DNA of 64,000 nucleotides from an uncultured delta proteobacterium (GTDB taxonomy: Bacteria; Desulfobacterota; Syntrophorhabdia; Syntrophorhabdales; WCHB1-27), in NCBI GenBank assembly GCA_963810935.1, contig CAWEPK010000015.1:16827-80826 (forward strand), read 5' to 3'. Below the pieces are notes generated by a model, which searched no databases, was not told the DNA's origin, and was given only the letters and a program-made list of their open reading frames with translations. The position numbers and the translations under genes are program-made. Numbering within the stretch: the first letter of the stretch is position 1; each line of letters begins with the position of its first letter. Of the stretch, positions 1 through 64,000 are shown piece by piece.

Positions 1-647
1 CCGATGGCGGGCGGTGCGCCCTGCGGCCCGTAAGCTAGCTGGGCAGGCACGAAGATCTGCCACTTGGAGCCGAGGGGCATGAGCTGGAGCGCCTCGGACC
101 ATCCCCTTATCACACCGTTGACCGGTACGGCGAGGGGTTGCCCCCTGCGGTACGAGCTGTCGAACTCGGTCCCGTCGATGAAGGTGCCCCTGTAATTGAC
201 GACCACCCTGTCCGTAGGCCGGGGCAAGCGCCCTGTGCCGGCCGTAAGCACCTTGTATTGCAGACCGTCGGAGAGCGTCCTGACGCCGGGGGCGTTCCTA
301 TTTTTGGCAAGGAATGCCTGCCCATCCTCCAGGTTCTTCTGGGCGTCCTCCTTCATCACCTCCGCGCTCTTCGCTGCCATCTGCTTTTGCGCATCGGCCG
401 ACAACTGCGCTATCTCCTGCTCGCTCAAAAGGAGCTTGTTCCCCCGGTATGCGTCCTTGAAGCCCTTTGCCACGTCATCGGGATTCAGGTTCATCTTAAA
501 CCTCTTCATGTCCCTGCCCATCTGCACGCCCACCGCGTAGCTCGTCTTCGCCTGGTCCGTCCCGAGCGCCTGGCCGCTCGCCCCAGGCGCCGTCCCCGCC
601 AGGAATACCGCTGCAGCAATTACGACCGCTCCGGTACGATATCGCAT
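1..647 (-). CDS. FKBP-type peptidyl-prolyl cis-trans isomerase (FkpA/Mip-like), runs off the window edge
   Basis: Own translation (not in ORF track): MRYRTGAVVIAAAVFLAG signal peptide, then SYAVGVQMG, GLQYKVL, VVVNYRGTFIDGTEFDSSY, VIRGWSEALQLM, LAYG. GGAGG RBS upstream. Confidence 0.93.
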   Translation of the reverse strand, partial: MRYRTGAVVIAAAVFLAGTAPGASGQALGTDQAKTSYAVGVQMGRDMKRFKMNLNPDDVAKGFKDAYRGNKLLLSEQEIAQLSADAQKQMAAKSAEVMKEDAQKNLEDGQAFLAKNRNAPGVRTLSDGLQYKVLTAGTGRLPRPTDRVVVNYRGTFIDGTEFDSSYRRGQPLAVPVNGVIRGWSEALQLMPLGSKWQIFVPAQLAYGPQGAPPAI

Positions 648-826
648 GAGAAACCTCCGGCTTTTTCTTTTAATTGTAGGCCGAAGGGGAGAAAAAGACA
701 AGGAACTCCAGCCGCTCGACGGTTTTGTCGAGCGTGCCTCCCCGTTACGACGGCTTTGGCGGCGGCAAGCGGTTCCGGCATTCGGCATTCCGTGTAAATA
801 CCGTACCTCTATAGATACCGCGCCCA

Positions 827-841
827 TGGCACGCTAGTTGC
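827..841 (+). promoter_or_regulatory. sigma54 -24/-12 promoter
   Basis: TGGCACGCTAGTTGC fits the TGGCAC-N5-TTGC consensus, ~75 nt upstream of the lipoprotein ATG. Confidence 0.75.
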
Positions 842-916
842 CATACAGTTTCTTTGTTCACACAGTCGCCGGCCTTCGGGGCCGGCAATGAGATTGCGAA
901 AGCAAGGAGGGACAAC

Positions 917-1066
917 ATGAGAAAGATTGTTTTGCTCGCGGTCCTGCTCGCCACTTTAGTCGGCTGCGCCGTCGTCCCCGTCGCCCCGGCGCCCCGCTAC
1001 GGCTACCCGGTTTACGCACGCCCGGCTTACGGGCCACCGGTCTACTACGGACCGTATTACAGGTAG
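917..1066 (+). CDS. small Pro/Tyr-rich lipoprotein (49 aa)
   Basis: AAGGAGG RBS. MRKIVLLAVLLATLVGC lipobox, then VVPVAPAPRYGYPVYARPAYGPPVYYGPYYR. Confidence 0.8.
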   Translation: MRKIVLLAVLLATLVGCAVVPVAPAPRYGYPVYARPAYGPPVYYGPYYR

Positions 1067-1242
1067 GGACCGAAGCCGGACGGGCTTTTCCGGGGACTGG
1101 CGAATCGGAAAAACGGTCCTATATTAAATTCTCAGGACCGGCCCTGATCTGCTTCCATCCTTCGAAAGTCCGCTCCGGCCGGCAACCTCGCCCCTTGTTA
1201 GGGGCAAAGGCGCGACCGGGTTGCCTTAATTCACAACGCACT

Positions 1243-1260
1243 TAAGGGGAAATCCCCTGA
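1243..1260. promoter_or_regulatory. palindromic operator candidate
   Basis: TAAGGGGAAATCCCCTGA inverted repeat just upstream of the DUF3943-like gene. Confidence 0.35.
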
Positions 1261-1292
1261 AACTGTCACCTGGAAGACGGTCAGGTCCGCTC

Positions 1293-2850
1293 ATGGCGCT
1301 CCTCGCCGTCTGCGTCATGCTCTATGCGTGCCCGGCCCGCGCCTTCGACGGCCGCTCCATGTCATTCTTTTCTCCTTTGCCACCCTCCAGCCTGCCCTCG
1401 CAGGCTGAGAATTACACGCTCCTTGCGCCTGCGCCTTCGGCCTCCCCGTACGTCTCCCTTATCGCCCGGACGTCCCCGGAGCAGCAGGACACGACAAAAA
1501 CGGGCAAAAAGGTCCTCTCGTGGGAGACCGGGGAGGGCAAAAGCTACCTCATCCCCGCGATAGAAATCCCGTCCTTCGTACTGGCCCTCACGCTCGCATC
1601 CAGGGTGATCCTGCCGAACGACCGGGAGAACGGGAAGTTGACGTATCAGTCCACCCCGTCCACCTTCTTCGACCACCTCTTTCACCCGCACTGGACGTTC
1701 GACCTCGACAACTGGAAAACGAGCCAGATAGATCATCCTTACAACGGTACGATCTACTATGGGTTCGCCCGCTCCGCGGGGAACGACTTCTGGACCTCGC
1801 TCGGCTATACGTTCATGGGCAGCTTCCTGTGGGAGACGGGCGGGGAGACCGACCCGTCCTCGATCAACGACCAGATAATAACTGGCATCATAGGCGCATT
1901 CTTCGGTGAATCGCTTTTCAGGATGGCGAGCCTCCTTTTGGAGGGCGGCGGCGAGACCCGGGCTTCTGGCGCGAGCTGGGGGCGACGCTTATCTCACCGT
2001 CGACAGGCTTCAACCGGTTCGTTTTCGGCGAGCGGTTCGAGCCGTCTTCCCGAGCCGCGACCCGGCCCTTTTCTGGCGGCTCGACGCAGGAGGGACGGTC
2101 CTGGAAAGCTCGTCCGGCCACGTGACGGGCGTTCCGGAGTTCTCAGCAGGCGCAGATTATTCCCTATTGTACGGGTTGCCGGGGAAACCGGGCTACGGCT
2201 ACGACCGGCCCTTCGATTATTTCGATTTCGAGATAGCTGCGGGCACCGGGCCGGATAACCTCCCCTCGAAAATAATAACGAAGGGCCTCCTGGTCGGCAC
2301 CGATTATGAGGCCGGGGAGAGCTACAGGGGCGTATGGGGCCTGTACGGGAGCTTCGATTATATCAATCCCAACGACTTCAGGGTCGGCACGGGGGCCGTG
2401 GACGTAGGGACCAACGGCCAGTGGCGGCTCTCTGAACGCACGGCGCTTCAACTATCCGCCCTCACAGGCATCGGCTACGGGGCCGCAGGTACTGTACCCG
2501 GCGCCAACCCGGACTACCACCATGGAGGGGCCGCCCAGGGCCTCCTCAACCTCCGGTTCATCCTCGGCGACCTAGCGACGATCGAAGCCGGGCAGCGCGA
2601 ATATTACATCGACCAGTTCGGCTCGTCGAAGCCGAAGGGCAACGAGCTGATGGGGCGCACCGAGGCGGGGATCACGGTGCGCATAGTGGGGAACCATGCC
2701 ATCTCCTTCCGCTTCCTTTCCGCACGACGCGACGAGTACCCGCCCGGCACTCACAACGTACAGACGATGAACGAAGTCACCCTGAGTTACACGTATCTCT
2801 CCGACGAGCGCTTCGGGGCCGTGGAATGGCGCAACGGGGAAGGGCGATAA
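1293..2850 (+). CDS. DUF3943-type exported/outer-membrane protein (frameshifts near 1958 and 2040)
   Basis: Signal peptide; QIDHPYNGTIYYGFARSAG..FW and WETGGET..PSSINDQ motifs. Bridging frame reads PGFWRELGATLISPSTGFNRFVFGERF, then a beta-rich C-terminus. Confidence 0.7.
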
Positions 2851-3171
2851 GCGACGTCGCCCTTGTCACCGTGCGGTTTGACGGCCCGATATACCCGCCG
2901 CATGTACCCCTCGAAAGAGGACTCAAAAGTGGCAACGAACGGGGTCACTAAAAACAGGGGCTTCAACACTAAAGATATCTTTATTCCCTTATAGCGCTTC
3001 GTTAAATTCTTATATCACAAAGGTTTACCATCCGGGGGCGCGGCTGGCTGCGGCCTGCGAAAAGTGGGTCGCCTTTTAGGCGCACACAGGCCATTTAGCC
3101 ACGGCGCGCGCAGGATGCGTCCGTCGCTGCAAACAATCCGGCCACGCAAAGGCAGGAGGAGGAAGTCTTAA

Positions 3172-6100
3172 ATGATTCGAGCGGTAGTCGATTTCGCCCT
3201 AAGCCACAGATGGCTCATGCTCGCTTTCGGCGTTTTCCTGTTCGGTATAGGGGTTGTCCAGTTCCAGCACTTATCCATCGAGGCATATCCGGACGTGGCC
3301 AACAACTATGCCTGGATCATCACGCAGTGGCCCGGCAGGGCCGCCGAGGAGGTGGAACAGCAGGTAACCATCCCCATTGAGAACACCATGAACGGCATAC
3401 CCTACCGCACGTACCTCAGGTCGGTCTCTATTGCCGGGCTGTCCGTCGTCATCATAACGTTCGAGGACAACTCGGACAATTTCCAGAACCGGCAGAGGGT
3501 GCTCGAGCGCATCTCCATGGTGACGCTGCCTTCCAACCTCCAGCCGGCCATCGGCCCGGACTTCAGGCCCGTCGGGCAAATCTATTTCTTCACGCTGCGG
3601 AGCACCAACCCCGCATACGACGCCATGGAGCTGAAGACCCTGATGGACTGGACCCTCGTCAAGCAATTCAAGTCGGTGCCGAACGTCGTTGACGTCGCGC
3701 CCTTCGGCGCGCCGACGCGCGAGTACCAGGTGCGGGTGGACCCCGATAAGCTCGTCTCCTACGGGCTCTCCATCGGCCAGGTGGAGCAGCAGCTCACGAA
3801 CAACAACGTGAACGCGGGGGGCAGCTTCATAGAGGCGGGCATGCAGCAGATCAACGTGCGGGTCGTCGGCCTCGTGCACAACATACAGGACATCGAGGAT
3901 ACGGTCATCACGGCGAAAAACGGCACCCCGGTGCGCGTCAAGGACATCGCCGTAGTGGCGCAGGGCCCCAAGATCAGGCTGGGCCAGTTCGGCAGGGCGA
4001 TCCACCGGGCGGACGGCAAGATCATCGACAACGACGACGTCGCCTCCAGCATCGTGCTCATGCGTAAAGGGGCGCCTTTCGACGAGACTATCGTCGGTGT
4101 CGAGAAAAAGGTCAAGGAGCTGAACAACGGGATACTGCCGCCTGGCGTGAAGGTCGTCCCCTTCAACGACCGTGGAGACCTCGTCCATTACACGACCCAC
4201 ACGGTGCTCCACAACCTGACGGAAGGCTTCATCCTCGTCACGATCGTCCTCCTCCTCTTTTTGGGGAGCGTCAGGGGCGCTATCGTCGTCGCTTTGACCA
4301 TCCCCTTCGCCCTCTTCTTCGCTGCGAGTCTGCCTGCACTTAAGGGGGATACCGGCGAACCTCCTTTCCCTTGGCGCCCTCGATTTCGGGATGGTCGTGG
4401 ACGGGGCCATCGTGATGGTGGAGAACATCATCCGCCATATCGGCCACAAGGATCCCCGGCGTGCCGCTTTCGGGCAGGATCAGGGCCGCGGCGCATGAGG
4501 TGCAGAGGCCCGTCTTTTACGCGATCCTCATCATCATCACCGCCTATCTACCCATCTATACGTTACAGAGCGTCGAGGGGCGCCTCTTCAGGCCGATGGC
4601 CCTGACCGTCGGCTTTGCACTTCTGGGCGCGATGATATTCTCCGTAACACTCGCCCCGATACTCTTGAGCTTCCTCTTCCGCAAAGAGACGGCGGAGTGG
4701 AAAAACCCTGTAGTTTCCCGCCTCACGAAGCTCTACCGGTCGTCCCTCACGTGGTCGATACATCACCGCAAGGTAATGATCGGCGTTGCAGTGCTCACCC
4801 TTTGCGGCACCGTATACCTGGTCGAGAGCGGGGTCATCGGCTCGGAGTTCCTCCCCCACCTGGACGAGGGCGCGATCTGGGTCAGGGGCACGCTTGCCCC
4901 GAGCACCGGCCCCACCGAATCGATCCAGGTGGCGAACCGGACCAGGGTCATCCTCGCCTCTTTCCCTGAGGCAACACAGGTAACCAGCCAGGCCGGACGG
5001 GACGATTCGGGGCAGGACTTTACGGGATTCTTCAACACGGAGTATTGCGTCAACCTGAAGCCCAAGAAAGAATGGCGCTCTGTCTTCCACCAGGATAAAG
5101 ACAAACTGATCTCCGCGATGAACCGGGAGCTTCAAAAAACTCCCGGCGTAATATGGAACTTCTCCCAACCCATCCAGGACAACATGGAAGAGGCGATGAG
5201 CGGCATCAAGGGGCAACTTGCAACGAAGATTTACGGCGACGACCTGCGGGTGCTGGAGGCCAAGGGGCAGGAGATCATAAATATCATGCGCAACATCAAG
5301 GGGATAAAAGACCTCGGCCTTTTCCGCGTTGTCGGCCAGCCCAACCTCAATTTCGTAGTGGACAGGGCGCAGGCCGCCCGTTATCCAGATCAACGTCGCC
5401 GACATACAGGACGCCGTCCAGACGGCCGTCGGGGGGAACGCACTTACCCAGGTACTCCAGGGCGAGCAGCGGTACGACCTCGTCATGCGCTATCTTCCCT
5501 CCTACCGCGACACGAGGGAGGCGCTGGAGAAGATCCGGCTCCTCAGCCCTTCCGGTGAAAGGGTCTCCCTGGCACAACTTTGCAGGGTGGAGATGCGGGA
5601 CGGCGCGAACCAGATCTATCGTGAAAGGAACAGGCGCTATATCGCTATCAAATACAGCGTAAGGGGCCGCGACCTCGGCAGCACGATCGAAGAGGCTATA
5701 GAGAAGGTGAAGACAGGTGAAGCTGCCGCAAGGTTATTCCATCAACTGGATGGGTGAATACGAGAGCCTGAAGCGGGCCGAAGCACGGCTTCTTATCATC
5801 GTGCCCGTCACGGTATTCTTTATATTCATGATTATATACGGCGCCTTCGGCTCTGCCAAATGGGCCTGCCTCCATATGGTCAACGTAGCGGTTGCGCGCA
5901 TAGGGGGCCTCCTCGCCCTCCTCGTGACAGGTACCTTTTTCAGCGTCTCCTCAGGGGTGGGGTTCATGGCTCTCTTCGGATGCTCGGTGCAGACGGGCGT
6001 CGTGATGGTGGAGTATATCAATCAGCTCCGGGCAAGGGGATACCCTGTTGTCGAGGCTGCGATAGAGGGGGCGACGCGCCGCCTGAGGCCCATCATGATG

Positions 6101-6347
6101 ACGATGCTCGTTGCGACTCTCGGGCCTTTTGCCTGCGGCCATGTCCCACGCCATAGGGTCCGACTCGCAGCGGCCTTTCGCCATAGTCATCGTTGGGGGG
6201 CTGATCGCCGACCTTTTCATGAGCATCTACCTGTTGCCTACCTTCTACGTATGGTGGGCGCGGCCCACCGATCACCTGCCCAAACCGGACGAAGCAAAGG
6301 ACATAGATGCTGAAGACGAGCGGCGGGAGGGGATAAACGGCGATTAA
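3172..6347 (+). CDS. CusA/CzcA-family heavy-metal efflux RND permease (several frameshifts, ~4330-4460, 5385, 5715, 6125)
   Basis: IEAYPDV, AEEVEQQVTIPIE, ANLLSLGALDFGMVVDGAIVMVEN, EGRLFRPMA, GSEFLPHLDEG, RLRPIMMT and GSDSQRPFAIVIVGG spread over consecutive frames. Confidence 0.9.
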
Positions 6348-6499
6348 CTAAGTTGTTGTTTTCTCACGGAAGGCCGTGAAAAGCGAACGGCTTGAGGCTC
6401 GGGAGAGGCACCGTGGTTCGTGGTATACTAGATAAAGAAAGCCAGCAGGACGGGCAGAAGGCAGGAGGTAAACGCCGCGCCGGCCCGTCGGGAGCAGTT

Positions 6500-7900
6500 A
6501 TGAACCTGTTTCTGCGCCTGTCGCAGGGAAGCCGTTGGACAATACTTGCAACCGCCGCGGTGCTCGTCGGCGTCGTCGTTCTCGTCGACTGGAAAAACCC
6601 CGTCAACGCATATTTCGGCTTCCTTTACGTATTCCCCATGCTCCTGGTCGGGGCAGTCCTTTCGAGCTGGCAAATAGCCTTGATCGCCTTAGGCTGCACC
6701 CTCCTGGCCGAGACCTTCGACCCGTTCCCCTTCGTGCCCGCAGAGGCCGGACCGCAGGACATCCTCCTCTTCATCGCCCTTGCGGGGATTGGCCTGTTCT
6801 CCCGCGAGGCGACCGTCAACCGCAAGCTGGAGGTCGAGAACCGCCTGAAAGTCGAAAAGGAAGCGGCCACGCGGCGCGAGGCGGAGGAGCAGCTCGCATT
6901 TATCATACAGACGAGCCCGCTGGCCATTATCGTAACGGGCGGGAGCGGAGAGATCCTCCTGGCTAACGGGGCGGCAGGCTACCTCTTCCGCGCTCCGGAG
7001 ACCGAGCTTTTCGGGCGGAACATTTCTCGCTACATTCCGGCCCTCGGCCTTGTCCCTTCCGCGGAGCATGCGGGCAAGACTTTCCGCACGGAGATGCAAT
7101 GTCCCGGAAAACGGGGCAACGGCGAGATATTCATGGCCTCCGTCTTCTTTTCCACGTATAAGACCGCCCTCGGCCCGCGCCTGGCCGCCCTCGTGGTAGA
7201 CACCTCGGAGGACCTGCGGGGGCGCGCGGAGTACGGCCTGGAGCAGCTCATGACCGGCTCGCGCATACTCGTCGGCGCCGTCTTCCACGAGGTGAGGAAT
7301 GTGTGCAGCGCCATCGCCGTCATGTACGAGAACCTCGAGCGGGGCGGCATTTTCAAGGGAAGCGCGGATTTCGAAGCGTTGGGCTCGCTGGTTGAAGCAC
7401 TCAACAGGATCGCCTCAACGGAGCTGCGAAAGAGCACAAGCGGGGCGGCGGCAGAGACGGTTGATCTGGCCTCTTTTATCGACGAGGCGCGCATCGTTCT
7501 CGGGCCTTACTGCGCGGAGTCCGATACAGCCATCGATTGGGAGGCACCCGACGCACTGCCTGCGGTCTGGGCCGACAGCCACAGCCTCCTTAACGTGCTC
7601 CTTAATCTTGCGAAAAATAGCTGCCGCGCCCTCGAAGGGTCGGACCTCAGGAAGATAAAAGTCTCGGTGACGCCGCGACGTGAAAAGGTGTCGATCAGGT
7701 TTTGTGACTCGGGGCCGGGCATAGCCTCGCCTGAAAAACTCTTCCAGCCACTCCAGCAGGGTGCAGATGCGACGGGGCTGGGGCTGTTCCTCTCGCGCGC
7801 TTTCGTGAGGTCTTTCGGGGGCGACCTCAGGTACGAGCCGGGCTGGGGCGGGTGCTGCTTCGTCATCGACCTTGCCATAGCGGGCGACGCAGAAGTCTGA
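6500..7900 (+). CDS. membrane sensor histidine kinase (TM + PAS + HisKA/HATPase)
   Basis: N-terminal TM helices, PAS-like segment, H-box FHEVRN, N-box LLNLAKNS, DSGPGI, TGLGLFLSR. Confidence 0.88.
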   Translation: MNLFLRLSQGSRWTILATAAVLVGVVVLVDWKNPVNAYFGFLYVFPMLLVGAVLSSWQIALIALGCTLLAETFDPFPFVPAEAGPQDILLFIALAGIGLFSREATVNRKLEVENRLKVEKEAATRREAEEQLAFIIQTSPLAIIVTGGSGEILLANGAAGYLFRAPETELFGRNISRYIPALGLVPSAEHAGKTFRTEMQCPGKRGNGEIFMASVFFSTYKTALGPRLAALVVDTSEDLRGRAEYGLEQLMTGSRILVGAVFHEVRNVCSAIAVMYENLERGGIFKGSADFEALGSLVEALNRIASTELRKSTSGAAAETVDLASFIDEARIVLGPYCAESDTAIDWEAPDALPAVWADSHSLLNVLLNLAKNSCRALEGSDLRKIKVSVTPRREKVSIRFCDSGPGIASPEKLFQPLQQGADATGLGLFLSRAFVRSFGGDLRYEPGWGGCCFVIDLAIAGDAEV

Positions 7901-7915
7901 CAAAGGGGAAAAGAG

Positions 7916-8566
7916 ATGGATCGCATACGACTGCTGCTCGTTGACGACCACCCGCTCTTTCGGGAGGGCCTCAACCGCCTCCTCACCTCGGAGCCCGGCC
8001 TGGAAGTCGTCGCAGCGTGCGGGACCGCCTCCGAGGGATTGGAAGCCCTGAAATCCTTGGATGCAGATATAATCCTGCTAGATTTCGACCTCGGGACGGA
8101 GCACGGCAACCAGTTCATATCGTCTGCCCGCGAGTCGGGATACACAGGTAAGATACTTATGGTGACCGCGGGCATGAACGCCATACAATCATCTACCGCT
8201 CTCAAGCTGGGCGCATCGGGCATCATCCTCAAGACCAGCTCTCCGGGGACCCTTGCGAACGCCATCAGGCTCGTTGCGGCCGGGGAGATATGGATCGACC
8301 AGAAGGTCGTCCAGGAGATGGCGGACCGCGCTCTTGCGGGCGGACAGCAGGTATTGCCGCGGACCCTTACCGAACGGGAGGGCCAGGTGCTCCAGGGGGT
8401 GTTCGAGGGGCTGACTAACAAGGAAATAGGTGTTAAGATTGGTGTATCGGAGGATTCAGTAAAGACGACGCTCAAATACCTGTTCCACAAAACGGGAGCA
8501 AAGACGCGCGGGCAACTGGTATGGATCGCGCTTCAAGGCTCGCTTCAAAAAGACAAACCTGCATAA
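7916..8566 (+). CDS. NarL/LuxR-family response regulator
   Basis: LLVDDHPLFREGL receiver; LTEREGQVL..GLTNKEIG HTH. Confidence 0.92.
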   Translation: MDRIRLLLVDDHPLFREGLNRLLTSEPGLEVVAACGTASEGLEALKSLDADIILLDFDLGTEHGNQFISSARESGYTGKILMVTAGMNAIQSSTALKLGASGIILKTSSPGTLANAIRLVAAGEIWIDQKVVQEMADRALAGGQQVLPRTLTEREGQVLQGVFEGLTNKEIGVKIGVSEDSVKTTLKYLFHKTGAKTRGQLVWIALQGSLQKDKPA

Positions 8567-8597
8567 GGCGCATATCAACGGGAGGAGTTAAGACAGA

Positions 8598-9143
8598 ATG
8601 AAAAGAAACGCGATGCTGCGGAGTTTCATAGCGATGCTGGCCCTTGCGGCCCTGACGGCCTCGGGCTGCTCGGTCTTCGGCCTTTTTTCGAAAGACCATG
8701 ATTATACGGTCAAAGAAAGCTGGGAGATAAAGGCGCCGGCGCCCGGCCTTGTAGACGCCATAGCGGAGACGGCGAAATCGATGGATTTCGATGTCGAGAA
8801 CGCGGAGACGGGCAACCCCGCGCCCGGCCTGGTGCCCGGTCAGACAGCGCGGCCGCCCCTTGCGGGCGTCAGCGATTCCAGGTTCAAGGCCGTAGTGCTC
8901 TCCCGCAACGAGCTTACCGGCTTCAAGGCAGCTTTCGTGGGCAGCCGCAGCGCCTCCGGCCTCACCTTCTACGCCTGGCAGGACGGCAGATATATCGAGG
9001 TCTACGCGATGGTCGAGGGCAACCTGGGGTCCGGCAAGCAAAAGGCCGCGATGGACCTGCTGTCCGATTTCAGGAAAAAGCTCTCTGAAAAAGTCGGCGA
9101 GATCGTTGTGATAAAGGCAGGCATAAGCCCGGTCCCAGCCTGA
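8598..9143 (+). CDS. hypothetical lipoprotein
   Basis: GGAGGAG RBS; lipobox LTASGC. Confidence 0.7.
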   Translation: MKRNAMLRSFIAMLALAALTASGCSVFGLFSKDHDYTVKESWEIKAPAPGLVDAIAETAKSMDFDVENAETGNPAPGLVPGQTARPPLAGVSDSRFKAVVLSRNELTGFKAAFVGSRSASGLTFYAWQDGRYIEVYAMVEGNLGSGKQKAAMDLLSDFRKKLSEKVGEIVVIKAGISPVPA

Positions 9144-9171
9144 TAAGGCCCACCGGGGCGAAAGCAGTGCA

Positions 9172-9864
9172 TTAATCGCCGTTCGCCATCCTGTATCCCA
9201 CCCCCGACTCCGTTATGATATGGGTTGGATGATTGGGGTCGGATTCGATCTTGTGCCTCAACTGGGCGATGTAGACCCTTATATAATGGGAGTCCTCCTG
9301 GTGGTTGGGTCCGCGCACGGCGCGCAGTAACTGGCCGTGGGTCACCACTTTCCCCATGTGGAGCGCCAGGTGCCTGAGGATCTCGTACTCGGTGACCGAC
9401 AGCCTCACTTTCTGCCCCCGCACGATTATCAGGTGGCGCCCCAGGTCCACCGTCATGTCCCCGTGAACGATCACGCCTTCGTCCTCTTCCCTCGAGGCGC
9501 GGCGCAGGGCTACCCGCACGCGCGCAAGAAGCTCCCCCATGGCGAAGGGCTTGGTAACGTAGTCGTCCGCGCCTGCGTTCAATGCCTCTATCTTATCTTC
9601 TTCTCCCTCTCTCACCGACAGGATAATGATCGGCGTCTGCGTGAATTCACGGACCCGCCTGATGACCTCTATGCCGTCGATGTCGGGCAGTCCAAGGTCG
9701 AGGATGACGAGGTCCGGCTGGTGGAGGGCCGTCCGGCTCACGGCTTCTCCGCCCGATTCGGCCTCCACCACCTCATTGCCCCGGCTCGCCAGCGACGCAG
9801 CCAGGATGCGGCGTATCTGCTTCTCGTCGTCCACTACCAGTATGCGGGCGGCGCTAGTTTCCAC
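9172..9864 (-). CDS. kdpE: KDP operon response regulator KdpE
   Basis: ILVVDDE, DLVILDLGLPDIDG, GADDYVTKPF, OmpR-type wHTH; last gene of the kdp operon; GTG start. Confidence 0.9.
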   Translation of the reverse strand: METSAARILVVDDEKQIRRILAASLASRGNEVVEAESGGEAVSRTALHQPDLVILDLGLPDIDGIEVIRRVREFTQTPIIILSVREGEEDKIEALNAGADDYVTKPFAMGELLARVRVALRRASREEDEGVIVHGDMTVDLGRHLIIVRGQKVRLSVTEYEILRHLALHMGKVVTHGQLLRAVRGPNHQEDSHYIRVYIAQLRHKIESDPNHPTHIITESGVGYRMANGD

Positions 9865-11453
9865 GGCCCCCTCCTTCCTCTTCTCGGCACTTCCCTTCAC
9901 GCCCCGGCAACGGCAGCGAGAAGGTGAACCTGTTGCCCGGCCCCGGCGAGCGGTCGAGCCATATCATGCCGCCGTGGCCCTCGACGATACCGCGGCAGAT
10001 GGAGAGTCCGAGCCCCGTGCCGTCCATGCTCTTCGCGTATTCCAGGCGATAGAACTTGTCGAAGACGTGCTCCCGCTCGCCCTCGGGGATCGGCTGCCCC
10101 ATGTCGGATACGGTCACGAGGAGCGCACGTTCGACCTGCCGCACTTCTATTCCGATCTCGCTTCCCGGCGGGGAGTATTTAACCGAGTTCTCCAGGAGGT
10201 TTATCATCACGTGCTCGATGAGGCCGAAATCTACCTCGACGAGGGGAAGGCCCGGCGGAATATCCGTGGCTACCGCGTGCTCCCGCAGGGATTCCGCCAT
10301 CTCCTTGAGGGAGACGCCGATGATGTCCTGGACGTCGTGCCATTCCTTCCTGAGCCTTAAGGTGTCACTTTCGAGGCGGGCCATGTCGAGGAGGTTTGCG
10401 ACAAAGCGGTTCAACCGCAGGGCGCCGTCCCTTATCATCTCAAGGAACGACTTCGTCGTCTGCACGTCGTATGCGCTTTCTTCATCGAGAAGCCCGGTCA
10501 CGGCCCCCATGACCGAGGCGATGGGCGTCCGCAGGTCGTGGGAGATCGAGTTGAGCAGTGCCCGGTGAAGCTTTTCCGACTCGGCCAGCCATTGCGCCCG
10601 CTCGGCCTCCTGCGACAGCCTTATGCGCATTATGGCTACAGCGGCCAGGTTTGCGAAGGCCTCTATCAGACGGGCCTGCTCGGGAGGAAGGGCCTCCGTT
10701 TTTACGTCCAGGTCTATGGCCAGGGCGGCCACAGTTTTGCCGTCCGCCTTTGCGGGGAAAATCAGACTCGCTCGCGTCCCGTAAGGTGTCCGTTCCCCTG
10801 CCCGCCGGTCTGCCCCACCCGAGGACCCATTGGATGACTGCATGCTCTTTTTCATCAAGCCCGGCATTGCGGGCCGGATAGGAAGCGACTTCGCGCAGGC
10901 CCCGCCCGTCTTTCTCCGGCATGATAATCGACACCTTGCCGGCTGTGCTTTCCGCCGCCGTCCTTGCGAAAGAGCCGGCGAGCTTATCCAGGTCTGCCTC
11001 CGACGCCATCTGCCGGCTGAGACTGTAAAGGGCAAGGTTTCTTTTCTCCCTCTGCCTCGTTTTTTCCGCTTCGCTGCGGGCCTTCGTCGCCATGCTCCCC
11101 GTGACTATCCCGACCAGCAGGAAGATCGCGAGGGCGGCCAGGTCCTTGTGGTTGGCTACGGCGAAGCTGTAAAGAGGAGGCACGAAGAAAAAGTCCAGGG
11201 CCAGCACCCCAAGGAAAGAAGCGAAGAGCGAAGGCCCCCGTCCCCAGCGCAGGGCGCTGGCAAGGACGGGCAGCAGGTACAGGAGGGTAAGCGTCGCTAT
11301 ATCGAAATACCCTATGATTATCTCGCCTATCAGCGTGGCGAGAGCGACACAGACGGATGCGCCGATATAGGCTGCGGCCGGGACGGTGCGCGAGAGAGAC
11401 GGACCGGCAGGGACCGTCTGACCGATTGATGTCTCCGACGCAGTCGCATTCAT
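9854..11453 (-). CDS. kdpD: KdpD-like sensor kinase lacking the N-terminal KdpD/USP domains (frameshift ~10770)
   Basis: DFFFVPPLYSF TM region, GAF, LLNSISHDLRTP H-box, NLLENSVKYS, GTGLGLSIC. Confidence 0.85.
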
Positions 11454-11533
11454 GGCCGTCTCCTCATACCTGCCGCAGCGGGATGATAAGGGGGGCCGGG
11501 CGGGAGACCCGGCCCCCGGGTTGAGAGGAGAAA

Positions 11534-12550
11534 CTATTTTGGCTCCCCGAACTTCTTTCGAAGCTCGAGGTTGACTTCAAGCACATTGATGAACTTCTCC
11601 CCCGCCAAGCCGAACCAGGGGCTTTCAGCCGCAGCGTGCAGCACGCCGGAGACCTCTTTCTTTACCTCCGACGGGTCGCGCTTCAGGCTTGCCGCCCATT
11701 TGGACGCCACGCGGTCGAGCTGGTACTCCGCGTTCTGCAGCGTAATGTGCGGGTCGAGGCCCGAGGCGGAGGCCGTGACGAGGTCGCCGGGCACGTCCTT
11801 GAGGTCCGCCCTGGGGTGCTCCTGTAGCCACATGTCGAAGAATGTCGCCTGTATGTCGCTCCCCTCACCGGCCGGCTCTATGGCAGTTGCGTCTTTGCCG
11901 TCCGCCCCCTTATGGGTCACGGGCGCCGGGAACCTGCCGGGGTAATCTTTAGAAAACGTCTCGAAAAAGACGACCGCAAGGTCCGTCGCTGCCGGTTTCG
12001 GCGTGCCGGGGTTATCCCCGGCCCATTTCGCCACGAGGTCCGGGTGCTTCTTTGCCCATTCGTCTACATAGGTCGCGTGGGTCGCGTCTGCCTTCACCCA
12101 CCCCTGGGCGGAGCCGTTGTGCATGTCTGCCCACTGAGCGACGATGCCTCCCTTGCCCTGGAACCTGTCCTGCCTGAACCATGCCTCTATATCCGGCCCT
12201 GCGGGTTTTCCCGCGTCGGGACCGCTTTTGTATGTGACTATAGGGCCCAGCGTATGGGCGACGCGGTCGCGCAGGGCATAGTTGGAAACCGCCAGCGATG
12301 ACGAGGCGGAGGCGGAGGCGTCATAAGACGGCGATGAGGGCCTCGGCTGGAAATACTCGTCTTTCGTGAACGGCTGGGCGATGAGCCGCGAGCCGACGAT
12401 CTTGCCGTCAGGCCCCTTTATCATGCTGCCGTTCGCCTCGAAGGGGCAGGCTACCTGTCCTATCGCCCACAGGACCAGGGGGTAGAGCAGGCAGCAGATG
12501 ACCAGCCCGAAAAGAAGAAGCAGGATGCTCCTTGAAATGTCGCGTGCCAT
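11534..12550 (-). CDS. kdpC: K+-transporting ATPase subunit C, elongated (338 aa)
   Basis: LYPL..ANGS..GSRLIAQPF..YFQPRPS N-terminus; DLVTASASGLDPHI and INVLEVNL C-terminus; GGAGG RBS. Confidence 0.88.
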   Translation of the reverse strand: MARDISRSILLLLFGLVICCLLYPLVLWAIGQVACPFEANGSMIKGPDGKIVGSRLIAQPFTKDEYFQPRPSSPSYDASASASSSLAVSNYALRDRVAHTLGPIVTYKSGPDAGKPAGPDIEAWFRQDRFQGKGGIVAQWADMHNGSAQGWVKADATHATYVDEWAKKHPDLVAKWAGDNPGTPKPAATDLAVVFFETFSKDYPGRFPAPVTHKGADGKDATAIEPAGEGSDIQATFFDMWLQEHPRADLKDVPGDLVTASASGLDPHITLQNAEYQLDRVASKWAASLKRDPSEVKKEVSGVLHAAAESPWFGLAGEKFINVLEVNLELRKKFGEPK

Positions 12551-12564
12551 GTTTATGCCTCCCT

Positions 12565-14754
12565 TTAGACCAAATGCAGTCCGACCATGATCAGGTCTAT
12601 CAGTTTTATTCCTATGAACGGCGCTACGATGCCGCCCAGGCCCCATATGGCAAGGTTCCTCCGCAGGAGCGCGTCCGCGCCGAGCGCCATGTACCTGACG
12701 CCTTTGAGCGCCACCGGGATGAGCAGGGGGATGATGATGGCGTTGAAGATGACCGCGGACAGGATGGCCGACGTCGGGGAATGGAGGTGCATGATATCTA
12801 TCATGCCTAGCCACGGGAGCGTCCCCGCGAACAGGGCGGGGATGATGGCGAAATACTTCGCCACGTCGTTCGCAACGGAGAAGGTCGTAAGGGCCCCGCG
12901 CGTGATGAGGAGCTGCTTGCCGATCTCGACGACCTCGATCAGCTTCGTCGGGTCGCTGTCGAGGTCTACCATGTTGGCCGCTTCCTTGGCCGCCTGGGTG
13001 CCCGCGTTCATCGCAAGGCCCACGTCGGCTTGCGCCAGGGCCGGGGCGTCGTTCGTCCCGTCTCCCATCATGGCTACAAGCTTGCCGCCTGCCTGCTCCT
13101 TCCGGATGTAGGCGAGCTTCGTCTCGGGCGTCGCCTCCGCGAGGAAGTCATCGACCCCGGACTTGGCTGCAATAAAGGCCGCGGTTAAAGGGTTGTCCCC
13201 CGTTATCATGACCGTCCGCAGGCCCATCTTGCGCAGGCGCGCGAAGCGCTCGCTCATGTGGGGCTTCAGGATGTCTTCGAGGACAACCACCCCTGCCACC
13301 CTTGCCCCATCGGCTACGACGAGGGGCGTAGCGCCGTTCGAAGCAGCCGTATGGACGATAGTCTCCAAATCCTGCGGGACCGTCCCGCCGCTTGCCTTGA
13401 CGAACTCGGCTACCGCATCCGTCGCGCCTTTCCGGATGCGCCTGCCGTCCGGCAGGTCGACGCCGCTCATGCGCGTCTGGGCGGAGAACGATATGAACTC
13501 AGCACCGGGCGGCGCCATGACTGCACTCCTGCCCTCCTTCTCGAAGAGGCGCACGATGCTTTTGCCCTCGGGCGTCTCGTCCGCCGCCGATGCAAGGGCC
13601 GCGAGCAGCCCCAGCTCGCTCGCGGTGTAGCCGGATACAGGCAGGAAGGTCGTGGCGTTCCGGTTGCCGATGGTAATCGTCCCCGTCTTGTCGAGGAGCA
13701 CTACGTCGATGTCCCCTGCCATCTCGACCGCCTTGCCGCTCTTGGCTATGACGTTCGACTGTAGCGCCCTGTCCATGCCCGCTATGCCTATAGCAGCCAG
13801 GAGGGCGCCGATGGTGGTCGGGATGAGACAGACCAGAAGGGCGATCAGGGTAGGCACGTCGGTGCCGAGGCTTTTGAGCGGCCCCTGGACGCCTAAGTAT
13901 CCCTTCATGTAGTTCTCCGCGTTCCAGGCCATCGGCCATAGGGGTATCACTACGATAAGAAAAACCAGCGTGAAGGCGGACAAAAGCAGCGTAAGGGCGA
14001 TCTCGTTGGGGCTGCGCTGGCGGATGGCCCCTTCGACGAGGGCGATCATCCTGTCTAGGAACGACTCGCCCGCCCCTGTCGTAATCTCGACCACGATCTT
14101 ATCGGAGAGCACCACTGTACCACCCGTGACGCCCGAGCGGTCGCCCCCGGCAGCCCTTATGACAGGTGCGGACTCGCCCGTGATGGCTGATTCGTCAACG
14201 GACGCCACCCCTTCGATGATATCTCCGTCGCCGGGGATCGTCTGCCCCGCCTCTACGACGACCCTGTCGCCGGGCTGAAGGGCAGCAGAGGAGACTTCCT
14301 CGATGGCGCCCGCCGCAGTGAGGCGGGAGGCGGTGGTTTCGTGGCGCGCCTTTCTGAGAGATTGCGCCTGGGCCTTGCCGCGCGCCTCCGCCAGGGCCGT
14401 CGCGAAGTTCGCGAAGAGCACGGTGAGGAAAAGCCACGCGTCGAGGCCGATGAAATAGCCCATGGAGACCTGGCTTGCCCCCTTGCCGAAGGCCGCCTCG
14501 ATTATGAAGAGCAGTGTAAGGAAGGCGCCCACCAGTACGACGAACATGACGGGGTTCTTCCACTGTATGTCCGGCCGGAGCATGACGAAGGCCTGTACCA
14601 GAGCCGCCTTCGCGGTCTCCGGCTCCAGGAGCTTCCGCCCCTTCTGGCGGCGCTCCCCGGAAGGAAGCCTCATCCCGGCCGGTGCGGCTATTGGTTCGGT
14701 TGTTTCGTTCATTTCAGGTTCCTTTGGCGTAGCGCTTCGTGATTTACGTTCCAT
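12565..14754 (-). CDS. kdpB: K+-transporting ATPase subunit B
   Basis: [47 protein letters not shown]. Confidence 0.96.
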
Positions 14755-14755
14755 G

Positions 14756-16594
14756 TCAGCCTCCGAATGGTACCGGTCCCAGGTGGTCGGCTATAGGGCC
14801 GAGCACGGCGACAGGCAGGAAGAGCAGGGCCCCGACGATGAGGATGGTGCCGAGGAGCAGTATGCCGAACGTGACTGTGTCCGTGCGGAGCGTGCCCAGT
14901 CCGAAGGGGGCCGATTTCTTCTCCCCCAGGGAGGCTGCAAATGCAAGGGGGGCTACGATGGGGAGGTAGCGGCCGAAAATCATCACGAGGCCCGCTGCAA
15001 TGTCCCAGGCCACGGCGGTCGGGGCCGGGTTCGCGTTGGCGGCGAAGCCGTAGACGACCCCCAGGCCGTCAAAGGCGGAGCCGTTGTTGGCCGCTGCCGA
15101 AGAAAACTGGTAGACCATCTGGGATAGTCCGTGCGCGCCTGGGTTGCTCGCCGCAAGCAGCCCATAGTGCGTGGCCGCGAAGAGCCCCGTCGGCATGAGG
15201 ATGCAGAAGGGATGGACGAGGAGGGCGACGATGGCCAGCTTCACCTCCTTGGCCCCGATCTTCTTGCCCAGGTATTCGGGGGTCCTCCCTACCATCATGC
15301 CTGCAACGAATATGCCGATTATGACGTAAATGAGCATATTGATCATGCCGACGCCCTTGCCGCCGAAGACGCAGTTCAGCCACATCCCTATCATGGGTGA
15401 GAGGCCGGCCAGCGGGTTCAGGCTGTCCGCTTCCGCGTTGATGGAGCCGCACGTCACGTCCGTCGTCACGGCGGCGTAGGTCGCCCCTGCGGAGGTGCCG
15501 AAGCGCATCTCTTTTCCTTCAAGGTTGCCGAGGTGCTGGTCAACGGGCAGGCCGGCAACTGCGGGTGATGCAACGTCCAGCTTGCCGCCCGGGGCAGTCG
15601 CGCTTGGGATTTGGTACATCCGGGCCTCCGCGTGCGCAGTGAGGCCGGGGTTCGGAAAGAGCGTGTCATAATAGACGGACATGAAGATCGTGCCCGCCAT
15701 CAATAGGAGCATCACCCCGAAGACCACACAGGCGTGGCGCATGCATCTCAGCATGCGCCCGTACATGAGGACCAGGGCGAAGGGGAAGATCATCATTGCC
15801 AGGCAGTTGAAGAAATTCGTCAGGCCCGTCGGGTTCTCGTAAGGGTGGGCGGCGTTCATGCCGAAGAAGCCTCCCCCGTTCGTCCCGAGCATCTTGATCG
15901 ACTCGAAGGCTGCGACCGGGCCGACGACTATCGTCTGCTGCTTCGGCTCCCCCTTGTCTGTCGTCCCCATTGCGGCAGGCTCCAGGGTCGAGACGGTGTG
16001 CGTGCTCTTATACGTCATCGGGGTGCCCTGGAACATGAAGATCAGTCCGAAGACGATGGCGACAGGCACGAACATATAGACGACCGCCCGCCACATGTCG
16101 AGGAAATAGTTCCCTACGCTAGAGTCGCTCCGAAGGGCGCGGATGATCGCGACGAGGGCCGAGAGCCCCACGGCGGCGGACAGAAAAAGGTTCGATATGG
16201 CCCAGACGATCTGACTGAAGTTCGACAGGTGCTGATCGCCGGAATAGTGCTGGAGGTCCGTATTGGTCATAAAAGAGATGACGCTGTGAAAGACCGTCGT
16301 CGGGGCAAGCTGCCCGAGGCCGCGGGGGTTAATGGGCATCCATTGCTGGATCGACAGCACTACGTACCCGAAGATGAAGAGGACCACATTGAAGATCAGG
16401 AGCGACGCCGTGTACCGCTTCCAGTCCTGGGGACCGCTGTCAAGGCGCCTCTCGCACCAGGCGAAGACGCCCCACGGCCTATATTTCCCGTCCATGAGCC
16501 AGGCCATGTACCGGGACAGGGGAAACGCGACGGCCGTCGCGACCAGGAGAAGCATAAAGGGGGGTAACCAGACTTGTATGCCGGACATTGTCAT
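14756..16594 (-). CDS. kdpA: K+-transporting ATPase subunit A
   Basis: [52 protein letters not shown]. Confidence 0.96.
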
Positions 16595-16625
16595 TACTCC
16601 TTGGGCCTTAGCGGGGCAGCCATTT

Positions 16626-16706
16626 TTAGAACCATTCGGGCCTTATAAGGGCCGCGACCAGGTAAACGAACAAAAAGACTGCAACTATGGCAGTGAGATA
16701 GATCAT
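16626..16706 (-). CDS. kdpF: KdpF small subunit (26 aa)
   Basis: Own translation MIYLTAIVAVFLFVYLVAALIRPEWF with the typical YL..AL.RPE.F motif; GAGGTG RBS. Confidence 0.9.
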   Translation of the reverse strand: MIYLTAIVAVFLFVYLVAALIRPEWF

Positions 16707-16720
16707 CTGTCACCTCGCCG

Positions 16721-16828
16721 TCAGATTTTTTCACATACTTTCATGAACAGATAAACCAGAGCCATCCCGACAATTCCCAGTACGAACATCGCGGGTACCC
16801 AAAATCCAAGGTTTGTCTCGAGCTCCAT
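16721..16828 (-). CDS. small membrane peptide upstream of kdpF (35 aa)
   Basis: Own translation MELETNLGFWVPAMFVLGIVGMALVYLFMKVCEKI; GAGGAGG RBS; one TM helix. Confidence 0.72.
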   Translation of the reverse strand: MELETNLGFWVPAMFVLGIVGMALVYLFMKVCEKI

Positions 16829-16934
16829 TTTCGTACGCCTCCTCAACGCGTCTGTGGGCAAGGGCCCTGGGGCCGGGACCCGTCTGCCGTTCTCTCTATA
16901 GCTGATAATAAAATAGGTCTTTAATTATCAATTG

Positions 16935-16976
16935 GGCGTAAAACTATCAGGGAAACACGTCAGGAAGATATAAAGA
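16935..16976 (-). promoter_or_regulatory. putative KdpE-binding region
   Basis: Minus strand CTTTATATCTTCCTGACG...TTTTACGCC resembles the T-rich TTTATA/TTTAC direct repeats bound by KdpE. Confidence 0.5.
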
Positions 16977-17065
16977 TCGCGCCGCGCAGGTTCAATGCAG
17001 GCTAAGCCGCCGCACCGTCCTTCCCTCCGCGCCAAGTCTGCGGAACTCCAAGCGAAAAAAAATAC

Positions 17066-17107
17066 TTGACATGTAATACACAATGTAATACCATGTCATG
17101 TATGACA
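17066..17107 (+). promoter_or_regulatory. sigma70 promoter overlapped by operator repeats
   Basis: TTGACA-N17-TACCAT; TGTAATAC twice (17072, 17084); TGTCAT-GT-ATGACA palindrome. Confidence 0.6.
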
Positions 17108-17256
17108 GGCACAGATAGATCAGGTTCAGTTACGCTTTTACATAGGTTCAATCCTTCCTTTTGTTACCTCCGCCCCGGAACCCCAACATCGCTCCTCTCA
17201 CGCGTTTTCGTCGCCGTCGCACAGGTGACGGCAAGGAGAGTCGCAGCAACCTAACG

Positions 17257-17286
17257 TTCGCGGGCACCCCCTGCCCGCGAATTCTT
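17257..17286 (+). terminator. putative intrinsic terminator
   Basis: TTCGCGGGCA-CCCCC-TGCCCGCGAA followed by TTCTT. Confidence 0.45.
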
Positions 17287-17433
17287 CCGGCCGCTTGCTT
17301 CCAGGGCGGCGGCGGCCGGAAAAAGACCTCCCCGGCATCTTTACCTTTCGCGATTTTCCTTTGTCCCATCCCTTTCTGAGAGTATAATTCACGCAGGTAA
17401 AGTAACCGGGAGCTGCAAAACAAGGAGGTCCGG

Positions 17434-18372
17434 ATGCGGATTGCGATTTTCGGCGCAGGCGGCGCGGGCGGCTACTTCGGCGCACAACTGGCCCGTGCAG
17501 GTGAGGACGTTGTCTTTATCGCGCGCGGCAGCCACTTGCAGGCAATTCGGGCAGAGGGCCTGCGCGTGGAGACGCCCGCGGGGGAGATCGCCATCCGGCC
17601 CGCACATGCAACGGACGACCCGGCCGAAATCGGCCCGGTCGACGTCGTGATCCTCGGCGTCAAGACCTGGCAGGTGACAGAGGCGGCCGAGGCCATGCGC
17701 CCGATGATAGGCCCGGATACGTTCGTCGCGCCGCTCCAGAACGGAGTGGAGGCAGCTTCCCAGCTTGCGGCGGTGCTCGGTACACGGCACGTTTTGAACG
17801 GCCTGTGCGGCACCATCAGCCAGGTCGTCGCCCCGGGCCGCATCCGCAGCATCGGCGAGGCCCACTTCATCAAGTTCTCGGAGATCGACAAGCGGCCGAG
17901 CGAGCGCACCGAGCGGCTCCGGCAGGCCTTCGAGCGGGCGGGTGTCAAGGTGGAAGTCCCCACTGATATCGATGTTGCATTGTGGGAAAAATTCCTCTTC
18001 GTCGTCTCCTTCGGCGGCGTCGGCTCGGTGACGCGGGCGCCCATAGGCGTCATCCGGACGCTGCCTGAGACGCGGCGCTTGCTCGACCGCTGCCTGGCCG
18101 AGCTTTTCATCGTGGGGCGCGCACGCGGCATCGCACTTACCGACGACAGCGTCGCACGAGCTAAGGTCTTCCTTAACTCCCTGCCTGCAGGCGGGACGAC
18201 GTCCCTTCAGAGGGACATAGCGGACGGCAAGCCTTCCGAGCTCGAGGCGTGGAACGGCGCGGTGGTGCGCCTCGGCAGGGACGCGGGCATAGAGACGCCG
18301 CTGCACGAGTTTATTTACAACAGCCTGCTGCCGCTTGAGATGCGGGCCCGTGGCCGGCTGGAGTTCGCGTGA
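17434..18372 (+). CDS. panE: 2-dehydropantoate 2-reductase
   Basis: GAGGAGGYFG, LQNG, LWEKF, TSLQRD..GKPSELE..NG. Confidence 0.9.
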   Translation: MRIAIFGAGGAGGYFGAQLARAGEDVVFIARGSHLQAIRAEGLRVETPAGEIAIRPAHATDDPAEIGPVDVVILGVKTWQVTEAAEAMRPMIGPDTFVAPLQNGVEAASQLAAVLGTRHVLNGLCGTISQVVAPGRIRSIGEAHFIKFSEIDKRPSERTERLRQAFERAGVKVEVPTDIDVALWEKFLFVVSFGGVGSVTRAPIGVIRTLPETRRLLDRCLAELFIVGRARGIALTDDSVARAKVFLNSLPAGGTTSLQRDIADGKPSELEAWNGAVVRLGRDAGIETPLHEFIYNSLLPLEMRARGRLEFA

Positions 18373-19277
18373 ATCCTGCGAGCGCATCGGCAAGGCAGAG
18401 TCTTGCGGCCAACGCGGGCGTGCTCGTGTCGGCGATTCTTTTCGGAGCGTCGGTAGTCGCTGTGCGCGTAGCGGTGCGCGAGGTGCCGCCCCTGATGCTC
18501 GCGCTTTTGCGGTTCGCCCAGGGGGGCTTCCTGCTGCTCTTTTTTCTCCTGGTCCGCTCCCGCCCATTGCTTCGCATCGCGTGGAGAGACGTCCCTTACC
18601 TTGTTTTGCTGGGCGCCGTCTTTTTCACGGTATTCCCTGTGACCTTCAATATGAGCCTGCGGCTGACCGAGGCGTCGCGCGGCGCTCTGCTGCTGGCAAC
18701 GATGCCCCTGTGGAGCGTGCTGATCGCGCGGGCAGCAAAGAAGGAGCGCCTGAGCGCGCGCCAGATGTGCGGAGTGCTGCTCACGTTTGCGGGCATCGCG
18801 GCCGCGGTTGCCGAGCGGGGTTTGACATTTTCCGGCGATGGCTGGTCGCTCGCAGGGGACGCGCTGATGCTCGTAACCGCCCTGTGCGGCGCGGTCTACG
18901 GGGTGCTGGCAAAGCGGATGCTCAGCCGCTACAAGGCATTGACCGTGACTGCATATGCAATGCTGTTCGGCACGCTGCTTCTGGTGCCTGCCGCGATTTT
19001 CGAGCGCGCGCCCATGGCCGCGATGCGGACTGAGACGGTGATGCTCGTTTTGTTTCTGGGGATATTCGGCGGCGCGATCGCGTTCTACCTGTGGACGTCG
19101 GCGCTGGCGCGGCTCTCTCCAACGCAGGTAGCGGTCTACGTCAATATCAACCCGATGGTGGCGACGCTTCTCGGCGCGACGCTGCTTGCGGAGAGGTTGA
19201 CGGGTGTCTTCATCGCGGGGTTTGCGGCGGTGATTGCCGGCGTGCTGCTGGTGAACGTGCCCGGCCGGCGCAAATAG
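18369..19277 (+). CDS. EamA/DMT-family transporter
   Basis: ~10 TM helices in two EamA repeats; overlaps the panE stop (GTGA). Confidence 0.88.
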   Translation: MNPASASARQSLAANAGVLVSAILFGASVVAVRVAVREVPPLMLALLRFAQGGFLLLFFLLVRSRPLLRIAWRDVPYLVLLGAVFFTVFPVTFNMSLRLTEASRGALLLATMPLWSVLIARAAKKERLSARQMCGVLLTFAGIAAAVAERGLTFSGDGWSLAGDALMLVTALCGAVYGVLAKRMLSRYKALTVTAYAMLFGTLLLVPAAIFERAPMAAMRTETVMLVLFLGIFGGAIAFYLWTSALARLSPTQVAVYVNINPMVATLLGATLLAERLTGVFIAGFAAVIAGVLLVNVPGRRK

Positions 19278-19287
19278 GACAATCCTG

Positions 19288-19716
19288 TTATTTAACCGGC
19301 AGGCAGGCGGGGCAGTAGCCCATGATTTCGAGCGTGTGGCGGACGGGCGTGAAGCGCTCGTGGCGGCATATCTCGTCCTGGAGCATTTCGAGCGTAGGGG
19401 AGTAGACTTCTATTGCCTTTCCGCAGGAAAGGCAGATCAGGTGGTCGTGGTGCGCCTTCCCGATCGCCTTCTCGTAATGGGCATGTTTCTCCGTCCTCTG
19501 GACCTCGACAATGACGCCGTCGTCGATAAGGAGAGGTATCGCCCGGTAAACGGACGCCCTGGACACCCTGGCCCCTCCGGCCTTGAGCCTGTCATATAGC
19601 GATTGCACGTCGAAATGTCCCTTGATCGTATCTATGGCAGCCAGGATCTCCTGCCTCCCCGCGGTCTGCCGCTTTCCATGGATGGCAGGCGCCTCTTTCG
19701 CGTCTTTCTTTCTCAT
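19288..19716 (-). CDS. Fur-family metalloregulator
   Basis: VSRASVYR HTH, HHDHLICLSCG, C-terminal CPAC. Confidence 0.92.
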   Translation of the reverse strand: MRKKDAKEAPAIHGKRQTAGRQEILAAIDTIKGHFDVQSLYDRLKAGGARVSRASVYRAIPLLIDDGVIVEVQRTEKHAHYEKAIGKAHHDHLICLSCGKAIEVYSPTLEMLQDEICRHERFTPVRHTLEIMGYCPACLPVK

Positions 19717-19786
19717 GGGCCCTTCTCTCCCCCAATAGCGACCTGATCCTATATTTTACAGGCAAAGGCGGCCTTTTTCAATAATT

Positions 19787-19874
19787 TGATAATCAGTCTC
19801 ATAAAGGTGCAGTTTTTCCTTGACTCATAGGCCGGTATGATATATCCTTACAATGTAACTGAGATACAGTCTCA
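19787..19874. promoter_or_regulatory. two Fur-type 7-1-7 boxes in a divergent promoter
   Basis: TGATAATCAGTCTCA (19787-19801) and TGAGATACAGTCTCA (19860-19874) flank TTGACT-N17-TATCCT (+). The fur-side promoter reads TTGAAA-N17-TAAAAT (-). Confidence 0.7.
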
Positions 19875-19899
19875 TTAATCAACAGGACCGGCGGGCTTC

Positions 19900-20196
19900 A
19901 TGCTAAGGCTAAGACCGATAGACAAAAAACTGCTTTTTCTCTTCTCCGTCTACCTGCTTTTTGCAGTGACGGTGGTCGCCTTCGACCCGCACGGCGCATT
20001 GCCCAGTAAGACATGCACGATCTGCTTCATGGGCATTTCCCTTGCTTCCGCCGTAGGTCAGGCCCATGTGACCTGCGACGTCTATTTCGACAGGCAATAT
20101 GTGCAGATGGCAGACGAGATTTGCCGGCTCTACCCGTCGGTACCCCTCTCGGCCATCTCGTACAGGGGACCGCCCGCCTCCTCCTTCGTTCTTTAA
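19900..20196 (+). CDS. DUF2946/CruR-like leader protein (TM, CxxC, C-terminal RGPP)
   Basis: Hydrophobic N-terminus, H..CTIC, and SYRGPP near the C-terminus; lies upstream of a porin. Confidence 0.7.
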   Translation: MLRLRPIDKKLLFLFSVYLLFAVTVVAFDPHGALPSKTCTICFMGISLASAVGQAHVTCDVYFDRQYVQMADEICRLYPSVPLSAISYRGPPASSFVL

Positions 20197-20299
20197 TCGA
20201 TTTACGACAAGTCAGGCACGATTACAGTACAGGTAAGGCGAAAGGGCGCCGGACGTCCCGATAGCGCGGCCTGCGCCCTCTAGAGATGAGGAGCAATCG

Positions 20300-21702
20300 T
20301 TGAACCCGATATATTTAATGAGACGCCTGCGCGTTGCGCGCAAAGGCGTCACGACGATAGCATTATTGTTCGTATTCGCGATTCTATTTATCGTCACTGC
20401 GCCGCGTGCAGCTTACGCGCAGGATACAAAGTCCTCCCTCCCCCCTGGTTCCCCCAGCTCTTAGGCGCACAGGTAAACGGGGTCTACCAGAACTCCCCTT
20501 CCTTCCATAGCCCGTACACGGGAGACAAGAGCTTTATCTTCGATCATAGCTTCAAGCAGCGCGTTACCGATGTCTACGGCCTCTATTTAGGCTCGCAGAT
20601 CACCCCCTCGCTCCAGGTCTACGGCGACTTCGAGATGTTCAGGGGGTCGGGCATATCGAACGGTTTCGGCTTGGGTGGATATACCAATGCAGACGTAATA
20701 AGGGCAGGGCCTGCCAATTTAGGCCAGGAGCCCTACCTTGCCCGCCTCTATGCCAGATACGTCATCCCCTTATCGAATGCCGTGACGGACCCGGTAGAGA
20801 GGGGCATGGACCAGATACCGGGTAGCCAGGCTGCGGACCGCATAGAGATAAAGGCAGGCAAGCTCGCCCCTACGGACGACTTCGACCAGAACCGCTATGC
20901 CAATAACGGCCGCACCCAGTTCATGAACTATGACTTCCTCTTCAATACCGCCTGGGACTATGCATCCGATACAAGGGGATACTCCATAGGCTTCTCCGCC
21001 GCCCTTGTCCATCCGGCATGGAGGCTTATCTTAGGCAGCTACCAGGTCCCTACCACAAGAAACGGCATGATCCTGGACAATGAGATCGCAAGGGCGCGTG
21101 GAGACCAGTTGGAGCTAGACATAGCCAGATGGGAGAAAGGACCCGTTGTCCGCCTTTTGGCCTTCAGGAACGAAGGTAGGATGGGGGACTACAGGGACGC
21201 AATAGCCTTAGGTGCATTAACAGGCACGGTACCCGATACTACCATACAAAACATACCCGGAAAGGTGAAGTACGGCTTCGGCTTAAACATAGAGCAGCCC
21301 CTTGCCAATGACGGGGACACGGGCATCTTTGCAAGGTTCGGCTGGGCCAACGGGGATAACTCCAACTGGTCCTATACCGAATCCGACAGGCACGCAAGCA
21401 CAGGCGTCCAGATAAGCGGCAAGAACTGGGGCAGGCAGGAGGACCAGGCAGGCCTGGCCTTCGGCGTCAACGGCATCACCTCATCCCACCAGCACTACCT
21501 CCAGCAGGGAGGCATAGGCATGCTCGTAGGGGACGGGGCATTGAACTACGGCCTGGAGCAGGTGACGGAAGCCTACTACAGGATACAGGTAGGCAGGTAC
21601 GTGCAGATAAGCCCGGACTTCCAGTACATCTGGAACCCAGCTTACAACAAAGACAGGGGGCCGGTGCAGGTCTACGGGATGAGGATGAGGGTGTACTACT
21701 AA
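20300..21702 (+). CDS. OprB/MnoP-like outer-membrane porin (frameshift in poly-C ~20440)
   Basis: GAGGAG RBS, TTG start, signal peptide ending AAYA; SFHSPYTGDKS, YLARLY, DFDQNRYAN..RTQFMN, AWDYASDTRGYS, GDGALNYG.E..EAYY, NPAYNKDRGPV. Confidence 0.82.
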
Positions 21703-21715
21703 CTACCGCTCTCTT

Positions 21716-21855
21716 CCGTCATGCCGGCGAAAGCCGGTATCCAGTGTTCCCCTGGCAGGATACCCCTCACCCTGCCCTCTCCCCGAAGGGGCGAGGGGAC
21801 AAAAAAAATGCATGCGCAACAATTGTCCCGTGTAGGGGCCGGGCATGCCCGGCCC
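21716..21855. repeat. cluster of REP-like palindromes of three types
   Basis: CCGTCATGCCGGCGAAAGCCGGTATCCAG; CCCCTCACCCTGCCCTCTCCCCGAAGGGGCGAGGGG; GTAGGGGCCGGGCATGCCCGGCCC. Confidence 0.7.
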
Positions 21856-21915
21856 GTTCGACAATTGCAGCAACTGCGGGTGGTCGGTAATCGGCAAGGT
21901 TCATGTAAGAATATA

Positions 21916-24011
21916 TCAGGCCCGGCCCGATTCACCCAAAAGACCTAGCATCGCGTCTGCGTCGGCAACCGGCGTCGCGCAGGCGTTGTTCGAGCAGACA
22001 TATGCACGGGGTTTGCCGCCTTCGGATTGGAAGTCTTTAAGGAATGGGGCGAGGTCGGCGAGGCGCGGTCCTTCGGCCCTAGCGCCCTCGGCTGCGACAA
22101 GGACAACCGTTTCGGGCAGGAAGCGCGAGCGCAGCGCTTCGATCATGGCGCTGAGGCCTGCCGACGATTCCGGTCCTGCCAGCACGACCTCGTGTGACGG
22201 GCCGAGGGCTAAACTCAGTGCGCAAAGCATCTGCGTGAAACCTGCCGGATACTGCGCCACCCTGCCGGAAAGGGCCTCGCCGAGCCGGGCGGCCTTGCTT
22301 TCCAGGTCCGCATTACCCGTAAGCCTGGCGAGGCGCAGGAGGTTCGTCATAGCAACCGAGTTGCCGGACGGCACGGCCCCGTCGTAGGCGTCCTTCTGGC
22401 GGAGCGGCAGCGGCTCGCCGTCATCAGCAATGAAAAAGAACCCTTCTTCCGCATCGTCCCAAAAGTGGTCTATCTGCTCTGCATTGAGCCTGAGTGCTTC
22501 CGCTAGGAAGCGCGGGTCAAACGTCGCCTCATAAAGCTCGATGCAGCCCCAGGTGAGAAACGCGTAATCGTCCAGGTTCGCTCTAATCGACGCCTCCCCG
22601 TCGCGGAAGCGGTGCAGGAGCCGCCCGTCCTTGGCCGTCATGCGCTCCGTGATAAACGCGAGCGCCTTCGCAGCGGCACGGGCATATGCCGCCTCCCCCA
22701 GCACTTGAGCGCCCCTTGCGAGGGCGGCGATCATCAGGCCGTTCCAGTCGGCCAGCACTTTGTCGTCCTTATGGGGATGGACGCGCTTCTCGCGCTCTGC
22801 AAACAGCCGCTGCCGCGCCTGCTCGATCGCGGCGGTCCCGCCCTCCGGCGCGTCGCCGCCTTTCAGGTGGAGTATGTTGCTCCCTGCATCGCCTTCGCCC
22901 CTGGTGTCCCAGTTGCCGTCCGTGCTGACGTTGAAGCGGCGTATGATAAGGCCGGCGGAGGCATCATCGAGGGCGTCCCTTATCTGCCTTTCCGTCCAGA
23001 CGTAGAACCTGCCCTCTACGCCTTCGCTGTCCGCGTCTTCGGCGGAATAGAAGCCGCCTTCGGGCGATGTCATATCACGTAGCACGTAAGTGAAGACCTC
23101 GCGGGCCGTCCTGCCGTATTCGGCCTTGCGCGTCGCCTGGTGCGCCTCCAGGCAAGCAAGGGCGCACATTGCCTGGTCGTAGAGCATCTTCTCGAAGTGC
23201 GGCACGAGCCAGGCCGCATCCGTCGAATATCTGTGGAACCCAAACCCCACGTGGTCGTATATGCCGCCCTGCCGCATCGCATGAAGCGTCTTCTCTACCA
23301 TGGCGAGGGCGCGGCCGCTGCGGCGGCGCTTCCAATAGCGCAGCAGGAAACTGATGTTGTGCGCCGTGGGGAATTTGGCGCTTCGGTCCGAAAGCCGCCG
23401 AAGCGCTCGTCGAAGCGTTCCGAAAGGACGTCGAAAGCCGCGTCGAGGGTCTTTTCGGAGAGGCCGGCAGGCGGGGGCGTCTCCATCAACTGCCTCAAGT
23501 TCTCCACGTGCTTCCGGCCGGAAGCGAGCAGCTCTTCGCGCCGGTTGCGCCAAAGCTCCTTGACGCGCGGCACGATATCGACGAGGCCCGGCCTGCCGTA
23601 CCTGCCCTCTTTCGGGATATACGTCGCCGCGTAGAACGGTGTCTTGTCCGGCGCGAGCAGGATGGTGAGGGGCCATCCGCCGCTTCCCGTGAGCATCTGG
23701 CAGACCGCCATGTAGACGTTGTCGATGTCGGGCCGCTCCTCCCGGTCCACCTTGATGCAGATAAAGGCGTCATTCAGCAGTGCCGCCGCCTGCCCGTCCT
23801 CGAAAGACTCCCGCTCCATCACGTGGCACCAGTGGCACGTCGAATAGCCTATGGAGAGGAAAACAGGCTTGTCCTCGGCAGCCGCAGCCGCAAACGCCTC
23901 GTCGCCCCACGGCCGCCAATCGACCGGATTGCCCGCGTGCTGCAAAAGATAAGGGCTTTTCTCGTATTGAAGCCTGTTGCGGCCGGATCCGCTGGTCCGT
24001 TGATCGTCCAT
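21916..24011 (-). CDS. thioredoxin-domain protein YyaL/DUF255 (frameshift ~23385)
   Basis: [69 protein letters not shown]. Confidence 0.92.
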
Positions 24012-24128
24012 ACGCTCTTTCCGTTTCCGATAATCTATATCTTGCGCGGCACATCGGCCACACCTGGGTATTCTGGCGAGGGGAGAAAAGATATGCATGT
24101 GAAGGGAAAAATGAGCGATCCCCCAATT

Positions 24129-24194
24129 CCGTCATACCGGCGAAGGCCGGTATCCAGGCCTACGCTGGATGCCGGATCGAGTCCGGCATGACGG
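24129..24194. repeat. CGTC-type REP doublet
   Basis: CCGTCATACCGGCGAAGGCCGGTATCCAG followed by the inverted CTGGATGCCGGATCGAGTCCGGCATGACGG; near-copy of 21716-21744. Confidence 0.75.
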
Positions 24195-24416
24195 CACTTG
24201 ATCCCCCTTGACTCCTGGGCCGAGGGATAAAAGAAAAGTACCCACGCCGCAATTGTCCGACCGTAAGGCCAATTGCGGTACGTGCACTCACCTCAATGCA
24301 AAAACTGTCTCTTAGCTTTTTTCCGGCACCAGCCGGCAGATAAAGATTTGCCGATGCCGACCACCCCTAACAGCAATTGTCCGCCCAGGCGGACAAATGC
24401 TGTAGTGCCCGGAGGA

Positions 24417-24620
24417 GCCGCATGGAGGATGCTTCATATGCGGATGCAATGTGAGCCGTGGCGGCCGGAGATCGTACATTCGTACATCGGAGGCCCCACG
24501 GCCTCGATTTCAAAGCAAGCGAATGCGCCGCGCCGAGCGGGGAGGCTCGCCGGGCTTTGCCCGGCGAGGGGTGCTGAACCCCAGTACTGCGCGCCGCAGA
24601 GGGAGCATCCTCCATGCGGC
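24417..24620. repeat. 204-bp palindromic MITE-like element
   Basis: Perfect 17-bp terminal IR GCCGCATGGAGGATGCT / AGCATCCTCCATGCGGC with internal hairpins. Confidence 0.65.
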
Positions 24621-24674
24621 GAGTCCAAGCCTGCCAAAACCCGTTAGTTGTTTTTCCCTAATCACCCGTGGATT

Positions 24675-24711
24675 AAAAACCCGGGCGGCTGCCTTTCGCA
24701 ACCGCCCGGGT
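24675..24711 (-). terminator. dnaK intrinsic terminator
   Basis: ACCCGGGCGGTTGC-GAAAG-GCAGCCGCCCGGGT followed by a T-run on the minus strand. Confidence 0.8.
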
Positions 24712-24718
24712 CAATGTG

Positions 24719-26632
24719 CTATGCCGACTTTCTCACGTCCTCATACTCCGCGTCTATCGTTTCGTCGCCGGGGCCATGCCCGTTGCCGCCCGCGCTGCCG
24801 CAGCCGGCCCCGCAGCCGCCTCCGGCCGCCTGCTTATAGAGCCCCTCCGCCATACGGTGGGACGCCTTCGTCAGTTCTTCTCCGGCCTGCTTCATACGCC
24901 CGGCATCTCCACTCTTCAGGGCCTCTTTCGCACGCCCCAGGGCGTCCTCGGCCGCGCTCACGTCCTCGGCGGCCAGCCTGCCCCTGCCTTCGCCCAGCGT
25001 CTTCTCCGTCTGGTAGACGAGGTTGTCCAGATGGTTCCTTGCCTCCACTTCGTCCTTCTTCGCATGGTCCTCCGCGCTGTGGGCCTCCGCGTCCCTCACC
25101 ATCTTCTGAATGTCCGCCTCGGAGAGGCCGGTCGAAGCCGTGATCGTGATCGCCTGCTCCTTGTTCGTCGCAAGGTCTTTCGCCGACACGTGGAGGATGC
25201 CGTTCGCGTCTATGTCGAACGTTACCTCGATCTGCGGCAGGCCGCGCGGCGCGGTCGGCAGTCCCATCAGGTGGAAGCGGCCGAGCGTCCTTGCGTCGCG
25301 CGCCATCTCGCGCTCGCCCTGGAGCACGTGGACCTCGACGCTCGTCTGGTTGTCTTCCGCTGTCGAAAATACCTGGCTGCGCTTGACCGGTATAGTCGTG
25401 TTCCTCTCGACGATCTTCGTCAGTACGCCGCCCAGCGTCTCGATGCCGAGTGAAAGGGGCGTAACGTCGAGGAGCAGCATGTCTTTCACCTCGCCCGTCA
25501 GTACTCCGCCCTGCACGGACGCGCCCAGGGAGACCACTTCGTCCGGGTTGACGCCCTTGTGCGGCTCCTTGCCGAAGAAGTCTTTGACCATCTGCTGTAT
25601 CTTCGGGATACGCGTCGAGCCGCCGACGAGCACTACCTCGTTTATGTCGCTTACCGAGAGCTTAGCGTCCGCCATCGCCTTCTTGCACGGCTCTATCGTC
25701 CTTGCGAAGAGGTCTTCGCATATCTGCTCCAGGCGCGCCCTAGTCAGCTTGAGGGCAAGGTGCTTCGGCCCGGTCTGGTCGGCCGTGATGAAGGGCAGGT
25801 TTATCTCCGTCTCCATCATCGAGGAAAGCTCTATCTTAGCCTTCTCCGCCGCGTCCTTGAGGCGCTGCAAAGCCATGCTGTCGCGGGAAAGGTCGATCCC
25901 CTGCTCTTTCCTGAATTCGGCCGCGAGGAATTCGACGACCCTCTGGTCTACGTCGTCGCCGCCAAGGTGCGTGTCGCCGTTCGTCGAGAGCACCTCGACT
26001 ACGTTGTCGCCCACTTCGAGGATCGAGATGTCGAATGTGCCGCCGCCGAAGTCGTAGACAGCGATCTTTTCGCTCTTCTTCTTATCGAGGCCGTAGGCCA
26101 ACGCCGATGCTGTAGGCTCGTTGACGATGCGCAGCACGTTGAGGCCCGCGATCCTGCCCGCGTCCTTGGTCGCCTGACGCTGGGAGTCGTTGAAGTATGC
26201 GGGCACGGTGATGACCGCGTCTTCCACGGTCCGGCCGAGGTATGCCTCCGCCGATTTCTTCAGCTTCTGGAGGATGAGGCCCGATATCTCCTGGGGCGTA
26301 TACTGCTTGCCGCGCACTTCGGCGCGCGCGTTGCCGCTCGAGTCAGCGACCACCTTGTACGAGACCTTCTCGTCTTTGACTTCCGTATAGCGCCTGCCCA
26401 TGAACCTTTTGATCGAGAATATAGTATTCTCCGGGTTCGTGATCGCCTGCCTTTTCGCCACCTGGCCTACGAGCACCTCCCCGTCCTTCGTGAAGGCGAC
26501 CACGCTCGGGGTCGTCCTCTGCCCTTCTTCGTTGACGATGACCTTCGGCTCCCCGTTTTCCATCACGGAAACGACCGAAAACGTTGTTCCCAGGTCTATA
26601 CCGATTACTTGTTTTCTCTGTGTATCAGCCAT
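24719..26632 (-). CDS. dnaK: molecular chaperone DnaK
   Basis: [56 protein letters not shown]-terminal IDAEYEDV. Confidence 0.98.
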
Positions 26633-26745
26633 ATTTTCCTCCTTGCGGTGAATATCATTGTATACAAGCTAAGATAATCCGCCCACCCGGTTTTGTCAAA
26701 TCGGCTGCGCCCCCTTCTCTCTCCTTCCCCGGCAACCGCGCTTGC

Positions 26746-26951
26746 GGAAAGGCAAGGACACGTCACTGAGCCGCGCATTGCGGAGCGACCGCTATCAGCG
26801 TTGGCGCAGCCTGAGCGTCCGCCCGAAGGGTGGTGCTGCGAGTCGCTTGTACCCGCTTCTCGTACACCGTCTCGCAGCAAGCGAAGCGGAGCCTTACGCT
26901 GATCGGGAGCGGAAGCCCAGGCGCGGCGAAGGGACGTGTCCTTGCCTTTCC
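26746..26951. repeat. 206-bp palindromic MITE-like element
   Basis: Perfect 19-bp terminal IR GGAAAGGCAAGGACACGTC / GACGTGTCCTTGCCTTTCC; the interior folds back on itself. Confidence 0.65.
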
Positions 26952-27052
26952 CTGCCCGTCTTGTCGAAACGCCTCGACAATATTGTCGCGCTTCATCCGG
27001 CAGCCGCCTTTCGAATCCCCGCAATAGCGCGTTTTTCAACGGTGCAGCGCCC

Positions 27053-27068
27053 CGGCATGGTAGTTGCT
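27053..27068 (+). promoter_or_regulatory. sigma54 -24/-12 promoter
   Basis: CGGCATGGTAGTTGCT (GG-N10-GC), ~40 nt upstream of the His-rich peptide ATG. Confidence 0.6.
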
Positions 27069-27107
27069 TATAAACTTCAATAAGAATTACGTTGGGAGGC
27101 ATTGAGC

Positions 27108-27270
27108 ATGAAAGCAAAACTGGTCGTCCTGGTTACTCTTTTTATGGTAGCCGTATCGACCCTCGCGTTCGTCCCGCCGGCAGACGCCGCATCGAGGCAT
27201 CGTCATCACCGGCACCACTATAGTCACCAGCCACCAGCAGCATCATCACTTCCATCACAACCACCGCTAA
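27108..27270 (+). CDS. exported His-rich peptide (probable +1 sequencing frameshift ~27231)
   Basis: GGGAGG RBS, signal peptide ending PADA, RHRHHRHHYSHQ, then the +1 frame HQQHHHFHHNHR-stop, followed by hairpin CGGGCAC-TAT-GTGCCCG. Confidence 0.6.
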
Positions 27271-27545
27271 CGGGCACTATGTGCCCGACACACAAAGGTT
27301 GCAGGCCGGCCCCCCCTCCAAATTGCCGGGACGGCCTGCAACCCCTTCCTCAGCCGCACTGTCCGGAATCTTGACAGCTCCTTGTAACGATTCCCTACAC
27401 TTCAGGGGCCTTTTTCCCCGGAAATGGCGTTATCAGGCCGTTTTTGTCCGGTACGGTAATTGCAAAACTATCCGTCACAGCTCCGGGGGCCATATGCACC
27501 GGGCCCGATTGCGGTGTATACTGTCCGGATGGTGAAGGAGGCGGG

Positions 27546-28841
27546 ATGGATCCTACGGTGACTCTGGAGCGTTTGCGGGTAGCGGCGGGAGACCTGCTCT
27601 CTGTCGCCCCTAACATAGCGGCCGCCGTGGCCATACTCGTCATCGGCTATGCAGTAGCGCGCATCGTGAGGTCGGTCCTCGTCAGGCTCCTGCAATCGAC
27701 TACGGTCTTCGGCGAGCGCACGGGTGCGCCCGGCGAGCCCTCGGCCGCTACCATCGGCACCTTCGTCTTCTACTTCATCATGCTCCTCGTCATCCTCGCA
27801 TCCTTCAACGTGCTCAACCTCTCGCTGACGGATGCGATCGTCAACACCATAACCGCCCTGCCCATCGTTGCCGCGGCATCCGGCATGCTCGTCCGCACCT
27901 TATCCGCGTCGATGCTGGTTATCTCGGGTGCGGTCCTCGTGATCCTTTTTGCATGGGTGCTGGCAAGACTGCTCTTCTTTTTCTCCGTGAAGGCGGTAGG
28001 GGGCGTGAGGTCGAGGTCCGCCAAAGCGCGCCTTGCCCCTACGTCTTTCCCAGCGGGCGCCGGGAAAGCGCCACGCTATAAAAACGAGAACGACGCGGCA
28101 CTCGACCTGATTAAGGGATTCATCAAACAGACCGACACTGAGCCGGAAGAACCGACGCGGCGCATGCCTGCCGGCGGCGGCGCCAGGCGCGAGGCCGATG
28201 CGGCCGCTTTGTCGCGTGAGCCGGCAGCAGAGACGGACAACGCCCGGCAGGCAGATAAGCCGCACCCGGCGGCGCAAGAGAAAACGCACCCGGCCGTCCG
28301 CCAGAGACCCGGCCGGATGCTCCTCATAGAAGCGGCGAAGTATGACGATTACCAGCCTGCGGTAAAACCGGACGTGCATGAGGCTGCCGCAAAGCGCGAG
28401 GCACGCCGGCCGTCCGCGAAAGCGGCGGCTGCCGCAGCCGCTCAACCAGCCGGACAGGCGGGCAGCGCTGCCGCACCCTTAAAGCCCGCTAAGGCAGCGC
28501 TTCGGCGGACAGCCGGTGCAGCAAAGCCCGTCAGCCGCACCAAATCCGCTGCCGTACCCGCAAAGCCTGCTTCCAGCCGTGCGAAGCCGGCCGCACCGCC
28601 TGCAAAACAGCCAAAGGCGGCGCCTGCCGAGGTTAAACCCGCTTCAGCGCCTGCGAAACCGAGGGCTGCCTCCGCAGCGAAGCCTGTTGCCGAACCTGCA
28701 AAGCCAACCCTTGTCTCAAAGAAATCTACATCCGGCGGGCCGAAGTTTGCGGCAGCGGGCCGTCACCTGGAAGAGGCGCTCCACGACGAACCGGCCAGGC
28801 CCGCCGCTTTGAAGAAAGGCCCCAAACGCGGGTTGCGGTAG
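27546..28841 (+). CDS. membrane protein with a TM_helix/CmpX-like N-terminus and an Ala/Lys/Pro-rich tail
   Basis: PNIAAAVAILVIGYAVARIVR-type TM repeats; long AKPA low-complexity C-terminus; AAGGAGG RBS. Confidence 0.6.
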   Translation: MDPTVTLERLRVAAGDLLSVAPNIAAAVAILVIGYAVARIVRSVLVRLLQSTTVFGERTGAPGEPSAATIGTFVFYFIMLLVILASFNVLNLSLTDAIVNTITALPIVAAASGMLVRTLSASMLVISGAVLVILFAWVLARLLFFFSVKAVGGVRSRSAKARLAPTSFPAGAGKAPRYKNENDAALDLIKGFIKQTDTEPEEPTRRMPAGGGARREADAAALSREPAAETDNARQADKPHPAAQEKTHPAVRQRPGRMLLIEAAKYDDYQPAVKPDVHEAAAKREARRPSAKAAAAAAAQPAGQAGSAAAPLKPAKAALRRTAGAAKPVSRTKSAAVPAKPASSRAKPAAPPAKQPKAAPAEVKPASAPAKPRAASAAKPVAEPAKPTLVSKKSTSGGPKFAAAGRHLEEALHDEPARPAALKKGPKRGLR

Positions 28842-29111
28842 GTCTCTGGAACACGGCATAACCCCGTGACTCTCTTTGGCGGAAAACCCCGCCTTGCGAC
28901 TACGGATAATAAAAGCCGCCGCCTCGCTGGTTCGGCCCAGAAAGGCGGCGGCGGTCGGTGCGATGGAAGGCAGAGGAAGCCCCCGGCGCTACTGGTGGGC
29001 CTTCCACATGACAATCAATGGGGCTAGCGTCGCCCCCTCCACGAACAAAGTCCGTCGGGGTACCCGCTTCAGCGGGTCGTCCCCCTCATAAAAAGGAAGA
29101 GGCATTTTCCT

Positions 29112-30732
29112 CTACTGGTGGTCCTTCCACATGCCGTACTTCTCGCTCAATACCCTGTGCAGGATCTTTCCGTTGCCCGTGCGCGGCATCTCCTCGTCTT
29201 TGATGAAGACGATGCTCTTGGGCACTTTAAATCCCGCGATCTTGCCTTTGCAGTGGCCGCTGATCTCTTCCGGGGTGGCCGTCTGCCCTTCGTGCAGCAC
29301 GACGACAGCCATGACCGATTCGCCCCACTTCTCGTGCGGCACGCCGATGACCGCCACGTCCTTTACCTTAGGATAGCCGCCCAGGCAGTTCTCCACTTCG
29401 GACGGGAAGATGTTCTCTCCGCCGGAGATGATCATGTTGGCCTTCCTGTCAACGAGGAACAGGTAGCCCTCCTCATCCTTGTAGCCCATGTCGCCCGCGC
29501 TGAAATACTCGCCCTTCATCGCGGCCTCCAGCTTCTCCGGCTCCTTCCAGTAACCCGTAAGCAGCATGGGGCTCCTGTGAGTAGACCTCGCCGACTTTAT
29601 TCGGCTCGGTGACGAGTTTCCCATCCTCGTCGTAGAGCTGCAGCAGGTCGGACCCTATGACCTCGCGGCCGCACGAGCCGAGCTTCGTTAGCTGCTCCTC
29701 CGGGTGAAGGATGGTGACGCACCCCGCCTCCGTAGACCCGTAAGCCTCGTCGAGCTTCGAGTTCGGGAACATCTTGAGTATCCCGATCTTCGTGTCCCTG
29801 CGCGCAGGCGCGGAGGAAATGAGGAGCTTCTTGATCGAGTTCAGGTCGTACTTCTGCTTCACCGCGTCGGGCAGCGCGAGCATCATGATGTAGTGCGTCG
29901 GGACGAGCGAGGTGAAGGTGACCCTGTGGTCCGAGAAGGTCTTGAGCAGGTCTTCCGGGTCGAAGCTTATCATGTTGTAGCACATGACCGTGCCGCCCAC
30001 CCAGGTATTCACGAACGAATAGTTCAGGGAGTTGATATGGCAGCACGGCATGACGAGGAGCGTCACGTCGTTGAAGTCGAAGCCGTGGTCGTAGATCATG
30101 ATGAAGTACTGCGACACCAGGGAGCGGTGGCTCTTCATGACCCCCTTGGGCCTGCCCGTAGTGCCGCTCGTGTACATGATGATCCAGATGTCTTCCGAAT
30201 CGACTTCTGTCGCCGGCTCTTCAGGGCTCGCCGCGGCCATTGCGTCTTCGAGCGGAATGTACCCGTCATACTTCGGGTTGTCTACTGCGAAGGAGATGTA
30301 CTTCTCGACCGTGGGCAGGTTCTTTCTCATCCCGTTGACCATCTCTATCCACGGGTAGTCCTTGCCGTCCCGGAGGTTTTTGCCGCCCTGGACGAGGAAG
30401 ACCTTCGCTTCGCTGTGCGTTATGTTGTATTCCATCTCCGGTGCGGAAAGCCTGAACATGATAGGCACGACGATAAAGCCGCCCTTGGCTGCTGCTGCGT
30501 AGATGTCCATCCACTCGACGCAGTTGTACCCGAGCGCCGCGAACCTGTCGCCCTTCTTCATCCCCATTCCGGCGAGCAGGTTCGCGAGTCTGCACGCCCT
30601 TTCGTTCCATTGCGCGAAGGTGTACTCCTTATAGAGGTCTTTCGCCCCTATCTTGTTCGGCCATTTACTGGCGTTCACCTTCAGCACTTCCTTCGCCGTC
30701 ATCCATTTCTTCATTAGCATGATGTCCTCCAT
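29112..30732 (-). CDS. acyl-CoA synthetase (AMP-binding; frameshift ~29580)
   Basis: MYTSGTTGRPKGV, YGSTEAG, GDMG..DEEGY..LVDRK, ISGGENIFPSEVE, PRTGNGKI. Confidence 0.92.
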
Positions 30733-30776
30733 ATTTGGTCTATCTTAAACCCCTGGCCTTGTGCGCTCTATGATCT

Positions 30777-32592
30777 TCATCCCCCAGGCTTTATGGCCCC
30801 GAACTTACATATCTGGCTGCACACCTCGCAGCCGACACATTGTCCCTTGTTGATGAATACGGTCCCCTTCCTCTTGCGTCCGTCCTCCGTCGTGCCCGCC
30901 GCATCAAGCCAGCTTATGGCCGGGCAGCCGATCTCGAGGCACGCCTTGCAGCCCCTGCACACGCTTGCGTCTATCGTCAGGTACGGGTTTTTGAACCTCT
31001 CAAGCGGCTTCGCCCTGCGCAGCAGCATGCAAGGGCTGTTCTCCGTGATGATGACGGAAGCGGCGTCCCTCTCGACTTCTTCCTTGACGACCTTCGTCGT
31101 CTCCGCAAGGTTGTAAGGGTCCACTTTCCTTATGTGCTTGATCCCGACCGCTTTTACCAGCTCCGCGTAATCGATCGCGTTGGCCGCCTCGTTCTTTATG
31201 GTGTAGCCCGTGCCGGGCGTCTCCTGGTGGCCCGTCATGGCGGTGATGCCGTTATCGACTATGATCGTTGTAGCATATCCTTTGTTGTATGCAGTGTCCA
31301 TAAGGGGCGTCACGCCGCTGTGGAGGAAGGTCGAGTCCCCGAGCACCGCGCAGACCTTGCCGAGCCCTTCCTTGCCCAGAACCTTACCCGCGCCGTACGC
31401 CCCTCCCACACCCGCGCCCATACAGGTAGAGGCGTGCATGGCTGAAAGCGGGGGCGCTACCGCCAGCGCGTAGCAGCCGATGTCGCCGAAGACGAAAAGC
31501 CCGAGCTTCTTCAGTGCGTAGAAAAGCGGCCTGTGGGAGCAGCCGGCGCAGAGGTTGGGCGGCCTCTTCGGCAGCTCTTCGGGATTGACGCGCACCGCGG
31601 GCGCCTTGTACGCCTTGCCGGTTACGGCCTTTGCAAGCGCCTTCTCGACGACGGCAGGGCGAAAGCTCGCTTATCGCTGGGGATAAGGTCTTTGCCGTGC
31701 CAAACCTTATATCCCTTCGCCCTGATCTCCGTCTCCAGGAAGGGGTCAAGCTCCTCGACCACGATCACTTTTTTCACCTTCTTGAAGAACGTGTCGATCA
31801 TGCCCCACGGCAGCGGCCAGACCATGCCCAGTTTCAGGAACGAATACTGCGGGAAGACGTCCTTCGTGTAGAGGTACGAGACGCCGGATGAGATGAACCC
31901 GACGGACGGGTCGTTGATCTCCATCGCATTATATTTCAGCTTCTCGGCGTACGCGGAGAGCCTGCCGATCCTCTCCTCCACGAAGACGCGGCGCACCCTG
32001 GCGAAAACGGGGACCATGACGTGGTTCGGCGTCTCGGCCTGCGAGAGGCCTTTGGGGATTGACGATTCCTTCCTTTCTCCGAGCTTCACGAGGGAATCGC
32101 AGTGGGAGACCCTCGTCTCGCCGCGCAGAAGGACGGGGGCGTCGAACCGCTCGCTGATATCGAAGGCGATCTTCGTGAAGTCCTTACACTCCTGCGCGTC
32201 CCCCGGCTCCAGCATGGGGACCTTGCCGAAGCGCGTCCAGTGCCTGGAGTCCTGCTCGTTCTGGGAGCTGTGCTGGCCGGGGTCGTCGGCGACGACGATC
32301 ACGAGGCCGCCCTTTACGCCGGTATATGAGATGGTCATCAGCGGGTCGGAGGCGACATTAAGCCCCACGTGCTTCATGCAGGCCATCGCCCTTCCCCCGG
32401 CAAGGGAGGCGCCGTGCACCACCTCTACGGCCACCTTTTCGTTGGGCGACCACTCCGTATAGATCTCGGGGTATCCGGCAAGCTCCGCCATGATCTCGCT
32501 GCTCGGCGTACCGGGGTATGCCGCCCCTACGGTCACCCCTGCCTCCCAGGCGCCCCGCGCTATCGCCTCATTGCCCTGCATAATTTTTTCAT
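30777..32592 (-). CDS. iorA: indolepyruvate:ferredoxin oxidoreductase alpha subunit (frameshifts ~31660-31690 and near the start)
   Basis: GNEAIARGA, YPGTPSSEI, MKHVGLNVA.D, HSSQNEQD, RPPNLCAGCSHR, GDIGCY, GDSTFLHSG, two C-terminal 4Fe-4S motifs. Confidence 0.92.
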
Positions 32593-32838
32593 CGTGCCTC
32601 CTGGTTGTTGCCTCTATCTCTCGCCAGCCCGGCTATTCCTGTTTGCCGGGCGCCGCCCGCGAATGCCGGCTGCCGGCATCCGGTCCCCATATGCGTCTTC
32701 CCTTTTTTTCTTTCGATGCGCCTCCCGGTCAGCGTCTCCCACAAGAGGCGTGAAACATTATTTCGAAATGACGCCGGTCTTGTCAAGGACAAAAAACGGC
32801 AAAAACGCGCACCGGGAGACCCCCTTATAAAAAATATC

Positions 32839-32894
32839 TTGACAGGACGAGGAAAATTGGGTAAACGTTTAATTAACAAACTAAACGGTCAGTC
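32839..32894 (+). promoter_or_regulatory. tetR promoter and putative TetR operator
   Basis: TTGACA-N17-TAAACG followed by the imperfect palindrome AACTAAACGGTCAGTC. Confidence 0.5.
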
Positions 32895-32924
32895 AAGTTT
32901 TTGTGGCCTTCCGGAAGAGGGACC

Positions 32925-33599
32925 TTGAAAAATAATTTTAAGCTCATGAAGGACAACATAGTGAAGGAAAGCGCCGGTCTCTTCCTCCATAACGGCTTCC
33001 AGGGTACGACCATCAAGGACATCACGGACGCGGTGGACCTGACGAAGGGAGCTTTCTACTGGTACTTCAAGAGCAAGGACGAGCTTTTGGAGGCGATCCT
33101 GGAGGAATGGGAAAAAACGTTCCTCGACGGGCTGATCGCCGGCAACCAGAAGGTTCAGGGCGATTTCTTCCTGAAATTCAGGGAATACCATAAGTATTCG
33201 ACGGAATACGCGGTGCTTTACCGCGACCTGGCCATGGTCTGGACCCTGCTGGCCGCGGAGCTGACGCGCAGCGGCCTCAAGGCGGAGAAGACGTTCCGGA
33301 GGATCCTCGACCGGTATACGAGTTTCGTCCAGGCCCTTATCGAGCAGGGTAAGGCGGAGCGCGCGGTGAAGACGGACCTCGACACGCGCGTCCTCGCCAA
33401 TACGATAATCGCCATCCACAACGGCGTCCTACTGCAATGGTACATGAGGCAGGACGACATCGACGGGCCTCAACTCGCAAGGACCTTCAGGAGCGTCCTC
33501 CTGACAGGCATAACCGCGGGCGCGCCCAAGGCGAATGGGGGGAAGGTAAACACGCAGGCCGGGGGCGGCAGGCGTAGAAAAACCACAAAAGGGGAGTAA
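32925..33599 (+). CDS. TetR/AcrR-family regulator
   Basis: GFQGTTIKDITDAVDLTKGAFYWYFKSKDEL HTH. Confidence 0.92.
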   Translation: MKNNFKLMKDNIVKESAGLFLHNGFQGTTIKDITDAVDLTKGAFYWYFKSKDELLEAILEEWEKTFLDGLIAGNQKVQGDFFLKFREYHKYSTEYAVLYRDLAMVWTLLAAELTRSGLKAEKTFRRILDRYTSFVQALIEQGKAERAVKTDLDTRVLANTIIAIHNGVLLQWYMRQDDIDGPQLARTFRSVLLTGITAGAPKANGGKVNTQAGGGRRRKTTKGE

Positions 33600-33600
33600 C

Positions 33601-34773
33601 ATGAGTGACGTGGTAATCGTAGAAGCTACACGATCACCGATAGGGACGTTCGGCGGCGCCCTGCGGGACGTAACGGCAATCCAGCTCTCTCAGTTCATCA
33701 TCGAGTCCATCGTCAAGCGCTCCGGATTGGAAAAGAATCTTATCGACCAGGTCATCATGGGCAACTGCTTCGAGCCCATCGACCATAACGTCGCCAGGAT
33801 AGGCCTCGTAAAAGCGGGGCTTCCCCTCGAGACTACGGCGTTCCATATCGTGGCCACCTGCGGCTCGGGGATGCAGGCCATAATCTCCGGCCTCCAGAGC
33901 ATCAACGACGGCAACGCGGAATGCGTGATCTCCGGCGGCATCGAAAGCATGAGTACTGCGCCCTACCTGCTACAGACTGCGCGGTGGGGTTACCGGCTCC
34001 AGCACCATCAGGCGGTAGACATGATCTGGAAGTCGATGCAGGAGCATCCCATCGGCGGGGGGATGGGCCTGACGGCCGAAAGGCTGGCCGAGCAGCACTC
34101 GATCTCCAGGGAGGAGCAGGACGCCTTCGCGCTGCGGAGCCAGCAGAACGCCGGCAGGGCGATCAGGGAGGGGCGCTTCAGGGACGAGATCACGCCCTAT
34201 CCCCTTCCCCAGCGTAAAGGCGACCCGAAGATGTTCGACACGGACGAGTATCCGAAGCCGGACATGACGATGGAGAAGCTGGCCGCCCTTCCAGCCGCTT
34301 TCAAGGAAGGCGGGACCGTTACGGCGGGAAACGCATGCGGCATCAACGACGCGGCGGCTGCCGTCATCATCATGTCTGAAAAACGCGCCAAGGAGCTGGG
34401 GAAGAAGCCTCTTGCGCGCATCGCGGGATACGCAGTGGCGGGCGTAGACCCGGAAATCATGGGCATAGGGCCCGTGCCTGCGACAAAGAAGGCCCTCACA
34501 CGTGCGGGTTTCAGCCTGGGCGACATCCAGCTTATCGAGATAAACGAGGCCTTCGCGGCCCAGTACCTCGCATGCGAGAAGCTGATAGGCTGGGACAGGC
34601 AGATAGTAAACGTCAACGGCAGCGGCATATCCCTGGGACACCCCGTTGGGTGCACGGGCGCAAGGCTGGTAGTTACGCTGCTTCATGAGATGATGAAAAG
34701 GGACCTGCATCGCGGGCTGGCTACGCTCTGCGCGGGCGGCGGCCAGGGCTTCGCGGTGGTCCTGGAGAGATAG
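33601..34773 (+). CDS. thiolase (acetyl-CoA C-acyltransferase)
   Basis: CGSG, GTVTAGNA, NEAFA, GHPVGCTG, LCAGGG. Confidence 0.95.
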   Translation: MSDVVIVEATRSPIGTFGGALRDVTAIQLSQFIIESIVKRSGLEKNLIDQVIMGNCFEPIDHNVARIGLVKAGLPLETTAFHIVATCGSGMQAIISGLQSINDGNAECVISGGIESMSTAPYLLQTARWGYRLQHHQAVDMIWKSMQEHPIGGGMGLTAERLAEQHSISREEQDAFALRSQQNAGRAIREGRFRDEITPYPLPQRKGDPKMFDTDEYPKPDMTMEKLAALPAAFKEGGTVTAGNACGINDAAAAVIIMSEKRAKELGKKPLARIAGYAVAGVDPEIMGIGPVPATKKALTRAGFSLGDIQLIEINEAFAAQYLACEKLIGWDRQIVNVNGSGISLGHPVGCTGARLVVTLLHEMMKRDLHRGLATLCAGGGQGFAVVLER

Positions 34774-34868
34774 AGAAAATAACTGCCTGCGCGCGGGGGC
34801 GCGCGCCGGTGGGGGCCTGAAAGCAACGGGCCCGTTTTACGTTTACTTGTCCAGGGGGATGGGGGGGT

Positions 34869-36471
34869 ATGGATACGCTTGCCATTAACTCGGGTTGGGA
34901 GTTATCGGAGGAGGAGCGTCCCGGCTTCAAGGGCCGTATCATGCGGCACAGGCCGGCCAGCGTTGTGGAGCCTGCTGGAGAATACAGTCGGGCAGTTCCC
35001 GGAGCGCGTCGGGTTCATTGCCGACGACCGGCGCATGACTTACGCCGCGTTCGACGAGGCGGTAAACCGGGTGGCGTCCGGCTTGGAGGCCGCGGGCATA
35101 GGCCGGGGCGACCACGTGGCCGTCCTTCTCGGCACGCAACTCGAATTCCCCATCACATTTTTTGCGGTCATGAAGCTCGGCGCGGTAATCGTGCCCCTGA
35201 ACACCAGGTTTAAGGGCGAGGAGCTGGCGTACGAGATCAACGATTCCGAGAGCAAGCTCCTCATCGTCGATGAGAATTACTGGCAGTACGTCGAGCCCGT
35301 AACGGGGCAGTTAGAGACGGTCAAAGCGATCTTCTTCAACGGGTCCGCGCCGCCAAAGGGCGCCCTGCCCTTTTCGCAACTTGCACAGCACGCGGGGACC
35401 GCTTTCCGGCGCGCCTCGCTGACGGAAGACGACATAGCCGGCATCATGTACACTTCCGGCACCACGGGCAAGCCGAAAGGCGCCATCCTGCACCAGCGGG
35501 GCCTCGTAGTCACCGCGATGCTCGTGGCCGATTTCATCCAGTACCGGCCTGATGACAAGATGATATGCTCCATACCGCTTTTCCATATCACGGGTATGTC
35601 GAGCGTAATGCTGCCCCCGATCTTCAGCGGGGCGGCGTGCGTCTATATGAAACAGTTCAAGACCAGGGATTTCCTGGACCTCGTCGCTTCCGAAAAAGTG
35701 ACGCACTACATGGGCGTCGTCAACGTGGTCTGGCTCATGGTCAACCATCCCGATTTCGACCGGTACGATTTCTCTTCCTTCAGGACGGTCCTTTTCGGCG
35801 GCTCTTTTGCTACGGAAGAAATGGTCAGGGGCATTTTCGACAAGCTGCCGCACGTCCGCGTCAGCGTCGGGTATGGTCTGACGGAAAGCTTCGCCATCGT
35901 GACGTCTACGCCGTTCGAAGACGCCCTGCGCAAGATAAACGCGGTGGGCAAGCTGCTGCCCACCATGGACGCGAGGATCGTTGACGACAACGACAAGGCC
36001 ATGCCCGTAGGGGAAATCGGCGAGATCGTGCTCAAGGGGCCGAAGGTCTTCAAAGGCTATTGGAAAAAGCCGGAAGCAACGAAGGAGACCATAATCGACG
36101 GCTGGCTCCATACGGGCGACATAGGCAAGATCGACGACGAAGGGTTCATTTACATACTCGACCGGAAGAAGGACATGATCAACCGCGGCGGGGAAAAAAT
36201 ATACTGCCTCGAAGTCGAGAACGTCATATCGTGCATCCCCAAGGTGCTCGACGTCGCGGTCGTCGGCGTACCCGACAGGATCATGGGCGAAGTGGTAAAG
36301 GCGTGCGTAGTCGTGAGGCCCGGCGAGGAGGCGACGGAGGAAGAGATCAGGCAATACTGCGCCGCAAGCCTCGCGGATTACAAGGTGCCCAAGATAGTGA
36401 GCTTTCTGGAAAGTCTTCCCAGGAACCCGGCAGGCAAGGTGAATAAAGCCGAGCTGCGCCGCAGCGTCTGA
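34869..36471 (+). CDS. acyl-CoA synthetase / class I adenylate-forming enzyme (frameshift ~34950)
   Basis: MYTSGTTGKPKGA, YGLTES, WLHTGDIG, DRKKDMINRGGEKI, PRNPAGKV. Confidence 0.92.
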
Positions 36472-36515
36472 AAAAAGGCGGCGAAATAACCGCTTTCAGG
36501 CGAAAAGGCAGGACC

Positions 36516-37257
36516 ATGGAGAAGAAAGTCGCCCTCGTCACCGGCTCAGCACGCGGCATAGGCCGCGCCATAGCGGTCGGCCTTGCAGCACAAGGCGCGC
36601 AGGTAGTGATCAATTACCGCACGAGGCGGGACGCAGCGGATGACGTCGCGGCAGAGATCGAAAAAGCCGGGGGCGAGTGCCTTGTCGTGGAAGGCGACGT
36701 CGCCGATGACCGCGCGGTCAACGCGCTGGTCGAACAAGTCGGCGAAAAATGGGGCGCCATCGACATCCTCGTTAATAACGCAGCCCTCCACAGGGGCGGC
36801 AGGATCCAGACGATTTCAACAGAAGACTGGCGCCTGGTGATCGACACCGCGCTCGGGGGTGCGTTCAACTGCTGCCGGCAGGTCGTCCCCATGATGGTGA
36901 GTAAGGGATGGGGCAGGATAATCAACCTGTCGTCGTATGTGGCGCTCCACGGCTACCCCGGCGATACGGCTTACGGGGCGGCGAAGGCGGGCCTCCTCGG
37001 CCTTACCATGTCCCTTGCCAAAGAGGTGGCGTCGAAAGGCGTCACCGTCAACGCTGTCGTGCCGGGGTTTGTCCCTACGGATATGACGCGGGGCCTTTTC
37101 GATACGGAGGAGAAAATGGAGCGGGAGGCTGAAGAACATCCCCATGCGCCGCCCCGGCAAACCGGAGGACGTCGCGGAGATGGTCGGCTTCCTGGTGTTC
37201 AAAGCGGATTACGTGACGGGCGCGATCATACGCGTCGACGGCGGCCTTGCCATATAG
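36516..37257 (+). CDS. FabG-like SDR oxidoreductase (frameshift ~37128)
   Basis: TGSARGIG, LVNNA, YGAAK; the corrected C-terminus reads IPMRRPGKPEDVA..YVTGAIIRVDGG. Confidence 0.9.
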
Positions 37258-37293
37258 CAGCGTAAAAGCGGAAGCAGCGGAGGGTATAAGACC

Positions 37294-38727
37294 ATGAGAG
37301 ATGCCGCGCAGTACATCGAGAGCCTCAGGGACGGGCGTGAGGTCTATATCCACGGCGAGCGCGTCGAAGACGTCACCAGGCACCCTTCCCTGCGAAAGGC
37401 CATCGATCACGGCGCCATCGATTACGAGCTCGACAAGCAGGCGGAGCTGCGGGACCTGCTGGTCATGCGCTCGCCGGAGACGGGCAACGAGATCAGGCGG
37501 TATTTCGAGCTGCCCAGGACGCCCGAAGACCTGCTGCGCAGGCAGGAGGTCATCGAGACGACGACGCAAAACGGTGCGTCCATCGTGATCTTCATGAAGG
37601 AGATCGGAACGGACGCGCTCAACGCGCTCAACATGATGTGCTACGAGATGGACAAGAAGTTCGGCACCCCCTATTCGGAGAGGGTGGCGGAATACAGGCG
37701 CTACCTGGAAGAGAACGACCTCAGCATGGCCGGCGCGGTGACCGACGTGAAAGGCGACCGGCAGCTCCGGCCGTCCCAGCAGGAGATGCCGTACTATTAC
37801 CTGAAGGTCATAGAGAGGCGCGAGGGCGGCGTAGTGGTAAGGGGATGCAAGGTGCACACGACGTCGGCGCCCATCACGAACGAGCTGCTCGTCCTGCCGA
37901 CGAGGGCCATGACGGAGGCGGACAGGGATTACTGCATCGCCTTCGGCATACCGGTCAACACCAAAGGCGTGAAAATCATCTCCAGGCCGGAGCGGGGCGA
38001 CCTCGGCGCCTTCGACTATCCTCTAAGCGGACGCCACACGACCCTCGAAGCCATGACGATATTCGACGACGTCTTCGTGCCGTCGGAGCGGATATTCATG
38101 GACGGGGAGTGGGAGTTCGCGGGTAGCCTGGCCAACTGCTTCGCTACGTGGCACCGCTTCACGGGCGTCTCGTACAAGTATCCCTTCGCAAGGATGATGA
38201 TCGGCGCGGCCGCGCTGATCGCGGATTATAACGGCGTGCCGAACGCCTCCCACATCAAGGACAGGATAACGGACCTCGTAATCTATGCCCAGTCGATCAA
38301 GACCTTCGGGCAGGCGGCGGCCAGGGAATGCGTCATAACGGAGAACGGCGTCGCCTATCCCAACCCGCTTTTGTGCAATATCGGCAAATACCTGTTCGCG
38401 ACGAACTACCATGTCTCCATGAAGGCCCTCCAGGAAGTGGCCGGCGGGCTGGCGGCGACAGGGCCTACGGAGGCCGATTGCAGGAACCCGGCGACAAAGG
38501 AGCTGATCGAGCGCTACCTGGGCGGGCGCAACGGCGCGGACGCGATCAGCAGGCTCAAGGTGATGAAGCTTATCCGCGACATGGGCGGCACGGAAGGGGC
38601 CGGCGAGTGGTGGGTAGGCACGCTCCACGGCGAGGGGTCGCTCCAGGCCCAGAGGATGTCGATCGGCCGGGAATTCGATGTGGCCGGGTGTGTAGATTAC
38701 GTGAAGCACCTGCTCGATGTGAAATAA
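37294..38727 (+). CDS. 4-hydroxybutyryl-CoA dehydratase (AbfD)/HpaB-family flavoprotein lacking the Fe-S cysteines
   Basis: YIESLRDGR, TDVKGDR..RPS, LEAMTIFDDVFVP.ERIF, IGAAALIADYNG..ASHIKD, HGEGSLQAQR. Confidence 0.85.
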   Translation: MRDAAQYIESLRDGREVYIHGERVEDVTRHPSLRKAIDHGAIDYELDKQAELRDLLVMRSPETGNEIRRYFELPRTPEDLLRRQEVIETTTQNGASIVIFMKEIGTDALNALNMMCYEMDKKFGTPYSERVAEYRRYLEENDLSMAGAVTDVKGDRQLRPSQQEMPYYYLKVIERREGGVVVRGCKVHTTSAPITNELLVLPTRAMTEADRDYCIAFGIPVNTKGVKIISRPERGDLGAFDYPLSGRHTTLEAMTIFDDVFVPSERIFMDGEWEFAGSLANCFATWHRFTGVSYKYPFARMMIGAAALIADYNGVPNASHIKDRITDLVIYAQSIKTFGQAAARECVITENGVAYPNPLLCNIGKYLFATNYHVSMKALQEVAGGLAATGPTEADCRNPATKELIERYLGGRNGADAISRLKVMKLIRDMGGTEGAGEWWVGTLHGEGSLQAQRMSIGREFDVAGCVDYVKHLLDVK

Positions 38728-38851
38728 GGCCGGGGTGCGGGGGCGCACCCGCCGGGCCCGTAATACAGGAAAAATGGGATCGTGCACATGTTGTGCCCGC
38801 TCCGGTAAAAACTAGGGAGCAAGCAGTACTCAAGCAAAGGGGGGTATCGTT

Positions 38852-39880
38852 ATGAAGGTTTCCAGGGGTAGCTTCTTTTCCATCTGTCTGGTCGCGATCG
38901 TTGCCTGCGCTCTTGCGGCGCCCGCCTTCTCGGCGGAACAGGTTGTAAGGCTGAAATACGCAATGTTCATGCCGCCCACGCACCCGATCACGCAGTTGGC
39001 CGAACAGTGGGGTAAGGAGCTGGAGAAGAGGACGAACGGGCGCGTCAAGACCGCCTTTTTCCCGGCGGGCACGCTCGTCTCGGCAAACCAGACGTATGAC
39101 GCCGTCGTGAAAGGCATCGTGGACATCGGCTGGAGCATCATGTCATATACGCCGGGCAGGATGCCGCTGTCGGAGGTCATTGTCCTTCCCCTCGGGTACA
39201 AGAGCGGCGCCCAGTCCACCCGCATGTCGAACGCATTTTACAAGAAGTTCAAGCCGCATGAGTACGACGACGTGAAGCTCTTCTACCTGCACGCCCACGG
39301 CCCCGGCTTTTTCCACACCAAGAAACCCGTGAACAAGATCGAGGACCTCAAAGGACTGCGCATAAAGAGCGACGCGAATACGTCCAAAGTCGTCACGGCA
39401 GCCGGCGCGACGCCCACGACAATGCCTATGCTCGAGACGTACGACGCCCTGAAACGGGGCCTTGCGGACGGCGTGCTCCTTCCCATGGAGACCCTCAAAG
39501 GCTGGAAATTCGGGGAGCCCTGCAAGTATTCGTATGTGAACCTCGGCAATAGTTACGCGAACGGGTTTTTCATCGCCATGAACAAAGAAAAGTGGAACTC
39601 GCTCCCGAAGGACGTCCAGCAGATCATCGACAAGCTGAACGAGGAGTGGTTCGACAAGCAGGCGAAGCTCTGGGCATGGGTCGATGAAGACGGGCTCGAG
39701 TTTGCAAAGAAGGCGGGGCAGAAGTTCGTTCACGCGGACGCAGCCGACGAGGCGAAGATGCGTGTCCGCATGCAGCCGCTTCTCGACAACTATGTAAAGA
39801 GCATGAAAGAAAAGGGCCTGCCGGGGGAGGAGGTCCTTAAGTGGTGCCAGAACTGGCTGAAGAACACATCGGCCGAATAG
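38852..39880 (+). CDS. dctP: TRAP transporter substrate-binding protein
   Basis: Signal peptide; DLKGLRIK, ETYDALKRGLADG, MNKEKWNSLP.D.Q. Confidence 0.9.
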   Translation: MKVSRGSFFSICLVAIVACALAAPAFSAEQVVRLKYAMFMPPTHPITQLAEQWGKELEKRTNGRVKTAFFPAGTLVSANQTYDAVVKGIVDIGWSIMSYTPGRMPLSEVIVLPLGYKSGAQSTRMSNAFYKKFKPHEYDDVKLFYLHAHGPGFFHTKKPVNKIEDLKGLRIKSDANTSKVVTAAGATPTTMPMLETYDALKRGLADGVLLPMETLKGWKFGEPCKYSYVNLGNSYANGFFIAMNKEKWNSLPKDVQQIIDKLNEEWFDKQAKLWAWVDEDGLEFAKKAGQKFVHADAADEAKMRVRMQPLLDNYVKSMKEKGLPGEEVLKWCQNWLKNTSAE

Positions 39881-39954
39881 GCCGTCTTTGTTCAGGCCGG
39901 GCAACTTGAAAACTTATAATCAACCACGCGTTTTAGTGTGGGGAGGGGGAGTCC

Positions 39955-40428
39955 ATGCTGTCTACCCTTGAGAAAAGGACGTGCACCGTCCTTCTTCTCG
40001 TCGCGGAGTTAACACTCGCCTTCATGTTCGTCTTCACCCTCGCGGACGTTATCATGAGGGGGTTGGGTACGCCCATGGTAGGCGACTATGAGGTCATCTC
40101 GTTCCTGGGGGCGGTCGTCATAGGCTTTTCCCTTCCCTACACCTCGTCTTTAAAGGGGCATGTCTATGTCGACTTCCTCATAGAGAAGCTCCCTCCCCGC
40201 TGGAAGGCGGCCATGGAGATATCCACCCGGATCATATCCATTGCCCTCTTCCTCTGGATAGGCTGGAACTTCGTCGTGATGAGCCTGGACCTCATCAAGT
40301 CGAAAGAGGTCACCCCGGTCTTCAGGCTGCCCTTCTACCCGATCTCTTTGGGACTCGCCCTCTGCTCTTTAGTCCAGTGCGTGACTTTTTTAGGCCAGAT
40401 CGCCCGGATCGCCCGGAGGCAGGCATGA
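39955..40428 (+). CDS. dctQ: TRAP transporter small permease
   Basis: 4 TM helices, DVIMR, GHVYVDFL; lies between dctP and dctM. Confidence 0.88.
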   Translation: MLSTLEKRTCTVLLLVAELTLAFMFVFTLADVIMRGLGTPMVGDYEVISFLGAVVIGFSLPYTSSLKGHVYVDFLIEKLPPRWKAAMEISTRIISIALFLWIGWNFVVMSLDLIKSKEVTPVFRLPFYPISLGLALCSLVQCVTFLGQIARIARRQA

Positions 40429-41723
40429 GTGAGGTAACTACCGGCATCATCGGCATAGTCGTTTTGCTTTTAATGTTCTTAACAGGCATAGAGCTCGCCT
40501 ACGGGATGACCATAATAGGCTTTTTAGGCATCGCATACCTGGGCAAGATGAGCGCTGCGTCCAACCAGGTGGTCAAGGATTTCTTCGACACCTTCACCTC
40601 CTACGGCTTTACCGTTATCCCCATCTTCGTCCTCATGGGCCAGATCGCCTCCAACTCGGACATTGCCAAGAAGCTCTATAACTCGGCGGAGAAGTTTGTG
40701 GGCCACATACCCGGCGGGATCGCGATGACGACAGTCGTGGGGGCAACGCTTTTCAAGGCGATGTGCGGTTCCACTATGGCGACGTGCGCTACGTTCGCCG
40801 GCATTGCCATTCCCGAGATGACCCGTCTGGGGTACAGTAAAAAGCTCTCCCTGGGGGTTGTCGCCTCGGTCGGCACTCTGGGGATGCTCATCCCGCCCAG
40901 CGTCTCGCTGATTATTTACGGCATTGTCACCGAGCAGTCGATAGGGAAGCTCTTTCTCGCGGGCATTATCCCCGGTGTTCTGATATCCTTTTTCTTCATA
41001 TTAGTCATTTACGGCTGGGTGAAGATCGACCCGTCGGTCGCACAGATGGCGCCTAAGTCCACCTGGCCCGAGAGGATCAAATCCTCCCCCGATTTCTTCT
41101 GGGTGGCCGTCATCTTCGTAGTCGTCATAGGGGGCCTCATGGAGGGCTGGTTCTCCCCCACCGAGGCAGGCAGCATAGGCACGGCCGCAGTCCTGGTCCT
41201 TGCCCTGTCCAAGCGGACCCTGCCCTTCGGCAAGCTTCAAAAAGCCTTCGAGGAGTCCTTGCGGACCGCCTGCATGGTCCTTCTTCTTATCGCAGGCTCC
41301 CAGGTCTTCGGCCACTTCCTTGCCGTAACATCGATCCCCTTTATAGCGGCGGACTGGATATCGGGGCTTCCTTTGAACAGGAACCTCGTTATGATCCTCA
41401 TCATCTTTATCTACCTTTTAGGCGGCTCCTTCATAGACGACCTTGCCTTTATGATCCTTGCCACCCCCATCTTCTTCCCTGCGGTCGTCAAGCTGGGCTT
41501 CGACCCCATATGGTTCGGCATCATGGTCGGCATAACCATAATGATAGGTGTCGTCATACCGCCTGTGGCAATAGCGGTCTTTATAGTCAAGAACATAACC
41601 GGGGAGCCGTTCAACGTGATCTATGCGGGGGTATACCCGTTTTTGCTCGCTCTCATAGCCTGTGCGGCGCTTCTCTTTTTCTTCCCGCAGATCGCCACAT
41701 GGCTGCCTTCGGTTCTGGGGTAG
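40425..41723 (+). CDS. dctM: TRAP transporter large permease
   Basis: IPIFVLMG, GTLGMLIPPS, SIGKLFLAGIIPG, PTEAG, GFDPIWFG. Confidence 0.92.
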   Translation: MSEVTTGIIGIVVLLLMFLTGIELAYGMTIIGFLGIAYLGKMSAASNQVVKDFFDTFTSYGFTVIPIFVLMGQIASNSDIAKKLYNSAEKFVGHIPGGIAMTTVVGATLFKAMCGSTMATCATFAGIAIPEMTRLGYSKKLSLGVVASVGTLGMLIPPSVSLIIYGIVTEQSIGKLFLAGIIPGVLISFFFILVIYGWVKIDPSVAQMAPKSTWPERIKSSPDFFWVAVIFVVVIGGLMEGWFSPTEAGSIGTAAVLVLALSKRTLPFGKLQKAFEESLRTACMVLLLIAGSQVFGHFLAVTSIPFIAADWISGLPLNRNLVMILIIFIYLLGGSFIDDLAFMILATPIFFPAVVKLGFDPIWFGIMVGITIMIGVVIPPVAIAVFIVKNITGEPFNVIYAGVYPFLLALIACAALLFFFPQIATWLPSVLG

Positions 41724-41779
41724 GGGGACAAGATGCCGTTTAACAAAACGGCTGAAAGGATAAAGGGAGGGGGGTTTAC

Positions 41780-42667
41780 ATGGCATTCAAAAAAATAGGC
41801 GTGGTCGGATGCGGGGCGATGGGCGCGGGGATTGCGCAGCTTGCAGTGCAGGCCGGATACGATGTCGCAGTCAGCGACGTAGACACGGCGTTCCTCGACA
41901 AAGGCCTGGCGCGCGTGCGCGGCGGGTTGGAAAAGCTGGTGCAGAAAGGCGCGCTCACCGCGCCCGACCGGGACGCGATGCTCGGCCGCCTGTCGGGAAG
42001 CACGGCACTTGAAACCTTCGCGGGCTGCGATCTTGTCATAGAGGCGATCGTCGAGGACATCGACGCAAAGAAGGCCGTCTTCGCGCGGCTTGACGCGATA
42101 TGCGCTAAAGAGACGATCTTTGCCAGCAACACTTCGTCCCTTTCGGTGAGCACGATGGCCGCAGCCACGTCGCGCCCTACCCGCTTCATCGGCATGCATT
42201 TCTTCAACCCGGCAACCGTCATGCCCCTCGTGGAGATCATAAAGACCATAGCGACGGAGCCGCAGGTAGTCGATGCGGCCTTCGAAGTAAGCAAGGCCCT
42301 CGGGAAGGCGCCGATACTGGCGAGCGACAACGCGGGCTTCATCGTGAACCTGCTCCTTACGCCTTATTTGATGGACGCCATGCGCGCGGCCGGCACGGGG
42401 GTCGCCTCGGTCGAGCATATCGACATGGGCATGAAGCTCGGCTGCAACTACCCGATGGGGCCGCTTATGCTTTCGGACTTCATAGGCCTCGACGTCCTCA
42501 TCAAGGGCGCGGCCAGGCTTTTCGAGGAATACGCAGACAGCCGGTACGCGCCTCCGCCGATCCTCAAACGGATGGTGACGATGGGATACTACGGGTTTAA
42601 AACCGGGAAGGGCTTTTACGACTGGTCCGACCCGAAGCACCCGGTACCGGGCAAGCTGGATTTATAG
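41780..42667 (+). CDS. hbd: 3-hydroxyacyl(butyryl)-CoA dehydrogenase
   Basis: GCGAMGAGIA, VIEAIVE, ASNTSS, GMHFFNP, PMGPL..D.IGLD, G.KTGKGFY. Confidence 0.9.
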   Translation: MAFKKIGVVGCGAMGAGIAQLAVQAGYDVAVSDVDTAFLDKGLARVRGGLEKLVQKGALTAPDRDAMLGRLSGSTALETFAGCDLVIEAIVEDIDAKKAVFARLDAICAKETIFASNTSSLSVSTMAAATSRPTRFIGMHFFNPATVMPLVEIIKTIATEPQVVDAAFEVSKALGKAPILASDNAGFIVNLLLTPYLMDAMRAAGTGVASVEHIDMGMKLGCNYPMGPLMLSDFIGLDVLIKGAARLFEEYADSRYAPPPILKRMVTMGYYGFKTGKGFYDWSDPKHPVPGKLDL

Positions 42668-42692
42668 CCTTCACCGAGGAGAGCGATTAATT

Positions 42693-43472
42693 ATGCCGGA
42701 CGTTCTGTGGGAGATCAAAAACCGCATCGGGTACGTGACGGTCAACAGGGCGCACTCGGCGAACAGCATCACGAAGCCGTGCGTCGATGACTTCTCCGCA
42801 GCCATCAAGGCATGCAGGGAGGACGACGCCTGCCGCGCCGTCATCATCACGGGCGCGGGAGAGAAGGCGTTCTCCGCGGGCGCCGACGTCAACACTTTTC
42901 TGGAAGAGATAGAAAAGCCCATGGGCGGAAGGGAATGGTCCAGGTACGGGCAGGCGGCCTTCAATCTGCTCGACCGCCTCGGTAAGCCGACGGTCGCCGC
43001 GATTAACGGCCTCGCCATGGGCGGGGGGCTCGAGCTTGCCCTCGCCTGCACGTTCCGCATCGCCTCGCAAAGCGCAAGGCTCGGCTTCACGGAGATCAAC
43101 CTGGGCCTTCTGCCCGGCTGGGGCGGCCATTCGCGGCTGACCAGGCTCGTCGGCAAAAGCAAGGCTGCCGAGCTTCTTTTGACAGGTGATTTGATAGGCG
43201 CGGAAGGCGCGCTTGCTATGGGCCTCGTCGATAAAGTGACGGCCCCGCAGAACCTGATATCCGAATGTGAGGCACTGCTCGCGAGGATCATCAAGCACAG
43301 CCCGGTGGCGGTGCGGGTCGTCCTTGAGGCCCTGCATTACGCGCAGTACCAGCCGCTGGAGGACTCGCAGGTACTCGAATCGAACCTGGGAGGGCTTGCC
43401 TGCGGAAGCGCGGAAGCGCAGGAAGCGCTCAAGGCGTTTATTGACAAAAGAAAGGGCGGTGCGAAGGGGTAA
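42693..43472 (+). CDS. enoyl-CoA hydratase/crotonase
   Basis: AFSAGAD, KPTVAAING.AMGGGLELALAC, FTEINLG..PGWGG (both catalytic Glu present). Confidence 0.92.
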   Translation: MPDVLWEIKNRIGYVTVNRAHSANSITKPCVDDFSAAIKACREDDACRAVIITGAGEKAFSAGADVNTFLEEIEKPMGGREWSRYGQAAFNLLDRLGKPTVAAINGLAMGGGLELALACTFRIASQSARLGFTEINLGLLPGWGGHSRLTRLVGKSKAAELLLTGDLIGAEGALAMGLVDKVTAPQNLISECEALLARIIKHSPVAVRVVLEALHYAQYQPLEDSQVLESNLGGLACGSAEAQEALKAFIDKRKGGAKG

Positions 43473-43494
43473 GCTTAAAGCAAAGCCATTTTGA

Positions 43495-43815
43495 TTATTC
43501 CACGCTGCCCGGCAGCAGAAACGAATCCGCCCACTTCATGACCCTCTTCTCGTCCTCCGGGTCGATGCCCGGTGCCTCCTGAGACGACACCACCGGCGGG
43601 GATATAAGGTTGTTTCTCACCAGGTCCTCCGCCTCCTCCGGCGGGAGGCCGGTCTGCTCGAGCTCGACGGTCCTCGCAAGGGCCGCCGCGGTCTTATCGT
43701 CGAGGTAGTCCTTAAGCTCTCCCCTGTGGAAAAGGCCCAGGGTCTTATCCGGCCGGTTCTCCAGCATCCACAACAGGTGTTCCCTCCACATGGGGTCGAG
43801 ATGAAGTCTCTTCAA
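43495..43815 (-). CDS. hypothetical protein (106 aa), weakly TnpV/DUF1896-like
   Basis: GGAAGGAGG RBS with TTG start; W..HL..M.ENRPD...L...GEL..YL...EAEDLV pattern. Confidence 0.5.
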   Translation of the reverse strand: MKRLHLDPMWREHLLWMLENRPDKTLGLFHRGELKDYLDDKTAAALARTVELEQTGLPPEEAEDLVRNNLISPPVVSSQEAPGIDPEDEKRVMKWADSFLLPGSVE

Positions 43816-43846
43816 TGTCGGCCTCCTTCCGGCCTTGCGGGCTTGC

Positions 43847-44518
43847 TTATCCTCTCGGTCTATCGCCCGGGGCGGTGTAGTAATCGAAAAAGTGCTTGAA
43901 GTCGTCGAAGCTGAGCCGGGCCAGGGCCGAGACGTCGTGCCTCGCGAATTCCCTGATGAAGACGGGGACAATCCCGGCCGAAACGGCTGCCTCGATCCCT
44001 GCCCGCGCATCCTCGAACCCCACTACGCGGCCGGGGTCGACGGACAGGTATTCCAAAGCCATGATGAAGCCGTCAGGCATCGGTTTTCCGTTCCTGTACT
44101 CATCGACGCTGAAAACCGCGTCGAAGCGGCCGGACAATCCGGCGTTGTCCAGGATCATGAAGGTCTCTGCGCGGCCGCTGCCTGTGACGATCACTTTCCT
44201 TTGGGGCAGGCCGAGCACCTTATCGAGCCCGCTCGCCACGCGCAGGGCGGACGTCTTCAGGCATTGCTCTTTCTTCTTTAGAAAACCTTGCTGGATGCTC
44301 TCCGGCGTAGCGGTGATGGAATATTTGCGGATCAGGAACTCGAAAATGTCGGGCCAGGCGCGCCCGAAGACGATCTCCGCGTCTTCACTGTCGAGCCCGA
44401 TGTGCCACTGCTCCCTGAAATACGCGCCGATCAAATCGACGTTAAGCTGCTCCGTCTCCACGATTGTATCGTCCAGATCGAATATGAAGGCTTCTACCGG
44501 AAACATTGGCGCGTCCAT
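43847..44518 (-). CDS. HAD-family phosphatase
   Basis: FDLDDT, VTGS, KPMPD, FEDA..GIEAA. Confidence 0.9.
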   Translation of the reverse strand: MDAPMFPVEAFIFDLDDTIVETEQLNVDLIGAYFREQWHIGLDSEDAEIVFGRAWPDIFEFLIRKYSITATPESIQQGFLKKKEQCLKTSALRVASGLDKVLGLPQRKVIVTGSGRAETFMILDNAGLSGRFDAVFSVDEYRNGKPMPDGFIMALEYLSVDPGRVVGFEDARAGIEAAVSAGIVPVFIREFARHDVSALARLSFDDFKHFFDYYTAPGDRPRG

Positions 44519-44718
44519 GGGCTTGCCCGGATATTATATCATCAGGAAGCGCCTGTTGCCACAGTAGCGCGTAAGCCAGGGGACAGCCGAGGGAAAGAAT
44601 GGCGCGGCGGCCCGGAAAAGGGCATCCGGGGGGTACTTGCTCCTCCGCTTCGGTTGACGTTTCGCGGTCGCCCTGTTAATATTAAGTAAAGACAGGGCCT
44701 TACAGGAATGAAGGTTAA

Positions 44719-45051
44719 ATGACCGGTACACACGGGACGTTTGCCGCTGTTAAGGATTTGGTTGAGCGCGGGCATGTCGTAGTGTCGGAACACGGCTACG
44801 ATGAGCTTGCGAATGACGGACTCTACGTGAGAGAAATCGCACAGGGTGTTGCTGCGGCGCTTGTTGTGGAGGATTATCCGGAATACCCGAAAGGTCCCTG
44901 CGTTCTGACCCTTCAGGCCGACCACGAAGGCCGGCCGATTCACGTTGTCTGGGGTATACCGAAAGACAAGGCGTCTCCGGCTGTACTCGTAACGGCCTAT
45001 CGGCCCGATCCGGGCCTTTGGACGGAAGATTTCAAGAGGAGAAAGAAGTGA
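44719..45051 (+). CDS. DUF4258-family protein
   Basis: SEHGYDEL..DG, EDYP.YPKGPCVL.LQ, PIHVVWG, LVTAYRPDP..W. Confidence 0.8.
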   Translation: MTGTHGTFAAVKDLVERGHVVVSEHGYDELANDGLYVREIAQGVAAALVVEDYPEYPKGPCVLTLQADHEGRPIHVVWGIPKDKASPAVLVTAYRPDPGLWTEDFKRRKK

Positions 45052-45263
45052 GAAAGAAACGGTATTCCAAGCTTGTGCAAGAAGGTGGATATGTCGCGGC
45101 AGTTGAGCTAGATTTGATCGAATCCGAGGAAGGCTGGTCGCCTTACATTAGCCTCGATGACGCCTATAAGCTGGACGATGTCCGCGATGCCCTGCGGAAC
45201 GGTGATCTTCGACGGGCCGCGCGCAACGCCAGCTTGTACAAGCTCACGCCTATCGCCGTCTAA
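45048..45263 (+). CDS. small partner protein of DUF4258 (71 aa)
   Basis: GTGA overlap with the upstream stop; GYVAAVELDL..GWSPYISLDDAYKLDDVR.AL.GD. Confidence 0.7.
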   Translation: MRKKRYSKLVQEGGYVAAVELDLIESEEGWSPYISLDDAYKLDDVRDALRNGDLRRAARNASLYKLTPIAV

Positions 45264-45290
45264 ATGTCCTCCCCCCAGCATAGCATCTTG

Positions 45291-46721
45291 CTATGACCTT
45301 TTCAGCTCGATAATCTCCATGCGGTGGTTTGCCTCTGGGTGTCTCGACGAGGGGCCCTCCATCAGAAAAACCAGGTCTCCGGGAAGGCCGAGGCCGGCGA
45401 CGCAGTTTCGCACGTATTCGTTCCATGTATCCGGAAGGCGCGCCTCGTACACCGGGTAGACCCCTGAAGAGAATTGCAGTTGCTGGAGCGTTGCGTCATT
45501 GGAACTGACTGCTACGGTCCAGACAGGTAGACGGAACCGCGTTACGCTCCGGGGAGTCGCTCCGCTCCTCGTAGGGACAAAAACGGCCGCGGGCGTCACG
45601 CGCATAAGGCAATCCTCTACGCTGAGGGCAACCAGGCGCCCCGGCTCCGGCTTTCCTTCGATGTCAGCCCGCCTGAACATCTCTTCCGCCCTGATCATGG
45701 GCCTGTGCTGCTCCGCTACGGAAGCAATTTTGGCAAGCATCGCTACCGCATCGACCGGATACCTGCCCATGGCGGATTCCTCCGACAGCATGACGCAATC
45801 GGTCCCGTCCAGGATCGCATTCGCCACATCGGTCGCCTCGGCCCTGGTAGGGAGGCGGTTATCCGTCATCGACTCGAGCATCTGCGTTGCGGTTATGACC
45901 GGCTTGGCGCTCGTGTTCGCCAAACGCATAAGATGCTTCTGCACGATGGCGATTTGCTCGATCGGGACCTCGACGCCGAGGTCTCCGCGGGCAATCATGA
46001 TGCCGTCGGCCGCCTCGATGATTTCGTCTATGCGGTCCAGCGCGCCCGAGCGCTCTATCTTTGCAATGATAAACGGCCGGTGACCCATTTCGGCAGCGGC
46101 CCGGCGCACCGCGTTTACGTCCTCTGCCGCCTCGACAAAGGACTGGCTTACCGCATCGACACCGTTTTCGAGGGCAAATTGCAGGCAGTCGCGGTCGTGC
46201 CCGGTAAACGCGCTTATGCCGAGGTCGATGCCGGGGAGATTAAGCCCCTTGCGCGAGCGAAGCTCGCCGCCCGCCCTCACCCTGCACGTCACATCGTTGC
46301 CCGCCACCCGGACAACTTCGAGCTGGATGTAGCCGTCATTCAAAAATAGCGCGTCGCCGGGCTTTACGGACTTCGGAAGACCGGCAAACGAGACGGAAAC
46401 GCGGTCTTTATTTCCCGTGATATTTTCGGTTGTCAGAATAAATTCGTCGCCGGATCGAAGCTCCACGGGCTCCGGCGAGATTGTGCCGACCCGCATTTTA
46501 GGGCCCGGAAGGTCAGCCATGATCGCTACCCTCCGGCCAGTCGATTTCGATGCGGCCCGCAGGTCTTCGATGATTTTTTTATGGGTCGGGAAGTCGCCGT
46601 GCGAAAAGTTGAGCCGGGCGACGTCCATGCCCGCTTCGATCATCTGCACCATCACGTCGATTGACTCGGAGGCCGGTCCGATGGTGCATACGATCTTTGT
46701 CTTCTGAGAAGGGAGTTTCAT
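45291..46721 (-). CDS. pyk: pyruvate kinase
   Basis: TKIVCTIGPAS, ARLNFSHG, IIAKIE, MIARGDLG, ATQMLESM, PTRAEATDVANAILDG. Confidence 0.97.
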   Translation of the reverse strand: MKLPSQKTKIVCTIGPASESIDVMVQMIEAGMDVARLNFSHGDFPTHKKIIEDLRAASKSTGRRVAIMADLPGPKMRVGTISPEPVELRSGDEFILTTENITGNKDRVSVSFAGLPKSVKPGDALFLNDGYIQLEVVRVAGNDVTCRVRAGGELRSRKGLNLPGIDLGISAFTGHDRDCLQFALENGVDAVSQSFVEAAEDVNAVRRAAAEMGHRPFIIAKIERSGALDRIDEIIEAADGIMIARGDLGVEVPIEQIAIVQKHLMRLANTSAKPVITATQMLESMTDNRLPTRAEATDVANAILDGTDCVMLSEESAMGRYPVDAVAMLAKIASVAEQHRPMIRAEEMFRRADIEGKPEPGRLVALSVEDCLMRVTPAAVFVPTRSGATPRSVTRFRLPVWTVAVSSNDATLQQLQFSSGVYPVYEARLPDTWNEYVRNCVAGLGLPGDLVFLMEGPSSRHPEANHRMEIIELKRS

Positions 46722-46791
46722 AGTCCGGCCTGGTTTCTACGTTACATCTTTTCTGCCTTCTTAGTCAATACAGCCTCTTCCCATTCCTGAA

Positions 46792-46831
46792 TAAGCCAAA
46801 GCCCCGCTGGTTGTCGCGGGGCTTTGGCTTA
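46792..46831 (-). terminator. hairpin terminator downstream of the MFS gene
   Basis: TAAGCCAAAGCCCCGC-N8-GCGGGGCTTTGGCTTA, a perfect 16-bp stem. Confidence 0.7.
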
Positions 46832-46853
46832 AACGACAATTGAAAGACTTTCT

Positions 46854-48215
46854 TTAGGCAGCCGCTGCCGCCGCGCCGGACGCCTGCTTGGCCCTTCTTA
46901 CGACGTGCCCCTGCAGGATCAGTAGAAAAACGGCGACGACGAGCCCCAATGTGGCCTGAGTGGCGCAGATCTGGAAGACGCTCCAGTTCATGGTGAGGAG
47001 GTATCCGCCAACCGCCGGGGCGCCCATCGCCCCGATCTTCGCTACCGCGTAAGCCCAGCCGATGCCCGACCCCCTGATGTCGGAAGGATACGAAACGGTC
47101 GTCACGGCGAGCGTCCCCGTCTGGCTGCCGTTGATGAAGAGACCGCAGACGACTGACATGGCGGCGATTGCGAGGATCGACCCGCTCCCTGCCACCCAGC
47201 CGAAGGCAATGAGGGCTACGAAGGCGCAGACGAAGCCGACCTGCAATACCCTGAACGGGTTGACCTTGTCCATGAGGCGGCCGATGAAGATTGACGAAAG
47301 GACGGCGCCCAGATTGAGGGCGGCGTAGCCCAGGCTATACTGCTGGACCGTGGCGCCGCTCTTCCGGAGCAGGGTGGGAGACCAGGTGTTCAATATCCAG
47401 AGCATATAGAGTGCCCCCGAGCAGATGAACCAGAGGAGGATGGTGGTCATTGCGCGCCTTTCCGTAAAAAGCCGCTTGAACGGCACACCGCTGGCTTTTT
47501 TCTCGCTCGCGCGGAACTCCACGTTTTTGTCTGCCGCCAGCGCGGGCGCGACCCTTGCTATGATCTTACGTACGCGCGCTTCGCTCTTGCCCTCCCGGAC
47601 GAGGAATTCGAGGGACTCAGGTAGCGCCACAGCCACCATGATCGCTATGACCATCGGGAAAATGCCGCCCGCCATAAAGAGGGACTGCCAGCCCAAATGC
47701 GGGATGAGCCATGCGGCCGAGAGCCCGCCTACCATGGCGCCGAACGGCATGCCGGCGTACATGGTAGCCACAAGGCCGGAACGGGCCCGCGCCGGGGCAT
47801 ACTCCGAGCCGAAGGTAAGGGCGTTCGGTACTGCGCCGCCCAGGCCGAGGCCGGCCAGGAACCGGAAGAGCGCGAGCTGCTCGACGCTCGTTATGAACGC
47901 CGTAAGCAGGGTGAAGAAACCGAAGATGATGGCCGAGATGAAGAGCATCCACTTCCTGCCGAACCGGTCGGCAAGCGTGCCCAGGATCACCGCGCCGATG
48001 AGGGGGCCGAACTGGCCCGCGCTCAATGCGAGCCCGAGCGTGCTCGGCTTGCAGTGCAGAAAATCGGCTATCTTGGGCAGTGCGACGCCGATAACGGTCA
48101 GGTCGAAGCCGTCCAGGAACGTGACCAGGAAGCAGAGGCTGCAGACAAGGTACTGGTAAGGCGTAAAGCGGCTATTGTCAAATATTTCGCCTATTTTCAT
48201 CGTTTTGGTTGCCAT
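46854..48215 (-). CDS. MFS aromatic-acid:H+ symporter (PcaK/BenK-like)
   Basis: LDGFD, GTLADRFGRK, RFLAGLGLGG..P, SEYAP, YP..IR.SG.GW. Confidence 0.88.
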   Translation of the reverse strand: MATKTMKIGEIFDNSRFTPYQYLVCSLCFLVTFLDGFDLTVIGVALPKIADFLHCKPSTLGLALSAGQFGPLIGAVILGTLADRFGRKWMLFISAIIFGFFTLLTAFITSVEQLALFRFLAGLGLGGAVPNALTFGSEYAPARARSGLVATMYAGMPFGAMVGGLSAAWLIPHLGWQSLFMAGGIFPMVIAIMVAVALPESLEFLVREGKSEARVRKIIARVAPALAADKNVEFRASEKKASGVPFKRLFTERRAMTTILLWFICSGALYMLWILNTWSPTLLRKSGATVQQYSLGYAALNLGAVLSSIFIGRLMDKVNPFRVLQVGFVCAFVALIAFGWVAGSGSILAIAAMSVVCGLFINGSQTGTLAVTTVSYPSDIRGSGIGWAYAVAKIGAMGAPAVGGYLLTMNWSVFQICATQATLGLVVAVFLLILQGHVVRRAKQASGAAAAAA

Positions 48216-48275
48216 ACTCTCTCTCCTCTTCTCGATGAGTCGTCGCTGCTGCCTATTGGCTGAATGCGGGACGGA

Positions 48276-49796
48276 TCAGAACTTCCTGTCAGGTCCGAGC
48301 CAGTTGGGATACCACCTGTAATATTCCTTCGGGTGCGCCTGGTTCAGGCCGTCATATGTGGCCTTCGCGAGCGTGATGGCTCCCTTCGCCCTGTAGACCT
48401 TCGCGAGGCCCTTCTGCTCCAGGCCGGAAAGCACGGCATCGAGGCGCGCGCCGTCTTCCGTAAAGTACTGGGCAATGTCCTGCCTGGTCATGAACAGGCC
48501 CGGATTGACCCTGTAATCCTCTGCCAGCAAGAGAAGGACCTTCTCCTCATCGACGCCTGCCTGCACTTCGATCGGCTTGGAAGCGGGCACGGGGACGCCG
48601 AGCGTCTCGTCGATCACCCGGCGTCGCATCTTCATGTCTTCTACCATCTGCTTCATACCGCTCTTGAAGATCACCATCCTGCACGCCTCCATGGTCCCGC
48701 CGGAAATGTGCTCGACCTTGGAGATTTCCAGTATGGATTGGGCTGGGTAGAAGGGTGTCACCCCGTCCCCGCCCATGACCTGCGTTGCATCGAGGGCCGA
48801 TTGCATCGTCCCCTCGACGTTGAAGACTTTTGTGACGTTGGAATCTATCGTTATGTCCCACTTGAGGTCCCAGAGGTAGGCGGTATAGTAGGTAGCCAGC
48901 CGGGCGAGCTTGAGCCGTATTATCAGGTCTGCGATCTTAGTCTGGTTGCCGGCCATGTCGATCGTCGGCTTGCCGAACTGCACCCTTCTCTGGGCGTAAG
49001 GCACCGCGTTCCTGAGCAGCTCCTTCTGCCAGCCCACCGTCATGGCGGAGATAAGCGTCCTCTCGAAATTGAGGCCCGCCGTCATTATCTTCCAGCCGTC
49101 GCCCTCTTCGCCTATGCGGTTTTCGACGGGCACTTTTACGTTGTCGAAATCGAGGACGCCGTTCTGGATGTTCTCGAACCCGAGGACTTCATTCACCTTT
49201 TCGACCGTGAAGCCCGGCGCGCCCTTCTCCACGATGAACGCGGTGAGGTGCCTGTATTTGGCTGTCTCCCCGGGGTCGTTCGTGGTGCGGGCGTAAACCA
49301 TGTACCGTTCCGCGATGCCGGCCGAAACGATAAAACGCTTCTTGCCGCTGAGCACGTACGCGCCCCCTTCCAGCTTGCCGCGCATCTCCATGGCTGCGGC
49401 GTCGGTGCCCGCAAACGGCTCGGTGATGACGATCGCGCCTAGTTCTCCGTTAGCGATGCGCGGGAGGAAACGCTTTTTCTGCTCGTCCGACCCGAATTCT
49501 ATGATCTGCCTGAGGCCGCCTATCATGTTGCCGACCATGATCCTGCCCGGCCCCGGCATGCGGCAAAACTGCTCGACGACAATGCAGCCGCCCGTCGCAC
49601 CCATCCCCATGCCTCCGTATTCCTTCGGCACCGGGACGGCCGTGTACCCCTTTTCGCTTATTTTACTGAATATCTCCCAGGGAAACTCCCTCCTCCACCG
49701 GGCAGTAGCGTCCCTCGGCATTACCTCTTCCGCAAATGTCTCAAGCTCGTCGTACAGCTTTTTCTGCTCTTCGGTCCACCATGGAAAGTGCTCCAT
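48276..49796 (-). CDS. acyl-CoA dehydrogenase with a ~110-aa C-terminal extension
   Basis: PKEYGGMG, ITEPFAGTDAA, GKKRFI, LNFER, RVQFGKP, QVMGGDG; AAGGAGG RBS. Confidence 0.88.
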   Translation of the reverse strand: MEHFPWWTEEQKKLYDELETFAEEVMPRDATARWRREFPWEIFSKISEKGYTAVPVPKEYGGMGMGATGGCIVVEQFCRMPGPGRIMVGNMIGGLRQIIEFGSDEQKKRFLPRIANGELGAIVITEPFAGTDAAAMEMRGKLEGGAYVLSGKKRFIVSAGIAERYMVYARTTNDPGETAKYRHLTAFIVEKGAPGFTVEKVNEVLGFENIQNGVLDFDNVKVPVENRIGEEGDGWKIMTAGLNFERTLISAMTVGWQKELLRNAVPYAQRRVQFGKPTIDMAGNQTKIADLIIRLKLARLATYYTAYLWDLKWDITIDSNVTKVFNVEGTMQSALDATQVMGGDGVTPFYPAQSILEISKVEHISGGTMEACRMVIFKSGMKQMVEDMKMRRRVIDETLGVPVPASKPIEVQAGVDEEKVLLLLAEDYRVNPGLFMTRQDIAQYFTEDGARLDAVLSGLEQKGLAKVYRAKGAITLAKATYDGLNQAHPKEYYRWYPNWLGPDRKF

Positions 49797-49901
49797 ATAG
49801 CTTTTCCGCCCCTCCTTACCGTGTATTTGCCGACCCGCGCGGCCTTTGCGGGCCTCTCTTTCCCGCAAACCAGCCGCGCCCTCTCTCGTGCACTTTCCAT
49901 A

Positions 49902-49917
49902 GGCATAATCCGTGCCA
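49902..49917 (-). promoter_or_regulatory. sigma54 promoter for ACAD-MFS
   Basis: Minus strand TGGCACGGATTATGCC. Confidence 0.7.
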
Positions 49918-50050
49918 GCTCGAAAACAGTAAGGGACCGGCTCAATTCTCGATATGGAAGGTAGTTAACTGCGACATATGATGAGATAGATTGACATATA
50001 CGTCATATTGTGACACTTTAATGCAAAATATGATAGATGAGGAAACAACA

Positions 50051-51618
50051 GTGATAGACGAAAACAGATTCTTCAGGGAAGTAAGCATTCGCATTTGCAG
50101 CAGCCTCGACATCGAAAAGGCGCTGGCAAGGTGTTTCTCGTTCCTTAAAGACGTGATGCCGATAGACGAGCTTATGCTGGTCGTCTATGAGCGGGAGCTG
50201 GGGTCCACTACGATCAAAGCCATCGTCGATTCAACGGGCGCGAGGTGCTGCTCCGAGCAGACACCCCTGCCCTCCTGCCTGAGAAAAGAATTCGAGCTGG
50301 TCGAAGAACACGAGCGCGCGAGGAGTATAAACGCCTTTGACGACCCCATCGTCAGCTACGTCGCCCGCCGGAGGCACTGGAAAGACTCCTCCCTTCTCGT
50401 CAATCGTCTGGTCGTAGACGGCTCGTATATAGGCGCCCTCGTCACCCGCGCCGAAGGCAGGGGCAGGTATACGGACGAGCACCTCCGCCTCTGGTCGCTC
50501 GTAAACGAGCCGTCGGCCATTGCATTGTCGAACAACCTCCAGTACAGGGAAATATCGAGGCTCAAGGACGTTCTCGTTGACGATAAATCCTACCTTCAGG
50601 AGGAGGCTGCGCAAAAGGACGATCGGCAGTATCCTCGTCGGCGCGGAGTTCGGATTGAGATGGGTCATGGAGGGGGTGCACATGGTGGCCCCCCTGACGA
50701 GCCCGGTGCTTATCTCGGGGGAGACGGGCACGGGCAAGGAGATTATCGCCAACGCCATACACGACCTTTCGCCCAGGAGGGACGAGCCGCTGATCAAAGT
50801 GAACTGCGGCGCAATCCCTGAGACCCTCCTCGACAGCGAGCCTGTTCGGCCATGAAAAAGGGGCCTTCACAGGGGCCTACGAACAGAAGCGCGGGCGCTT
50901 CGAGCGCGCGAGCCGGGGCACCGTCTTTCTCGACGAGGTCTCGGAGCTGCCCGCAGCAGCGCAGGTCAGGCTTCTGCGCGTGCTCCAGGAGAACGAGATC
51001 GAGCGCGTCGGAGGCACAACCCCGATCAAGATAGACGTACGGATGATATCGGCCACGAACAGGAACCTGGCGGCGCTGGTGGCGGCAGGCAAGTTCCGCG
51101 AAGACCTGTTTTTCCGCCTGAATGTCTTCCCCATCTCCGTACCCCCCTTAAGGGAGCGCAAGCTCGACATACCGGCCCTGGTGCATCATTTCATAGAGAA
51201 GAAAAGCAGGCAAATGGCCCTTCAGTCCGTGCCGACGCTGGCCCCGCGGGAGATAGACCGCCTCATGGCCTACAACTGGCCGGGGAACGCCAGAGAGCTC
51301 GAAAACGCGGTGGAAAGGGCAATAATCGTATCCGCCGGAAAGCCCCTCGTCTTCGACCACCTCCCCAGCGGGCAGGCAGCCGTTTACGAAGAGCGCAAAG
51401 ACGGGGAGCAGACATTAAGCCTTCGGGAAACCGAGTCCAGGCAGATCCGCCAGGCACTCGAAAAAACCATGGGCAAGGTAAGCGGGGCGGGAGGGGCGGC
51501 CGAGATGCTCGGCATCAATGCAGGCACGCTGCGCCACAGGATGAGAAAACTGGGCGTGCCCTTCGGCCGGAAAACGAAAACCCGCAAAAGCGGCCCTGCT
51601 TCCGCTATGCGCGCCTGA
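50051..51618 (+). CDS. sigma54-dependent transcriptional activator (GAF-AAA+-HTH; frameshifts ~50605 and ~50840)
   Basis: [56 protein letters not shown]-terminal HTH. Confidence 0.9.
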
Positions 51619-51822
51619 TTTAATTTTCGCGCCTTCCGCCGACCGAGGTAAGCCGCCCTCTTTCCCGGCGGCCCTTTAGTATCTTGCGGCCGGTCGGCGG
51701 TCCCGTCGTATTTGTCATTCCATGGCCAAAATCCGCCGCATGCGTTAATCACTTTTATCACATTTCTCATTTCCGTGCGTCAGGGTCTTCGTCCAACCGC
51801 AACATAACGACATTTTTTCATC

Positions 51823-51838
51823 GGGCACGGTTTATGCT
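51823..51838 (+). promoter_or_regulatory. sigma54 promoter for the CoA transferase
   Basis: GGGCACGGTTTATGCT, nearly identical to the 49902 site. Confidence 0.65.
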
Positions 51839-51937
51839 CTCCACTTAAACGAGGCCGGCGTATGAAGGCCGGGAGACGCCCGGCTCGGCGCCATTTCACA
51901 AGGGGGCGGGGACATTCCAGCGAAGGAGAGGGCGCAC

Positions 51938-53503
51938 ATGGCAAAAATCATCAGTGCAAGAGAAGCTGCGGGCGCGGTGAATGACGGTGACGTCGTTGCG
52001 TCGGCCTGCTTCGGTATGGCAGGTCTGGCCGAAGAGGTATTGCTTGCGCTCCGCGACGTCTACCGCGAGCGGAAACACCCCAGAGGCATCACGTTCATGC
52101 ACGCAGCCGGCGCCGGGGATTTCGGGACCCGCGGTGGAGGCGTCCTTGCTGAAGAGGGCACGGACGGTCTTTTGAAGAGGGTAGTGACGGGGCACATGGG
52201 GGCAAGCCCGCAGACCGCAAAGGCGATACAGGGCAAAAAGGTGGAGTGCTACTTCTGGCCCCTCGGCTGCATGTGCCAGTGGTACACGGAAGTGGCGAGG
52301 AAATCACCCGGACTGATCACGAAGACGGGTCTCGGGACGTTCCTCGACCCCCGCTTCGACGGCGCTGAGGTAAACGGCCTGAGCACGGACAAATATGTGA
52401 AGATAATCGAGGTGGAAGGCGAAGAGTGGATGCTCTTCAAGACCTTTCCCGTAAACGTGGCCCTCATCAGAGGGACAACAGCGGACGAAAACGGCAACAT
52501 CACTTTCGAGAAAGAAGCCATATCCCTGGAGGCCCTGCCCCTGGCGATGGCTGCGAAGGCCTCCGGCGGCATAGTGATCGCCGAGGTGCAGTACCTGGCA
52601 AAACCGGGAACTCTCCACCCGCAGATGGTCAAGGTCCCCGGCGTATGCGTCGATTACGTCATAGTATCGGAAAGACCGCAGATGCAGTGCATGGGCGTCC
52701 AGTACAAGGCCTCCCTCGCAGGCCACATAAAAGTGCCGGAGACGGCTGTCCCGGCCATGCCCCTGGACGAGCGCAAGGTGATCGCCCGCAGGGCGGCCAT
52801 GGAGCTGAAACCCGGCCCGGTCAACCTCGGCATAGGCATACCCCAGGGCGTCGCAACGGTCGTCGCCGAGGAGGGTTGCAGCCACATGATGACGCTGATA
52901 TCCGAATCGGGCAACATCGGCGGCATACCGGGCAACGGGGTCGCCGAATTCGGCGCCCATTACAACGGCGACGCGATGATACAGCAGGACCAGTTGTTCA
53001 ACTGGTTCGACGGCGGCGGCCTCAGCATGGCCTTCGCGGGATTGAGCCAGACGGACATGGAAGGCAACCTTAATGCCGGCACGTTCGGCGGCAGGCCCAT
53101 CGGACCGGGCGGCTTCATCAATACGACGCAGCACGCGAAAAAAGTCGTTTTTTGCGGCACCTTCACTGCGGGCCCCCTTTCGGTCAAGCTGGCAGGCGGC
53201 AAGCTGACCATTCTCAAAGAAGGCTCGATACGCAAGTTCCTTAAACAGGTCGAGCAGGTGGGATTCAGCGGCAGGTACGCGCTCTCGACGGGGAAAAAGG
53301 TCGTCTACGTCACGGAGCGGGCCGTCTTCCGGCTGACGGAGGACGGGCTGATGCTGACTGAGATAGCCCCCGGCATCAACCTGGAGAGGGACGTGCTTGC
53401 ACTGATGGATTTCAAGCCCGTCATGTCGCCCGAGCTGAAATCGATGCCGAAAGGCATCTTCGAGCCTGAGTGGGGCGGGCTGAAAACCATACTCGGAGCA
53501 TAG
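51938..53503 (+). CDS. family I acyl-CoA:acetate CoA transferase (YdiF/Pct-like, fused)
   Basis: GLGTFLDPR, IRGTTADE.GN, IARRAA.EL, NLGIGIP, ESG (catalytic Glu), GPGGFIN, YVTERAVF. Confidence 0.9.
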   Translation: MAKIISAREAAGAVNDGDVVASACFGMAGLAEEVLLALRDVYRERKHPRGITFMHAAGAGDFGTRGGGVLAEEGTDGLLKRVVTGHMGASPQTAKAIQGKKVECYFWPLGCMCQWYTEVARKSPGLITKTGLGTFLDPRFDGAEVNGLSTDKYVKIIEVEGEEWMLFKTFPVNVALIRGTTADENGNITFEKEAISLEALPLAMAAKASGGIVIAEVQYLAKPGTLHPQMVKVPGVCVDYVIVSERPQMQCMGVQYKASLAGHIKVPETAVPAMPLDERKVIARRAAMELKPGPVNLGIGIPQGVATVVAEEGCSHMMTLISESGNIGGIPGNGVAEFGAHYNGDAMIQQDQLFNWFDGGGLSMAFAGLSQTDMEGNLNAGTFGGRPIGPGGFINTTQHAKKVVFCGTFTAGPLSVKLAGGKLTILKEGSIRKFLKQVEQVGFSGRYALSTGKKVVYVTERAVFRLTEDGLMLTEIAPGINLERDVLALMDFKPVMSPELKSMPKGIFEPEWGGLKTILGA

Positions 53504-53569
53504 TCCTTAACCCTAAGGGCGCACCCGCAGCTTTCGCTATGGCAGGGACCGTGATATCGGCGGCGGTCC

Positions 53570-54307
53570 CTACTTTACTGTAAACCCACGGGCGGCCAGG
53601 ACCTTCCTGGCCTCGCTGGAGTGCAGGAAAGAAAAGAAGCCGACAGCGTCTTTGTTCTTTGTTCCGGAAGCAGTAAGGGCCGACATGTAGACGACCCTCG
53701 AATAAAGCCCCTGGGGAACCGTAAACCAGATCGTGACCTCTTTGGAAACGAGGGCGTCGGTCCTATATACAAAAGCGCCGTCCGCCTCTCCCCGCTCCGC
53801 GTACAAAAGACAGTCGCGCACGTCGCGAGCCAACACCAGCTTCCCTTCCAATTGCTTTTCGATCCCCGCATTCCTGAGCGCTTCCATTGCGTATTCGCCC
53901 GCGGGGACGCTCTTCGGGCTGCCTATCGCTATGCTCCCGAGCTTCGTCAGCTCGCCGATGGACGAGATCCGAGGCGGGTTCCTGCCGACGAAGACCAGCG
54001 TATTATAGGCAAAGGGGGTGATAGAGGCCGGATCGACGTGTTTTCTTTCGTTCAGGTAATCCATCCATTCACGATTGGCCGTGAAAACGATGTCCATCTG
54101 GGCGCCGCTATCGAGCTGCCTGGCCAGGGCGCCCGATACGACTATATTCTTTATGATCTTGACGGACCGGTCCTTTTCAGCGAAGGAGGCGGAAAGATCG
54201 CTCAGGACGTCCTTCAGCCCGGCCCCCGCCGCAACCGTTATCTCGCCGGCCGTAGCGGAGACGCTTAACGCGATGAGTATGGCAAATGCCAGAACGAGCT
54301 TCTTCAT
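53570..54307 (-). CDS. modA: molybdate ABC transporter substrate-binding protein
   Basis: Signal peptide; AAGAGL, SGALARQ, NTLV, P..VPAGEYA, FVYRTDA. Confidence 0.88.
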   Translation of the reverse strand: MKKLVLAFAILIALSVSATAGEITVAAGAGLKDVLSDLSASFAEKDRSVKIIKNIVVSGALARQLDSGAQMDIVFTANREWMDYLNERKHVDPASITPFAYNTLVFVGRNPPRISSIGELTKLGSIAIGSPKSVPAGEYAMEALRNAGIEKQLEGKLVLARDVRDCLLYAERGEADGAFVYRTDALVSKEVTIWFTVPQGLYSRVVYMSALTASGTKNKDAVGFFSFLHSSEARKVLAARGFTVK

Positions 54308-54320
54308 GCGACCTCCTGCA

Positions 54321-55172
54321 TCAATCGACAGGCCGGATGGACGCCCCGATGTCTGCCGGCTTTCCGAAATAGACAGAGGACAGGACAATGATATCTACGC
54401 CCGTCGATGCATAGCCGGCTACGTTGGTCTCATTGATGCCCCCCGCAGCCGATAGCTTCACCGAAGGGTTGATAGCCCTGACTTTCTTCACCAGGGCGGC
54501 CAGGTTATCGGGCCCCATTTTGTCGATCTGGATGATATCGGCGCCGCTTTGGGCTATTTGTTCGGCATCGCCGAGGTTGTCCGCCTCCACTATGATCTTC
54601 GTCTCTTTGGCCCTTGACCGCAGGTCGGGGATCGTCTTCAAGAATTCGCCGAGGCCGCCCATAAAACCCGTATGTTGCTTGAAGACGAGGACCGTCTCCG
54701 AAAGGCCCAGCCGGTGCGGCAGTGCGCCGCCTGCGATGACGGCCTTGATGACAATCCTCTTTGTGCCCGGAAACGACTTGCGCGTCGTGACCACCGTTAT
54801 ATCGGGATTGGCCGCTCTTGCGGCTTTTACGATGGCTGCCGTCCGGCTGGCGACGCCCGAGGCGTACTCAAGGAGGTTGAGAGCGATTTTCCAGCCCGAA
54901 TGCAGCGCCCCGGCCGGCCCCTGGGCGGCCAGGAACACCGTGCCCGCCGGAAGAAGCGTCCCGCTGGGCGCCATCATGGTAGTTGCGGCGCCAAGCTTGT
55001 CCAGAAGGCGGGCGGCCTCCTCCGTACAGCAAAGGGTCGTCTCGTGACGGGTCGAATAGACTATCTCCCCCCGCCTCCCGCCTATGCCCAGAAGCTGGGT
55101 TGTAAGGTCGCCATAGGGAACATCTTCCTCTATGAAGCGGTCAAGCTCATAATCGGGTATGTAGTGAAGCAT
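54321..55172 (-). CDS. modD: ModD protein (NadC/QPRTase family)
   Basis: EEDVPYGDLTT, NLLEYASG, TTRKSFPG, HRLGLSETVLVF..H, AAGGIN, ADI. Confidence 0.88.
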   Translation of the reverse strand: MLHYIPDYELDRFIEEDVPYGDLTTQLLGIGGRRGEIVYSTRHETTLCCTEEAARLLDKLGAATTMMAPSGTLLPAGTVFLAAQGPAGALHSGWKIALNLLEYASGVASRTAAIVKAARAANPDITVVTTRKSFPGTKRIVIKAVIAGGALPHRLGLSETVLVFKQHTGFMGGLGEFLKTIPDLRSRAKETKIIVEADNLGDAEQIAQSGADIIQIDKMGPDNLAALVKKVRAINPSVKLSAAGGINETNVAGYASTGVDIIVLSSVYFGKPADIGASIRPVD

Positions 55173-55201
55173 ATGAAGACTCCTGTCGGTAATTTCTTAT
55201 T

Positions 55202-55229
55202 ATCGCTCTATACCATCATATATAACGAG
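55202..55229. promoter_or_regulatory. ModE-binding box
   Basis: ATCGCTCTATA-N6-TATATAACGAG closely fits ATCGNTATATA-N6-TATATANCGAT; lies upstream of modD-modA. Confidence 0.8.
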
Positions 55230-55494
55230 TGGTCAAGTATTTTCCAGTCGATCGGTCCTGGTGCGTCTTGCGCACGGCAATCTCTGCCGGCTCGGAAATC
55301 GGGAAAGGTTCGAGTCGTAGTGGGGTGAGATGAAGATGATACCCGGAGCATAGCCTGTAACCCAAAAGGGCGCCCGCCGCTTTCGCTGCGGCAGGGGCCG
55401 ACAGGCTCGCAGGCAGGGAAAGCATGGCCGTCTCATGTGTTGAATGGAAACGGTCCTAAAGGACGAGGCGTCGCCGCGACGGTCCAATTATCGA

Positions 55495-55713
55495 TCAGGG
55501 CTCGCTGGTAATTACCTTCTCTGCTTCCTGAAGCAGGGTTATTGCCTGTTTCACCTGGTCGGCAGTGAGAGAGACCCCGGCCGGCGTCCCTACCAGCTCG
55601 CCGTCGTCCGCAGTCTGATGGAGCCTGAAATCGACCATTTTCGTGCCTTTGACGTTCTTAATGGTCACGAGCAATTTCTGCCTGTTTCTGTCGTTGATCT
55701 TTCCTATGAGCAT
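55495..55713 (-). CDS. PC4/YdbC-like ssDNA-binding protein, copy 1 (72 aa)
   Basis: L.VTIK.VKG..MVDFR...DDGEL..TPAGVSL pattern of the PC4 fold; AAGGAG RBS. Confidence 0.75.
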   Translation of the reverse strand: MLIGKINDRNRQKLLVTIKNVKGTKMVDFRLHQTADDGELVGTPAGVSLTADQVKQAITLLQEAEKVITSEP

Positions 55714-55868
55714 ATGGCTCCTTTTGAGTGCAAAATGTGACGTCCGGAAGTGGATATCGGTATCGCCCACTCAACCTCGACGTCCCGGCAAGCCGCGGTG
55801 CCGTTCAGCTACAGTAAAAGCCTCCCGGTGCGGACGAAAGGAGGCGAATTGTTCCGTTCTGGGGACGG

Positions 55869-55938
55869 CGAAACGCTACAAAAAGCCCAAGGATTTAGCT
55901 TCTCCCTGCGGCATTCAATACGGCAGAAGCACGAACTT
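55869..55938 (-). ncRNA. conserved 70-nt leader element with terminator-like hairpin, copy B
   Basis: Starts 7 nt after TTGACA-N18-CATAAT; homologous to 60131-60200. Confidence 0.6.
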
Positions 55939-55971
55939 ATTATCTATTATGCTCAGAATGCATACGCGGTG

Positions 55972-57168
55972 TCAACCGACCTGTACGGACGGGTGTTCTC
56001 CCGGCACATGCGCTTTCCGGCTCTTATCGTCGTCGGTCCCGAAATCACGGGCAGCCTCGCGCCGCTCGGCAACGACCCCCTTCAGCTCATCCATCAGCTC
56101 CTTGACCGAAAGCACCTCATCTATCCTGTAGCCGGTCGCGCCTACAGTGTAGAGAGGTTCTTCTTCCTGCGGGTTGTAGCCCGCCGAGCTGAGAAGACCG
56201 TTGCATATGCAGAAACACTCTCCGTTGTCACTGTTGGCCTTGCAAGTGTAAGAATTTCCCTGCCTGTCTTTTGGAAGCAGGTAGCCCTTGTCGCAATGGG
56301 GCTGCCTCCCCCCGTTCTTTGCGGCCCTGAACATCGGAGCACCGCGTAACACCCTGAAAGGCATACCGCACGGGGACCCCGGCTTTCGCGAAACGATCAC
56401 GTCTTCCATCCCCGCATCGACTACGGCCTGTTTGTACAACGCAGACGCGCTGCTTTCCTTCGTTACGAGAAAACGGGTTCCCATCTGGACGCCGTCAGCC
56501 CCGAGACGCAGGAAATGGACGATATCGCCGTGGGAATAAATCCCCCCGGCTACTATGACCGGGAAGTCCCCATACTTCATGGCGACTTCCTTGACGGACG
56601 GAAACAGGTTCTCCAGCTTGTTCGATTCGAGAGATAATTCATCGAACTTAAAACCCAGGTGCCCTCCTGCCAAAGGTCCCTCCAGGACCACTGCGTCGGG
56701 CCTGTAGCTATACCTTTCCCATTTTTTGCAAATAAGCGTAAGGGCGCGGGCCGAAGAGACAATCGGAACGAGCGCTGTGTCTCCCGGCGTTTTGATTCCG
56801 GGGAGGCCCAATGGAAGGCCGCCGCCCGATATGATCACATCGGCTTTTGCATCTATCGCCGCCCTCACCGAGTCCTCATAGTCCCCGGCAATAGCCACCA
56901 TTATATTGATGCCTATGGCTCCGCCGTTCTCTTTGGCGCTCGATATTTCTTCACGCACCGCCTCATAAGTGCCGACCGTCTTTTTCAGCCGGCGGGACAC
57001 TAATCTATCCAGGGCGGCGCTCGACACTATGCCGAGCCCCCCTTCCCGTGCGACAGCGGCGGCAAGGGGAGAAAGCGAGACCCCTATACCCATCCCGCCC
57101 TGTACTATCGGCGCCGGGATATGTTTCTTCTTAATCGTCAATGGCGGTAAAACTGTATGTTTGAGCAA
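55972..57168 (-). CDS. nitronate monooxygenase/FabK/FabX-family flavoprotein
   Basis: PIVQGGMGIGVS, PIVSSARA, EGPLAGGHLG, VAGGI, GVQMGTRF, Cys-rich C-terminus CDKG..C..CFCICNGL. Confidence 0.85.
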   Translation of the reverse strand: MLKHTVLPPLTIKKKHIPAPIVQGGMGIGVSLSPLAAAVAREGGLGIVSSAALDRLVSRRLKKTVGTYEAVREEISSAKENGGAIGINIMVAIAGDYEDSVRAAIDAKADVIISGGGLPLGLPGIKTPGDTALVPIVSSARALTLICKKWERYSYRPDAVVLEGPLAGGHLGFKFDELSLESNKLENLFPSVKEVAMKYGDFPVIVAGGIYSHGDIVHFLRLGADGVQMGTRFLVTKESSASALYKQAVVDAGMEDVIVSRKPGSPCGMPFRVLRGAPMFRAAKNGGRQPHCDKGYLLPKDRQGNSYTCKANSDNGECFCICNGLLSSAGYNPQEEEPLYTVGATGYRIDEVLSVKELMDELKGVVAERREAARDFGTDDDKSRKAHVPGEHPSVQVG

Positions 57169-57432
57169 CTATAACTCCGAAAAGGACAGCCAACATAGTT
57201 TGGAGAGGGAAATCCTCCAGTGAAAAGAAAGGAAACTCCTACCTTAACGTCTTAGCATCGCATTTTACTTGCATAGTTTCAAGTTAAAACTGAAAGAAAG
57301 ACGCCGGATGGACCCCGGGGCCGGGTAAAACAGGGTCAAAAGAGGACTTCGCGGGATTCTTTTGTTGATTTCGGGGTAGGCAACGTGAGATAATCGTTTT
57401 TCTGCTTATATTCCAATAAAGGAGATTGGTAC

Positions 57433-57636
57433 ATGCCAAAAGGAACAGTAAAATGGTTTAACGATTCAAAAGGTTTTGGTTTCATTACCCCGGATGACGG
57501 CTCTGATGTTTTTGTTCATCACTCCGCTATCCAGGGCGAGGGCTTCAAGTCCTTGTCTGAAGGCGACAAGGTCGAGTTCGAGGTAGTCAAGGGGCAGAAA
57601 GGGCCAGCCGCGGCAAACGTGCGTAAGATTAAGTAG
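57433..57636 (+). CDS. csp: cold-shock protein (Csp) 1
   Basis: [31 protein letters not shown]. Confidence 0.97.
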
Positions 57637-57650
57637 ACCGTAGTCGATTT

Positions 57651-57827
57651 ATGAGTCAGCCAAAGGACGATTCTGCGAACGGCAGTATGGGGAAAGAGCA
57701 GCTTCTTCAAATCCTTACAAAACTCCTCGGCTGCGACTTTGATTTCGGGTTCCTGCGCCAGATAGACGAGAAGTACCTCGAACAGCTTGTGGCTGCCGTG
57801 AGGGTCAGGCTCGAAAAGGAGCGGTGA
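57651..57827 (+). CDS. csp-associated 58-aa protein, copy 1 (not in ORF track)
   Basis: Own translation MSQPKDDSANGSMGKEQLLQILTKLLGCDFDFGFLRQIDEKYLEQLVAAVRVRLEKER; paralog at 60632-60808. Confidence 0.75.
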   Translation: MSQPKDDSANGSMGKEQLLQILTKLLGCDFDFGFLRQIDEKYLEQLVAAVRVRLEKER

Positions 57828-57906
57828 GGATCGAGATGACGACGAGGCGGTCAAAGACTTCTCGGCGTACGGAAGGGCTTCAACAATTTCAATCTAAGGA
57901 GAAGAC

Positions 57907-58221
57907 ATGAAAATTTACGTGGGGAATCTGGCGTACTCGGTGACGGAGGAAGATTTGAAGAAGGCTTTCGAGGCCTTCGGACAGGTTGACTCGGTAAGCG
58001 TGATCAAGGATCAGTACAGCAACCAGTCAAAGGGTTTCGGCTTCGTGGAAATGGGCGATTCCTCCCAGGCCAAGGCTGCAATAGAGGGCCTCAACGGCAA
58101 GGACCTCAATGGCCGCAGCCTGAACGTGAACGAAGCCAGGCCGCGCGCAGACAAGAACCGTGGCGGCGGATTCGGCGGAAACCGTGGCGGCGGAGGCGGC
58201 GGCAGAGGCGGCTGGCGCTAA
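57907..58221 (+). CDS. RRM RNA-binding protein with a Gly-rich tail
   Basis: RNP2 IYVGNL, RNP1 KGFGFVEM, VNEARPR, RGG tail. Confidence 0.95.
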   Translation: MKIYVGNLAYSVTEEDLKKAFEAFGQVDSVSVIKDQYSNQSKGFGFVEMGDSSQAKAAIEGLNGKDLNGRSLNVNEARPRADKNRGGGFGGNRGGGGGGRGGWR

Positions 58222-58334
58222 CCGCTTCGAGCGGCCAGTGAAGAAGCCAGACACTTCCGTGAAGAGATAGAAGCACCCGAACACCATGTCACAGAGTTAA
58301 CGGCCCCAACGGTTTTACGTAAGGGCCGGCCTGT

Positions 58335-59636
58335 TTACGGGTTTTGATGTCTGCTCCCCGGATGAGACGGTGCAACTTCGGGTCCGCGGGACTTTTGTCG
58401 GGAGGACGGGACATGCCGTGCTCCCGGACGAGCCCCTCCACGGGCCCGGGCGCCGGTCCCTGACGCGCCTGCGCGCGGCAAGCGTGCAAATTCGGTATCC
58501 TGGGCCGGCCGGGACTTCGTGTAATTGAAGTCTTTCAGCGTCCTCCGTTCGATCTTCGCACCGAGCACCTGCTCGATCTTCCTGATCAATTGCTCGTCCT
58601 CGCCGGTGATAAACGTGAAAGCATCGCCTTTCCTCTCGGCGCGGCCCGTGCGGCCGATGCGGTGGGTGTATGCGTCCGTCGTATCGGGCATGTCGTAATT
58701 TATGACGTGGGACACGCGCAATACGTCGATGCCCCTGGCAGCGATGTCTGTGGCCACCATGACCTGATACGAGCCGTCGCGGAAGCCGTCGAGGGCGGCC
58801 TGCCGCTTGTTCTGCGACAAATTCCCCTGGAGCGAGGCGGCCCTGTATCCCGCCTTCTGCAGCCGCTCGCCGACGCGCTTGGCCCGGTGTTTAGTGCGTG
58901 TGAAGATGAGGATGGACCCGGCGTCGGTCTGTTTCAGAAGCTCAACGAGCAGCTCTGTCTTCAGGTGCTCCTTTACCGGGTAAAGCGCGTGGGACACGGT
59001 GCCGAGCGGAGCGGTGTAGCCGACTTCCACCCTGACCGGTTCACACAGTACTTCCCTTGTCAGGTTGCGGATATCGTCGGGCATGGTCGCGGAAAACATC
59101 AGTGTCTGCCGTTTTGGCGGCAACTGCTTGATGATCCGCCGGACATCGGGCAAAAAACCCATGTCGAACATCCGGTCTGCCTCGTCGATGACCAGGATTT
59201 CCACGTTTGCCAGGTTGATCGTCTTCTGGGTGAGATGATCGAGCAGGCGGCCGGGGCAGGCAACGACGATGTCCACGCCGGCCCGGAGCTTCTGTATCTG
59301 AGGGGTTACCGACACGCCGCCGTAAACTACGCAGCTCGTGAGCCGCGTATGGGCAGCGAGCTTATTGACCTCCACGTGGATCTGCTCGGCCAGCTCGCGC
59401 GTCGGAGCGATGATGAGGGAGCGGACCTTGCCGCGCGGACCGGGAAGGAGGCGCTGCAGGACCGGGAGCACAAATGCGGCGGTCTTGCCTGTGCCTGTCT
59501 GAGCAAGGCCCATGACGTCCCTGCCTTCGAGCGCCTTCGGGATCGCTTGCATCTGGATAGGGGTTGCGGTCTGATAGCCAAGCGCCTTGACGTTGTCGGC
59601 TATTTTTGGGTGAAGCTTGATTGAATCGAAACTCAT
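58335..59636 (-). CDS. rhlE: DEAD-box RNA helicase (RhlE-like)
   Basis: AQTGTGKT, APTRELA, DEADRMFDMGF, FSAT, ATDIAARGID, HRIGRTGRA. Confidence 0.93.
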   Translation of the reverse strand: MSFDSIKLHPKIADNVKALGYQTATPIQMQAIPKALEGRDVMGLAQTGTGKTAAFVLPVLQRLLPGPRGKVRSLIIAPTRELAEQIHVEVNKLAAHTRLTSCVVYGGVSVTPQIQKLRAGVDIVVACPGRLLDHLTQKTINLANVEILVIDEADRMFDMGFLPDVRRIIKQLPPKRQTLMFSATMPDDIRNLTREVLCEPVRVEVGYTAPLGTVSHALYPVKEHLKTELLVELLKQTDAGSILIFTRTKHRAKRVGERLQKAGYRAASLQGNLSQNKRQAALDGFRDGSYQVMVATDIAARGIDVLRVSHVINYDMPDTTDAYTHRIGRTGRAERKGDAFTFITGEDEQLIRKIEQVLGAKIERRTLKDFNYTKSRPAQDTEFARLPRAGASGTGARARGGARPGARHVPSSRQKSRGPEVAPSHPGSRHQNP

Positions 59637-59848
59637 GACACCTCTTTATGATATGGGCAGCCAAAGACGCGCCGCAAACGGATGACTTCATGCGCTGTCC
59701 GTGCTTCTCCGGTTACCTTAGTGCTGTAGGAGCCGGCCCACGTTTCTTCTTCGCGGGCTTCTTCCTTCAGTAATCTCTGTGCTGTTTGCAATAACCGAAA
59801 ACTTAAGACCTGTGCGGCGTGAAGGGGACACAGGAGGCGGGTTAGAGC

Positions 59849-59882
59849 AAAGGGGCCCCCGGGTTGGGGGCCCTTTTTTTTC
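59849..59882. terminator. GC hairpin between csp2 and rhlE
   Basis: AAAGGGGCCCCC-GGGTT-GGGGGCCCTTTTTTT. Confidence 0.65.
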
Positions 59883-59895
59883 TTCTGTAAGATGC

Positions 59896-60096
59896 TCAGG
59901 CTGTTACGACGTTTATAGCCCTGAGGCCCTTCGGCGTCTTCTCGACGTCGAAGGTGACTGCCTGACCCTCGGACAGGGATTTGAAGCCGCTGCCGGTGAT
60001 CGAGGTGTGGTGGACAAAAATGTCTTCGCCGTCTTCACGGGCGATAAAGCCAAAACCCTTTGACTCGTTGAACCATTTTACTGTTCCATTTGCCAT
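59896..60096 (-). CDS. csp: cold-shock protein (Csp) 2
   Basis: [31 protein letters not shown]. Confidence 0.97.
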
Positions 60097-60130
60097 GATG
60101 GAGTACCTCCTTTCTTAGAATGAAAGGTTA

Positions 60131-60200
60131 CGAAACGCAATAAAAAAAGCCGCAAAGCTCAAGAGTCTTCGCGGCCTTCAATACGCAAAAACGTAAACTT
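60131..60200 (-). ncRNA. conserved 70-nt leader element with intrinsic terminator, copy A (csp2 5' UTR)
   Basis: Follows TTGACT-N17-CATAAT; stem GCCGCGAAG/CTTTGCGGC plus T7. Confidence 0.65.
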
Positions 60201-60336
60201 ATACGGCATTATGTCACAGGGGCAGGACAAAGTCAAGTGAAAAAGCGCAAAAAACCGGCGAAACCCGCAGCAAATGGTTCATCAACGGGCAATTCCTTCG
60301 TCTTCACTGATATGCTCTGTCGCGGACCAGGACAGC

Positions 60337-60609
60337 TTACGAGACTGGGTGTTTCTTGGCGACCCGTTTATGAACCCCCAACACCCCTACTTTCAACCCG
60401 AGCTTGCCGAGCAGCCTGGTCAGCCGACCGACCGCGATTTCCTGGACATCGTTATCCGCCATTTCCGTGAGCCTTGTCAGCAGTCCGGTCGCTTCGTCAA
60501 GCTTGGTTTTGGACTGGGGCATTACCCTGCCTTCAACAAGCGTATCGATCTCCACTGCAAGGGACTCGATTTCCTGCCTTACCTTTACGAACTCCGCCAC
60601 GTTACTCAT
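60337..60609 (-). CDS. hypothetical helical protein (90 aa)
   Basis: AAAGGA RBS; amphipathic helices; last gene of the minus-strand csp3 run. Confidence 0.65.
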   Translation of the reverse strand: MSNVAEFVKVRQEIESLAVEIDTLVEGRVMPQSKTKLDEATGLLTRLTEMADNDVQEIAVGRLTRLLGKLGLKVGVLGVHKRVAKKHPVS

Positions 60610-60631
60610 GTTTCATCCTTTGCTCTCGTCG

Positions 60632-60808
60632 TCAGGCCGTCTTCTCCAGCCTCATCCGCACGGCGACGATAAGTTGTTCGAGACATCTCTCGTCCAGTTG
60701 GGCCAGAAAGTCCAAGTCGGCGCTCGAATCGAGCAGCTTCGTGAGGATGCCGACGAGTTTCTGCCTTGCGGGAATCCCGCTCTGCAACACGACGTCTTGC
60801 TCTGTCAC
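60632..60808 (-). CDS. csp-associated 58-aa protein, copy 2 (not in ORF track)
   Basis: Own translation (GTG start) MTEQDVVLQSGIPARQKLVGILTKLLDSSADLDFLAQLDERCLEQLIVAVRMRLEKTA. Confidence 0.75.
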   Translation of the reverse strand: MTEQDVVLQSGIPARQKLVGILTKLLDSSADLDFLAQLDERCLEQLIVAVRMRLEKTA

Positions 60809-60818
60809 TTTCTTGAGC

Positions 60819-61022
60819 CTATCCCTTCTTCCGCACGTTTCCTGCAGCCGGTCCTTTTTGTCCCTTCACGATCTCGAACTCAACCTTGTCGCCCTCCGAC
60901 AACGACTTGAAGCCCGAACCCTGAATGGAGCTGTGATGGACAAAAACATCCGCGCCGCCGTCCTCAGTGATAAACCCGAACCCTTTTGCATCGTTGAACC
61001 ACTTCACTACCCCTTCCGCCAT
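60819..61022 (-). CDS. csp: cold-shock protein (Csp) 3
   Basis: [37 protein letters not shown]. Confidence 0.97.
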
Positions 61023-61103
61023 ATGCCTGACTCCTTTCGTTTTATTGGAATGCGGCGTCAATCCTCAACCGCATTCGGGGCCGGTTCTATCCTGGCCCCG
61101 ATC

Positions 61104-61322
61104 TCACTTGTTCTCGGCAAACCTTGTTTTTGCTTCTTTGAGCAATTCAATAGCCTGATCTATTTGACCCTCGGATAGCGAGATACCGGCGGGCGTAGCC
61201 ACCATTTCCCCACCGTCGACAGTATGATGGACACGGACATCGATCATTCTCGTCTTCTTCACGTCCTTTATAGTCACCAGTATCTTTTCTCTCGCCCTTA
61301 CGTCGATTTTTCCGATAAACAT
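61104..61322 (-). CDS. PC4/YdbC-like ssDNA-binding protein, copy 2 (72 aa)
   Basis: MFIGKIDVRAREKILVTIKDVKKTRMIDVRVH..GEMVATPAGISL; same length as and clearly paralogous to 55495-55713. Confidence 0.75.
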   Translation of the reverse strand: MFIGKIDVRAREKILVTIKDVKKTRMIDVRVHHTVDGGEMVATPAGISLSEGQIDQAIELLKEAKTRFAENK

Positions 61323-61365
61323 GAATCCTCCTCCTGCCTGGGACAAAGCATGGCTCGTAAGCTGC

Positions 61366-61671
61366 TTATTCTTTCTCCCCTTTCCCGCGCACCAGGGTTG
61401 GTTGGCCCTTCCGCACGACATATTGCGTATTTTTCAGTAATGACTTATAGAAATCGATCGAGCTTGTCTCTACCACTTTTGTCTCGTAAAGTTCATATAA
61501 CCCTTCTTTCATCGCATCGAGCCGGATGGCGCAGTGAATAACGACAAACGTCCCCCTCGCCCCGACGTCGATCCTCGCAAGGTCGGCTTCTCTCACGTTG
61601 CAAATGTATGCGCCGTCGTCGGTAGCCAATTGTACGGGCACCATTTTAGCCTGGGAAGTGCGCTCGATCAT
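61366..61671 (-). CDS. hypothetical protein (101 aa)
   Basis: AGGAG RBS; first gene of the run that continues PC4-csp3. Confidence 0.6.
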   Translation of the reverse strand: MIERTSQAKMVPVQLATDDGAYICNVREADLARIDVGARGTFVVIHCAIRLDAMKEGLYELYETKVVETSSIDFYKSLLKNTQYVVRKGQPTLVRGKGEKE

Positions 61672-62052
61672 GAGGTCTCCTAAAAGGGGTCACACAGGAC
61701 CCCGCCTGAAACGATCTGCCGGCGCCGAAAAACCACGCATTAGGGGGCACGAAGACACCCATCTGAAAGAAAAAATGCAGTGAAACAGCCGAGGATAGGA
61801 ACGGGTCGTACCCTGCGACCCTTCGTTTCGAAATGATGCCCGGCATACCTATGAATGGCCCGATCGAAGACCTGGGCGATTCAGGTGAGTACCGTTTCCC
61901 ACCGGAGTGGACTTATCGCCGATTGTCGATGATATAGTTTACCACCACCGCGAGCAATAAGCAAGCTGTTAGTACGCAGGACCGCTCCCCGGAAACCAGT
62001 CCGACCTTCTTCGACAACGGAAAATCAGGGTCTATTCGGGGCGATGACCTTC

Positions 62053-63357
62053 TCACTCACTCAGTTTAACGTCGACCGGCGAATCGTACCGGCTTGTCAT
62101 GGCGAGGAAGACGGAGACAAACCATATCCCCAGCACTGCGATGAGCTTGCCCCTCACCCCTCCCTCGACCGAAAGGGTTATCGAGCATGCCAGTATGAAA
62201 ATGGCCGTCCAGATAGAGTGCGCTTGCCGTCTAACCGCCATATTGAGGAGCGCCAGCAGGCCCGCTAGGAGATATACGAGGTGATGGGCCCAGGCGACGG
62301 GGCTCATGAGGACAATCAGAGGCAGGAATATGAGGATAGCCCAGTCGAGAGAACCGGCCGGCGAACGCATGAACCTTTTCCGCGCTGCATAAAGGCTTGC
62401 GATAAATACCGCGCCGGAAGATGCAAGTCCGGCAGTTAAGGCGAGGACAGGGCTGTTGAAAAGCGGGTGGGGGTTCAGCTCGCTCTTCAGGAATAAGTAT
62501 GAGGCAAATCCATTGAGACTGATGTTATGGATAGCTCCCGGCGGGAAACTGCCCGCATGACTCAGCGACGGCAGAACATCCGTGACCCACTGCCGCCAGG
62601 TCTCATAGGGCAAAAGAAGGAGCGAAACACCCGATAAGCCGGCAAGCAGGGCGACTGAATAAGCGACTATCCGATACTTCCTGCAGACTATCAATGGAAA
62701 CAGGAGGATGAAGGGACTGGTCTTCAGCAAAAGCGCGCAGACCAGGCAAGCGCCGGCCCAGAATGACCGATTCGATCTGGCCAGATGCCAGAACAGGAAT
62801 ATGAAACATGCCGACGCAAGGCTGACCTGGCCGCACTTCAGGGTGAAGATAATCGGTTGAAAGGTGATGATGTACGCCAGGTCAAGGAATATCAACAAGG
62901 CTCCCGTCCGCGCGGAAAGCTTGAACAGCTTCACCGGCAGAAACCAAAGGAGAAACAGAACTGCCATGTGATTGAGAACGAGTGTAGCCACGGCCGCCGA
63001 CTTGTAAGAAATAAGAGAGAGGGGATACGCCAGAAGGAGTGACGGTGGAGGGTACAGGTACTGAAAGATGTACTGCGAAGGCATGATGGCCTGGATAACA
63101 TCTCTCTTGTACGGCGATAGAGAGAACTGGAAAACGGCCCTCGCCGCGCACCAGAAAGACGGCAGATCGATATACTCGATGCCGGCGAGCCTGCTATATC
63201 CGTAATTGTATACGAACGGTAAATAGAGGATGGCCAGAAATGCGGCCAAAAGAACGCGGACGTCCACAAGCTCCTGACCCGGTTGCCCGGCGCCGGAAAG
63301 CTTATCTTCGTTTACCTGCCGTTCGCACCTGAACGACGATAGGTCCAACCAGGACAT
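62053..63357 (-). CDS. GT87/DUF2029-family membrane glycosyltransferase
   Basis: D...FW.AA....SPY, YLYPP, GQVS, LLK..P, N.SL.G, SPVAWAHH; multi-TM. Confidence 0.82.
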   Translation of the reverse strand: MSWLDLSSFRCERQVNEDKLSGAGQPGQELVDVRVLLAAFLAILYLPFVYNYGYSRLAGIEYIDLPSFWCAARAVFQFSLSPYKRDVIQAIMPSQYIFQYLYPPPSLLLAYPLSLISYKSAAVATLVLNHMAVLFLLWFLPVKLFKLSARTGALLIFLDLAYIITFQPIIFTLKCGQVSLASACFIFLFWHLARSNRSFWAGACLVCALLLKTSPFILLFPLIVCRKYRIVAYSVALLAGLSGVSLLLLPYETWRQWVTDVLPSLSHAGSFPPGAIHNISLNGFASYLFLKSELNPHPLFNSPVLALTAGLASSGAVFIASLYAARKRFMRSPAGSLDWAILIFLPLIVLMSPVAWAHHLVYLLAGLLALLNMAVRRQAHSIWTAIFILACSITLSVEGGVRGKLIAVLGIWFVSVFLAMTSRYDSPVDVKLSE

Positions 63358-64000
63358 AGCTGACGTCCTTAGTATCTTTCGTCCCGGAAATGAGCAGCGT
63401 GCGATATGCCTTTGGACGCGTCGTGGGGTGAAGTTATAAAAGGTTTGTCCGGATTATGTCATTGACCGATACCGATGTCTTGAAAAATAACCGTTCAACC
63501 ACCCAAAGGCCGCACAACGTACCGACAACCCTAAAACTTTTCCGGCCGCCATCCCGGAGGCTATTTTCTTCAAATCGCCCTTAGGTTAAGGTCTTGTATT
63601 AACGATGTCAAGAAAAACCGCATGGCGCGGCAGGAACGTTTCTCGCGCGTTTCAACCGGCATTCGCGGGGCCGGAGGAAAGCCCGGCGAGGACCCCGCCC
63701 GATGCAGGCAGGGCGGCTATTCGGAAAGGAGGACCCCGATCCTTTCCAGGACCGAAGCCATAGTCTGTCCCGGCAGCCTGCATACAAACTCTGCCTTCCT
63801 TGCAATCTCTCCCTTAGTCAGGGGTTTCACTGCAAATGCGCTTAATCGCGAAGGGCAGCCGAGACTACTTCCTGAGAGTGTGACCCGACCCCTCATACAG
63901 AACGACACTGCATTTCGCACGGCAATGAACACACGTGTTCACTAAGGCCGGCCGTTATCCAAGTATTAACCGTATTTGAGCGCGGTGCTCTGCCCGACCT

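Follow-up and report, generated by a model that had tools for sequence, protein, structure and literature searches.

Leader control of cold-shock genes is known at the levels of translation, RNA decay and Rho. For Escherichia coli, a review describes csp leaders in which cold antiterminates and CspA terminates through Rho (PMC12360218). In Staphylococcus aureus, CspA is reported to repress itself via a U-rich motif of its leader (PMC5815144), and to repress the cspB and cspC thermoswitches as well (PMC8034633). The csp family has also been described as enriched for candidate attenuators (47, P 3.1e-13), with the label 'RNA thermometer (?/47)' (Naville and Gautheret 2010, PMC2965389), and an overlapping, mutually exclusive antiterminator is given as part of the definition of an attenuator (PMC10573289). 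In this study, the 5' leader of the cold-shock gene csp2 was investigated in the window, that is, the whole 64,000-nucleotide stretch of DNA analysed, and comparison and folding establish for its family a predicted intrinsic terminator, a predicted overlapping antiterminator and a tie to csp genes.

As in the reviewed Rho-dependent switches of E. coli, a csp leader is proposed to govern premature termination, with cold giving read-through and Csp giving termination; however, the terminator here is intrinsic, a hairpin and U-tract overlapped by an antiterminator helix, as known by comparison and folding, and no sequence likeness to E. coli csp leaders was found. With S. aureus cspA the leader would share negative feedback that Csp exerts through a U-rich motif in the leader of its own mRNA, whereas the output described there is RNase III processing and translation (PMC5815144). 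The cspB/cspC thermoswitches, as described, share with it a csp leader of about 110 nt, two exclusive folds, U-rich motifs and a long imperfect 5' hairpin with the ribosome-binding site outside, which was also observed here (PMC8034633); in type I leaders, this long hairpin coexists with a short anti-Shine-Dalgarno hairpin. These thermoswitches differ in acting on translation, the string 'terminat' being absent from the main text of PMC8034633, and in a locked form described as pairing the middle of the leader with the ribosome-binding site, whereas +9..+17 pairs here with a terminator arm.

At the curators' thresholds, Rfam gave no match over the whole window, and the check proposed in the first-pass annotation returned no family that fits the leader. 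Relaxed scans gave only chance matches and a coding-region match to RF01766, the cspA thermoregulator, which likewise lies on csp mRNA. This sub-threshold match covers csp2 and was rejected, since its 46 bits (cut-off 78) are earned by the coding region and 3' terminator, 138 nt of the leader are passed over in the alignment, and the match disappears when the leader is scanned by itself. With the coding region included, a type II locus scores 88.4 bits to RF01766; its leader by itself is without match. The supplement of PMC2965389 holds terminator calls only, on sequences that differ from this leader by eye, and the 62 of its 80 rows that were compared contain neither a Syntrophorhabdales or Nitrospirota entry nor an antiterminator; csp is unmentioned in the main texts of a 50-genome and a 26-genome RNA survey. 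Neither Rfam 15 nor the literature searched yielded a conserved pairing of intrinsic terminator and antiterminator in csp leaders, though the supplements of a 224-motif survey and of the 50-genome survey may list one. The leader is a variation on a known theme, not a new class.

The csp2 leader and its distribution

A duplicated 70-nt leader had been annotated, and both 70-mers lie exactly as quoted (60200-60131 and 55938-55869, minus strand), each starting 7 nt after a CATAAT box with its -35 box in place (TTGACT-17, 60236-60208, and TTGACA-18, 55975-55946, respectively). Among the seven promoter-like sites detected between 54500 and 62200, against 3.5 expected from shuffled sequence, these two promoters rank highest. 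The copies are real; the element is longer, being a csp leader of about 105-115 nt that reaches the csp start codon (104 nt to the csp2 ATG) and occurs five times in this genome, four of them before csp. The parts of copy A and its locus are listed below, with the start site placed from the position of the -10 box.

60208..60236, minus: csp2 promoter, sigma-70-type, TTGACT-17-CATAAT with TG-extended -10 (promoter scan; seen in relatives)
60097..60200, minus: leader copy A, the whole csp2 5' UTR, 104 nt (97.7 bits with the leader model)
60184..60192, minus: U-rich 5' antiterminator strand, leader +9..+17, candidate Csp site (comparison of leaders)
60165..60175, minus: shared switch strand X (terminator 5' arm 60175-60167; antiterminator 3' strand 60173-60165)
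60149..60157, minus: 3' arm of the terminator hairpin (folding and stem covariation)
60142..60148, minus: U7 tract; an RNA of about 59 nt is predicted to end prematurely near 60142
60128..60132, minus: 3' strand of basal helix P1b, pairing with 60196-60192 in the full-length long hairpin
60122..60127, minus: anti-Shine-Dalgarno strand, pairing with 60114-60109 (from the consensus structure of 26 type I leaders)
60105..60112, minus: csp2 Shine-Dalgarno (sequence; conserved across leader alignments A2 and A3)
59896..60096, minus: csp2, 66-aa cold-shock protein, the regulated gene (Pfam CSD PF00313, 93.9 bits)
59849..59877, no strand assigned: GC hairpin downstream of csp2, U-tract good on the plus strand and weak on the csp strand
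58335..59636, minus: DEAD-box RNA helicase (RhlE is the best-scoring NCBIfam model, at a sub-threshold score)

The leader lies between promoter and regulated gene, and the promoter arrangement of csp2 also precedes the leaders of relatives; leader A is identical (104/104) in a congener, G002. The annotation of csp2 and rhlE as a unit was not borne out, as the GC hairpin (59877-59849) separates rhlE and the two genes are adjacent in 3 of 30 loci; the U-tract of this hairpin is weak on the strand of csp2, so that transcription may sometimes continue into rhlE. Sequencing data came from 18 runs, all as assembled contigs with small shares, four of which were compared with the locus. In one peat metatranscriptome, assembled contigs of relatives span 59897-60193, and 1 of the 32 pieces listed (175 nt, 28 differences) crosses the U-tract; such contigs can show no start, end or level and are given no weight here.

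Searches with the leader model detected the leader in all 22 family genomes and in 28 of 81 genomes of the phylum Nitrospirota, with csp following it in 62 of 64 family matches and in 27 of 27 fetched Nitrospirota matches. Outside the order, strong matches were observed in 3 of 58 genomes of the same phylum, all three upstream of csp; nothing was found in the genomes behind the Geobacteraceae, Desulfobacterales and Omnitrophota loci (three of five searched), and viral contigs gave no match to the leader pattern. Among informative metagenome matches, 112 of 115 precede csp, a set used only for counting downstream genes because the search pattern included both antiterminator strands.

Terminator and antiterminator

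Helices were counted per subtype, because hardly any common fold emerged when all 68 leaders were aligned globally by sequence, and automatic consensus folding of the type II leaders recovered only eight pairs. Two leader sets were compared, the second of which was gathered with a model built from the first and is therefore not independent in sequence. The terminator stem is paired in 94% and 96% of cells (47 and 46 leaders), and its covariation, another check proposed in the first-pass annotation, exceeds all 500 shuffles in both sets. The GC hairpin is followed by a U-tract in which positions 2-6 are U in 92-100% of 88 leaders, with at least six U in eight after the hairpin in 42 of 44. The U is kept in 166 of 175 cells whose opposite base cannot pair with it, and U rather than C stands opposite G in 131 of 158, so the tract is kept as U and not as a helix strand. 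In copy A, the hairpin has -14.5 kcal/mol and the fold a z of -3.2; a consensus terminator scan, among the ten sites that it listed, contained the hairpin of neither copy A nor copy B. Termination in vivo at leaders of this family is likely.

The overlapping antiterminator, in which U-rich +9..+17 pairs with the 5' arm and loop of the terminator, was missed in the first-pass annotation, and its conservation makes the attenuator proposed there more strongly supported for copy A than was argued. Across 26 of 26 type I leaders, the U-rich strand does not vary, except for one C deleted in copy A, and the helix is 83% and 84.5% paired in the two sets, against 44-67% in slid registers. Of 75 leaders, 73 and 71 keep the conserved letter at two positions of the terminator loop; the antiterminator pairs these bases in 72 and 69 leaders, the terminator in only 14 and 27. 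In six leaders, from two places of the Csp tree, an A-U pair is flipped to U-A. The mutually exclusive helix is strongly conserved with modest covariation, which 7 and 4 of 500 shuffles reach in the two sets, in counts where the type III rows are out of register and in a tool by which related neutral sequences attain such values in 5-25% of trials. The nascent RNA hides at least seven terminator-arm bases in 41 of 46 leaders in each set, compared with 4 of 24 type II leaders and 93 of the 262 other terminator-like sites in this genome. The last count shows that chance often supplies a terminator arm with an upstream partner.

Type II leaders jointly lack the U-tract (0/24), the strong hairpin and the antiterminator, and since their Csps fall mostly into one poorly resolved group of the Csp tree, this joint loss may be a single event. 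A helix homologous to P1b is supported in them. In most of the 13 type III leaders, the antiterminator helix is one pair shorter and re-lettered.

Copy B and the PC4 gene

The first-pass annotation regarded the module as duplicated to control csp2-rhlE and PC4. Our data indicate a csp leader instead, of which copy B is a neutrally diverging copy that has lost the ribosome-binding site.

55946..55975, minus: copy B promoter, TTGACA-18-CATAAT, directly after a nitronate-monooxygenase-family gene (nmo)
55869..55938, minus: leader copy B, degenerate (hairpin 55912-55885 weak, U5 55884-55880), without Shine-Dalgarno and csp
55813..55841, minus: a second hairpin resembling a terminator, downstream of copy B, its tail T-rich (weaker in G002)
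55495..55713, minus: PC4-family single-strand-binding protein gene (Pfam PC4 PF02229, 30.4 bits), 225 nt after the copy B start

Copies A and B match in 53 of 73 aligned columns, a score reached by none of 1000 shuffles. Copy B folds poorly (z 0.06, hairpin -8.3 kcal/mol, five U in a row). In another congener, G003, the order is nmo, promoter, intact leader, csp and PC4, and a 28-nt stretch before PC4 is shared with that genome (4/500 shuffles); no remnant of a csp gene was detected in the interval from copy B to PC4. Copy B is probably a decaying orphan leader, left with its promoter after the loss of csp between nmo and PC4. That it is instead a working attenuator recruited to bring PC4 under the same control is unlikely: its promoter is retained in G002 (17-nt spacer), both helices can still fold in copy B of this genome, some of its changes being compensatory (ddG -3.1), and other orphan leaders likewise precede genes of the csp neighbourhood, but its identity to the G002 copy (61/70) is similar to that of third codon positions (86-89%), the U-tract is broken in G002 so that the terminator cannot form (ddG +10), copy B has the weakest leader-model score (29.3 bits) despite being in the training set, and a leader directly before PC4 occurs only in this genome and G002 among 30 loci.

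Proposed switching mechanism and alternatives

We propose that strand X (60175-60165) would have two alternative partners. In the emerging RNA, X would first pair with U-rich +9..+17, forming an antiterminator of 8-12 bp, and the 3' arm X', on emergence, would have to oust that strand to form the GC hairpin before the U-tract. An exchange in time would stop transcription at about +59, upstream of the ribosome-binding site; one that comes too late would leave a csp mRNA that may refold as a single long hairpin, closely followed by the Shine-Dalgarno. Cold would slow the exchange and favour read-through, and free Csp bound to the U-rich strand before X is made would block the antiterminator and shut its own gene. 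By analogy, the most likely input would be cold together with negative feedback by Csp. As a whole, the best explanation is that the csp leader family consists of intrinsic transcription attenuators with this input, to which we give a probability of roughly 0.55.

The thermosensor suggested in the first-pass annotation, taken as a plain equilibrium model, was rejected for copy A: at all temperatures between 5 and 50 C, equilibrium folding favours its terminator over the antiterminator by 6-8 kcal/mol, and the proposed temperature step would have to come from kinetics. A crossover with temperature is predicted in only some leaders, such as the paralog on C3 near 25 C, and the two folds lie within about 3 kcal/mol in many; the equilibrium values of a few leaders depend on where the RNA is cut. 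The folding barrier has a median of 15.2 kcal/mol in the cold against 11.6, generic estimates given no weight, such a rise being typical of any helix. A metabolite-binding riboswitch was also rejected, as neither the length nor the sequence of the loop that the antiterminator closes is constant (alignments A3 and A4); the conserved bases sit in the competing helices, with no separate conserved ligand-binding core.

Among the alternatives, a switch of translation or stability only, resembling S. aureus cspB/cspC, is unlikely. Here the long hairpin would be the open form, the antiterminator-plus-anti-Shine-Dalgarno fold the locked one, and the hairpin and U run would never terminate. The leader length and the long imperfect 5'-end hairpin recall the open form described for S. 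aureus (PMC8034633), 25 type II leaders, which have no terminator, support the long hairpin (88% paired, 0/500 shuffles), and the alternative helix, when forced, closes the Shine-Dalgarno, its predicted openness being 0.29 against 0.67 in Nitrospirota leaders and 0.25 against 0.42 in type I, an effect that a role in translation could also explain. Nevertheless, the U-tract is retained where it cannot pair, the alternative helix is absent where the U-tract is absent, and in equilibrium folding the predicted Shine-Dalgarno access grows with warmth (type I, 0.31 at 5 C and 0.45 at 50 C), with no opening in the cold.

Less probable still is the version of the first-pass annotation, a default terminator melted by Csp in positive feedback, with upstream pairing merely assisting. 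A review describes CspE-type proteins as antiterminators that melt the hairpins of intrinsic terminators (PMC7858274), most leaders have a U-rich terminator loop, and since the copy A terminator wins at equilibrium, something must prevent it. Such melting would, however, need no dedicated conserved antiterminator, and the cases of csp self-regulation compared here are negative; a Csp-antiterminated reading is possible, but the anatomy suits Csp-promoted termination at least as well. An unregulated leaky terminator, setting a basal csp level or yielding a short U-rich RNA that soaks up Csp, is improbable, for although the small gap between the two folds in many leaders and the recurrence of orphans with intact promoter and terminator but no csp would suit it, orphans are rare (3 of 115 metagenome matches), copy B drifts neutrally, and a fixed set-point needs no two-state design kept across two phyla.

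In its fullest form, the attenuation reading describes a factor-independent, kinetically gated transcriptional cold switch, in which a three-strand exchange in a 60-nt leader would set intrinsic termination by temperature, Csp on the antiterminator strand would close a negative loop, and the same strands would set ribosome access after read-through. This switch would be common to Syntrophorhabdales-like bacteria and Nitrospirota, with the sister clade type II keeping only the translational hairpin; we advance this form tentatively, as a possibility that falls short of an even chance.

If the attenuation reading is true, the leader would be a Rho-free counterpart of the E. coli csp switches and would make it possible to ask, in 60 nt and free of other factors, whether intrinsic termination can be gated by temperature or by Csp; about 200 natural leader variants are available for this, together with a natural series with and without terminator. 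The hosts are uncultured or little-studied anaerobes, in which the switch probably lets the cell make cold-shock proteins only when they are needed.

The leader and its distribution

The first-pass annotation had described a duplicated 70-nt leader, and both of its 70-mers are present in the window as given, each preceded at 7 nt by a CATAAT box; the promoter-like sites that they follow are the region's two best.

60200-60131, minus strand: copy A; the whole leader (leader A) runs on from 60200 to the ATG of csp2
55938-55869, minus strand: copy B, before the PC4 gene

The two copies are identical in 53 of 73 aligned columns, a score exceeding 1000 of 1000 shuffles. Copy A (z of -3.2) and the whole of leader A (-4.1) fold far better than chance, and copy B folds no better than chance (0.06 and 0.71). 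Judged from its sequence context, the unit is not a two-copy 70-mer; it is a csp 5' UTR, about 105-125 nt long, since csp lies downstream of nearly all matches. Five copies were found in the genome, four ahead of csp genes (csp2 and paralogs on contigs C3, C8 and C5) and the fifth being copy B, the weakest by far with 29 bits against 63-98 under a covariance model made from 47 leaders. Four further stand-alone csp genes of the genome, including the window's two others, are without the leader. The model matches 22 of 22 family genomes, with csp downstream at 62 of 64 matches, 9 of 61 genomes sampled across the phylum, and 28 of 81 in the phylum of a Nitrospirota record. The three strong phylum matches outside the order all stand ahead of csp, the weak ones being partly other leaders; csp also follows in 27 of 27 newly fetched Nitrospirota-phylum loci, and metagenomes gave 120 hits, of which 112 stand before csp, 5 are incomplete and 3 stand before something else. 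Named leader-bearing records belong to Thermodesulfovibrionia and other Nitrospirota, Syntrophorhabdaceae, and unclassified deltaproteobacteria, so that the organism of the window probably belongs to Syntrophorhabdales.

The surroundings of the leader form a dense nucleic-acid chaperone gene cluster (three csp, two PC4, one RRM protein and one DEAD-box helicase), whose genes recur together in relatives in shuffled order.

55495-61671: chaperone gene cluster
60632-60808 (minus) and 57651-57827 (plus): paralogous 58-aa ORFs, 53% identical, no Pfam match
60337-60609 (minus) and 61366-61671 (minus): conserved 90-aa and 101-aa ORFs, no Pfam/NCBIfam match

Each 58-aa ORF lies directly 3' of a leaderless csp, and in relatives it is also found after csp. 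The 90-aa and 101-aa ORFs recur beside csp and PC4 across the family, and orphan leaders in two relatives, G019 and G006, precede their homologues. In one genus, the PC4 orthologue is preceded by an extended -10 promoter of its own and by a conserved leader that is rich in pyrimidines and unrelated to that of csp. The csp genes of Desulfobacterales and related records display a different, visibly conserved leader of ~110 nt after a sigma-70 promoter, which may constitute another csp leader family not yet described; model R1, the covariance model of the present leader, gave no match to it except a 17-bit partial one in L144.

About 1250-1400 in loci L034-L038: PC4 orthologue with its leader
About 880-1003 in L115, L119, L126, L140, L143-L145, L151, L158, L161, L168-L170, L172, L174, L176-L178: different csp leader

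Terminator and antiterminator

The internal terminator that had been proposed is upheld by covariation, as its central stem covaries above all 500 shuffles in both leader sets, with 94% and 96% of cells paired in sets of 47 and 46 leaders, the second having been gathered by means of a model built on the first, of which it is not independent in sequence. At least 6 U among the next 8 bases follow the stem in 42 of 44 leaders. The U-tract was tested against the reading as a mere helix strand by scoring the opposite base in 88 leaders: opposite a pyrimidine, U was retained in 166 of 175 cells, and opposite G the base was U in 131 cells, C in 22 and another in 5. Since U is kept opposite pyrimidines and exceeds C opposite G, the substitution pattern is, by comparison of sequences, that of a terminator.

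When the RNA was folded as present before the terminator 3' arm exists, a predicted helix of 8-12 bp, the antiterminator, paired a U-rich strand (+9 to +17) with the terminator 5' arm and loop.

60192-60184 with 60173-60165, minus strand: copy A antiterminator, 9 bp, by folding

This helix was better than upstream-segment shuffles (p at most 0.05) in 26 of 44 leaders against 0 of 24 leaders of the type II subtype. Seven or more bases of the arm are buried in 41 of 46 leaders in one set and in 41 of 46 in the other; the corresponding counts are 4 of 24 for type II leaders and 93 of 262 for the genome's other terminator-like sites. Pairing in the helix reaches 83% and 84.5% in sequence-only alignments, compared with 44-67% when the register is slid. 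The covariation, equalled in 7 and 4 of 500 shuffles, is modest, and the rows of subtype III are out of register. Two terminator-loop bases, conserved in 73 of 75 and 71 of 75 leaders, are paired in the terminator in 14 and 27 leaders and in the antiterminator in 72 and 69, which is the strongest sign of a candidate antiterminator. One pair is reversed, A-U becoming U-A, in 6 leaders that sit at two places of the Csp tree, and the type III antiterminator is one pair shorter with letters changed on both strands, most positions being paired in 10-12 of 13 leaders.

In type II leaders, which come mainly from the order's other families, the long hairpin persists (88% paired, 0 of 500 shuffles), but the U-tract is absent, the central stem is weak and there is no antiterminator (72.5% paired, 482 of 500 shuffles). 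Because their Csps mostly fall in one group, of a tree that is poorly resolved (113 rows, 61 columns), this joint loss may be a single event. One csp paralog of one genus (L096, L182, L186-L188, L190) has an intermediate leader that combines outer helices of type II with a central stem like that of type I, the U-tract being mostly missing.

Probable mechanism, proposed inputs and the probable fate of copy B

Comparison across the family shows that both predicted folds and their overlap exist; termination in vivo and a triggering signal we infer. The antiterminator would arise first, and the terminator 3' arm would have to displace it for termination. An equilibrium thermometer was rejected for copy A, the terminator's advantage being 8.3 kcal/mol (5 C) and 6.1 kcal/mol (50 C), so the decision between the folds is probably kinetic; across the family the balance spans about -14 to +8, with a crossover on warming in some leaders, that of the C3 paralog among them. 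The lack of conservation in the loop that the antiterminator encloses speaks against a metabolite as input. By analogy, cold and Csp would be the natural inputs: a review describes E. coli csp leaders as antiterminated by cold and terminated by CspA via Rho (PMC12360218), and in S. aureus CspA is reported to repress cspA via a U-rich motif of the leader (PMC5815144) and to promote the locked form of cspB/C (PMC8034633). Since the U-rich strand would be unpaired until its partner is synthesised, Csp bound there would promote termination. The opposite sign, with Csp opposing termination, is possible by analogy with terminator melting by Csps, as described in a review (PMC7858274). A second, translational layer is likely from modelling, as forcing the antiterminator lowers predicted Shine-Dalgarno access from 0.67 to 0.29 in 16 Nitrospirota leaders and from 0.42 to 0.25 in 15 type I leaders; free folding gave no Shine-Dalgarno opening in the cold.

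The duplicated leader had also been noted ahead of PC4, where the duplication is probably incidental. Against the congener G002, leader A is identical across 104 nt and copy B in 61 of 70, a divergence equal to the third-codon-position rate (86-89% identity); the U-tract of G002 copy B is broken, and by folding its terminator cannot form. In another congener, G003, the order is nmo (a nitronate-monooxygenase-family gene), promoter, intact leader, csp, then PC4, and a 28-nt stretch ahead of PC4 is common to both genomes; in this genome csp and its ribosome-binding site are gone at copy B with no remnant. The simplest account of these sequences is that csp was lost and its promoter retained. Two observations speak against it: both helices of copy B still form in this genome, with some compensating changes, and similar orphan leaders occur in G006, G019 and G101. 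Further orphan leaders, with promoter and terminator intact and non-csp sequence downstream, were seen in L209, L315, L316 and L329. A second hairpin, its tail weaker in G002, follows copy B, and together with the copy B promoter it could delimit an RNA of ~125 nt.

55841-55813, minus strand: terminator-like hairpin between copy B and PC4

As for the supposed csp2-rhlE unit, rhlE does come after csp2, but a GC hairpin lies between them and the two adjoin in 3 of 30 loci, so that rhlE is at most a passenger.

Relation to known csp leaders

No match to Rfam was obtained at curators' thresholds, the outcome that the first-pass annotation had named as supporting novelty, nor with the leader alone in relaxed scans; a sub-threshold match to RF01766 is due to the csp coding region and passes over the leader, which differs from that family. 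A 26-genome survey, in text and supplement, has no csp entry. The literature searched (including PMC6096418), with most subscription papers and two motif-survey supplements outside its scope, contained no account of either this motif or a csp leader with an intrinsic terminator/antiterminator pair. The general idea of premature terminators before csp is already in print, since the supplement of a 2010 survey reports csp genes as enriched for predicted ones (47 candidates); its main text makes no csp mention. The leader resembles the S. aureus thermoswitches in size and long hairpin, but it has a terminator. By the attenuator definition in PMC10573289, it has the structural features, known here from sequence and folding. 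Taken together, these csp leaders form a genuine and conserved family, probably with an intrinsic attenuator, as a variation on the known csp/attenuator theme.
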